Part shown: one piece after another, positions 1 to 32,000 of the stretch
Layout: the number at the start of each line of letters is the position of its first letter
Numbering within the stretch: position 1 is the stretch's first letter
Assembly (NCBI GenBank): GCA_964426185.1
Contig: CAYRPF010000006.1
Span: forward strand, 30,001 to 62,000
Direction of reading: 5' to 3'
Origin: an uncultured archaeon
GTDB taxonomy: Archaea; Asgardarchaeota; Lokiarchaeia; Sigyniarchaeales; Promethearchaeaceae
Length of the DNA: 32,000 nt
Position numbers and translations under genes: made by a program
The notes under the pieces: generated by a model
What the model was told of the DNA's origin: nothing
The model's input: only the letters and a program-made list of their open reading frames with translations
Databases searched by the model: none

Positions 1-136
1 AATTTTCCTCAAATTTTCTTCTAAAATGTGGATCTATTTTTTTCTTTTCGCTTAACTCATAGAAAAATTGGTTAAATACTTTAGAATCCTGCCCGAAATT
101 TTCATCTAAAAATTTATCGTTGAGAAAAAGTTCCAC
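1..136 (-). CDS. Partial hypothetical protein (N-terminus; runs off the left edge of the window)
   Basis: Manual translation from GTG at 136 gives (M)ELFLNDKFLDENFGQDSKVFNQFFYELSEKKKIDPHFRRKFEEN with no stop before the window edge. The upstream in-frame TAA is at 182-184. Not in the ORF track. Confidence 0.45.
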   Translation of the reverse strand, partial: MELFLNDKFLDENFGQDSKVFNQFFYELSEKKKIDPHFRRKFEEN

Positions 137-201
137 ATCATAATATTTCCAAGATAGGAAAAAAAAGTAGCGGTTATTGAATTATTCACATTACAAAAAA
201 A

Positions 202-840
202 TTATTCAACAGGGTAAGGAACTCCGCCTTCCATTTTAAATTTTTGACCACAAGCTTCACAAAAAGCGGAATCACTTTTTTTTAATAGAGAAACCATGGA
301 TTTAGGCATCACTGCCCCACAATTGGAACAATGAAATTTCGAAGGTTCATCTTCACCTTTCTCTTTTTCACCTTTTTCTGTTGATGGTTTCTTTGCCTGG
401 TTCATCCCTTTCTTATCTTGTTGAGTTACCTTCTTGGCGATTTCTTCACGTGTCATTATCAAATCTTTCTCTGACTTGGGAAAGAAGAAGATTTTTAACC
501 GTCGAATGGAGTTTTTATAGATTTCTACGACTGTTGCAAATTTTTGGTATCTGAAAAAACCGAAAGGAATTATAAAGAATACCCATGCAACAGAAAATAA
601 TATTATGACGATAACGAAAAGAATTAACTTCAAAATCCAGAAAATTCCTTTGAATATAGCTGCAAATCCATCTAGAATTCTATAAAGAAAATACAACAAT
701 GTAGCCAGCAAAGCAAAAACTACAATTCCAATAATAACCTTTTCTGGAGTTTCCATGGCTAAATAATTTTGCCACATACTGCTAAATCCTAACAAATTCA
801 CGGTTGAAAGAATGAATTGGATCATTAATATGCACTTCAT
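202..840 (-). CDS. Membrane protein with a C-terminal zinc ribbon
   Basis: Two or three long hydrophobic segments, a charged linker, then CSNC-x19-CEAC. The ORF opens at 921, but ATG 840 or 825 is the more plausible start (TATA-like ttatataa near 857-864). Confidence 0.75.
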   Translation of the reverse strand: MKCILMIQFILSTVNLLGFSSMWQNYLAMETPEKVIIGIVVFALLATLLYFLYRILDGFAAIFKGIFWILKLILFVIVIILFSVAWVFFIIPFGFFRYQKFATVVEIYKNSIRRLKIFFFPKSEKDLIMTREEIAKKVTQQDKKGMNQAKKPSTEKGEKEKGEDEPSKFHCSNCGAVMPKSMVSLLKKSDSAFCEACGQKFKMEGGVPYPVE

Positions 841-945
841 TATGATGATATTATTGTTATATAATATTATCTCTTTTATTAGAAATAACTTTAGGCCAAA
901 ATTTGGCGTAGGATCTAACACTTTTATTTTATGGAATTTTAGATT

Positions 946-3045
946 ATGCTAATGGAAAAAAACTTTGATAGATCATCTTCAAGCGATTTAACTTTCCGAT
1001 TCGGCACTTGCACCAAAGATTGCTACGGAGCTTGCGTATTTTCCGGTTTATGGAATGACAACAACATTCACCAGCCACTTAAAAAAACCATCCCTTCTGA
1101 AAATCACCCTTTCACTCAAGGAACCTTTTGCCCTAAATTCAGCAACAAGATTGGTTCTATCTATCATCCTTCAAGACTAAAACACCCATTGAAACGAATG
1201 AACGAAAAACCCTGTCCAATTTCCGATTTTAATACCATTAGCATGGATGATGCTTGGGAAATCTTAAATCAAAAATTATTAGATATTTACATTAAGTACG
1301 GTCCTGAGAAATTATTAGCCGCTTTTTATTCTGGAAACACCGGTTTACTCTCACAATATTCCCCATTACGTTTTTTTCATCAAATAAATGCTTTGGTTAC
1401 CAATGGTGGGATATGCAATGAGGGGGGTTGCGCCGGGTTGAGTCAACTCTTCGGCACTTATTCACTCTCCCACCCTCTTCAAATCTTACGCCCCGAAAGC
1501 GATTTGATAGTTATTTGGAATTCAGATTTGACTAATAACAATAACCATGCCCATTTATTAGTTAGAAAAGCTCAACAGCGCGGCGCCAAATTGGTTGTAA
1601 TCGATTCCCGTCGTACCAAAATTGCAGAACAAGCTGATTATTTTTACCAAATCTCTCTGAATACGTCTCATTTGTTTAGTTTGGCGATAATTAGAGAAAT
1701 ATTGCAGAAGAAAGCAGAAAATAAAGAATTTCTAAACAAATATGTAAAAGATTGGGAAGTTATTAAAAGTTTAATTGAAAATCTTGAATTTATTAACTTA
1801 TTAAAGATCCTTGGTTTGACTCAAAATGATCTTGAAGAGATAACATCACTGCTTATCGAAAATATGGAACACAGTCTTTTTATGATTGGATATGGAACTC
1901 AAAAAGATCGTTTTGGGGGTTACTATGTTCAAATAATCGCTTTACTTCAAATAATTTTAGGAAATATTGGAAAAGCGGGCGCTGGAATCATTTATTCTTT
2001 AAGCGATCATAAACGTGAGATTAAAGACAAAATAATTAGCAAAATCGCCCCACAATCTAGCAATTATTTTGCAAACGAGGATGAATCTTTAAATATTATA
2101 AAATTGGCAGATATTCTAAAAAATAGGGATATAAAACTGCTTTTTATCTACAACTTCAACCCTGCCAGTAGTTTACCAAATCAAACATTTCTGCGGGAGC
2201 AGTTGAAAAGAGAAGATCTATATGTCGTTGTGTTGGATTGTTTTCCCAACGAAACCATGGCATTTGCTGATTTAGTTTTTCCTATGAAAATGTCTGTGGA
2301 AACAAATGATTTAGTTTCCTCATATTACATGCCGGGACTTTCAATTACTCAAGCAGGACCTTGTCCTTATCCCGATTGCAATTCTTCTCATGAATTTTTC
2401 AATCAGTTGGGGATAGATATCGGTCATCAATTGAGTTGGAGCAAAGGAATTTTAAATTTATTCAAAACAAATTCAAAAGAGCTAGTAGAAGAATGTTTGC
2501 ATGTTCTCTCATCAGAGCAGCAAACTAACATTTTGAATCATGGTTATACCTTATTTTTCAAACCCGAAGATATTTTCTATAAGGATATGAGTTTCGCCAC
2601 TCGTTCGGGGAAAATTGAATTGGATTCCATTAAATCTTATTTATCAGAATTTCATTTAGCTACTATAAAAAAAATTCAGAAAGAACCTGATGAACTTTTC
2701 TTATATACTCCCCATCACCCCCGTTTTCTTCATTCTCAATTGGGAGAAATCAATCAAAAATTCCACGCCGATTTTTCCAAAGCTTTCATGAATCCAGGCG
2801 ATATCGATAAATTCAAGTTGCAATTGGGTGAAAATGTGAAAATTTACAACAAGATAGGGGAAGGGATATATGAAGTTGCAAAAATGGATTCTTTGACAGA
2901 GGGAATGGTATTAATCTATTCTGGGGGTCCAAATCGTCATCCTTTAACGCCTAATGCGAATTTTTTTACCGATCCCCAACCAGAACTATTGGGACATTCT
3001 GGGTCCTATTTTATGGGCACGATAAGGCTTAAATCTCTTAAGTAA
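946..3045 (+). CDS. Molybdopterin (bis-MGD, DMSO reductase superfamily) oxidoreductase, uncharacterised subfamily
   Basis: N-terminal Fe-S motif CTKDCYGAC...GTFCPK, then RLKHPLKR, a putative Cys metal ligand in GGICNEGG, LVVIDSRRTKIAEQAD, YNFNPASS, ETMAFADLVFP, and a C-terminal molydopterin-binding domain (HSQ...MNPGD). No Tat signal seen. Confidence 0.9.
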   Translation: MLMEKNFDRSSSSDLTFRFGTCTKDCYGACVFSGLWNDNNIHQPLKKTIPSENHPFTQGTFCPKFSNKIGSIYHPSRLKHPLKRMNEKPCPISDFNTISMDDAWEILNQKLLDIYIKYGPEKLLAAFYSGNTGLLSQYSPLRFFHQINALVTNGGICNEGGCAGLSQLFGTYSLSHPLQILRPESDLIVIWNSDLTNNNNHAHLLVRKAQQRGAKLVVIDSRRTKIAEQADYFYQISLNTSHLFSLAIIREILQKKAENKEFLNKYVKDWEVIKSLIENLEFINLLKILGLTQNDLEEITSLLIENMEHSLFMIGYGTQKDRFGGYYVQIIALLQIILGNIGKAGAGIIYSLSDHKREIKDKIISKIAPQSSNYFANEDESLNIIKLADILKNRDIKLLFIYNFNPASSLPNQTFLREQLKREDLYVVVLDCFPNETMAFADLVFPMKMSVETNDLVSSYYMPGLSITQAGPCPYPDCNSSHEFFNQLGIDIGHQLSWSKGILNLFKTNSKELVEECLHVLSSEQQTNILNHGYTLFFKPEDIFYKDMSFATRSGKIELDSIKSYLSEFHLATIKKIQKEPDELFLYTPHHPRFLHSQLGEINQKFHADFSKAFMNPGDIDKFKLQLGENVKIYNKIGEGIYEVAKMDSLTEGMVLIYSGGPNRHPLTPNANFFTDPQPELLGHSGSYFMGTIRLKSLK

Positions 3046-3066
3046 TACTTTTTTCCTTTCTTTTAT
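3046..3066. terminator. T-rich tract between convergent genes (probable archaeal intrinsic terminator)
   Basis: tacttttttcctttcttttat lies directly after the TAA of the oxidoreductase gene. Confidence 0.45.
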
Positions 3067-3639
3067 TTAGTGAAATTTACTGTCGATTTTTCCCAGAGCA
3101 GATTTCCACTCTTTGATTTTTTCGGAGATTTCCTCATATAGTATCCTTTCTTCTTGGGTAAGGTAACGCTCAGATTGACTTTTACCCGTTTGAACGGCTA
3201 GTCGATTTATTTTAGCTAACCGAACTCTAATTAAATCATTTACATCGCTTAATAACTGCTTAAATTCTTGACGAGGGACTTTTCCTTGTTCATATAATGA
3301 ATTTATAATCTCCAATTGTTCCCTTGCTTGAGTGTAAATAAAGTCTTCAGCAATTTTTCCCAATTCTGGATTTGTTGATTCTTGGAAATTAATTTTCTGA
3401 ATTCCTTTTCGATCTAATTGGCTTGAATCATCAAATTTAACTACCCCTTCTTCTACCAAGATTCGAGCGATGTATTGTTCTATCGTCATTGGATGGCCCA
3501 ATTTAAACGGACCAATAAATTTTCCCAAAATAGAGAAAGAAGGGAATTCTTTGATTACAATAACATCTACTTTTTGGTGAATGTATTCATTTTGATCTCG
3601 TTTTAATTTGTTTTTAATTGAAAATGGGCACATAAACAA
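3067..3639 (-). CDS. gins23: GINS complex subunit, Gins23 (Psf2/Psf3-like, B-A domain order)
   Basis: N-terminal beta B-domain (VDVIVIKEFPSF..GKFIGPFKLG...IARILVEEGVVKF) followed by a helical A-domain with RVRLAKINRLA and LTQEERILYEEI...W. The start may be ATG 3633. Confidence 0.8.
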   Translation of the reverse strand: MFMCPFSIKNKLKRDQNEYIHQKVDVIVIKEFPSFSILGKFIGPFKLGHPMTIEQYIARILVEEGVVKFDDSSQLDRKGIQKINFQESTNPELGKIAEDFIYTQAREQLEIINSLYEQGKVPRQEFKQLLSDVNDLIRVRLAKINRLAVQTGKSQSERYLTQEERILYEEISEKIKEWKSALGKIDSKFH

Positions 3640-3729
3640 GAAATTTAAGCACTATTTCTTTAAAAAATGCGTTGTTGGAAGATCAATAAAAAGAAAAAGA
3701 AAAAAAGGATTATAATCAATGTAATAATC

Positions 3730-6700
3730 ATGAATTTTTTGGATTTTTGGAAAGTATTCAGTATTCCTACCACTTTAAATGCTTGGACAATTGGTTTATT
3801 AATTTTCTTTGTGGGCAGTGTTATTTTGGGCTATATTATGATGGCATCTCAAGTAAAAATAGTTAAGAAAGAATTTTGGAAGGGAACAGATACCTTAAAA
3901 TGTTTTATTTTTGGGTTTTTCTTTGGAAGTGCTTTAACCGTTATTGGAACTACAATTATTACCTTCATTTTTGATTTAAACGATTTAGGATATCATGATC
4001 AAGCCATTCTACTAATCCTTCCAATGGTATTTTGCTTAATTTTTGTTAGCATATATCCTCTTATTGAATTTTTATTTATGGCTCATTTTTCACATTATAT
4101 ATCCACTACACCTTTCCAAAAACCATTTGAATCTCTGATTAAAAAATTTCGAAAACCTTGGAGTTATATTATCGCGGTTATTTTATATTTCGTCGTTATG
4201 GTACTTCCAATTATTATTATGGTTGCGGGATTTCAAATTAAATTCATTATCGCTTGGTTAAGTTGGCAGTTAATATATCCCATGATTATCATTCTTTACT
4301 ATGCATCCGTTGGTTATATCATAGCCTTTGGAATTTTTACTATTAGTATTCCATATTTACCGCGATCAACTTTTCTTCATCATGATAAGAGTAAACGAGC
4401 TGTGCAAGAATTTTTCCGAGATCCTGGTACTTATTTTACCTATTTCACCTTATTTTATTCTTATATTTATTTCATTTACCGAACCTATGCTACTCTCACG
4501 AGATTTGATCTAAATTATGTTGCTTATTATCCTCCATGGTATAACGTTGATTGGTCTATTCCTATTTCGTTAGCATTTGCAGTTACTGCATATTATCATC
4601 GATATTGGAAAAGAAAAGTTAAATCCTCCACACAATCTATTTTATTTTCCACTTTTTTAATCGCGGCAATGGGAGTAAACATTATGTTGAATTACTTAAT
4701 TTCCCGTCCATTTGTATTTCAAGAATTATTCGAAAAATGGGTTGTTACTGCTGAACTTTATGATGTACGCGGTTTCAACATATTGGGAAATCCCGTTGGA
4801 GTTTATACGGAGTTAAATTTGATTGGTGTGATCGAAGAATTGATGCTTTTCGTGATTATCTCTTATTTTTTCTTCATTCAAAAAAATCATAAAGCTATTC
4901 GTGATACATTCTTTGGAACGGTGACTTCTTCCGAAGAAAAATTCAATCCTATTCCTGCATTCAACATGATTCGTTTTCAAGACGAATTTGAACAGCAATT
5001 TGCGTACGAATCTTTAGAACGAATGTACACGCGGATTCCTAATAAGCGTGGCTATGATTTCATTCAAAACAGATTTAGATTACCTCTTTTTGATGCACTT
5101 TCAGATCGTTCTCATAGATTTGGATATTATTGGAGTCAAAAACTTCTCACAAAAATAATGTCTGTTTATCCTATGAGGATAGCACCATTAGTCGAAAATG
5201 GATTACAATCTCCCAACAGCGACTTAATTTCTTCGATTTTTCAATGTTTCACCCCTGAAACTTATCTATGTTTGAAAAAAATCGATGAAAAATTAATTCT
5301 ATTTCACCTTAACGGTAGAAATTTAATTCTTAAACAACAAGCTCTAAAGATTTTGCTGTTAAAATACACCAATGAAGAAGATTCTCAACTATCTCCATCA
5401 GATGAGCTATTAGAAGCTGCTCAACGGCTTCTTCTATTTCCTGATTATAATATCCAGAGTATGACTCTTCGTCTATTAGCGAACTTCCCAGAACAGGTTG
5501 ATCATTCTATCTTTCTTTCCCGATTGAATGATCCCATTCCAGTTATTCAAAATTCTGTAGCGCATATTGCAGGCGAAATTGCTAAGGATGAGATCAACTC
5601 ATTAAGTATTCCAAAATTAATTGAAATGGCTTCGGATATTAATCCTAATATTCGTGTAAAAGTTTTAGACACATTAGCAAAAATGGGGAATTTTGAAAAA
5701 AACAACATCCCAATTGAAATCTTCAAAGATAATATGTTTGATCCAAATGATAAGATTCGACAAGTCTCCTTTCATGGATTGAGGGCTTATCTTCAAGAAA
5801 AACCCTACGCAATTTCAGTTAATTATTTATTGGAAATAACAGAAAATACTGAAATTGAAACCCAAAAATACCTTATCACTTTATTCCCCCCAATTTGGAA
5901 GCAAAATCCTTCTAAAATTTTGTCAATTTTGAAAAAATATTTAAAAATGCCTGAGCACAGCCTTTCTCGTTTAGCTCAAGAGCAAATTCTTAAAATGGCT
6001 CAACAAGATCCGCGATTTCTGGTGTCCGAATTGATATATGAATCTGAAACTGAAAGTATTTTGACGCGTGGGAAAATTGCCCAAACAATTCTTCAAATCT
6101 GTTTAAAATTTCCTAAGCAAACTATCCCTCTTTTGATTAAAAACCTCTCTTCTACAAATACTAATGCAAAAATTAATGCTGCTCGTGTATTAACAGATTT
6201 TTCCAAAAATCATACTCTTAACATCCCATTAAAAACTTTAGTTAATATTTGGAGAAATGAACCATCAGAAAACATAAAAAATGAATTAATTCCATTAATT
6301 AAGTATGTTGGGTTAAAAGAGCCTAATAAAATTGCACAATTCATTGAAGATTTTAGTAAAATTTATGCTAAATCAAGTAAAGCTTTAAAACTATCCATTG
6401 CAAAAATGTTTTCCATTTTATCGGCTAAGAATCCAAACCTCATTCCTTTGAAATTGGTTGAGAAGATGGTCGAAGATCCAGAATCTTCCATCCGAGAACA
6501 AGGCTATAATATTTTAAGTAAAATTGAAGACAAAAATTTGAAAAAAAGGATTAATATTTTGAAAAAGGGGTTGAAAGAAGAAGATCTGAACATTAAGAAA
6601 AATGTAATTCAAGATTTAATGAAATTGGCTTTGCACTTAAACGACTCCAAGCTATTTACCAACATTCTCAAATTACTCGATGATTCAAATAAATGGACTA

Positions 6701-7167
6701 GAAAAGCAGTGTGGGATGCTCTTGCATTGTTGGAAAACCAGTCGAAAAATGTATTAGATGTAAAGAAGATCTTGAGCAATATTGATCTAAATACTGAAGT
6801 AGAAGAAGTTATTTATTCCTTTTTAAAATGGGCAGGAATGTTAAGTAAAAATGAATTTGAGCAAATATTTCCTTATATATTGAAATTAATGGAACATGAA
6901 AAGGAATCAATTCGGACTGCTGCAATTTCAACTTTAGTCAGATTATCGGAAAATTTAAAATCCGATCAGATAATTCCACGGTTGCTAAGTTATCTTTCAG
7001 ATGAAACTCCAGTTAGACTGGAAGAATCGGTGGTTTTAGCACTAAACCGGATTGCAAAATATGAGAAAAAAGAAATTAAAGAGCGAGTGATTAGATTATT
7101 AAGTATTCGAGCTCACAACACACAGAATAAAATTTTCCAACATGTTTTAGCAGATTTAAAAAAATAG
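3730..7167 (+). CDS. Polytopic membrane protein fused to a long C-terminal HEAT-repeat solenoid
   Basis: The first ~400 aa contain roughly 9-10 hydrophobic helices. The remainder has repeated HEAT-like units (LNDPIPVIQ, ASDINPNIRVKV, FDPNDKIRQ, VEDPESSIREQG, LDDSNKWTRKAV, MEHEKESIRTAA). The ORF opens at 3667; ATG 3730 is the likelier start. Confidence 0.85.
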   Translation: MNFLDFWKVFSIPTTLNAWTIGLLIFFVGSVILGYIMMASQVKIVKKEFWKGTDTLKCFIFGFFFGSALTVIGTTIITFIFDLNDLGYHDQAILLILPMVFCLIFVSIYPLIEFLFMAHFSHYISTTPFQKPFESLIKKFRKPWSYIIAVILYFVVMVLPIIIMVAGFQIKFIIAWLSWQLIYPMIIILYYASVGYIIAFGIFTISIPYLPRSTFLHHDKSKRAVQEFFRDPGTYFTYFTLFYSYIYFIYRTYATLTRFDLNYVAYYPPWYNVDWSIPISLAFAVTAYYHRYWKRKVKSSTQSILFSTFLIAAMGVNIMLNYLISRPFVFQELFEKWVVTAELYDVRGFNILGNPVGVYTELNLIGVIEELMLFVIISYFFFIQKNHKAIRDTFFGTVTSSEEKFNPIPAFNMIRFQDEFEQQFAYESLERMYTRIPNKRGYDFIQNRFRLPLFDALSDRSHRFGYYWSQKLLTKIMSVYPMRIAPLVENGLQSPNSDLISSIFQCFTPETYLCLKKIDEKLILFHLNGRNLILKQQALKILLLKYTNEEDSQLSPSDELLEAAQRLLLFPDYNIQSMTLRLLANFPEQVDHSIFLSRLNDPIPVIQNSVAHIAGEIAKDEINSLSIPKLIEMASDINPNIRVKVLDTLAKMGNFEKNNIPIEIFKDNMFDPNDKIRQVSFHGLRAYLQEKPYAISVNYLLEITENTEIETQKYLITLFPPIWKQNPSKILSILKKYLKMPEHSLSRLAQEQILKMAQQDPRFLVSELIYESETESILTRGKIAQTILQICLKFPKQTIPLLIKNLSSTNTNAKINAARVLTDFSKNHTLNIPLKTLVNIWRNEPSENIKNELIPLIKYVGLKEPNKIAQFIEDFSKIYAKSSKALKLSIAKMFSILSAKNPNLIPLKLVEKMVEDPESSIREQGYNILSKIEDKNLKKRINILKKGLKEEDLNIKKNVIQDLMKLALHLNDSKLFTNILKLLDDSNKWTRKAVWDALALLENQSKNVLDVKKILSNIDLNTEVEEVIYSFLKWAGMLSKNEFEQIFPYILKLMEHEKESIRTAAISTLVRLSENLKSDQIIPRLLSYLSDETPVRLEESVVLALNRIAKYEKKEIKERVIRLLSIRAHNTQNKIFQHVLADLKK

Positions 7168-7171
7168 GAGA

Positions 7172-8770
7172 TCATTTAAGTGAAGAAAGTAATGAAGAAT
7201 ATTTCTGCTTCATCTTTATATTGATCAATTCTTTGTCAAATAGATTTTTTATTCCTACTTCAATATTTTTTCGATAATCTACTGTTTTTTCTAAAGTAAA
7301 TTCGAAATTACTTCGCAGTTTCATGTCATCATCCAAAATTTCAGAAATATCCTTTTCAAACTGAAAAAACGCATCAGAAAATGGTTTTCTAGAGAGATTT
7401 GGACCGATTATCGAGGGAAGGATGATTTCAAATCGCTCCTCAAAATCATCATCTTCTATGAGAGCGATTCCAATTGGAATATAAAATTTACTTGTTGGAT
7501 TACGAATATTAGTGATCTCATCATTAATCTGCCATTTTCTAATTTCATTTTCAGTTTGCATACATTCTTTCATTTTTTCATCAATAATGGATAAAATTTC
7601 CTGTTCGAGTGTTGATAATTCATCTAAATTCTTTTGAATTATCCTAATTTTTTCAGAGTGCTCTTGTTTTAAATTTTGAATTTTCTGCTCTTGTTCTTCT
7701 TTTTTCATCTGTAATTCTTGAGCAAGTAATGCAACTTTTTCTTCCGCGGATAGATTAGTTTTCTCCAATTCCTCGCGAATATGATTTATTTTATTTGAAA
7801 TCAAATCAAGTTCATTATTTGATTTATCTAATATTTCTCTAAGAAATGCAACGTTTTGAAAGGCATCAACCACTACATCTCCAATTTTTCTGGTTTTTAA
7901 AGTATCTAACTGGAGAAATTCGCTATTATGCTTGTTTGCATCTTCAAATAATAGATCAATTCTAATAAATAGCTTGCCTATCCGTTCAATAATTGATTTC
8001 TGTTCTTGAAGAATCCATTGATCAATATTATTTCTTGCTTCATCCATTTTGGCTTTAATGCTTACATCATCAATTTGATCCAGATTTTTTATCTTCTTTT
8101 TATAAAAATCATCTACATCTTTCAATTGTACTTTTAAATCTAATTTCCATTTCTCGATAGGTTCAGTTACTAAATCTATCAAAGTTTTCCAACGATGTTT
8201 GGTTCCTCTAATGAAATTTAACAATTCAATCCATTCTTGTGCATAATCTAAAGCATCATCAAACGAGTATTGGCTTTCTAATTGTTCAATTTTCGAAAGA
8301 TCTACCGGCTTCACATATTTCATCATTTTTCCTAATCCATTTAGAATTTCAGGAGGAAATAAACCAGGTATTTTCTTTATGAGATATTCATTATCGGAAA
8401 CATCGGTTTGCTGTTCAGAAATCTCTATTGTTTCTTGAAATTTAATAATTGATTTTGCCTTTTTTAAGCGTTCTAAATATTCCAAATCTTTATTACGTAG
8501 AATGTGACCTACTTGGGCACTTCTGGGAGCATTTGGAATTTTATTTTCAAAAAACAACACTCCAACATTATCTATTACTAATTTAGCATTTGGTTCGGAT
8601 TGAATAAACATGATGGGCCAAAGTATTTCTGAGATTTTAACAATATGTTCTTTCTCTAAATTTAATCTATTTAAAATTGTGATGAAATTTATAGCAAGAG
8701 TTTCATTTAAACTTAACTCAAGGTGCGTTTTTTCTTCTAGGGTAAAGGGAAATTTGTTAACCATATACAC
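7172..8770 (-). CDS. Hypothetical long coiled-coil protein
   Basis: Central ~250 aa are E/K/Q/L-rich heptads, flanked by short beta-rich segments (LWPIMFIQ; FYIPIGIALI). Confidence 0.8.
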   Translation of the reverse strand: MYMVNKFPFTLEEKTHLELSLNETLAINFITILNRLNLEKEHIVKISEILWPIMFIQSEPNAKLVIDNVGVLFFENKIPNAPRSAQVGHILRNKDLEYLERLKKAKSIIKFQETIEISEQQTDVSDNEYLIKKIPGLFPPEILNGLGKMMKYVKPVDLSKIEQLESQYSFDDALDYAQEWIELLNFIRGTKHRWKTLIDLVTEPIEKWKLDLKVQLKDVDDFYKKKIKNLDQIDDVSIKAKMDEARNNIDQWILQEQKSIIERIGKLFIRIDLLFEDANKHNSEFLQLDTLKTRKIGDVVVDAFQNVAFLREILDKSNNELDLISNKINHIREELEKTNLSAEEKVALLAQELQMKKEEQEQKIQNLKQEHSEKIRIIQKNLDELSTLEQEILSIIDEKMKECMQTENEIRKWQINDEITNIRNPTSKFYIPIGIALIEDDDFEERFEIILPSIIGPNLSRKPFSDAFFQFEKDISEILDDDMKLRSNFEFTLEKTVDYRKNIEVGIKNLFDKELINIKMKQKYSSLLSSLK

Positions 8771-8848
8771 TCGCTCTGATACTTGATAATACTATATTCT
8801 ATTTCTTACCAAAAAATATATATTTATTCTTATCCACAAAAAAGATCA

Positions 8849-9694
8849 ATGAAAGAATCACAAGAAAGTATCGAAGTTATGGTTGAATGCCCAAATTGCA
8901 AAAAAACCAAACTAATCACAGTTCCAAAATATCTCTTTTCAAATAAAAAAATGGGAACTTTGAAAGTTCAAGTTCATTCTGGGATTTGCTGTGAGCATGA
9001 ATTTATTGCTTTTGTATCCAATAATGGAAAAGTACGGGGTTATGAATCAATTGATATGGCTTTAGATCTTTCCAAAGTTGAGAAAGCAGCTGTTGAAGGT
9101 AAAATTTTCTTACGAGATCTAATTGCTACATATGGTGACTATGCAATAAGTTCATGTTTACATGCAATATTATGTAATTTTCCCATCATTTTTCTCCGTT
9201 CATCTTTAGAAAAGAGTAAAACCGCATTAATCTCCCATCTATTGAATGAATTTTTGCCAGATGTATATAAACAAACATTGGTTCAAGTTTCCACGATTAT
9301 AGAGTCGGAATACCAAGAAAGTCATATTGGTGACTGTTTGGTAATTAGTCCTGGGGGTGTAGTTGCCCATTCTCCATGGCAAGACATTCCCTTAAAGTTA
9401 GAGAAGGAACTACTCACGGATGCTTTAGGAATCTTAGATGACGAATCTCAAACAGTAGTTATGCAACAAGAATTAGGCAAAATTTTCGAACATGCGGAAT
9501 TTATCATAAAAAAGATAGAAAAAAAGGAGATATATGAAGAAGACTTAATGAAAGATTTTAAGAAAGAATTTAAAAAACCTCTTAATGAGGCATATTTGAA
9601 CTTATTAAAACAAGTGATTGAATATCGTTATAAGAAGGATGTTTCTCGTATAAAAATACGCAGTTTTGACACCTTAAAAGAAGGTTTATGGTAA
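8849..9694 (+). CDS. Hypothetical protein with an N-terminal zinc-binding domain (Lokiarchaeia-expanded type)
   Basis: CPNC...GICCEHEFIAFVSNNGKVRGYESID pattern. The ORF opens at 8783 (TTG); ATG 8849 is preferred. Confidence 0.8.
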   Translation: MKESQESIEVMVECPNCKKTKLITVPKYLFSNKKMGTLKVQVHSGICCEHEFIAFVSNNGKVRGYESIDMALDLSKVEKAAVEGKIFLRDLIATYGDYAISSCLHAILCNFPIIFLRSSLEKSKTALISHLLNEFLPDVYKQTLVQVSTIIESEYQESHIGDCLVISPGGVVAHSPWQDIPLKLEKELLTDALGILDDESQTVVMQQELGKIFEHAEFIIKKIEKKEIYEEDLMKDFKKEFKKPLNEAYLNLLKQVIEYRYKKDVSRIKIRSFDTLKEGLW

Positions 9695-9740
9695 TAAACA
9701 CTTTAAAAGAAGATTTTTCTGTTTTTTTTAACTATATTAA

Positions 9741-10727
9741 TTGTGGAAACCCGTGAATCAACCTTCAAAAACTAATGAAGAAGTTACTTCTTCCGAAAAA
9801 ATCGAACAAGCAATTCAATTAGGAATGAAAGAATTAAAAGAAACATATAAACATCCAAATACACCTCTAATTCAAGATCAGAGGGCAGAAATTTTAGCTC
9901 AATTGGGTGTTCTCTTATGGAAAAAAGATGATTTTAGGGAAGCACGAAAATATTTTCTTATGGCATTAACCGAGTACGAATCGCTTAAAGACCAATTCAA
10001 AATTGCAAATGTAAAGAGTAGTTTAGGTTCTCTGTTTATCCAAATGGGTGAATATTCTTTGGCTCTTAGAAATAATTTAGAAGCATTGGAATATTGGAAC
10101 ACTAAAAATTTCCTAAATGAACGGATAGCGACTTTACAAAATGTGGGTATTTGTTATCTTCAAATGAAAGAAGATATAAAAGCTGCAGATTATCTCTTAA
10201 AAGCCTTACAGATGGCCGTTTATCTTGAAGATGAAAGCCAATTTGCAAATACAATTCAAGTTTTATTAGAATATTATGAAAAACAACAAAGATATGACAT
10301 GTTGCTAGAATTAAAACGCAAAGCTTTAGACTTTTGGACTACTTTAAACCTTCCATTACGACAATTTAAGACCCTTATTGATTTAGGTGTGATTTGTCAA
10401 ATTTTAAACGAATTTAAGACTGCGTTGAATTACTTTAAACAAGCTTATAATATTGCCTATAATATGGCTGATTTAGAAAAAATGTATCTTGCAGAAGGAT
10501 TTATCGGTGAATGTTATGTAAAACTCGGGGATATCTCCCAAGCGAGAAAAATTTATCTTCAAACATTCAAATTGGCTGTCTACTTAAATGTATTTTCCGA
10601 TCATCAAGAAGCAGTAGATTCTATGCGACTTTTACTCCTTACATTGGGTTTTTCTCGCAAAGAACTCGATCATGAAGAAAAAAAAGCATTGTTTGAAGCT
10701 CAAAAAGATCATCCCAAAAAAGTTTAA
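9741..10727 (+). CDS. Tetratricopeptide-repeat protein
   Basis: Recurrent ~40-aa helical repeats (LAQLGVLLW..DDFREARKYF; SSLGSLFIQMGEYSLAL; QNVGICY; IDLGVIC; FIGECYVKLGD). Start uncertain (TTG 9741 or a downstream ATG). Confidence 0.88.
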   Translation: MWKPVNQPSKTNEEVTSSEKIEQAIQLGMKELKETYKHPNTPLIQDQRAEILAQLGVLLWKKDDFREARKYFLMALTEYESLKDQFKIANVKSSLGSLFIQMGEYSLALRNNLEALEYWNTKNFLNERIATLQNVGICYLQMKEDIKAADYLLKALQMAVYLEDESQFANTIQVLLEYYEKQQRYDMLLELKRKALDFWTTLNLPLRQFKTLIDLGVICQILNEFKTALNYFKQAYNIAYNMADLEKMYLAEGFIGECYVKLGDISQARKIYLQTFKLAVYLNVFSDHQEAVDSMRLLLLTLGFSRKELDHEEKKALFEAQKDHPKKV

Positions 10728-10767
10728 ATGTGTTATCTCTCCATAATTCAATAAAAAGGGGATTAAA

Positions 10768-11880
10768 ATGAAAAAAATCGCCGAATTGTGGGAACCCTAT
10801 GGGGATCCTGATGAAAAAACAGTGAAATGTAATGTTTGTGCACACTATTGTTTAATTAAACCCAATAAGCGAGGTTTTTGCCAGACTCGGATAAATCTTG
10901 ATGGAACTCTATATACACTTGATTACGGCGCACTAATTTCTCCTGGTAGTAATGATCCTATTGAGAAAAAACCGTTGTATCACTTTTGGCCCGGAACTCG
11001 TGCATTTTCAATCGCAACTATAGGTTGTAATTTTAGATGTATGCAATGCCAAAACTGGGAAATATCTCAATCTTATCCTTCTGAAGACGGAAAGAAAGCT
11101 CTTTTTACTCAAAAAGATCAACGAGATTTTGGTGTAAGATCTTTTTTATTGACGGAAATGACACCCGAAGAAGTAATTTCCCGTGTACAGAAGAGTAACT
11201 CGACAAGTATTGCCTATACTTATAATGAACCTACAATTTGGTTCGAATTTGTTAGAGATACCTCTCTTTTGGCGCATCAAGCCGGTATTCAAAATGTCTT
11301 GGTATCAAATGGCTATTCATCCCCCGAGGCTAATAGTTATTTTGTTAAATTTATTGATGCCGCAAATATTGATATAAAATCAATCAATGATTCCTTCTAT
11401 AAGAAAATCGTGGGAGTTCCTTCAGTCAAATCGGTATTAGATACATGTATATACTTTAAAAATCATGGTGTTCATCTTGAAATAACAAATCTTATCATTC
11501 CGAATGAGAATGATTCTCTTGCAGACATTCGCAATCTCATATCATGGGTGTTGGAAAACTTGGGTCCAAATGTACCATTGCATTTCTCAGCTTATACACC
11601 AAGATATCGAATGAATAATCCATCCACTTCCTCTAAAATATTAGACTTTGCTTGGACAGAAGCAAAAAAGGTAGGATTAAATTATGTTTATCTGGGAAAT
11701 GTGCTTTCTGATAAAGGGAGTAATACTTATTGTCCAAATTGTGGTGAACTAATCATAGAAAGGCGCGGATATTATACAAAAGCGCCAGGATTATCATCTC
11801 AAAATACATGTAAAAAATGTGGGGAAAAAATATCGATTGTGGGTGAATTTGCAAAATCACCTCACCATTCATTTTTCTGA
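10768..11880 (+). CDS. amrS: AmmeMemoRadiSam system radical SAM enzyme (PflX/AmrS-like)
   Basis: CNVCAHYC N-terminal motif, DPIEKKPLYHFWPG, CNFRCMQC radical SAM motif followed by QNWEISQ, AYTYNEPTIWFE, and C-terminal CPNC/CKKC. Confidence 0.92.
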   Translation: MKKIAELWEPYGDPDEKTVKCNVCAHYCLIKPNKRGFCQTRINLDGTLYTLDYGALISPGSNDPIEKKPLYHFWPGTRAFSIATIGCNFRCMQCQNWEISQSYPSEDGKKALFTQKDQRDFGVRSFLLTEMTPEEVISRVQKSNSTSIAYTYNEPTIWFEFVRDTSLLAHQAGIQNVLVSNGYSSPEANSYFVKFIDAANIDIKSINDSFYKKIVGVPSVKSVLDTCIYFKNHGVHLEITNLIIPNENDSLADIRNLISWVLENLGPNVPLHFSAYTPRYRMNNPSTSSKILDFAWTEAKKVGLNYVYLGNVLSDKGSNTYCPNCGELIIERRGYYTKAPGLSSQNTCKKCGEKISIVGEFAKSPHHSFF

Positions 11881-11990
11881 ATTCCCTCGACAAATTGCTT
11901 ATTTCAATAATACGTTCTATAATGTTTTTATTTTTTTTATGCTTGACCTTTTTGATATAGATTCGAAAATCTTATAGGTAGAATTTAGGA

Positions 11991-14705
11991 ATGACACCAC
12001 ACACGTTGCGGAAATGCGCGAAAATTGGTTTACTGGGGATTCTTATGGTGTTTCTTCTCCTTCCCTTAATAATTCAAGGAGGATCTCCCACTCCCACAAC
12101 CGATAATATGATAAGTTCAGATTCTGGTTTTGAATCAACAACTATTATGGACCAAAGTAGTTCAGATTATACTACTTTGCCATACTTGCGAAATTCAACA
12201 CCCTATTTAACATGGGTTGACTCGTTGGTCAATAATGCCACCCTTCCCGATAATCCTTCCGAACCCGAATTACCCTTATATTTTGCTCAATCAGATAGAT
12301 CGGGTGAAACAATTACAGATAATAAACATTACTTTGAAGACGCTGTAATTTTTTTAAATGGGTTAGCAAGCATGCTTGATTATTCCAATGAAGAAATCTT
12401 GGCTTATTTCAATCAATTAAAAGATTATAAATTTTGGGATAGTGAAAGCGGAGAGCAGGGCTTTTATTCTTACATAGATTCTCAGTCTTTTGAGAATTCA
12501 TCTGTAAAGGCATTGAAGGGAAATGCTCAATATATTCTATCCCTCAACAAATTATTAGAAAATACTGCGACTAATTCTGAAGCGACAAATTTAATTCAAG
12601 CCCAGTGGACCGTACTCAACGACATATTTTATGATTCTAAGCATTATCTCTACAATCACACTGATTCTGATGGTCAAAAATACATGGAAGATCAATTTTT
12701 GGCAGCATTATCTGGGTATTTAATTAATAAATATAATTTACCAAATGCTGCTTCTGCAAAAACAAGAGCTGATGATGTAATGAAACTATTGATCGATGAG
12801 CATGATTCTGGAAATTACTTCATTTTCAAAAATAATGCCTTCGATTACAAGCGTAACTTTGATTTAAGCGCCTCTTCTTCAGTAATGGATTTAAAAACTA
12901 ATGCTTATGGGATTTTAGCTTTGCTAGAATGGTTTCTTGCCGATGAATTGGTTGAGAATAGCAATTATTTGAGAGTAGAGAAAGCAGAAGCTATTTTCAA
13001 CAATTTCTATCATCACCTTTGGAGTAATTCATATTCTCTTTTTATGAATACAATGTGGAAACCGGGAGCCAATATAGTAGTGCTTGATGATACAATCGAT
13101 GTGGTTGCAAATTCAATTATGTTACTTGCAGTAGAGCGATTATATCAAATTACTGGGAATTTTTCATACTTTGAAATTGCTATGAAAATGTTCAACGGTT
13201 TAGAAAAGAACATGCGCGATTCGGCTTATGGAACTTATTATACATCAGTAAATGCTACTTCTGGGCAATATAATGATATAAAATCCTTAAAAACTCATGC
13301 AAATATAATCAATGCTTACAATGAACTAAATGATTTTGGTCAACAATCTTCATTAACCTTAGATTTAAATCAAACCGAGTTTATCAAGGGTGAGGCTAAT
13401 CCATTAAATGTATCTGCTGAATATTTCTTGGATTTTACTTTATCTTCTGGTGATTTCACAAAACAAAAAATCTATGATATATTTAATGCAACCTTTTCAT
13501 TTGTATTTCGTGCTCCAAATGGAACAATAATTGAATCCCAAGAAATCTCCGGAAATAATTCTGGTAAATGCTTTGTTCTTTTCAATTTCGAAGATAATAT
13601 GGAATTTGGTGAATATCATGTCTCTCTTCGAGTGAATTATACTGGAATTTCGACTCAGTTTGCGTCTAGTGTCTTCAACTTGCAACCTGGCATTGAAATC
13701 GTTAATTTAACTTTACAATCTTCAAAAATTCGATGTGGTGAGAATTTTAATGTTTCATTCCAAATCGATTCAGAAAAAATTACCAATATAACGGCTGATA
13801 TTCAAATTGAAGGCGATTGGATCAATAACCAAACGATTTTCAATCAATTAATTCAAGCTGAGACTTTAAATAATTATAGTTTCACAGTTATTGTTGATCA
13901 AGTTGCTGAATTTGGTAATTCAAATATAATTATCAAAATTCTCAATAATTCTCTGGAGTACGCAGAATCCTCAATTGAATATATGATCTATAGTTCGATT
14001 GAAATCATTTCCGTTCAACAGGTTGCCACCGTATTTCGTGCACGAAATTTTACAACTATTGTATCAGTTGAAAATAAAATGGGGTTTGCGGAATCCATAA
14101 TAATGGAATTATCAGGAGACAATATATCACCGATAAATTTGAGCCTTAATTTAGCCGCTTATCAAATAGAAACTGTTGAACTAACCTCTTTTGTTCAATT
14201 AGATACCTCTCTTGGGGATTTATCCTATGATTTCCAAATTTCTCGAAAATCCGATAATTCAGAGATTAAAACATATTCGCTTTCATCGAAAGTTAAAAAC
14301 CCATTGGAATTTCTCTACATTACTCCCCCAGAGAAAGCATACCAGTGGCGTCAGAATAGCATTATATGTTCAATTCAAAATAACATGGATGACCCCCAAG
14401 GAATTCAAGTATATCTTAATGATCAATTAGTTTCCTCACTCTCTTCAGTAGCACCTGGGGAAAATATTCTCAGTATTCCAATTTCTAAAACCTTGCGAAA
14501 TCCTTATGAACTTGGAATCAAATCGTTTAGAATTGAAATTTATGATAGTAATGGTTTGCTACTTTACCAAGATACCATTACTACTCAAGTTGAGCCTTCA
14601 TTGGGGAGTATCTTACTCGGATATGTTCTACCATTAGCAATTCCTATTATCGGAATTGTCATTGTAAAGCATATGGCTTTAGAAAATAAAAAAAGATTAA
14701 TGTAA
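11991..14705 (+). CDS. Large cell-surface protein: signal/anchor helix, probable (alpha/alpha)6 glycosidase-like domain, Ig-like beta domains, C-terminal TM helix
   Basis: Hydrophobic N-terminus; helical repeats typical of six-hairpin folds (FWDSE..GFY, KTNAYGILALLE, LYQITGNFSYFEIA, RDSAYGTYY); beta-rich C-terminal half; many NxS/T sequons; TM LLGYVLPLAIPIIGIVIV with a basic tail. Confidence 0.75.
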   Translation: MTPHTLRKCAKIGLLGILMVFLLLPLIIQGGSPTPTTDNMISSDSGFESTTIMDQSSSDYTTLPYLRNSTPYLTWVDSLVNNATLPDNPSEPELPLYFAQSDRSGETITDNKHYFEDAVIFLNGLASMLDYSNEEILAYFNQLKDYKFWDSESGEQGFYSYIDSQSFENSSVKALKGNAQYILSLNKLLENTATNSEATNLIQAQWTVLNDIFYDSKHYLYNHTDSDGQKYMEDQFLAALSGYLINKYNLPNAASAKTRADDVMKLLIDEHDSGNYFIFKNNAFDYKRNFDLSASSSVMDLKTNAYGILALLEWFLADELVENSNYLRVEKAEAIFNNFYHHLWSNSYSLFMNTMWKPGANIVVLDDTIDVVANSIMLLAVERLYQITGNFSYFEIAMKMFNGLEKNMRDSAYGTYYTSVNATSGQYNDIKSLKTHANIINAYNELNDFGQQSSLTLDLNQTEFIKGEANPLNVSAEYFLDFTLSSGDFTKQKIYDIFNATFSFVFRAPNGTIIESQEISGNNSGKCFVLFNFEDNMEFGEYHVSLRVNYTGISTQFASSVFNLQPGIEIVNLTLQSSKIRCGENFNVSFQIDSEKITNITADIQIEGDWINNQTIFNQLIQAETLNNYSFTVIVDQVAEFGNSNIIIKILNNSLEYAESSIEYMIYSSIEIISVQQVATVFRARNFTTIVSVENKMGFAESIIMELSGDNISPINLSLNLAAYQIETVELTSFVQLDTSLGDLSYDFQISRKSDNSEIKTYSLSSKVKNPLEFLYITPPEKAYQWRQNSIICSIQNNMDDPQGIQVYLNDQLVSSLSSVAPGENILSIPISKTLRNPYELGIKSFRIEIYDSNGLLLYQDTITTQVEPSLGSILLGYVLPLAIPIIGIVIVKHMALENKKRLM

Positions 14706-14723
14706 ACTTAACTATATAAAAAC

Positions 14724-16466
14724 GTGAAAAAAATGAATAGACAACAAAAATTATTGACATTATTTGTAAGCTTGGCAATTTGTGGGATAATTTTTCCAAC
14801 ATTAATTGGTGGTCATTCCTTTAATCCAAGTTATTCTCCATTAGCAGCAGCTGACGATGACATTTTCATAACTTCAGACGATGTTACTATTGATCGGACT
14901 ACTATAAAACGTGTTCTTCAATCGGTAAATATAACCTATAATAATTCTGGACCTCAATTGGATTCATCTGGATTTCAAGCCAACTTAACCTTTGTAGATG
15001 ATTCTAGTCTTCTTTTATCCATGACAAACACCAGTAGTGCTCCTGATATTTGGTCTCTTGAATTTACACCCGATGCAGTAAATATAACTGGTGTTGTTCA
15101 AGTTTTTATCTTACCTACTGATGTAATTGGTGGTTTTACAAATGAAGTTCCTGATGCATCTTTCACAATTGAAAACAACTTACCTCATGTTTCAGTGCAA
15201 ATGAATAAGAATGAATACTATCGAAATGAAACTATTTCTCTCAATTTTTATCCATCTGATATTGAACAAGCCGTTGAAGAACTAAATTGGACCATTAGTT
15301 TATACCGTTCAGGATCTGGTTCTCCGATTGAAGTTTTTGTGGAAAATGCTTCGATATTTGAATATTCATATGTGATTTCAAATGATACTCAGTTAGGAAC
15401 CTATTATATTAATGCCACTAGCTGGGATGCAGATGAACGTAACATTGATTTATACTATTTTGAAATTTTGAATAATATTCCTGTTATCGATGCTATTCAA
15501 TTAGAAATCGACGAAAGTTTATATGATGATGTAGAATCAACAGCAATCTCTGTTCTTCGAGGAGAAAATTTCATCTTACGCCTTAATGCAACAGATATAG
15601 ATGGTAATTTCGAAAATTTCCGATTAACTATTACTGCAAATGATCCTTTATCTGGGGACGCTATTTTCTTTGGAGATTATAATGATATTTTACCGAATCT
15701 AACAGGAAATTCTTGGTTATTTGAAAAAGATATTGTATTTCCTATTACCATAAATATTGGAATCACAGAGATGAATGTTGAATTACGTGAATATGCTTCC
15801 GATAATGAAACATTATTGGATAAAACCAACCAAATTATAACATTTCAGCTCCAAAACAATGCTCCTGAAGTGAACCATGTATTCATAAATGGAATTTATG
15901 CAGAACCTTTATCATTTACTGCTAGTGAGGTTTTAAATTTCACCTTTGATGTTGTAGATTCTGAAGATGAAAGTTTAATTGCTAAAAATCGTGAGAATCA
16001 TAAAGAGATTTACGCCTATATTACTCTTATTTTCACTCATGATGCTTCAGGAATTCAAAAAGAATATACCATGCCATATCAATATGAAGAAAATGCTCTT
16101 TTCCAGTTAAATACTTTCGAATTAGAAGCGGGAACGTGGTCAGTTCAAGTTATTCTTCAAGATACTGATGGATTAACCTCCGAGATTTCTGATCCTATTC
16201 TATTTGAAATAGAATCAGCAAAAAGCGTCAATCCGATGATGTGGTTGATGTTCGCTATTGGAATTATTCTGGGTGGTGTGGTTATCTTTGCGGCAACCTA
16301 TGCTACCTTGAAAATTAGAGTTATGCAGCAATCACGAATCTCCAGTAGTAATGAAGCGGAACTTCCTGAAGTAAGTGAAGAGAATGTTTCTCCAGCTGAT
16401 AAAAACACAAAAGCCAAATCAAAGCCCGATACTAAAAAGGATAAGAAATTGGTTCGGAAGCTCTAA
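14724..16466 (+). CDS. Acidic cell-surface protein with tandem Ig/cadherin-like beta-sandwich repeats and a C-terminal TM anchor
   Basis: Signal peptide; repeat junction motifs IENNLP, ILNNIP and LQNNAP with DxE/DxD motifs (SDIE, TDIDG, VDSED, QDTDG); TM MMWLMFAIGIILGGVVIFAA; K-rich cytoplasmic tail. Lies 18 bp downstream of the previous gene. Confidence 0.8.
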   Translation: MKKMNRQQKLLTLFVSLAICGIIFPTLIGGHSFNPSYSPLAAADDDIFITSDDVTIDRTTIKRVLQSVNITYNNSGPQLDSSGFQANLTFVDDSSLLLSMTNTSSAPDIWSLEFTPDAVNITGVVQVFILPTDVIGGFTNEVPDASFTIENNLPHVSVQMNKNEYYRNETISLNFYPSDIEQAVEELNWTISLYRSGSGSPIEVFVENASIFEYSYVISNDTQLGTYYINATSWDADERNIDLYYFEILNNIPVIDAIQLEIDESLYDDVESTAISVLRGENFILRLNATDIDGNFENFRLTITANDPLSGDAIFFGDYNDILPNLTGNSWLFEKDIVFPITINIGITEMNVELREYASDNETLLDKTNQIITFQLQNNAPEVNHVFINGIYAEPLSFTASEVLNFTFDVVDSEDESLIAKNRENHKEIYAYITLIFTHDASGIQKEYTMPYQYEENALFQLNTFELEAGTWSVQVILQDTDGLTSEISDPILFEIESAKSVNPMMWLMFAIGIILGGVVIFAATYATLKIRVMQQSRISSSNEAELPEVSEENVSPADKNTKAKSKPDTKKDKKLVRKL

Positions 16467-16530
16467 GATTTTTTTAATTTTTAGGTAAGATTTTTCTTTC
16501 TTTTTCAATGTTCTTTCTTCTTCTCCTAAA

Positions 16531-16635
16531 TTCTCATTTCATCATTTTCTAATGATATTGTGTGGTTTGTAATACTACATTGCATCAAAGTGGTGATAAA
16601 TAGCACAATATTACAGTGAAATGATGAAATGAGAA
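16531..16635. repeat. Long imperfect inverted repeat (about 105 bp hairpin) between convergent genes
   Basis: ttctcatttcatcattt (16531-16547) is the exact reverse complement of aaatgatgaaatgagaa (16619-16635). An inner stem atattgtg (16555-16562) pairs with cacaatat (16604-16611). Confidence 0.85.
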
Positions 16636-16674
16636 AAATTACGGGATGCATTCAGAAAAATGCAATTTTGGGTG

Positions 16675-16881
16675 TTAAATTAAATATCTGAATATATACT
16701 TGATGATTTTCTGACCGTTGGAAAAATATTCATCTGTATGTTCTTTAGCTATTTTTGGAATTATTTGTTCCCAAGTATAATCCAACACATCCGAAACACT
16801 ATGAATTTGCCGTGATAATTGGGAAATTTCATTTACTAATCTTTCTGGGGCAATTTTTGCTCTTTTTGCTAATTCGGTCAT
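16675..16881 (-). CDS. Small hypothetical helical protein (68 aa), probable last gene of the acyltransferase/activase operon
   Basis: ATG preceded by SD-like GAGTGA (minus strand aaagagtgattattaATG), 30 bp after the activase stop, with amphipathic helical composition. Confidence 0.5.
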   Translation of the reverse strand: MTELAKRAKIAPERLVNEISQLSRQIHSVSDVLDYTWEQIIPKIAKEHTDEYFSNGQKIIKYIFRYLI

Positions 16882-16911
16882 TAATAATCACTCTTTAACA
16901 AATTGTGTAAA

Positions 16912-18039
16912 TTAATATACCGCCCATTTACCGCATCGATCTCCCCAACGAGCAACCAATTCTTTCTTCTTCTTTCCGTCTTTTTCATCTGTGTTGTGCA
17001 TATAAACGGATACAACTTCACATCGATTAGGACAACCTTGACATTGAAAAGTTTTAGTTTCAAAATCGAAATGTAATAAACCAAATCCACGAAATTGTGT
17101 TTTCCAACTACCAGTCATTTTACGCGTGCGTTCTGCTTCTTCTTTCACTAATAATGCTGCACCATATGCTCCCATCATAATGTTTAATCCATCTTTGGGA
17201 ACAATAACTTTCTTATGAAGTTCTTCTTCGAATGCTTTAATTAAACCTTCATTAAATGCCACACCACCTTGAAATAATATTGGTTCCTCAATTTCCTTTC
17301 CTTTACCAACATTATTAAGGTAATTTCGAACCAAAGCATCGCATAATCCCCGAATGATGCTTTCTTTTGTATATCCCATTTGAGCTTTGTGAATCATGTC
17401 TGATTCAGCAAAAACTCCGCATCGTCCTGCAATAGTGACATTTTCTTTAGCACGTAGAGCATAATCACCGAATTTTTCTATAGGAATTCCTAATCTGGTA
17501 GCTTGATGATCTAAAAAACTCCCAGTTCCAGCAGCACAAACAGAATTCATAGCAAAATCTGCAACAATTCCATCTCGGAGAATAATAATTTTTGAATCTT
17601 GCCCTCCAATCTCTAAAATGGTACGAACTTCAGGATAATAATGACTGGCGGCTACAGCATGGGCAATAATTTCAGTTTTTGCAATATCTCCACCTACTAC
17701 ACTTTTTATCAGATAGCGCGCCGAACCGGTGGTACCCACTCCAATAATGCGAATTTTTTCTAATATCCCACGTTCTTCTAGTTTTTTTTTTAATTGAGTC
17801 AACCCTTTTTTGGAAGATTCGATTGGACTACCTTGATTTCGTAACCAGAGGCGTTCTACGATATTTTCTTGTTCATCTAATAAGAGTATTTTGATAGATA
17901 CCGATCCAATATCGATCCCCATATATACATTTCGGATCTTTTGAAATTTCCCTTGTTTATTGATTTGTATTTTGGATACTTCTGAATCAATTTGGACAGT
18001 AGTCGCAAGGTTAGTTTTTTCTAGCTCTGGTTTTTCCAT
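16912..18039 (-). CDS. ATP-dependent acyl-CoA dehydratase/reductase activase (BcrAD/BadFG, HgdC-like ASKHA ATPase) with an extra C-terminal Cys motif; PlsA/Ger activation-domain-like
   Basis: GIDIGSVSIK, GTTGSAR, TEIIAH, EIGGQDSK, MNSVCAAGTGSFLD, IAGRCGVFAESD, QGGVAFN, and C-terminal FQCQGCPNRC...WGDRC. Confidence 0.92.
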   Translation of the reverse strand: MEKPELEKTNLATTVQIDSEVSKIQINKQGKFQKIRNVYMGIDIGSVSIKILLLDEQENIVERLWLRNQGSPIESSKKGLTQLKKKLEERGILEKIRIIGVGTTGSARYLIKSVVGGDIAKTEIIAHAVAASHYYPEVRTILEIGGQDSKIIILRDGIVADFAMNSVCAAGTGSFLDHQATRLGIPIEKFGDYALRAKENVTIAGRCGVFAESDMIHKAQMGYTKESIIRGLCDALVRNYLNNVGKGKEIEEPILFQGGVAFNEGLIKAFEEELHKKVIVPKDGLNIMMGAYGAALLVKEEAERTRKMTGSWKTQFRGFGLLHFDFETKTFQCQGCPNRCEVVSVYMHNTDEKDGKKKKELVARWGDRCGKWAVY

Positions 18040-19328
18040 TAATTATCACTATCTTCCTTACTATTTTTTTCTGTGGCTTTCGTATTAAAAATCTCCGATA
18101 ATAAAATATTGAAGTTATTGGCAATTGGGGTGAGTAATTCATCAAATAATGGATTTTTTTTAGCTTTTGAGAGGTGTTGATCATAAATTTTTCCAATTTC
18201 ATGAGGTTCTTGGTATTTCCCTTTGAAGCGTGGATTTTCTTGGCGATTGGATTTCATTAAATCGATAAAACTTTCTAAACGTGTGCGCATCCCTTCGTAT
18301 CCTGTATGTTCATCAATGCTATAGAACTGAATTGGTAAATAAAATGGATCAGGACTTTGCCCTTCTAGAATCCCACGCGCAGTGTTTTCAGGCATGCAAG
18401 TAAAAGGATATAAATGAATAAAACCATCAAATCCCAGTTGCTGGGCTTCAATATAATGTCCTACTACCCACATGGCTTCTCCTCCAATATCTAAAGGAAT
18501 GTAAGGTTTTGAAAAACGTTCTAACTTTTTTCGTTCTAAATTAATGTGCAACTTATGAAGAATCCAGTCATATAAGCTATTTGCTAAATGGACTTCAATC
18601 CCTTCTTCTCCAAATTTCCGAACAATATCCATATTTACGAAAGGTTCCATGACTATATGATTTTCTCCCGTTACTACAATCCGTAAAGGTTCAATATCCC
18701 TTTTAATTGGAATTTTTCGGAATTCTTCTTGGATAATTTGGCTGAAATTATGAAGTTTATATAAATCCCACTCCTCATCCAGTCGATCCATTAATATTTT
18801 CACAGTTTGGGTTGTATTTCCTTTATGAATTTCTCTACATCGTACTAAGCCCTCTAAACGAGTTATATCTGCAATATGGCTCATTTTTGATAGGGCTAAG
18901 CGGGTACAGTTGATTATGTCAAAATATTTCATGAGTGGATCTGTTATGTTTGTCAATTGAAGCAGAGTTTTCGTCCATTTGAAATTAAGCAGGTTATCTT
19001 GTTGTATAGGAATGATTTCTACATCGTATCCTAAATCTTTTAAGATTTTTTCTTGAATTGGGGCATAAAATCCAAGCCGACACGGACCACAATCGATTGA
19101 CATCACAAAAGTATGAATATCGTGATTTTTAATCATGTTAATGAATTCACCTAATGTCACCTTGAAAGGAAAGCAGACGAATTCCGGTGAAACTTTGGCT
19201 CCCATTTTTATTACGTCACGGGTTACAGGTGGTGGTGGAAACACTGTCACTCCTGGTAATTTCTCAAATAGTGCTCGAAATGCAATTCGACTCCAGCCCA
19301 TAGAAGGAAAACTTATTAATTTGCCCAT
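18039..19328 (-). CDS. 2-hydroxyacyl-CoA dehydratase (HGD-D)-like Fe-S subunit ('CoA protein activase'), PlsR-like
   Basis: PEFVCFPFKVTLGEF, GPCRLGFY, IVVTGE, GFDGFIHLYPFTCMPE, IDEHTGYEGMRTRLESFID. Its stop overlaps the next start (TAATG). Confidence 0.88.
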   Translation of the reverse strand: MGKLISFPSMGWSRIAFRALFEKLPGVTVFPPPPVTRDVIKMGAKVSPEFVCFPFKVTLGEFINMIKNHDIHTFVMSIDCGPCRLGFYAPIQEKILKDLGYDVEIIPIQQDNLLNFKWTKTLLQLTNITDPLMKYFDIINCTRLALSKMSHIADITRLEGLVRCREIHKGNTTQTVKILMDRLDEEWDLYKLHNFSQIIQEEFRKIPIKRDIEPLRIVVTGENHIVMEPFVNMDIVRKFGEEGIEVHLANSLYDWILHKLHINLERKKLERFSKPYIPLDIGGEAMWVVGHYIEAQQLGFDGFIHLYPFTCMPENTARGILEGQSPDPFYLPIQFYSIDEHTGYEGMRTRLESFIDLMKSNRQENPRFKGKYQEPHEIGKIYDQHLSKAKKNPLFDELLTPIANNFNILLSEIFNTKATEKNSKEDSDN

Positions 19329-19343
19329 TAGAATTTCTCCGTT

Positions 19344-20426
19344 TTATTTGTTATAAGGTTCGTTTGATTTTGTTTCTAAGAGATGTGAGTATTTTTTTCT
19401 GCGGATCATATCTACAAATGATTCTATCCGTGTTACCATTCCAGATTCACCCGAATGTTCATCGAGAATTAAAGTTAAGAATGGAATTTTGCGGGTTTTC
19501 ATATCTCGCATTACTAATTCTTCTATAAGACTATCTGGACCACATGAAAAAGAAATCAGAAAAATAACTCCATCGATTTCACTTTTTCCCTCTGTTAAGT
19601 AATATCTAGCGGTTTTTAGAATTTCATCTTCACTCTGCCAATATTGTTCATAGATTTTATTAATTTTTACTGGTTTTTTGAATTTTTCTGGATGAGTATC
19701 TTCAATTGTTAAAATACGGCAATCTAATGTTTTCAATCGTTCAATAAGATGCATATTAATATAAGATTCATAGACATTGTAGGGGTGTCCCAGAAGAAGA
19801 ATAGAAAGAGGAAATTTTCCTCGAATTTTTTCAGCAATCATTTCATGAAATTTTCTTTTTTTAAGAACATGGCTTGGATTTTCATCGAAACTTGCTAAGA
19901 TATCCAAGTAATTAGTAGAATTCATCTGGGATTGCAGTTCTTTAAATTTTTTGAGAGCAATTACCCAAGTTTTCCCCGAATCTTCAGCTGAATATCCTAA
20001 TTCTTTTCCCATATTGATAGCGCCCTCAATTCCGTATTGCTTTTTTGCATTAACTTCAAGTGTTAATATTGGAACTGGTAATTTCATTCCATATTTGATG
20101 GTTTCAGGCAATGTCAAGAATTTTGGGCAATAATATTGATTATGATGAATGGAAACATATCGAGGGATGAAAATATAATCTAAATCTGGGTTTTCTTCAA
20201 GAAGGGCATGCACATGTCCGAAATATAGCTTCATCGGAACGCAAAGTTCGGAAACTGCTTGTTTTGCTCCAAATTCCACTATTTTGGCTGTAGTTGGTGG
20301 AGAAATTACTACTTCACATTGAAATTGGCGGAGTAAATATATCCATAATGGACCATAGCGGTAAAAATAAAGTGCTCTCGGGATCCCTACTTTTAATTTT
20401 CGTATGAAATTCTCATTTTCTACCAT
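19344..20426 (-). CDS. DUF2229 acyl-CoA dehydratase activase-related Fe-S subunit
   Basis: KVGIPRALYFY, ELCVPMKLYFGHV, YYCPKF, LLGHPYNVY, SFSCGPDS, LDEHSGESGMVTRIESFVD. Confidence 0.9.
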   Translation of the reverse strand: MVENENFIRKLKVGIPRALYFYRYGPLWIYLLRQFQCEVVISPPTTAKIVEFGAKQAVSELCVPMKLYFGHVHALLEENPDLDYIFIPRYVSIHHNQYYCPKFLTLPETIKYGMKLPVPILTLEVNAKKQYGIEGAINMGKELGYSAEDSGKTWVIALKKFKELQSQMNSTNYLDILASFDENPSHVLKKRKFHEMIAEKIRGKFPLSILLLGHPYNVYESYINMHLIERLKTLDCRILTIEDTHPEKFKKPVKINKIYEQYWQSEDEILKTARYYLTEGKSEIDGVIFLISFSCGPDSLIEELVMRDMKTRKIPFLTLILDEHSGESGMVTRIESFVDMIRRKKYSHLLETKSNEPYNK

Positions 20427-21251
20427 TTAATTTATACTCCCTGATTGATTCTCCTTTTTTCTATCTTCAACTTCAGCCCATAAGTCTGTCCATAAGCTTT
20501 TGATTTTTCGTTTTACTTTTTTGTTAATTTTCTCTAAAAGCCGATAATCTAACTCGTGACTTTCTTTAAAGAGAGAATCGGGCAATAACGGTTTCCCAAA
20601 GCGAAGCAAAATTTTCCCTTTAATGGCAGGAATTTTCATCTTTGGACCAAAAACACGATCTGTTCCGAAAATTGCTAAAGGAATTATAGGTACACGACTT
20701 TCAAACGCAACACGAATATATTCTGGATAAAAGGGTAATAGATTTCCATTTCCTCGATTGGGTCGCATTTCAGGATATAGGATTATCCATTTATGTTGTT
20801 CCAAGTGTTCAATACATTCTTCTATGGCATTTTCTTCTAAATCTGCAGTACGTGAGAAAATAGCTTGATTGATTCGTACAAGATTCATCATCATGGAATC
20901 CACCCCTAATCTCATAGGGAGAACATGATATGGAATTTTTTTCATCTTATGCATAATACTAATCCCACAAATGATGGGATCTAAAACTGACTGAAAATTT
21001 GCAACAAATAACGCTCCTTTTGAAGTAAATGTTTCTAAATGCTCTATATCAGAAATTTCCAAACCATATTGCGTAGTAAAAAGCCTCCATAAAAGCGGTT
21101 CTTCAATACCTCGAAGAAAAAGACCGTCAATTGCTTCTAAATATCCAATTTTTTTTGTCACTTGTCGAAGGCCGTAGATATTATTATTCAGAGGGTCAAT
21201 AATATATTTTCTAAGGAAATCCATACCGAAATTTTCCGTCATTGTAAACAC
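20427..21251 (-). CDS. PlsC/LPLAT-family acyltransferase homologue with a degenerate catalytic motif
   Basis: Fold motifs GALFVANFQSVLD, IILYPEM, VPIIPLAIFG and ILLRFGKPL are present. The HX4D His is replaced by Phe and FPEGT by YPEMR. Its stop abuts the next ATG. Confidence 0.85.
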   Translation of the reverse strand: MFTMTENFGMDFLRKYIIDPLNNNIYGLRQVTKKIGYLEAIDGLFLRGIEEPLLWRLFTTQYGLEISDIEHLETFTSKGALFVANFQSVLDPIICGISIMHKMKKIPYHVLPMRLGVDSMMMNLVRINQAIFSRTADLEENAIEECIEHLEQHKWIILYPEMRPNRGNGNLLPFYPEYIRVAFESRVPIIPLAIFGTDRVFGPKMKIPAIKGKILLRFGKPLLPDSLFKESHELDYRLLEKINKKVKRKIKSLWTDLWAEVEDRKKENQSGSIN

Positions 21252-21271
21252 TTCCCAAACATGCAGTAAAA

Positions 21272-22306
21272 CTAAGAAATACTTAGATTATCCATCTCAG
21301 ACGGTACCTTTTTCTTGGACTTTTCATTATACATTTCTGGAATTGATGTTTCACTGGTTGTTGCAACATCTTCTTTAACTAAATTACTCTGATTATTCAA
21401 GATCTCAACCGGAGCAATATCTTCTTTAGAGCGAATTATTCTAGATTTGTTCATTTTTCCAGAAAGTAGCAAAATGACATCATTCCGCATCGCTTCTTTA
21501 ATTAATTCAGCATTTTCAATATTTGGCGCCAAGGATGGATCAATATAAACAGGATTTCCAATAACCACTGAGATTTTATATCCTTTATTCCAACGGATGC
21601 CTAACACATTTACATGCTTAGGAAACACTTTAAAGGCACCAAAAATTGCACAAGGCACATAAGGAACTCCTGTTTCGAGACACAAACGGGCTGCCCCTTT
21701 TCGAAATGGGCCTAATTTGCCATCTGGTGATCGAGTTCCTTCCGGAAACATCCCCACACACCCCCCTCCTTCCAAGACAGAACGAACCTTAGTTAAGGCA
21801 GCTTCATCTTTCTGTTCTCTTTTTAAAGGTATTGTGCCAAAGGGCTTAATTATTGAGCGAAAAATGGGAATTTCGAAATTTTCTGCTTTAGAAAGCCATT
21901 GTACTTTTCTGTGAACAGCTGATCCTACTAAGAAAGGATCAAATTCTGATTGATGATTTGCAATTACCAGAGCACCACCGTGTTCGGGAAAATTTTCTTT
22001 ACCCTTTATCTCATAACCCCAGAAAGTGCGGAAAAATTGAATGAAATTGGCTCTTCCAACATTCCAATAGATAAATTCATCATAAATCTCTAGTATTCCC
22101 AATTCATTCAAGAATTTTCTTCCCCAGTCACAAATAGGGTCAAATGGATTATACTTTAAAAGAAGCTTGAGAATTCCGGAGGTGACGGAAGATAATGTAG
22201 GTTTTGAAGAAATTTGTGCTTTTTTTTGCATAGTTAGTTTATTATCGGGCTTATTGCCCGATCTATCTATTGAATCTTCGTTTTCTGGCACCGTAACAAC
22301 CTCCAT
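21272..22306 (-). CDS. plsC: 1-acyl-sn-glycerol-3-phosphate acyltransferase (PlsC/LPLAT family)
   Basis: Intact NHQSEFD (HX4D), LSKAENF, IPLKR, MFPEGTRS, FRKGAARL, VPYVPCAI and VVIGNPV; low-complexity N- and C-terminal tails. Confidence 0.93.
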   Translation of the reverse strand: MEVVTVPENEDSIDRSGNKPDNKLTMQKKAQISSKPTLSSVTSGILKLLLKYNPFDPICDWGRKFLNELGILEIYDEFIYWNVGRANFIQFFRTFWGYEIKGKENFPEHGGALVIANHQSEFDPFLVGSAVHRKVQWLSKAENFEIPIFRSIIKPFGTIPLKREQKDEAALTKVRSVLEGGGCVGMFPEGTRSPDGKLGPFRKGAARLCLETGVPYVPCAIFGAFKVFPKHVNVLGIRWNKGYKISVVIGNPVYIDPSLAPNIENAELIKEAMRNDVILLLSGKMNKSRIIRSKEDIAPVEILNNQSNLVKEDVATTSETSIPEMYNEKSKKKVPSEMDNLSIS

Positions 22307-22391
22307 AAATGGGAAATTTACTCAAATCACTATCTAGTTGAATGTGATTTAACGTGATGAATCCTCTGTGCTTTATAAATTTATCAAAAAA

Positions 22392-23546
22392 TTACACTTG
22401 AATGAATTCGGATTTGGTCAATACTTCAACTTTTCCATTTACAATTGCGATATCATTTTCCAATCGGTGCCCTCCCATTCCTTTTTGATATGCTCCAGGC
22501 TCAATCGTGAAAACCATTCCATTTTCTAAAGTTATCTCTTTCCAAAATTTAAGTGAATATTCATTCTGTGGTTTTCGGCTTAGAAATGGGGCATCATGTA
22601 CTGTTAATCCAAGACCATGCCCAAGTGCATATGGCATTTCATAACCACCATCTTTAAGAATATCCTCTGCAGTTTTATGCACTTTCCAAAGGGGTACTCC
22701 GATTTCAAGCATATCTACAGCCGCTTGATACGCTTTAAAGGTTAATTCATGCATTTTTTGTTGAGTTTCATTTAATCCACCAAAACTAAAAGGAACTGTA
22801 ACATCAGAGTTATATCCTTTGTATTTTACCCCAAAATCAATTAATCCTAAACCTGGAAGCGCTAATTTTTCGTTTGATGCCCAAGGATGGCAGTGAAGCA
22901 TATGAGCACGGTTACTATTTCCAACCAAAGTGGGAAAAGCCAAATCTTCAGCACCTTTTTGTGCCATCTGCTTTTGAACATAAAAATCGAGATCTTTTTC
23001 CGTTTCTTCTGTGGCATTACTTAAGAAATGGCGGATATCTTGCACCGTTTCGGTAGCAATCCTAGCTGCTTTACGAAGTAGTTCAATTTCACGCATTGAT
23101 TTAGTTGCTCGCATACCTTCAATAAATCGTGTTATTTTAGGTATTTCGCGATAAAACTTAATATTGGAAATGGTTTCTTCCATTCTTACAACAGTTGCGT
23201 ACGGAAAATTGTTTGTTACCGCCAGCTTTATTGTAGATTTCTTTATATGCGTCGTGAGATATTCTTTTATCGCTTCATTCCAGTTGTACTTGTAATTTAC
23301 GGGATTAATAATTTCATCTACCTGAGCTTCTTTTAGAGCTAAAGGTACATCCCAAGGAATTAATGCACTTTCCCCTGATTCCAAAATGATCGCCATTCCA
23401 TCCATAGGATGGCCCGTTAGGTATTGAAGATTTATGTTTTTCGAATCTTCATTATCAGTAATGAGTAATGCATCAATTTTTTCTTCTTGCAGAAATTTTA
23501 ATAATTTTTCAAATTTTTCATCTGTTATGCTACGCATCAGGATCAT
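22392..23546 (-). CDS. pepQ: Xaa-Pro peptidase (M24B family)
   Basis: Creatinase-like N-domain (IDALLIT...NLQYLTG), RATKS..EIELLRKA, IDFGVKYKGYNSDVT, GHGLGLTVHD, TIEPGAY, RLEND. Confidence 0.9.
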   Translation of the reverse strand: MILMRSITDEKFEKLLKFLQEEKIDALLITDNEDSKNINLQYLTGHPMDGMAIILESGESALIPWDVPLALKEAQVDEIINPVNYKYNWNEAIKEYLTTHIKKSTIKLAVTNNFPYATVVRMEETISNIKFYREIPKITRFIEGMRATKSMREIELLRKAARIATETVQDIRHFLSNATEETEKDLDFYVQKQMAQKGAEDLAFPTLVGNSNRAHMLHCHPWASNEKLALPGLGLIDFGVKYKGYNSDVTVPFSFGGLNETQQKMHELTFKAYQAAVDMLEIGVPLWKVHKTAEDILKDGGYEMPYALGHGLGLTVHDAPFLSRKPQNEYSLKFWKEITLENGMVFTIEPGAYQKGMGGHRLENDIAIVNGKVEVLTKSEFIQV

Positions 23547-23692
23547 TTTATTTCTAAATCCGATTCTTTAAAAATTATTCTTGGTTTAAAATCAGAAGTT
23601 CATTTTTTTCTATAATTAATTGCTTCAAATCGAAAATTTTTTTTTAAATGTCGGATTTTTCACCATATCAGAATTAAGTATTGTGATATATA

Positions 23693-24022
23693 ATGACCAG
23701 ACATCATGGCTATCGTTCGAAAACTCGACGTATTTTTCGTAAAAACATCCGAAATCGTGGATTACCCGGCTTATCTCGCTTTATGATTGAATATACTCCT
23801 GGAATGAAAGTTGATATCTTAGGAGATCCTTCTTTTCAAAAACGTGGGTTACCACACCGTCGTTTTGTAGGAAAAACAGGTGTTGTAATCGCACAGCGCG
23901 GTCGTTGTTATGAAATTCAAGTAAAAGATCAAAACAAATTGAAAACTTTATTTATTGGTCGTGAACATATCCGAATTAACAAAGATTGGCAATTAAAACA
24001 ACAAGAATCGACTGAAGCGTAA
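23693..24022 (+). CDS. rpl21e: Large ribosomal subunit protein eL21
   Basis: HGYRSKTR..FRK..R.RG, KRGLPHRRFVGKTGVV, GRCYEI, KTLFIGREHIR. Confidence 0.97.
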   Translation: MTRHHGYRSKTRRIFRKNIRNRGLPGLSRFMIEYTPGMKVDILGDPSFQKRGLPHRRFVGKTGVVIAQRGRCYEIQVKDQNKLKTLFIGREHIRINKDWQLKQQESTEA

Positions 24023-24085
24023 AGTCAAATTTCTAGTTTTAATTAAAATCCTTTTTTTGCTCTTCCACAAGCTTTTATAATACAG

Positions 24086-24448
24086 GTGACTAATTTGGTA
24101 AAAAAAATTCTAAATGAACAAAAAATATCTATCCCAGAAGTGAAAGAGATTTTGGACAAAGTAAGTGAACGGATGCAGAAGTTAAATACTCCCATAGATC
24201 CGTTTACTGAAGCCACATACGAATATTGCCAAAATTTCAGTAAGATGCCGGCAGATGTTGCCCGTAATATCATCAATATGCTCAAGGAAGAGTATGGTAT
24301 GGATGATTCACATGCTATCCAAATTGTGAATATTGATCCGAGATTTCCACAAGAAGTTCGAGTAATTTTAGAAAAGGATCCAGTTTTACGGGCTCTTTCT
24401 GATGAAGATATCATTGTCATGATTCAGAAAGTCAAAGATTACCAGTAG
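24086..24448 (+). CDS. rpo4: DNA-directed RNA polymerase subunit Rpo4 (RpoF, RPB4 homologue)
   Basis: ISIPEVKEIL, TYEYCQNFSKM and AIQIVNIDP...EVRVIL; conserved position after rpl21e; GTG start. Confidence 0.92.
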   Translation: MTNLVKKILNEQKISIPEVKEILDKVSERMQKLNTPIDPFTEATYEYCQNFSKMPADVARNIINMLKEEYGMDDSHAIQIVNIDPRFPQEVRVILEKDPVLRALSDEDIIVMIQKVKDYQ

Positions 24449-24742
24449 TATGCGAGTGAAAAGGCGTTTTTGCTTTTCTCTTTTTATATTATTTTTTCGA
24501 CACAATTTCATTTCTCTTGAATAATCGAATTTTCATTAATTTTATTAATGCGTTTTGAATTATAGAAGATATAATCAAAATTAGTAGAAGTGAACAATAT
24601 GAACCTCAGTTATGACTCTGGACCTCCCTTTCTTAGGCAGTTTTTTTCGCGTCTATGGAAAAGGTAAACCGAAGCCAATTCTCTTTCAATATTTGACCTC
24701 TTTTTTCAACTGAGGTAAAAAACTTGATGAAGAAATATTTTT

Positions 24743-24750
24743 TTTTATAA
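24743..24750. promoter_or_regulatory. TATA-box candidate for the DUF655-rsmA-hemK transcript
   Basis: ttttataa about 30 bp upstream of ATG 24778, consistent with a short-leader or leaderless archaeal promoter. Confidence 0.35.
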
Positions 24751-24777
24751 AGATTTCAGCTAATTAGACTCTCCCGA

Positions 24778-25551
24778 ATGGTGAAAACAGAAATGGATGA
24801 TCCCGAACGAAGTTATCCCCCTAGACGAGGAAAAAAACCCTACCCTCGGCGTTCTTCATATAAACCAAAGTTTCGTGGTCCAAGGCGAGCCCCTCATCGT
24901 AGATCTTCTAGACCAACAGTATACATACGAAAGGGGACTCTTGTTTATCTTCTTGATATCTTACAGCATGGAGGAGTAGATACTGCAGGGCATTCTTGGC
25001 ATCCAATTGGCCAGGTAATTGAAATTCCTACTTTTCGTCTGTTAGAAGTAAATTTAAACAAAAAATTAATTCCGGAGTTAAAAGTCCCCCAAAAGATTAT
25101 ATATGAAGGAACAGAAGAAAGTCCTTTAGGTCGTGCCAATAAAATACTCCAATATGACGATTTGACACCAACTTCTGTGACTACTTTAGTTTCGGTAGTT
25201 GAGACTTATGTTCAGGAAAATGAGGAAAAATTTGTTCATTTTGTCAATACAGCTGGACCTATTACCTTGAAACGGCATTCATTAGAGGTATTACCTGGAG
25301 TTGGTAAAAAATTAATGTGGGAGATTATAAATTATCGCGAAAAGCATCCATTTAGAAGTTTTAAAGAAATTCATGAAAATGTTCCTGGATTTAAACCGGT
25401 AGATATCTTCACAAAACGAATAATTGAAGAAATAAGTGATCCTGATCAAAAACATTTCCTTTTTACACGCTATAATCGTCGAAGATCAGAAAATCAAAAA
25501 GAAGATCACCGTCGCTATCAACCTCGTGATGATTTTCGTCCTCGAAGTTAA
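24778..25551 (+). CDS. DUF655 family putative RNA-binding protein (HhH-containing) with Arg-rich terminal extensions
   Basis: YLLD..HG, PIGQVI...FRLLEV, NEEKFVHFVNTAGPITLKRHSLEVLPGVGKKLMWEII...PFRSF, RIIEEI; conserved position between rpo4 and rsmA. Confidence 0.93.
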   Translation: MVKTEMDDPERSYPPRRGKKPYPRRSSYKPKFRGPRRAPHRRSSRPTVYIRKGTLVYLLDILQHGGVDTAGHSWHPIGQVIEIPTFRLLEVNLNKKLIPELKVPQKIIYEGTEESPLGRANKILQYDDLTPTSVTTLVSVVETYVQENEEKFVHFVNTAGPITLKRHSLEVLPGVGKKLMWEIINYREKHPFRSFKEIHENVPGFKPVDIFTKRIIEEISDPDQKHFLFTRYNRRRSENQKEDHRRYQPRDDFRPRS

Positions 25552-25581
25552 TATTTTTTAAATCCTTTTTAGGCGAGTTCC

Positions 25582-26547
25582 ATGCCATATTTTACTGCTC
25601 AAGAGCTGCAATTGATGCAAAAAACCTTGGGAATACGATTAGATAAATCTCGTGGGCAGTGTTATTTAATAGATAAAAATATTCTAAATTTAATTATTGA
25701 ATATGCAAAATTAGATCCCCAACAAGATCGTATCATAGAAATTGGGGCAGGTTTGGGGATTCTTTCGGATTATTTGATTCAAAACAGCGCCCAAGTCTTT
25801 CTAGTGGAAAATGATCGAAAGATCGCAAATTTTTTGTATTCCAATTATCATAATCATTTTTCTTGTGAGTTTATTGATCTGTCTTCTTTTCAATCTCGAT
25901 TGCTAACTCAAGGGTTAATTTCAAGAAATAAGTCTAAGGTGATTATTCTTTTTGGGGATGCGTTAAAAATACCCTTTCCTTCTGCAAATCGGGTAGTTGC
26001 AAATATACCCTATCAAATTTCTGCTCCTATACTCTTCAAAATGATTGAAAATTGGCATTATTCTCAAGTAAATCTCATGGTGCAAGCAGAATTTGCTGAC
26101 AGATTGATTGCGAGTGTAAATAGTTCCTCTTATTCTCGCTTAAGTGCAAGTGTTGGTCTTTTTTTAGATGTTCATATCGATCATATAGTTCAACCTACGT
26201 CATTTTTTCCTCGTCCTCGTATTCTTTCTAAATTAATTACTCTTCATCCAAAACCTCCACAATTTGTGGCTGGTTTTAACAGTTGGGAGAATAAAAAGAT
26301 CTATCTTTCTTTTCTACAAGGTATTTTTCCTTATAAGAATAAAACTTTAAGAAATGCAATACGGATTTGGATGAAGCACCACTCTGAAATAAAATCCGAA
26401 TTTCCATATTTTCATAAAATTTGTTCCAATCCAGAAAAATTTCCCGGAATACTTGAAAAAGTGCGTAATATTTCTCCAAAAACTCTTTTTTCATGGTGCA
26501 TTTATGGAAAAACAGGTGAGTTAGAATTTGAAGATTCTTCCAATTGA
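25582..26547 (+). CDS. rsmA: 16S rRNA m6,2A dimethyltransferase KsgA/Dim1
   Basis: KSRGQCYLID, IEIGAGLG, VEND, GDALK, VANIPYQISAPI, MVQAEFADRL, YSRLS, SFFPRP. Confidence 0.95.
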   Translation: MPYFTAQELQLMQKTLGIRLDKSRGQCYLIDKNILNLIIEYAKLDPQQDRIIEIGAGLGILSDYLIQNSAQVFLVENDRKIANFLYSNYHNHFSCEFIDLSSFQSRLLTQGLISRNKSKVIILFGDALKIPFPSANRVVANIPYQISAPILFKMIENWHYSQVNLMVQAEFADRLIASVNSSSYSRLSASVGLFLDVHIDHIVQPTSFFPRPRILSKLITLHPKPPQFVAGFNSWENKKIYLSFLQGIFPYKNKTLRNAIRIWMKHHSEIKSEFPYFHKICSNPEKFPGILEKVRNISPKTLFSWCIYGKTGELEFEDSSN

Positions 26548-27256
26548 TCCTCCGTTAGATGCAAGAAATGCCATAGAATATTTCAATTTGCAATTGGTTA
26601 TTCCAAATCAAGTTTATTCTCCCTCAGATGATACTGATTTATCCATTTTTTTTTTGAAGAAATGGATTCAAACGATAGAACAATCACCCTTTACATCTAA
26701 GAAAGATAAAACCGTTCGAATATTTGAGATGGGAATCGGGAGTGGTGTATTATCTCTCTATTTAACTTCACGTTTAATCCAAAAAGGGTATATTCCTGAA
26801 GTGATTGGAGTAGATATCAATCCTATTGCGGTTGAAACAGCCAATTTTAATGCAGAATTAAACCATCTCAGTGAAAAGATGACCTTTCTTCAAGGGGAAT
26901 TCTTCAACCCACTTTTATCTGATTCAGAGCGAAATTTTACCCCATTTGATTTTATTATCTCAAATCCTCCCTATTTAGCAGGAGAGCCACAAGTAATAAA
27001 TGAAGAGAATAAGCAGCCAATTGATTATGCATGGGAAGGCGGATTAAACGGATACGAAGTAACTTTAGATTTTTTAGACCAAGTCGATCCATTTCTGGCT
27101 TCTCCTGGTGACTTTATGCTGATATCTTCCAGTAATGTAGATCAAAACCCCATCATAACTCGACTTGAGGAATTGGATATCAAAATTATTGAGATCTTGC
27201 GAACACATAAATTCTTTGAAGATATTTTACTCTATCATGGTCGCAAGGAAAACTAA
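26528..27256 (+). CDS. hemK: HemK2/Mtq2-like (release-factor glutamine) SAM methyltransferase
   Basis: VYSPSDDT, EMGIGSG, GVDINP, ISNPPYL, AWEGGLNG, LISSS, FFE. Overlaps rsmA by 20 bp. Confidence 0.9.
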   Translation: MKILPIDPPLDARNAIEYFNLQLVIPNQVYSPSDDTDLSIFFLKKWIQTIEQSPFTSKKDKTVRIFEMGIGSGVLSLYLTSRLIQKGYIPEVIGVDINPIAVETANFNAELNHLSEKMTFLQGEFFNPLLSDSERNFTPFDFIISNPPYLAGEPQVINEENKQPIDYAWEGGLNGYEVTLDFLDQVDPFLASPGDFMLISSSNVDQNPIITRLEELDIKIIEILRTHKFFEDILLYHGRKEN

Positions 27257-27273
27257 CAAAAAATTGGTCAAAT

Positions 27274-28545
27274 TTAACCCATTTCCGCTTCTGAAACAAG
27301 TTTAATGATTTTTTCGGTTTCTTTAGCGAGTTTCTTAGGTAAAGGACTGGTATCTACATCTAAAAATCCGCTTACAATTAAATTTATACTTTCACTTTCA
27401 GAAAGTCCGCGACTCATTAAATATTCAATATGATCATCTGCAATTTTTCCCACTGAGGCTTCATGTGTTAGGGTGACTTGTGGATTTCTTGCTTGGATTT
27501 CAGGAATAGAGTCTACTCGTGAATGATCCGAGAGAATAAGGGCAGAACAATCGATGTGACCTGTAACATCTTTACCATCTCCAATAATAGTTCCCCTCGC
27601 TTTCACATGAGCGCTATCGATTGCTAAAACACGAGAAATTAATTCTGCTTTAGAGCCTTCTCCGATTAAGTGCGCGGTGGCACCTGTATCAAAATAACTG
27701 TTTCCCTTACCATAGATTAGTGTTTGACCGTAGTAAGAAGAATTTTTTCCAACAAGATTGATTACTGGATTAGTTTGCAAATTTCGTACTGCGGACATGA
27801 CGATATAGAAATTGGAAAACTCAGCATTGTCTTCTAATATTATTCCCGTACGGGGGCGAACATTGGTATCGTCTGCCCAATTATGCACCATTGTAAATGA
27901 TACTCGCGCATTTTTCTTCACATAAAATTCAGAAACGCCTAAATGTAAGGCTTTACGGGCGATTCTATGGGTTGAACAGCCAGTAATGATATCTAATTCT
28001 GAACCCTCCTCTGCAATAATAATGTTATGCACGACTTGTTTCATGCCTGGGAGGTTAACAAATAAACATGATTGCAATGGAAATACCGTTTTTCGGTCTT
28101 TTTTGGCGTAAATAAAATATCCTTGAGAAATCTCTTGAATCGCAGCTTCGGCAGTATATTGATCTTTATCGTATGGAACTGCTTTCCATAAATAGTCTTG
28201 CAAATTAAGTTTTCCATCTGTTCCATCATATTTTTTTAAAGCTTCTTTAATGGGGAGCAATTCTATTCCAGGAGTATTGCTAACACAGAGATCATACTTA
28301 TTACCAGTTTGCAAATAGAGACCACTTTTTTTCTCATTAACGTCTATCCCAACTTTATCCATTGATTCCTTTAGATCTTCGGGAATTTCTTCTTCTGAAT
28401 GCAAAGTTCCTTCAGGTTTTCCTTCATCTCCTAAAGTATAATCATTCAAGTTAATTCCATCGTTATTTTGTTGTTTGGCTCGTTCTAAAACCTTGTGCGC
28501 TTTATCCTTGATTTGGTCTGGTGAATCTTTTGTTTTCATGTTCAT
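27274..28545 (-). CDS. sufB: Fe-S cluster scaffold SufB/SufBD (SmsB-type)
   Basis: FPLQSCL, QVVHNIIIAEEGSELDIITGC, HLGVSEFYV, FTMVHNW, GHIDCSAL, LTHEASVGKI...IEYLMSRGL. Confidence 0.95.
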   Translation of the reverse strand: MNMKTKDSPDQIKDKAHKVLERAKQQNNDGINLNDYTLGDEGKPEGTLHSEEEIPEDLKESMDKVGIDVNEKKSGLYLQTGNKYDLCVSNTPGIELLPIKEALKKYDGTDGKLNLQDYLWKAVPYDKDQYTAEAAIQEISQGYFIYAKKDRKTVFPLQSCLFVNLPGMKQVVHNIIIAEEGSELDIITGCSTHRIARKALHLGVSEFYVKKNARVSFTMVHNWADDTNVRPRTGIILEDNAEFSNFYIVMSAVRNLQTNPVINLVGKNSSYYGQTLIYGKGNSYFDTGATAHLIGEGSKAELISRVLAIDSAHVKARGTIIGDGKDVTGHIDCSALILSDHSRVDSIPEIQARNPQVTLTHEASVGKIADDHIEYLMSRGLSESESINLIVSGFLDVDTSPLPKKLAKETEKIIKLVSEAEMG

Positions 28546-29357
28546 AGTGTAAAATCAACCTCTTTCAATAATGAAGAATTTTCCACGCAGCTAACACATT
28601 CACGACAAGCCTCAAACCCATTTTTCATAATAGAATTAATAATCAAAGCGGGATCTCCTGAACATGTTATTGTTCCATCCATCATTATATGGGCACGTGT
28701 GATATGGCCGAGAAATTTTAAAATATAACCTAAATGTGTAATGATTAAACCAGATTTACCTTGTTTCGATGGAATTTTATCACGATCGAGCAATTCTCTC
28801 ATAATTTTTGCAATTAATTCAACGTTTTCCACATCTACACCTGAATCTGGTTCATCAAACAAGAGTAAATCTGGCTTTAAAACCATCATTTGGAGGATTT
28901 CTGAGCGTTTAACTTCACCTCCGCTAAATCCCAGATTTACATCTCGATTTATGTATTCTGGGGAAAATTTAAGCCTAGTTGCGAGTTGCTGTATGTCGGA
29001 AGATAATTCATCGGTGCATTCTGTGTTATTTCCTCTTTTTTCGCTGCAAACCGTTAGTAATTTAGAAAGTTTAAGCCCATTAATCGCGGGAGGGTGTTGA
29101 AAAAGAACACCGATCCCCATTTGGATTCGTTCATTTGTAGGTAAATTGGTTATATCTTTATCTTTAAAGAAGATGTGACCGTTAACCACCTTATAATTTT
29201 TAAATCCTAAAATAGTTTTTATCAAAGTTGTTTTTCCAGCTCCATTTGGTCCGAGTAAAACATGAACTTCTCCTTTTTCGATATTTAAATTAAAATCTTT
29301 TAAAATTAGTTTGCCTCTTACTTCAACGGCTAACTTTTCTATTCGCAACCACGACAT
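28542..29357 (-). CDS. sufC: Fe-S assembly ABC ATPase SufC (SmsC-type)
   Basis: Walker A GPNGAGKT, FQHPP, RDVNLGFSGGEVKRSEILQ, FDEPDSGVD, IITH, and C-terminal CRECVSC. ATGA overlap with sufB. Confidence 0.95.
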   Translation of the reverse strand: MSWLRIEKLAVEVRGKLILKDFNLNIEKGEVHVLLGPNGAGKTTLIKTILGFKNYKVVNGHIFFKDKDITNLPTNERIQMGIGVLFQHPPAINGLKLSKLLTVCSEKRGNNTECTDELSSDIQQLATRLKFSPEYINRDVNLGFSGGEVKRSEILQMMVLKPDLLLFDEPDSGVDVENVELIAKIMRELLDRDKIPSKQGKSGLIITHLGYILKFLGHITRAHIMMDGTITCSGDPALIINSIMKNGFEACRECVSCVENSSLLKEVDFTL

Positions 29358-29583
29358 TTAAATTCATTTTAAATAAGTTCGCGTTCAGTATAAAAATTAT
29401 GATTATGGAAATTTGACCAAGTAAAATTATATCCTTATTCTAATAAATTATGTCGGCGATTATCCTATTAAAGGTATATTCCTTTCTTAACAATGAACTT
29501 CAAATAAGAATTCGAGTTACATTAATACATTGGAAAAAAACTCCATTTTCCCAGAATGCCGACTTTATTCGGCGCAAATAAAA

Positions 29584-29588
29584 GGAGG
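29584..29588 (+). promoter_or_regulatory. Shine-Dalgarno site of nrdJ
   Basis: GGAGG within aaaggaggga, 8 nt upstream of ATG 29597. Confidence 0.7.
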
Positions 29589-29596
29589 GAGATTAT

Positions 29597-32000
29597 ATGG
29601 TTCAATCAATACCACCCAAAAATAACGACATTTTATTTTCATTGCAGAAAATATTCCCCCGACATGTAAAAAATGCAAGGGGATCACTGAAACCCTTTAA
29701 TCCCGATAAAATGGTTGAAAGCTTAAATAAAGAAACAGGATTAGATTGGAATGAATGCATCGAAGTGGTCAAAGATTCACTCAAAAGAATTACAATTTTA
29801 GGACTGGTTACCATCCAAACTTCCATGATTCGTGAAATTATGTGTTTAGACTTGTTAGCTCGAGGCCATGAACGAGAGCGTAATATTTATGCCAAACTGA
29901 TTAATCGGAGTGTCATCAAATTTCAGTTAGATCCTAAATTTATGGAAAAATACAAAGGAAAACAACCAGAGTGGGGTCCTTTAGGCTATATTACCTACAA
30001 ACGGACTTATGCACGTTATATTGTAGCTGAAAACCGCACCGAGGAATTCTATGAAACTGTTCAGCGTGTAGTCGAAGGTGTTTATAGCATTCAGAAAGAA
30101 CATTGTTACAATTTAGGTCTACCTTGGGATCCAGAAAAAGCTCAGAAATCTGCTCAGCGCATGTTTGAAAAGATATGGAATTTTCGATTTTTACCTCCAG
30201 GTCGAGGTTTATGGATGATGGGTACCGAATTCATTGATAAACATGGTTCCATGGCTTTAAATAACTGCGGTTTTGTATCCACGGAAGATATTGTTATTAA
30301 AAAGACCAAAGCTTTCGAATGGTTGATGGATGCACTGATGCTGGGTGTGGGGGTAGGATTTGACACTAAGGGTGCTGGAAAACTCGTGATCCAAAATCCT
30401 AAGAATGAGACATTTTTATTTGAGGTCCCAGATAGTCGAGAAGGTTGGGTTCAAGCCCTTAGACATTTATTAACCGCTTATTTTGAGGGTGAAGCAATGC
30501 CAATTTTCGACTTTTCCAAAGTCCGTCCAGCTGGTACTCCTATCCGTGGATTCGGAGGTGTAGCTTCTGGACCTGAACCATTGAAGGAAATGCTGGATAG
30601 TCAAAAAGAATTATTAGATAAACGTATTGGAAAAACTCTTTCATCTGTAGATATAGTAGATATGATGAATTTAATCGGAAAATGTGTGGTGGCTGGAAAT
30701 GTGCGCAGATCTGCAGAAATTGCCTTAGGAGAAATTGATGATGAAGAGTATATCAGTTGCAAACAGGATCAAAAAGCTTTATATCATCACCGATGGGCTT
30801 CTAACAACAGTATCATCGGCCGTAAGGGAATGAATTACGATAAAATTATTGATTCTATAGCAAAAAATGGAGAACCTGGAATTATTTGGTTGGAAAACTC
30901 ACAAGCATTCAGTAGAATGGGAAGAGCTCCTGATTATAAAGATAAAAAAGCTGTTGGTGTGAACCCATGTGGAGAACAGACTTTGGAATCATTTGAACTT
31001 TGCTGCTTAGTTGAAACATTTCCTTCTTTGCATGAATCCTATGAAGAATTTGAAGAAACATTAAAATATGCCTATCTTTATGCAAAATCCGTAACCTTAG
31101 TTAATGTACACTGGAATGAGACTAATGCGGTAATGGGAAAAAACAGAAGGATTGGAACCAGTCAAACTGGAATTATTGACGCATTCGCTCGTCATGGCCG
31201 TCGTACTATCTTGGAGTGGTCGGATAAGGGTTATCAATTTTTACGTAAATTGGATGAGCAATATTCAGATTTCTTCTGCGTGCCTCAATCGATCAAAATT
31301 ACAACGGTAAAACCAAGTGGCACTGTTAGTTTACTGCCCGGTGTGGCACCTGGGATTCATTACCCTCATTCTGAGTACTATATCCGCCGTATTCGGATTT
31401 CTAAAGAGTCTACTTTGATAGACCTTTTAAGAGAAGCGAATTATCACATAGAACCCGATGCATATTCAGATAATAGTTTTGTTGTTGAATTTCCAATTCA
31501 TGAGAAGAATTTTCTTCGAGCAAAAAAGGATGTTTCAATTTGGGAGCAATTGGCTAATGCCATAGATTATCAACATTATTGGAGCGATAATCAAGTTTCT
31601 ATTACCGTTACATTCAAAAAAGAAGAAGTCAAAGATCTCAAATATGCCTTACAATTCGTGGAAGATAAAGTAAAAGGATTAAGCTTGCTTCCACTCACTG
31701 ATTCGGGTTATAAACAAATGCCATATGAGGAGATTACTAAAGAAGAATTTGAAAAGCGAGTTGCAAAAATAAAACCCATTAAAACATGGATTACTCATGA
31801 AAAGTCCGTTGGAACAATTTATTGCGATGGCGACAGCTGCCATCAAGTAGACGAAGCAGCAGTTCTCCGAGAAATGGAGAACCTTTTAAATGAACGAATT
31901 CCTGCGGTAGAAAATATTTCTTCCGAATCTTTTGGATTTAATGTAAAAAATGGAGTAATTCTTGAAGTTGGGCTCTACAATAAACACCTTAAAGCATTAC
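29597..32000 (+). CDS. nrdJ: Class II adenosylcobalamin-dependent ribonucleoside-triphosphate reductase (monomeric NrdJm/RTPR type) with an N-terminal ATP cone and a C-terminal extension; truncated by the window end
   Basis: Manual translation, open to the edge and absent from the ORF track: WGPLGYITYKRTYAR, FLPPGRGLWMMG, LNNCGF, LMLGVGVGFD, DSREGW, GFGGVASGPEPL, CVVAGNVRRSAEI, RWASNNS, NPCGEQ (30962-30979), ELCCLVE, TTVKPSGTVSLL, WSDNQVSITV, YKQMPYEEI, YCDGDSC (Cys pair 31823-31840). Confidence 0.95.
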   Translation, partial: MVQSIPPKNNDILFSLQKIFPRHVKNARGSLKPFNPDKMVESLNKETGLDWNECIEVVKDSLKRITILGLVTIQTSMIREIMCLDLLARGHERERNIYAKLINRSVIKFQLDPKFMEKYKGKQPEWGPLGYITYKRTYARYIVAENRTEEFYETVQRVVEGVYSIQKEHCYNLGLPWDPEKAQKSAQRMFEKIWNFRFLPPGRGLWMMGTEFIDKHGSMALNNCGFVSTEDIVIKKTKAFEWLMDALMLGVGVGFDTKGAGKLVIQNPKNETFLFEVPDSREGWVQALRHLLTAYFEGEAMPIFDFSKVRPAGTPIRGFGGVASGPEPLKEMLDSQKELLDKRIGKTLSSVDIVDMMNLIGKCVVAGNVRRSAEIALGEIDDEEYISCKQDQKALYHHRWASNNSIIGRKGMNYDKIIDSIAKNGEPGIIWLENSQAFSRMGRAPDYKDKKAVGVNPCGEQTLESFELCCLVETFPSLHESYEEFEETLKYAYLYAKSVTLVNVHWNETNAVMGKNRRIGTSQTGIIDAFARHGRRTILEWSDKGYQFLRKLDEQYSDFFCVPQSIKITTVKPSGTVSLLPGVAPGIHYPHSEYYIRRIRISKESTLIDLLREANYHIEPDAYSDNSFVVEFPIHEKNFLRAKKDVSIWEQLANAIDYQHYWSDNQVSITVTFKKEEVKDLKYALQFVEDKVKGLSLLPLTDSGYKQMPYEEITKEEFEKRVAKIKPIKTWITHEKSVGTIYCDGDSCHQVDEAAVLREMENLLNERIPAVENISSESFGFNVKNGVILEVGLYNKHLKAL

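Follow-up and report, generated by a model that had tools for sequence, protein, structure and literature searches.

Two bacterial enzymes, plasmalogen synthase PlsA/PlsR and glycerol ester reductase Ger, are members of the DUF2229 superfamily. PlsA/PlsR, which is divided into D and R parts in the anaerobe Clostridium perfringens and encoded by a single gene in Enterococcus faecalis, is composed of activase domains, a Cys-rich linker, DUF2229 and a second paralogous Fe–S domain, and this module architecture was used for comparison (PMC13159169, PMC8788747). Ger (T. maritima Tmari_0479; Desulfatibacillum alkenivorans) harbors the same domain types in one fused BBD-type protein, for which an ATP-driven reduction of the ester carbonyl is proposed. 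BBD is the architecture kept in all confirmed alkyl-ether producers, and Lokiarchaeota, P. syntrophicum among them, have already been described as having Ger homologues (PMC13159169). Lokiarchaeotal homologues of PlsC have been published as well (PMC6737245), and the role of PlsA homologues without an activase domain was stated as unclear in a 2026 paper (PMC13274423).

Here we describe a locus in which these domain types occur as separate subunits behind two acyltransferase genes. In the window, by which we mean the whole 32,000-nucleotide stretch of DNA analysed, six co-oriented ORFs run along the minus strand from 22306 to 16675, separated by 20, 0, 15, −1, and 30 bp. The ORF listing reproduces exactly the coordinates and gaps of the initial annotation, and Pfam matches agree with its reading of two PlsC-family proteins, a DUF2229 subunit, and a BcrAD/BadFG activase. 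Judged from the gene sequences, the operon appears to be a Lokiarchaeia-specific coupling of acyltransferase(s) to a putative three-subunit, ATP-driven Fe–S radical reductase/dehydratase of the DUF2229 superfamily. Conversion of ester to ether lipids is our leading hypothesis for its function, with a probability of roughly 40%.

The host genome belongs to Lokiarchaeia/Promethearchaeaceae (Asgard), probably to the genus Ca. Harpocratesius, so that the Asgard origin, previously raised as a condition, holds. L21e, DUF655, KsgA, and GINS, encoded in the flanks of the operon, confirm that the DNA is archaeal. The upstream intergenic region (22307..22391, minus strand) contains an oligo-T run past the stop codon of an M24 peptidase gene, followed by the TATA-like AAATTTATAAAG about 65 nt ahead of the plsC1 ATG, which is a putative promoter. 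The M24 peptidase gene was considered as an operon member and rejected, because its synteny is found only within the genus and the oligo-T run lies behind it. At the opposite end, the status of the 68-aa ORF (16675..16881, minus strand) is uncertain. It has no Pfam or NCBIfam family, its tblastn matches are limited to the genus (50% and 31% in two loci), and it was not found 3' of the operon in other genera. The sequence sets carrying the operon are DNA metagenomes of sediment and hydrothermal vents, with no RNA set among them.

The first gene, plsC1 (21272..22306, minus strand), encodes an LPLAT/PlsC-family acyltransferase of 344 aa, matching PF01553 with 106.8 bits (cut-off 23). It aligns with the T. 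maritima PlsC (5KYM; 65.8 bits, E 3.5e-17) across the catalytic core, and both the HX4D motif (H118...D123; NHQSEFD) and FPEGTR are kept in every orthologue, suggesting that plsC1 is catalytically intact. It differs from the T. maritima enzyme in being longer at the N- and C-terminus, in scoring slightly under the cut-off of the 1-acylglycerol-3-phosphate acyltransferase subfamily (TIGR00530; 96.3 bits versus 102.95), and in having a partner that lacks the catalytic His in the host genus. This partner, plsC2 (20427..21251, minus strand; 274 aa), carries FQSVLD in place of HX4D and YPEMRP in place of FPEGTR, while its fold family is still recognised (PF01553, 51.6 bits). The database gene call starts plsC2 three codons later, giving 271 aa and a first gap of 29 bp. 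The gene is fast-evolving, with only four word-sharing relatives. The second acyltransferase has lost this His only in the host genus (H to F) and one further locus (H to S); other genera and every fused C-terminal domain retain the residue. Since a sister family contains a fused acyltransferase pair with both domains intact, the degenerate state of plsC2 is a derived, genus-level one, and the ancestral partner is an active second acyltransferase. The earlier description of plsC2 as a pseudo-plsC is thus correct for the loss of the His, and does not extend to the ancestral state. Complex prediction of plsC2 with the DUF2229 and 429-aa subunits gave a score of 0.00, which is evidence neither way.

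The DUF2229 subunit (19344..20426, minus strand; 360 aa, alpha-like) has its ATG abutting the plsC2 stop codon (TAAATG) and matches PF09989 with 150.8 bits over positions 1-215 of the 218-position profile. Three residues, Cys62, Cys100, and Cys295, are invariant among 47 sequences including the D domains of BBD proteins. Its AF2 model (pLDDT 93) matches the folds of DCCP, HadBC, and BzdNO with TM of about 0.5. The following gene (18039..19328, minus strand) encodes a 429-aa beta/PlsR-like subunit, for which Pfam detects a weak N-terminal DUF2229 match alone (33.5 bits), whereas profile–profile alignment with the DUF2229 family is strong (hhalign 99.8%, E 5e-29). Cys52, Cys83, and Cys311 are invariant in an alignment of 25 sequences, which takes in the 469/474-aa PlsR-like proteins and the C-terminal domain of a fused 1454-aa protein. 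The 20 top fold matches of its model (pLDDT 83) are all DCCP, HadBC, BzdNO, or MbdON. Profile–profile paralogy, shared Cys, and predicted fold together indicate that the 429-aa protein is a PlsR-like paralogue of the DUF2229 subunit; in its alignment to the R partners of BBD proteins, its three shared Cys, and its fold it corresponds to the second Fe–S domain of PlsR. The initial annotation had called it HGD-D-like, whereas Pfam finds no HGD-D match in this protein.

The third component is an ATP-dependent activase (BcrAD/BadFG, HgdC-like; 16912..18039, minus strand; 375 aa), whose start overlaps the stop of the 429-aa gene by 1 nt. It matches PF01869 with 157.4 bits and TIGR00241 with 188.9 bits, over the cut-off. 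Cys168 and Cys207 are invariant. Moreover, a C-terminal extension contains four invariant Cys (333, 336, 340, and 369), which are common to the second activase domain of BBD proteins. The activase domain of PlsA/PlsR and Ger is therefore present here as a single domain on its own polypeptide, not as a fused BB pair.

The predicted folds of both core subunits relate the module to HadBC/HadI, DCCP/DCCP-R, and BzdNO (Foldseek E 1e-8 to 1e-10, TM about 0.5), and these systems likewise possess a paralogous two-subunit core and an HgdC-type ATP-dependent activator. In contrast, sequence identity to them is 10-16%, each operon subunit has three invariant Cys instead of six, the activase carries the extra 4-Cys tail, and the operon lies among lipid genes, theirs among fermentation genes. 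DCCP (6ENO), with six cluster-ligating Cys in one subunit, is still the top Foldseek match. The activase family that the operon shares with these enzymes, the amino-acid fermentation of Lokiarchaeia (PMC7015854), and a second split module of the host that adjoins DAO/Fer2-type oxidoreductases would all suit an ordinary fermentation enzyme of the 2-hydroxyacyl-CoA dehydratase/benzoyl-CoA reductase type lying beside lipid genes by chance. The profile scores speak against it: HGD-D (PF06050) reaches 24.1 bits in the DUF2229 subunit, under the 28.4 cut-off and only over the last 60 residues (281-341), and the best PDB sequence matches have E of about 1e-3. In addition, the BCR equivalogs of NCBIfam, whose cut-offs are 578, 380, and 313, give the activase 104, 94, and 79 bits and match neither of the two core subunits. 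The operon subunits are thus not bona fide HgdAB or BcrBC, the affiliation against which the initial annotation had set its lipid reading. Chance proximity is also at odds with the gene order kept across archaeal loci and with the fusion of the acyltransferases in relatives (both described below), and we regard this already disfavoured explanation as highly improbable.

The operon differs from PlsA/PlsR in that D, R, and activase, encoded in this order, are three separate polypeptides with a single activase domain where PlsA/PlsR has two, and in its linkage to acyltransferases; from Ger it differs in that its subunits are split. As proxies for characterised PlsA/Ger we used Asgard BBD proteins and the B+BDR pair of Syntrophomonas palmitatica. 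The operon module and the BBD proteins have in common the 4-Cys motif after the activase, the three invariant Cys in D, and three in R. However, the DUF2229 subunit shares only 21-23% identity with the D domains of BBD-type proteins, which in the D-domain tree (n=47) form a separate, long branch with 100% support. Function is not transferred by orthology because of this low identity and the fully supported long branch, which we counted against the ether reading. The operon reductase is a distant relative, and not an orthologue, of PlsA/Ger as represented by these proxies, belonging to a separate, widespread split family. The proposed 'split PlsAR/Ger-like module' accordingly gives way to a distinct split family, and the D-domain tree, a part of the phylogeny that the initial annotation had called for, places the DUF2229 subunit outside the BBD clade, in addition to the exclusion of HgdAB/BcrBC by profile scores. 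Elsewhere, the host genome encodes a separate fused BBD-type protein of 1454 aa with the architecture of the proven Ger. This protein could be the true Ger equivalent in the host, a point that we counted against the ether reading of the operon. Matches in the published Ger survey had to span at least 30% of Ger (PMC13159169), so that survey would take the fused paralogue and not the operon, whose 360-429-aa subunits fall under that coverage.

The nearest relatives of the operon reductase are bacterial three-gene modules with 29-41% identity, found in Bacillota, Chloroflexota, Atribacterota, Actinomycetota and others. These modules ('acyl-CoA dehydratase activase-related protein', paralogue, and activase) share with the operon the three genes, the gene order, and the invariant Cys. 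They differ in their surroundings: among the bacterial loci with the D-R-activase module, retrieved by a search based on a 13-row alignment, an acyltransferase lies within 6 kb in 0 of 71. That the closest relatives stand without acyltransferases was also counted against the ether reading. The neighbours spoVAC/spoVAD/gerA occur in 7-10 related Bacillota loci; except for generic genes, no other neighbour recurs in at least five loci, and the surroundings give no substrate clue.

In archaea, by contrast with these bacterial loci, the DUF2229 gene is directly preceded by an acyltransferase gene in 26 of 29 distinct loci, at identities down to about 43%. Operon orthologues were found only in Lokiarchaeia, the class of the host, in a sample of 251 genomes of the phylum. 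The adjacency is therefore not due to chance, and it is not unique to the host genome, as a survey of the plsC linkage suggested earlier was meant to establish. The conserved synteny speaks for a substrate of the lipid type and against one of amino-acid fermentation, in line with the initial annotation. We found no published report of operon linkage between acyltransferases and a DUF2229 module.

The sister family extends this picture. Here the two acyltransferase domains are fused in a protein of 554-572 aa with both HX4D motifs intact, and the fused acyltransferase of one relative scores 160.9 with TIGR00530. A HAD hydrolase is encoded 5' of the fused acyltransferase in 11 loci, and an acyl-CoA thioesterase directly upstream in one locus. 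In several loci plsCC'-DUF2229 is followed by a BBD protein (977-985 aa) and a 469-474-aa partner; this pair is collinear with the fused 1454-aa protein and matches the two-gene PlsA/PlsR arrangement, which thereby adjoins relatives of the operon. A PlsC-DUF2229 fusion was sought in longer relatives and not found among the eight matches, which comprise FAD_binding_4-DUF2229, D-R, and B-D fusions only; this absence carries little weight. The FAD domain fused to DUF2229 was considered as alkyl-DHAP synthase-like and rejected, since AGPS is matched with just E 5e-4, whereas the PDB entries closest to it are cytokinin dehydrogenases (E 9e-20).

For the ether reading we counted the conserved synteny, the fused intact acyltransferases, the adjoining BBD+R pairs, the shared Cys, the low HGD-D and BCR scores, TIGR00241, and the PlsC motifs together with the 5KYM match. 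In the proposed mechanism, PlsC1 would attach an acyl chain through an ester bond to an acceptor of the glycerol-phosphate type (G3P, a lyso or a mono-isoprenyl lipid). A second active acyltransferase domain would have taken part ancestrally, and the degenerate plsC2 is perhaps a structural partner only. The activase is probably a homodimer with a [4Fe-4S] bridge on Cys168/Cys207 and the extra 4-Cys site, and its ATP hydrolysis would drive low-potential electrons into the DUF2229/429-aa heterodimer, with a three-Cys cluster site in each subunit. The heterodimer would then act on the acylated lipid, reducing its ester carbonyl, with subsequent dehydration to an alk-1-enyl or alkyl ether.

The order of the two reactions might instead be reversed. 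The reductase would then act ahead of acyl transfer on an acyl-CoA or another activated carbonyl to yield an unusual acyl donor, for example by radical dehydration/reduction beside the thioester as in HgdAB/HadBC, and PlsC would attach it to a glycerolipid or other acceptor, giving a modified ester lipid. The solved relatives with organic substrates (HadBC, BzdNO, and MbdON) share the fold and all use CoA thioesters, the upstream thioesterase of one relative fits, and a split family widespread without acyltransferases need not have had a lipid ester as its ancestral substrate. However, the DUF2229 profile and the 4-Cys activase tail are common to proteins of PlsA/Ger architecture and not to HgdABC or BCR, the HGD-D match is sub-threshold, and the BBD+R pairs point to the ester-reducing branch. 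We consider this order of events rather unlikely.

Two observations on the host and its family, both counted against the ether reading, concern the lipids themselves. PlsY was not found in the 92%-complete host genome, and from P. syntrophicum MK-D1, a cultured member of the family, ether cleavage released phytane and biphytanes and nothing else (PMC7015854). Both would fit an operon for remodelling or salvage, turning exogenous ester lipids of bacterial or eukaryotic origin into minor or conditional products instead of bulk membrane, in which PlsC re-acylates lysolipids from the sediment or syntrophic partners and the Fe–S enzyme reductively converts or detoxifies them. Such a role would agree with the second acyltransferase being degenerate or missing in some members of the family, which suggests that selection for a complete de novo pathway has been relaxed. 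The conserved core has no transporter or lipase, though, and the two intact acyltransferase domains and HAD phosphatase of the sister family look more biosynthetic, which makes salvage quite improbable. Returning to ester-to-ether conversion, a broader form of it holds that Lokiarchaeia natively build non-isoprenoid or hybrid glycerol ethers, by tandem PlsC-type esterification followed by reduction to vinyl or alkyl ethers. The DUF2229-type reductases involved would be one or several of the split module, the BBD+R pair, and the FAD-fused paralogues clustered in relatives. We offer this broader form as a tentative possibility.

How bacterial-type fatty-acyl lipids arose in a host whose ether lipids were of the archaeal isoprenoid kind is one of the unsolved questions of eukaryogenesis. 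PlsC and Ger homologues have been reported separately in Asgard genomes, and here acyltransferases and a DUF2229 module are joined in a conserved, class-wide operon. It provides a concrete five-gene cassette for testing fatty-acid-derived ether lipids in close relatives of eukaryotes, and related loci supply a fuller set, in which two active acyltransferase domains are accompanied by a HAD phosphatase and a pair resembling PlsA/PlsR. For the large split DUF2229 family, the operon is the first hint from genomic context as to what the substrate may be. Should the product be something other than an ether lipid, the gene set would still define a radical modification that is linked in Lokiarchaeia to acyl transfer.

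The ORF listing places six ORFs on the minus strand of the window, at exactly the positions of the initial annotation: plsC1 (22306-21272), plsC2 (21251-20427), the DUF2229 subunit (20426-19344), a 429-aa subunit (19328-18039), an activase (18039-16912), and a 68-aa ORF (16881-16675) that matches no family in a Pfam search. They are separated by gaps of 20, 0, 15, -1, and 30 bp. L21e, DUF655, KsgA, and a GINS subunit, encoded in the flanks, mark the host as an archaeon, and near-identical proteins bear the name Ca. Harpocratesius (Promethearchaeaceae, Lokiarchaeia). Where the operon and a 580-aa ORF converge, the DNA between them holds a long imperfect hairpin (16531-16635) with oligo-T runs on its flanks, a candidate bidirectional terminator; folded as minus-strand RNA, positions 16525-16645 reach -30.3 kcal/mol (z = -5.0), and 0 of 200 shuffles fold equally well. 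Elsewhere in the window, positions 3667-7167 encode a large, eukaryote-like repeat protein of 1166 aa, composed mostly of HEAT repeats (HEAT_2, 71.7 bits; HEAT, 61.1 bits) and having a weak condensin-II-like match.

The order plsC-(plsC')-DUF2229-partner-activase repeats in 20 loci of relatives from two families. In a collection-wide scan of 80 named loci (9 archaeal and 71 bacterial), an acyltransferase is found directly upstream in 8 of the 9 archaeal loci and within 6 kb in none of the 71 bacterial loci (Bacillota, Dehalococcoidia, Atribacterota, Actinomycetota, Gastranaerophilales, and others), nearly all of which keep the trio of DUF2229 subunit, partner, and activase. Pooled over distinct archaeal loci, the acyltransferase is present in 26 of 29. 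Across 251 sampled genomes of the phylum, orthologues (E <= 1e-70) are confined to families of the window's class, namely f1 (2/3 genomes), the sister family f3 (49/62), and f5 (1/1), with none in ~185 genomes of 24 other families. Because the arrangement is conserved down to ~43% identity, though among kin that are not independent, the comparison argues for selection on it and for a meaningful linkage.

Pfam assigns PF01553 to both plsC1 (106.8 bits) and plsC2 (51.6 bits). The HX4D and FPEGTR motifs of plsC1 are both intact, and the protein aligns with T. maritima PlsC (PDB 5KYM) over the catalytic core (E 3.5e-17), whereas plsC2 carries FQSVLD and YPEMRP. In f3, the two acyltransferases are joined in one protein of 554-572 aa in which each HX4D motif is intact; the catalytic His has been lost only in the genus of the window, where F replaces it, and in one further genus, where S does, and a third genus has wholly lost the second gene. 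The "pseudo-plsC" of the initial annotation is therefore a derived state: a second acyltransferase, active ancestrally, that has degenerated recently.

PlsY (PF02660) was not found in the 92%-complete assembly, which encodes a GpsA-like dehydrogenase and three PF01553 genes. Two of these lie in the operon; the third, a stand-alone gene for a 271-aa protein on contig C5 (L136:2695-7486), is near a DNA methylase, a DUF362/4Fe-4S protein, and a 484-aa B12-binding radical SAM protein. plsC1 or its partner could carry out the first acylation, if such a step occurs. Salvage or remodelling of exogenous lipids, the second rival to synthesis of an ether lipid, is quite unlikely.

The 360-aa DUF2229 subunit matches almost the whole PF09989 profile (150.8 bits), followed by a sub-threshold HGD-D tail, and its Cys 62, 100, and 295 are invariant across 47 sequences covering Asgard, bacterial, and fused forms. 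The 429-aa protein shows only a weak N-terminal DUF2229 match in Pfam; it is a paralogue of the DUF2229 subunit (hhalign 99.8%, E 5e-29), and its invariant Cys 52, 83, and 311 are found again when it is aligned with the PlsR-like proteins that partner fused proteins. Both predicted models are confident (pLDDT 93 and 83, respectively), and nothing other than DCCP, HadBC, BzdNO, and MbdON appears among their best structural matches (TM ~0.5, 10-16% identity). The 375-aa activase (PF01869) possesses both HgdC-type cluster cysteines, 168 and 207, and an invariant C-terminal CxxCxxxC...C motif that recurs in the long fused proteins, in their second activase domain. From these cysteine sites, the paralogy, and the folds, we infer that an ATP-driven activator serves a heterodimeric core with two clusters, on the pattern of the HAD/BCR superfamily. 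That the module is an ordinary fermentative dehydratase or reductase, the last of the rivals, is disfavoured and very improbable.

Ger is described as two activase domains fused to DUF2229 (BBD), after which come smaller D and HGD-D pieces, and PlsA/PlsR as the two-gene form (PMC13159169; PMC8788747). Identifiers given for these enzymes are Tmari_0479 of T. maritima and SHJ90043 of D. alkenivorans for Ger, UniProt Q8XL48 and Q8XL47 for C. perfringens PlsA/PlsR, and Q835P9 for E. faecalis. The window's module belongs to the same superfamily, but is split into separate genes for the DUF2229 part, its partner, and the activase. This genome has two further DUF2229 loci: a fused 1454-aa BBD-type protein on contig C31 (L036:5929-12548), with a class-III aminotransferase on one side and a small SAM methyltransferase on the other, and a second split module (326/349, 382, and 345 aa) on contig C45 (L037:5805-13130) that has no acyltransferases. 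An Arf-family small GTPase adjoins the latter, and a Fer2/Pyr_redox_2/BFD protein and a DAO oxidoreductase come after it. The parts of the window's module are collinear with the fused protein, but identity between the module's DUF2229 subunit and that protein is just 23%. A tree built from 47 D domains groups the plsC-linked Asgard proteins together, with good support, inside a large split-type family, and a long branch with 100% support sets the D domains of BBD proteins apart. Outside Asgard, the closest relatives are stand-alone proteins of 310-350 aa or D-R fusions of 690-770 aa, with no BBD protein among the best 150 representatives. This separation and these relatives indicate a paralogous split family rather than a split PlsA or Ger, and the "split PlsAR/Ger-like module" of the initial annotation is not upheld. 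The Ger homologues published for Asgard archaea come from a search with a coverage threshold of >=30% and must therefore be of the fused type (PMC13159169). A 2026 paper describes additional PlsA homologues in Bacillota that lack the activase domain, and calls their role unclear (PMC13274423). The bacterial split module lies beside spoVAC/spoVAD/spoVAEB or gerA sporulation/germination genes in 7-10 phylogenetically related Bacillota loci (for example, L074:2760-3770, L069:180-629, and L075:4419-6005). In Moorella thermoacetica, Heliophilum fasciatum, and Caloranaerobacter azorensis (G267, G269, and G270; loci L075, L103, and L112), a fused BBD query matched only split-type proteins and activases that stand alone, with no full BBD protein among them.

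In 11 f3 loci, a HAD-family hydrolase lies upstream of the fused acyltransferase gene, and a YbgC/4HBT acyl-CoA thioesterase occurs in one locus. The f3 cassette, as in L026 or L029, comprises HAD, fused PlsC-PlsC', DUF2229, a 395-aa partner, and activase. Several loci continue from plsCC'-DUF2229 into a BBD protein (977-985 aa) paired with a 469-474-aa protein, collinear with the fused 1454-aa protein and matching the PlsA/PlsR arrangement. Superclusters at L030:3493-11812, L041:5701-15907, and L028:1300-16169 combine the hydrolase or thioesterase, fused PlsC-PlsC', DUF2229 subunit, and BBD pair; in L028, 16 kb contain three genes of D type and three of R type. Some superclusters include an additional FAD_binding_4-DUF2229 fusion. 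This fusion of 803-837 aa (VAO/PCMH-type; L028:5007-7520 in relative G032, also P0272 and P0273) sits in a D-activase-R module adjoining the plsC operon. Its FAD part was considered as an alkyl-DHAP synthase and rejected, cytokinin dehydrogenases being closest. Compared with the window by itself, these f3 contexts give a more direct link between the acyltransferases and the ester-reducing branch of the superfamily.

Asgard homologues of PlsC (PMC6737245) and Ger (PMC13159169) are already published separately, and our literature search found no paper connecting DUF2229 with acyltransferases. Against an ether-lipid product, the reductase of the operon is orthologous to no proven enzyme, and the sister modules at the 71 bacterial loci have no lipid context. 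Moreover, ether cleavage of a member of the same family, which may or may not carry the operon, gave only phytane and biphytanes, and its ester-lipid genes were judged absent (Imachi et al., PMC7015854). The main rival, a radical enzyme that changes the acyl donor before transfer, is unlikely. The interpretation in the initial annotation is partly supported, its observation being confirmed. In the reading we favour, at a probability of roughly 0.4, an acyl-ester-forming step would come first and ATP-driven reduction would then turn the acyl ester into a vinyl or alkyl ether lipid, so that the operon may couple ester formation to reductive ester conversion in these archaea.

What the first reader, a model, noticed from the sequence alone, without database searches (positions are those of the whole stretch)
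31823..32000. Class II ribonucleotide reductase continues past its terminal CDGDSC into a probable LRR domain
Seen: after YCDGDSC the frame stays open: HQVDEAAVLREMENLLNERIPAVENISSESFGFNVKNGVILEVGLYNKHLKAL, then the window ends. Established: in monomeric class II RNRs the CxxxxC pair sits on a flexible extreme C-terminal tail that shuttles electrons from thioredoxin to the active site. Inference from pattern recall: E..VL.E.E..L...IP......FG....NG.I..(L/V)GLY...L..L resembles the N-cap and first repeat of the leucine-rich-repeat proteins expanded in Lokiarchaeia. An ATP cone-NrdJm-LRR fusion would be an unusual graft of a protein-interaction module onto a core dNTP enzyme, for example for localisation, partner or inhibitor binding, or antiviral sensing.
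Basis: partly seen in the sequence, partly recalled or inferred. Interest (0 to 1): 0.75.

Follow-up and report, generated by a model that had tools for sequence, protein, structure and literature searches.

The report
B12 ribonucleotide reductase with LRR tail
In a group of Asgard (Lokiarchaeia) archaea that includes the cultured Lokiarchaeum ossiferum, the vitamin-B12-dependent enzyme that makes DNA building blocks carries a small, conserved protein-binding leucine-rich-repeat domain directly after its electron-shuttling cysteine pair, a real and apparently undescribed fusion whose function is unknown.

Summary

**What is there**
- The frame that passes CDGDSC at window 31823-31840 runs 200 bases beyond the window end.
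- It gives an 867-aa protein whose last 119 aa form a complete capped mini-LRR domain: cap helix, beta-hairpin, three 23-aa LRRs and a C-cap helix.
- Support comes from Pfam and PDB sequence matches, a confident AlphaFold model, and Foldseek hits that are all LRR proteins.
- The body is an intact monomeric class II RTPR with every catalytic residue conserved, plus a divergent N-terminal ATP-cone.

**It is not an artefact**
- Contigs from three other metagenome studies bridge the junction.
- Eleven distinct sequences carry a tail of 116-121 aa that aligns with almost no gaps.
- Carriers include the closed genomes of Ca. Harpocratesius repetitus (the window's genus) and cultured Ca. Lokiarchaeum ossiferum, where it is annotated 'hypothetical protein'.

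**History**
- The core tree fits one gain with later loss.
- Ca. Prometheoarchaeum keeps only a 12-aa stub of the cap helix.

**Function**
- This is inferred only. The tail is most likely an accessory protein-binding adaptor next to the redox pair.

The library's paper searches and a published survey of RNR extensions mention no such fusion. The scan had noted this same stretch before, but only on this genome.

The parts
29597..32000 (+). RNR-LRR fusion gene. It is 867 codons long, starts at ATG 29597 and runs past the window end. The stop is at window-equivalent 32198-32200 (L002:3199-3201).
   Evidence: TIGR02505 RTPR 419.6 bits (cut-off 340)
29636..29899 (+). Divergent ATP-cone-like N-terminal domain (aa 14-101).
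   Evidence: PF03477 E 0.02, 15.8 bits, below the cut-off of 25.8. Orthologues in the sister family carry PF03477. It matches the ATP cones of other ORFs in relatives. The AF2 model shows a beta-hairpin plus helices, pLDDT 70-89.
29924..31771 (+). Monomeric class II RNR (RTPR) catalytic body, aa 110-725. It holds C224, N456, C458, E460 and C469.
   Evidence: PF17975 111 bits and PF21995 61 bits. 1l1l RTPR E 6e-116 with the catalytic residues aligned. These residues are invariant in 57 homologues.
31772..31822 (+). Flexible tether (aa 726-742) between the body and the redox pair.
   Evidence: pLDDT below 50 for aa 730-741 in the full-length model
31823..31840 (+). Redox-shuttle cysteine pair C743-DGDS-C748.
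   Evidence: Read directly. C743 is invariant and C748 nearly invariant in 57 homologues. The spacing matches C731/C736 of L. leichmannii RTPR (established knowledge). The pair is disordered in the tail-only model.
31841..31957 (+). LRR N-cap (aa 749-787): a helix at about aa 752-765, the 'IP' turn, and the first strand of the FGF...G hairpin.
   Evidence: AF2 H754-764 and E779-784. Homologous N-caps occur in other LRR proteins. E753, E761, P769, G780, F781 and G786 are invariant in the fused forms.
31958..32000 (+). Start of LRR1 (aa 788-810). Beyond the window follow LRR2 (aa 811-833), LRR3 (aa 834-847), the C-cap helix (aa 848-861) and a last strand (aa 864-867).
   Evidence: Pfam LRR_1 matches tail residues 62-80 and LRR_4 matches 62-98. 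Foldseek gives only LRR proteins as top hits.

Best explanation
**Shown**
- This is one gene for a three-part protein: a divergent ATP-cone, an intact adenosylcobalamin-type monomeric ribonucleoside-triphosphate reductase (RTPR/NrdJm), and a self-contained capped three-repeat LRR domain.
- The LRR domain starts three residues after the second cysteine of the C-terminal redox-shuttle pair.
- The fusion is genuine and vertically inherited. It is kept under purifying selection in the Harpocratesius and Lokiarchaeum lineages and in a third, unnamed lineage.
- It was secondarily truncated in Prometheoarchaeum.

**Inferred**
- The enzyme still turns over. The CDGDSC pair sits on a disordered segment of about 20 aa and can enter the active site as the tip of a loop, dragging the 13-kDa LRR behind it.
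- The LRR acts as an accessory protein-binding adaptor, not as part of catalysis.
- Its position next to the shuttle cysteines makes a reductant (a thioredoxin-type protein) or a regulatory or localising partner held beside the tail the most likely ligand.
- Because the domain has been lost in sister lineages, it tunes or localises dNTP synthesis and is not required for it.
For: **Gene structure and domain calls**
- ORF and tail.
- RTPR membership: TIGR02505 419.6 bits against 340.
- Catalytic residues C224, N456, C458, E460 and C469 align to C119, N406, C408, E410 and C419 of 1l1l.
- LRR sequence: Pfam LRR_1 20.8 against 20.6, LRR_4 26.7 against 27; PDB LRR proteins E 5e-14.
- LRR fold: tail pLDDT 83-95 with alternating strand and helix. 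The Foldseek top hits are all LRR proteins, the best being C. tepidum Roco LRR with TMq 0.65-0.67 and rmsd 2.4 A.
- The Cys pair and its tether are disordered.

**Reality of the fusion**
- Three independent studies bridge the junction.
- The same fusion is in closed genomes G001 and G010.
- It is in ten database clusters, named Ca. Harpocratesius repetitus and Ca. Lokiarchaeum ossiferum.

**Constraint**
- Eleven tails of 116-121 aa align with a single 1-aa indel, at a mean identity of 46%.
- In the closest pair, tail pN is 0.25 against pS 0.75.

**History**
- Fused forms plus Prometheoarchaeum plus P0167 form one clade in the ML tree.
- A fused-only clade is rejected (p-AU 0.0007).
- The 12-aa stub of Prometheoarchaeum matches the start of the cap helix of its fused sister P0160.

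**Adaptor reading**
- The same capped three-repeat module ends a membrane and zinc-ribbon protein in this genome.
- It also ends another protein in L. ossiferum.
- No RNR-body positions co-vary with presence of the tail.
Against: - No ligand is identified, and nothing here shows binding, expression of the full-length protein or enzyme activity.
- The tail evolves about 4 times faster than the core at non-synonymous sites. Identity between genera is only 31-42%.
- Surface positions show no strikingly conserved patch.
- The tail was lost at least once and probably twice. Other relatives tolerate an unrelated low-complexity tail of about 55 aa. The C-terminus may therefore simply be permissive.
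- No thioredoxin gene is adjacent.
- No conserved operon partner was seen in the downstream ~1.5 kb of the fused loci.
Confidence: 0.6

Rival explanations
1. Intramolecular regulator. The LRR folds back on the RNR body, as LRRs do in Roco/LRRK2 proteins. It gates access of the Cys pair or of substrates to the active site, perhaps together with the ATP-cone.
For: - The best structural match is the LRR of a Roco protein, whose LRR is known to fold back on its enzymatic domains (established knowledge).
- The LRR begins only 3 residues after C748, so any movement of the pair moves the domain.
- In the full-length model the pair is drawn as a small hairpin next to the LRR.
Against: - No body position is specifically conserved in fused forms and changed in both lineages that lost the tail. 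Only four conservative differences were found.
- The tether is predicted to be disordered.
- Inter-domain confidence (PAE) was not available.
Confidence: 0.15
2. Tolerated passenger. A small LRR gene or module was fused by accident to a permissive C-terminus and persists with little or no function.
For: - The tail was lost in Prometheoarchaeum and probably in P0167.
- Genus g3 and P0234 carry an unrelated low-complexity extension.
- The tail evolves fast.
Against: - Synonymous sites are saturated, yet all eleven tails keep an open frame, the same length and the structural LRR and cap residues.
- pN is well below pS in the closest pair.
- The AF2 model is confident.
- An unconstrained AT-rich stretch of 119 codons would be expected to collect stops and frameshifts (inference).
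Confidence: 0.12
3. Sensor-coupled dNTP control. The LRR recognises a viral or cell-cycle protein and switches re-reduction of the enzyme off or on, linking dNTP supply to defence or to replication timing.
For: - LRRs are common sensor modules. Relatives of this LRR module occur fused to TIR domains, one of them in Promethearchaeota.
- Unchecked notes from this scan report LRR proteins travelling with RNR genes in mobile cassettes. This is a lead only.
Against: - The gene is a chromosomal, vertically inherited housekeeping RNR.
- The genes read beside it are sufBD/sufC upstream (by the look of their translations) and clpB downstream; no defence gene stands among them, and no defence-gene scan (PADLOC) was run.
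- No variable surface pattern typical of an arms race was demonstrated.
Confidence: 0.05
4. Assembly or sequencing artefact: a lost stop codon or a chimeric join in one MAG.
For: The window comes from a 155-contig MAG.
Against: - Contigs from three other studies bridge the junction with 0-2 base differences and no indels.
- The same fusion is in two single-contig genomes and in ten further protein clusters from several sources.
Confidence: 0.01

Closest known systems
Monomeric class II ribonucleoside-triphosphate reductase (RTPR/NrdJm) of Lactobacillus leichmannii, PDB 1l1l
   Same: - Same family: TIGR02505 above its cut-off, and 1l1l at E 6e-116.
- It has the loop-1 insertion domain (PF21995).
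- The catalytic residues Cys408, Cys119, Cys419, Asn406 and Glu410 all have equivalents.
- It has a CxxxxC pair on a disordered C-terminal segment.
   Different: - The model enzyme ends 3 residues after the pair and has no ATP-cone.
- Here a divergent ATP-cone of about 100 aa precedes the body.
- Here a folded 119-aa LRR domain follows the pair, so the shuttle cysteines sit in an internal loop and not at a free end.
[quoted passage not shown] 2017, PMC5704485; Burnim et al. 2022, PMC9669993)
   Same: These are class II RNRs with a folded domain after the catalytic barrel that is connected with re-reduction or oligomerisation.
   Different: - Those domains are Cys-rich metal-binding modules, found mostly in dimeric enzymes.
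- Per the survey, the majority of monomeric class II RNRs have short tails.
- The tail here has no zinc-finger motif and is an LRR solenoid.
- The survey's main text holds no occurrence of 'LRR' or 'leucine'.
LRR domain of the Chlorobium tepidum Roco protein (PDB 5il7, 6hlu), Leptospira LIC LRR proteins (4u09, 4u08) and SHOC2
   Same: - Same alpha/beta solenoid with 23-aa repeats of the LxxLxLxxNxLxxLP type.
- Foldseek TMq is 0.65-0.67 for the Roco LRR.
- Sequence E-values run from 5e-14 for LIC12759 to about 3e-9 for SHOC2.
   Different: - Those proteins have 10-20 repeats that form a large concave binding surface.
- This domain has only three repeats plus caps.
- It is attached to a metabolic enzyme, not to a GTPase, a kinase or a surface protein.
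Capped LRR proteins of Lokiarchaeia and other prokaryotes with the same N-cap (helix, 'IP', FGF...G hairpin) and C-cap (W...L...GC.I)
   Same: The tail is one complete unit of this architecture. Three-repeat versions end a membrane and zinc-ribbon protein in this genome and another protein in L. ossiferum.
   Different: - None of the relatives whose sequences were read (nine of the 150 listed hits) carries an enzyme domain like an RNR.
- The best non-RNR paralogue found in the four genomes searched (G000, G001, G010, G011) is at most 36% identical, so no recent donor was found.
- The function of these Asgard LRR proteins is unknown (bioRxiv 10.64898/2026.10.28.762692).

Membership tests
Monomeric class II RNR (RTPR, TIGR02505) | Score above the curated equivalog cut-off | tested here: met
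   419.6 bits against a cut-off of 340.05. The dimeric NrdJ models score far below their cut-offs.
Monomeric class II RNR (RTPR, TIGR02505) | Thiyl-radical Cys, the active-site Cys pair, and Asn/Glu of the NPCGE finger loop | tested here: met
   C458, C224/C469 and N456/E460 align with C408, C119/C419 and N406/E410 of 1l1l. They are invariant in 57 homologues.
Monomeric class II RNR (RTPR, TIGR02505) | Loop-1 insertion domain that replaces the dimer partner | tested here: met
   PF21995 RNR-II_ins_dom, 60.8 bits against a cut-off of 27
Monomeric class II RNR (RTPR, TIGR02505) | Redox-shuttle Cys pair at the free extreme C-terminus | tested here: not met
   The pair C743/C748 is present and lies on a disordered segment, but 119 folded residues follow it. 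This is the point of difference. It does not remove the protein from the family.
Monomeric class II RNR (RTPR, TIGR02505) | Adenosylcobalamin dependence and NTP substrates | not testable with these tools
   This needs an enzyme assay.
Leucine-rich repeat domain | Match to curated LRR profile HMMs | tested here: inconclusive
   - Tail alone: LRR_1 20.8 bits (cut-off 20.6), LRR_4 26.7 (27), LRR_8 24.8 (27), with E-values from 6e-6 to 3e-4.
- The scores are at or just under the cut-offs because there are only three repeats.
- Solved LRR proteins match at E 5e-14.
Leucine-rich repeat domain | Tandem units of 20-30 aa with LxxLxLxx(N/C)xL | tested here: met
   There are three 23-aa units at aa 788-810, 811-833 and 834-847, conserved in 11 sequences.
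Leucine-rich repeat domain | Alpha/beta solenoid fold with a parallel beta-sheet | tested here: met
   The AF2 tail model has pLDDT 82-95 with strands alternating with helices. All the top Foldseek PDB matches are LRR proteins, with TMq up to 0.67.
Leucine-rich repeat domain | Binds a ligand on the concave face | not testable with these tools
   No ligand is known.
ATP-cone (PF03477) | Match above the Pfam gathering score | tested here: not met
   - The score is 15.8 bits, E 0.02, against a cut-off of 25.8.
- Homology is still likely: orthologues in the sister family carry PF03477.
- The region matches the ATP-cones of other ORFs.
- The model shows a hairpin plus helices.
- Nucleotide binding is untested.
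Class II RNR C-terminal zinc-finger / IscU-like extension | Cysteine-rich CxxC-type zinc-finger motif after the barrel | tested here: not met
   Apart from the shuttle pair, the tail has only two Cys (C819 and C863), neither of them invariant. No such family was hit.

The most novel reading that the evidence does not exclude
The LRR is a sensor or docking arm that makes re-reduction of the RNR active site conditional on a bound protein, for example a viral protein, a small GTPase or a cell-cycle factor. A housekeeping dNTP enzyme of eukaryote-related archaea would then be switched by protein-protein recognition instead of only by nucleotides. It would also give the first assigned function to an Asgard LRR domain.
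Probability: 0.1. Interest if true: 0.85.

Novelty: new variant of a known kind. Interest (0 to 1): 0.55.

Why it matters
**RNR mechanism.** RNR C-terminal shuttle cysteines are thought to need a free, flexible end. Here a conserved natural enzyme has a 13-kDa folded domain placed three residues after the pair. That offers a direct test of how much freedom the tail needs and of how reductants find it.

**Asgard LRR biology.** Asgard archaea are unusually rich in LRR proteins, and almost all of these are of unknown function. An LRR welded to an enzyme with a well-defined assay is a rare handle on what such domains bind.

**Testability.** The fused gene is present in the cultured Ca. Lokiarchaeum ossiferum and absent from the cultured Ca. 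Prometheoarchaeum syntrophicum. That gives a natural plus/minus pair for experiments.

**Annotation.** Current public names ('hypothetical protein', 'fused protease/ribonucleoside-triphosphate reductase') do not mention the LRR.

Tried and rejected
- **dN/dS.** Synonymous sites are saturated (pS 0.65-0.79), so the ratios are unreliable. Only pN against pS in the closest pair is used.
- **Index-free search with the tail.** It was swamped by multi-repeat LRR proteins. The 50%-identity representative of the RNR cluster evidently lacks the tail, so this search says nothing about how far the fusion is distributed. The only short hit (P0147, 98 aa) is a contig-edge fragment of a fused RNR.
- **LRR remnant downstream of the unfused Prometheoarchaeum-type genes.** tblastn found nothing. 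The next gene follows within about 70-200 bases.
- **Free-standing ORFs of about 130 aa as possible donors.** Two are fragments without a start codon, and one is the frameshifted end of a larger gene. No donor was identified.
- **Own-genome search with PF02867.** It returned nothing, not even this RNR, so that blank is uninformative. A 712-aa ORF on contig C15 has a weak NRDD match (33.5 bits in Pfam, 30 bits against TIGR02487's cut-off of 326). I therefore cannot say this is the genome's only RNR.
- **Body positions co-varying with the tail.** None were convincing.
- **RNA evidence.** No RNA holder was listed.
- **Literature.** Searches for RNR + LRR + Asgard, for L. ossiferum + RNR, and for the locus tag found nothing.
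- **Protease domain.** NCBI's product name mentions a protease, but Pfam and NCBIfam found no protease domain.
Full report
**Observation**

The window is G000:C6:30001-62000. An ORF starts at window 29597 and is still open at the window end. On the contig the ORF runs 66 more codons to a TAA (L002:598-3201, 867 aa, P0001). The part after the second cysteine is 119 aa (P0002).

**The enzyme part**

- NCBIfam places the protein in the equivalog for adenosylcobalamin-dependent ribonucleoside-triphosphate reductase (TIGR02505, 419.6 bits, cut-off 340). The dimeric NrdJ models score far below their cut-offs.
- Pfam finds the RNR alpha domain and the class II insertion domain.
- Against solved structures the only enzyme match is L. 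leichmannii RTPR, 1l1l (E 6e-116).
- The alignment puts C224, N456, C458, E460 and C469 on C119, N406, C408, E410 and C419. All are invariant in 57 homologues, and C743 is invariant and C748 nearly invariant. The catalytic machinery is intact.
- Residue 110 aligns with residue 6 of 1l1l, so the first ~109 aa are extra.
  - They give only a sub-threshold ATP-cone match (15.8 bits against 25.8).
  - Orthologues in the sister family carry PF03477.
  - The region matches the ATP-cones of other ORFs in relatives.
  - The model shows a hairpin followed by helices.
  - I read it as a divergent ATP-cone.

**The tail**

- *Sequence.* Scored alone, it matches Pfam LRR_4 (E 6e-6, 26.7 bits, cut-off 27), LRR_8 (24.8 bits), LRR_14, and LRR_1 (20.8 bits, cut-off 20.6).
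  - It matches the LRR regions of XopAC/XopAE/XopL models at E 3e-10 to 9e-7.
  - It matches solved LRR proteins of Leptospira and SHOC2 at E 5e-14 to 3e-9.
  - It matches 19,277 representative proteins at E <= 0.001.
Reading several of them shows a recurring architecture:
  - an acidic helix, an 'IP.V' turn, and an 'FGF...G.I..L.L' hairpin;
  - a variable number of 23-aa repeats;
  - a C-cap of the form 'W..L...GC.I'.

  The RNR tail is one complete unit of this architecture, with three repeats (aa 788-810, 811-833, 834-847).
- *Fold.* AlphaFold2 models it with high confidence.
  - In the full-length model, aa 750-867 have pLDDT 83-92.
  - Alone, it has pLDDT 82-95 from the cap helix onward, with helix, hairpin, three strand-helix turns, a C-cap helix and a final strand.
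  - Foldseek against the PDB returns only LRR proteins at the top. The best is the LRR of the C. tepidum Roco protein (TMq 0.65-0.67, rmsd 2.4 A over about 120 columns).
- *Flexibility.* The tether at aa 730-741 in the full-length model, and the Cys pair with its flanks in the tail-only model, have pLDDT below 50. The pair is on a flexible segment and the LRR fold begins about three residues after C748.

**Is it real?**

- Logan contigs of runs from three different studies (X1, X4, X5) bridge the junction with 0-2 base differences and no indels. X2 and X4 cover the stop.
- A search of 40 relatives found the full-length fusion in both other genomes of the same genus. In G002 it is split over two contig ends. 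It is also in both genomes of a second genus of the same family.
- The large protein database holds nine further 90%-identity clusters of 845-890 aa with the tail.
- Named members are Ca. Harpocratesius repetitus (closed genome, 867 aa) and Ca. Lokiarchaeum ossiferum B-35 (UYP46645.1, 868 aa, 'hypothetical protein').
- The window therefore comes from a Harpocratesius-like member of the Lokiarchaeia.

**Constraint**

- Eleven tails are 116-121 aa long and align with a single 1-aa indel. Mean pairwise identity is 46% and the minimum is 26%. The cap and LRR structural positions are conserved.
- Synonymous sites are saturated, so dN/dS is not usable. In the closest pair, pN is 0.25 in the tail against 0.06 in the core, with pS 0.75 in both.
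- The tail is thus constrained but evolves about four times faster than the enzyme.

**History**

- Most relatives end 2-12 residues after the CxxxxC pair.
- In an ML tree of the RNR core the fused forms fall in three groups.
- The unfused Prometheoarchaeum sequence is the strongly supported sister of the fused P0160.
- Fused forms plus Prometheoarchaeum plus P0167 are one clade in the best tree (weak support).
- Forcing the fused forms alone into one clade is rejected (p-AU 0.0007).
- The 12-aa tail of Prometheoarchaeum (QIIPEKKLIKKD or QIISETELIKED) matches the first 12 residues of P0160's tail (QIISEADFIKEL), which is the start of the LRR cap helix. No LRR remnant lies downstream.
- The orthologous RNR tail is by far the best match across genera (83 bits against 50 for the next LRR).
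- I conclude there was one old fusion at a fixed junction, with loss by truncation in Prometheoarchaeum and probably in P0167.
- No recent donor exists: the best paralogue is at most 36% identical.
- Genus g3 and P0234 carry a different, low-complexity extension of about 55 aa. The C-terminus of this RNR clade is therefore permissive.

**Mechanism (inference)**

[quoted passage not shown] The L. leichmannii enzyme uses a disordered C-terminus for this (PMC9669993).
- Here the pair is the tip of a flexible internal loop, with a folded domain directly behind it. Because the fused enzyme is conserved with all catalytic residues, it presumably works.
- The same three-repeat capped module also ends a membrane and zinc-ribbon protein in this genome and another protein in L. 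ossiferum. This genome has only about five LRR ORFs in all.
- No RNR-body residues track presence of the tail.
- I therefore favour a trans-acting protein-binding adaptor that holds a reductant, regulator or anchoring partner next to the shuttle cysteines. It is accessory, not essential.
- The rivals are an intramolecular gate (by analogy with Roco LRRs), a nearly functionless passenger, and a sensor coupling dNTP supply to defence or the cell cycle. None can be excluded with these tools.

**Comparison and novelty**

- A published survey of RNR insertions and extensions reports that the majority of monomeric class II enzymes have short C-termini. It reports that long class II C-termini hold IscU-like and zinc-finger domains. 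Its main text holds no occurrence of 'LRR' or 'leucine'.
- Full-text searches for RNR with LRR and Asgard, for L. ossiferum with RNR, and for the locus tag found nothing.
- The fusion sits in public records under uninformative names.
- I rate it a new variant of a known kind: a bona fide RTPR with an undescribed C-terminal domain.

**Earlier notes of this scan**

First readers had flagged the same stretch of the same genome with the same reading. I found no record of it on other DNA. Unchecked notes on mobile RNR-kinase-LRR cassettes elsewhere are a lead only and were not tested.

Noticed in passing
Relatives' RNR genes, e.g. G013:C205:43013-46819, G017:C238:7473-12377, G019:C119:1267-6045, G021:C25:41430-45161; proteins P0163, P0166, P0171, P0256: Many orthologues of this RNR are interrupted by one to three inteins, giving open frames of 1100-1666 aa. 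The insertions lie after about aa 372, at about aa 458/459 beside the catalytic NPCGE cysteine and, in G019, near aa 553-576. Pfam marks intein splicing plus HNH or LAGLIDADG endonuclease domains. The window's own gene has none.
   Followed up: partly
G000:C21:35873-36760 (L024:937-1824, + strand): A 295-aa protein with N-terminal membrane helices and a CPxC...CxxC zinc-ribbon ends in the same capped three-repeat mini-LRR. It is the closest paralogue of the RNR tail in this genome (36% identity).
   Followed up: partly
L031:3-494 and 491-787 (G010, Ca. Lokiarchaeum ossiferum, C1:3732302-3733086): This is another gene ending in a capped three-repeat mini-LRR. It is split by an apparent frameshift: the cap helix lies in the upstream frame, and the hairpin, repeats and C-cap lie in a 98-aa ORF.
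   Followed up: no
L029 (G004:C17) and L030 (G009:C84); protein P0234: RNRs of genus g3 and of P0234 carry an unrelated, charged, low-complexity extension of about 55 aa after their CTTD(T/A)C pair. C-terminal extension of this RNR clade has therefore happened more than once.
   Followed up: partly
G000:C15:39125-41263 (L027:133-2271, + strand): A 712-aa ORF gives only a weak match to anaerobic RNR (Pfam NRDD 33.5 bits; TIGR02487 30 bits against a cut-off of 326). It may be a very divergent class III-like enzyme or another glycyl-radical-type protein. It decides whether the RNR-LRR is the genome's only RNR.
   Followed up: partly
L007 (G012:C166), about 150 bases before the end of the RNR gene: In this incomplete MAG the RNR frame is broken by a stop or frameshift just before the tether. 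The Cys pair and the 12-aa stub then continue in another frame. This is either a sequencing error or a damaged gene.
   Followed up: no
Public annotation of the fused and unfused orthologues: NCBI names many of these proteins 'fused protease/ribonucleoside-triphosphate reductase', whether or not they carry the LRR. Pfam and NCBIfam detect no protease domain in this protein. The name looks like a family label carried over from elsewhere.
   Followed up: partly
Proteins P0047, P0072, P0137 (P0137 named): Close relatives of the tail's LRR module occur behind TIR-like domains (FFISHK motif). One is annotated as a TIR domain-containing protein of a Promethearchaeota MAG. This architecture is reminiscent of immune-type TIR-LRR proteins.
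   Followed up: no
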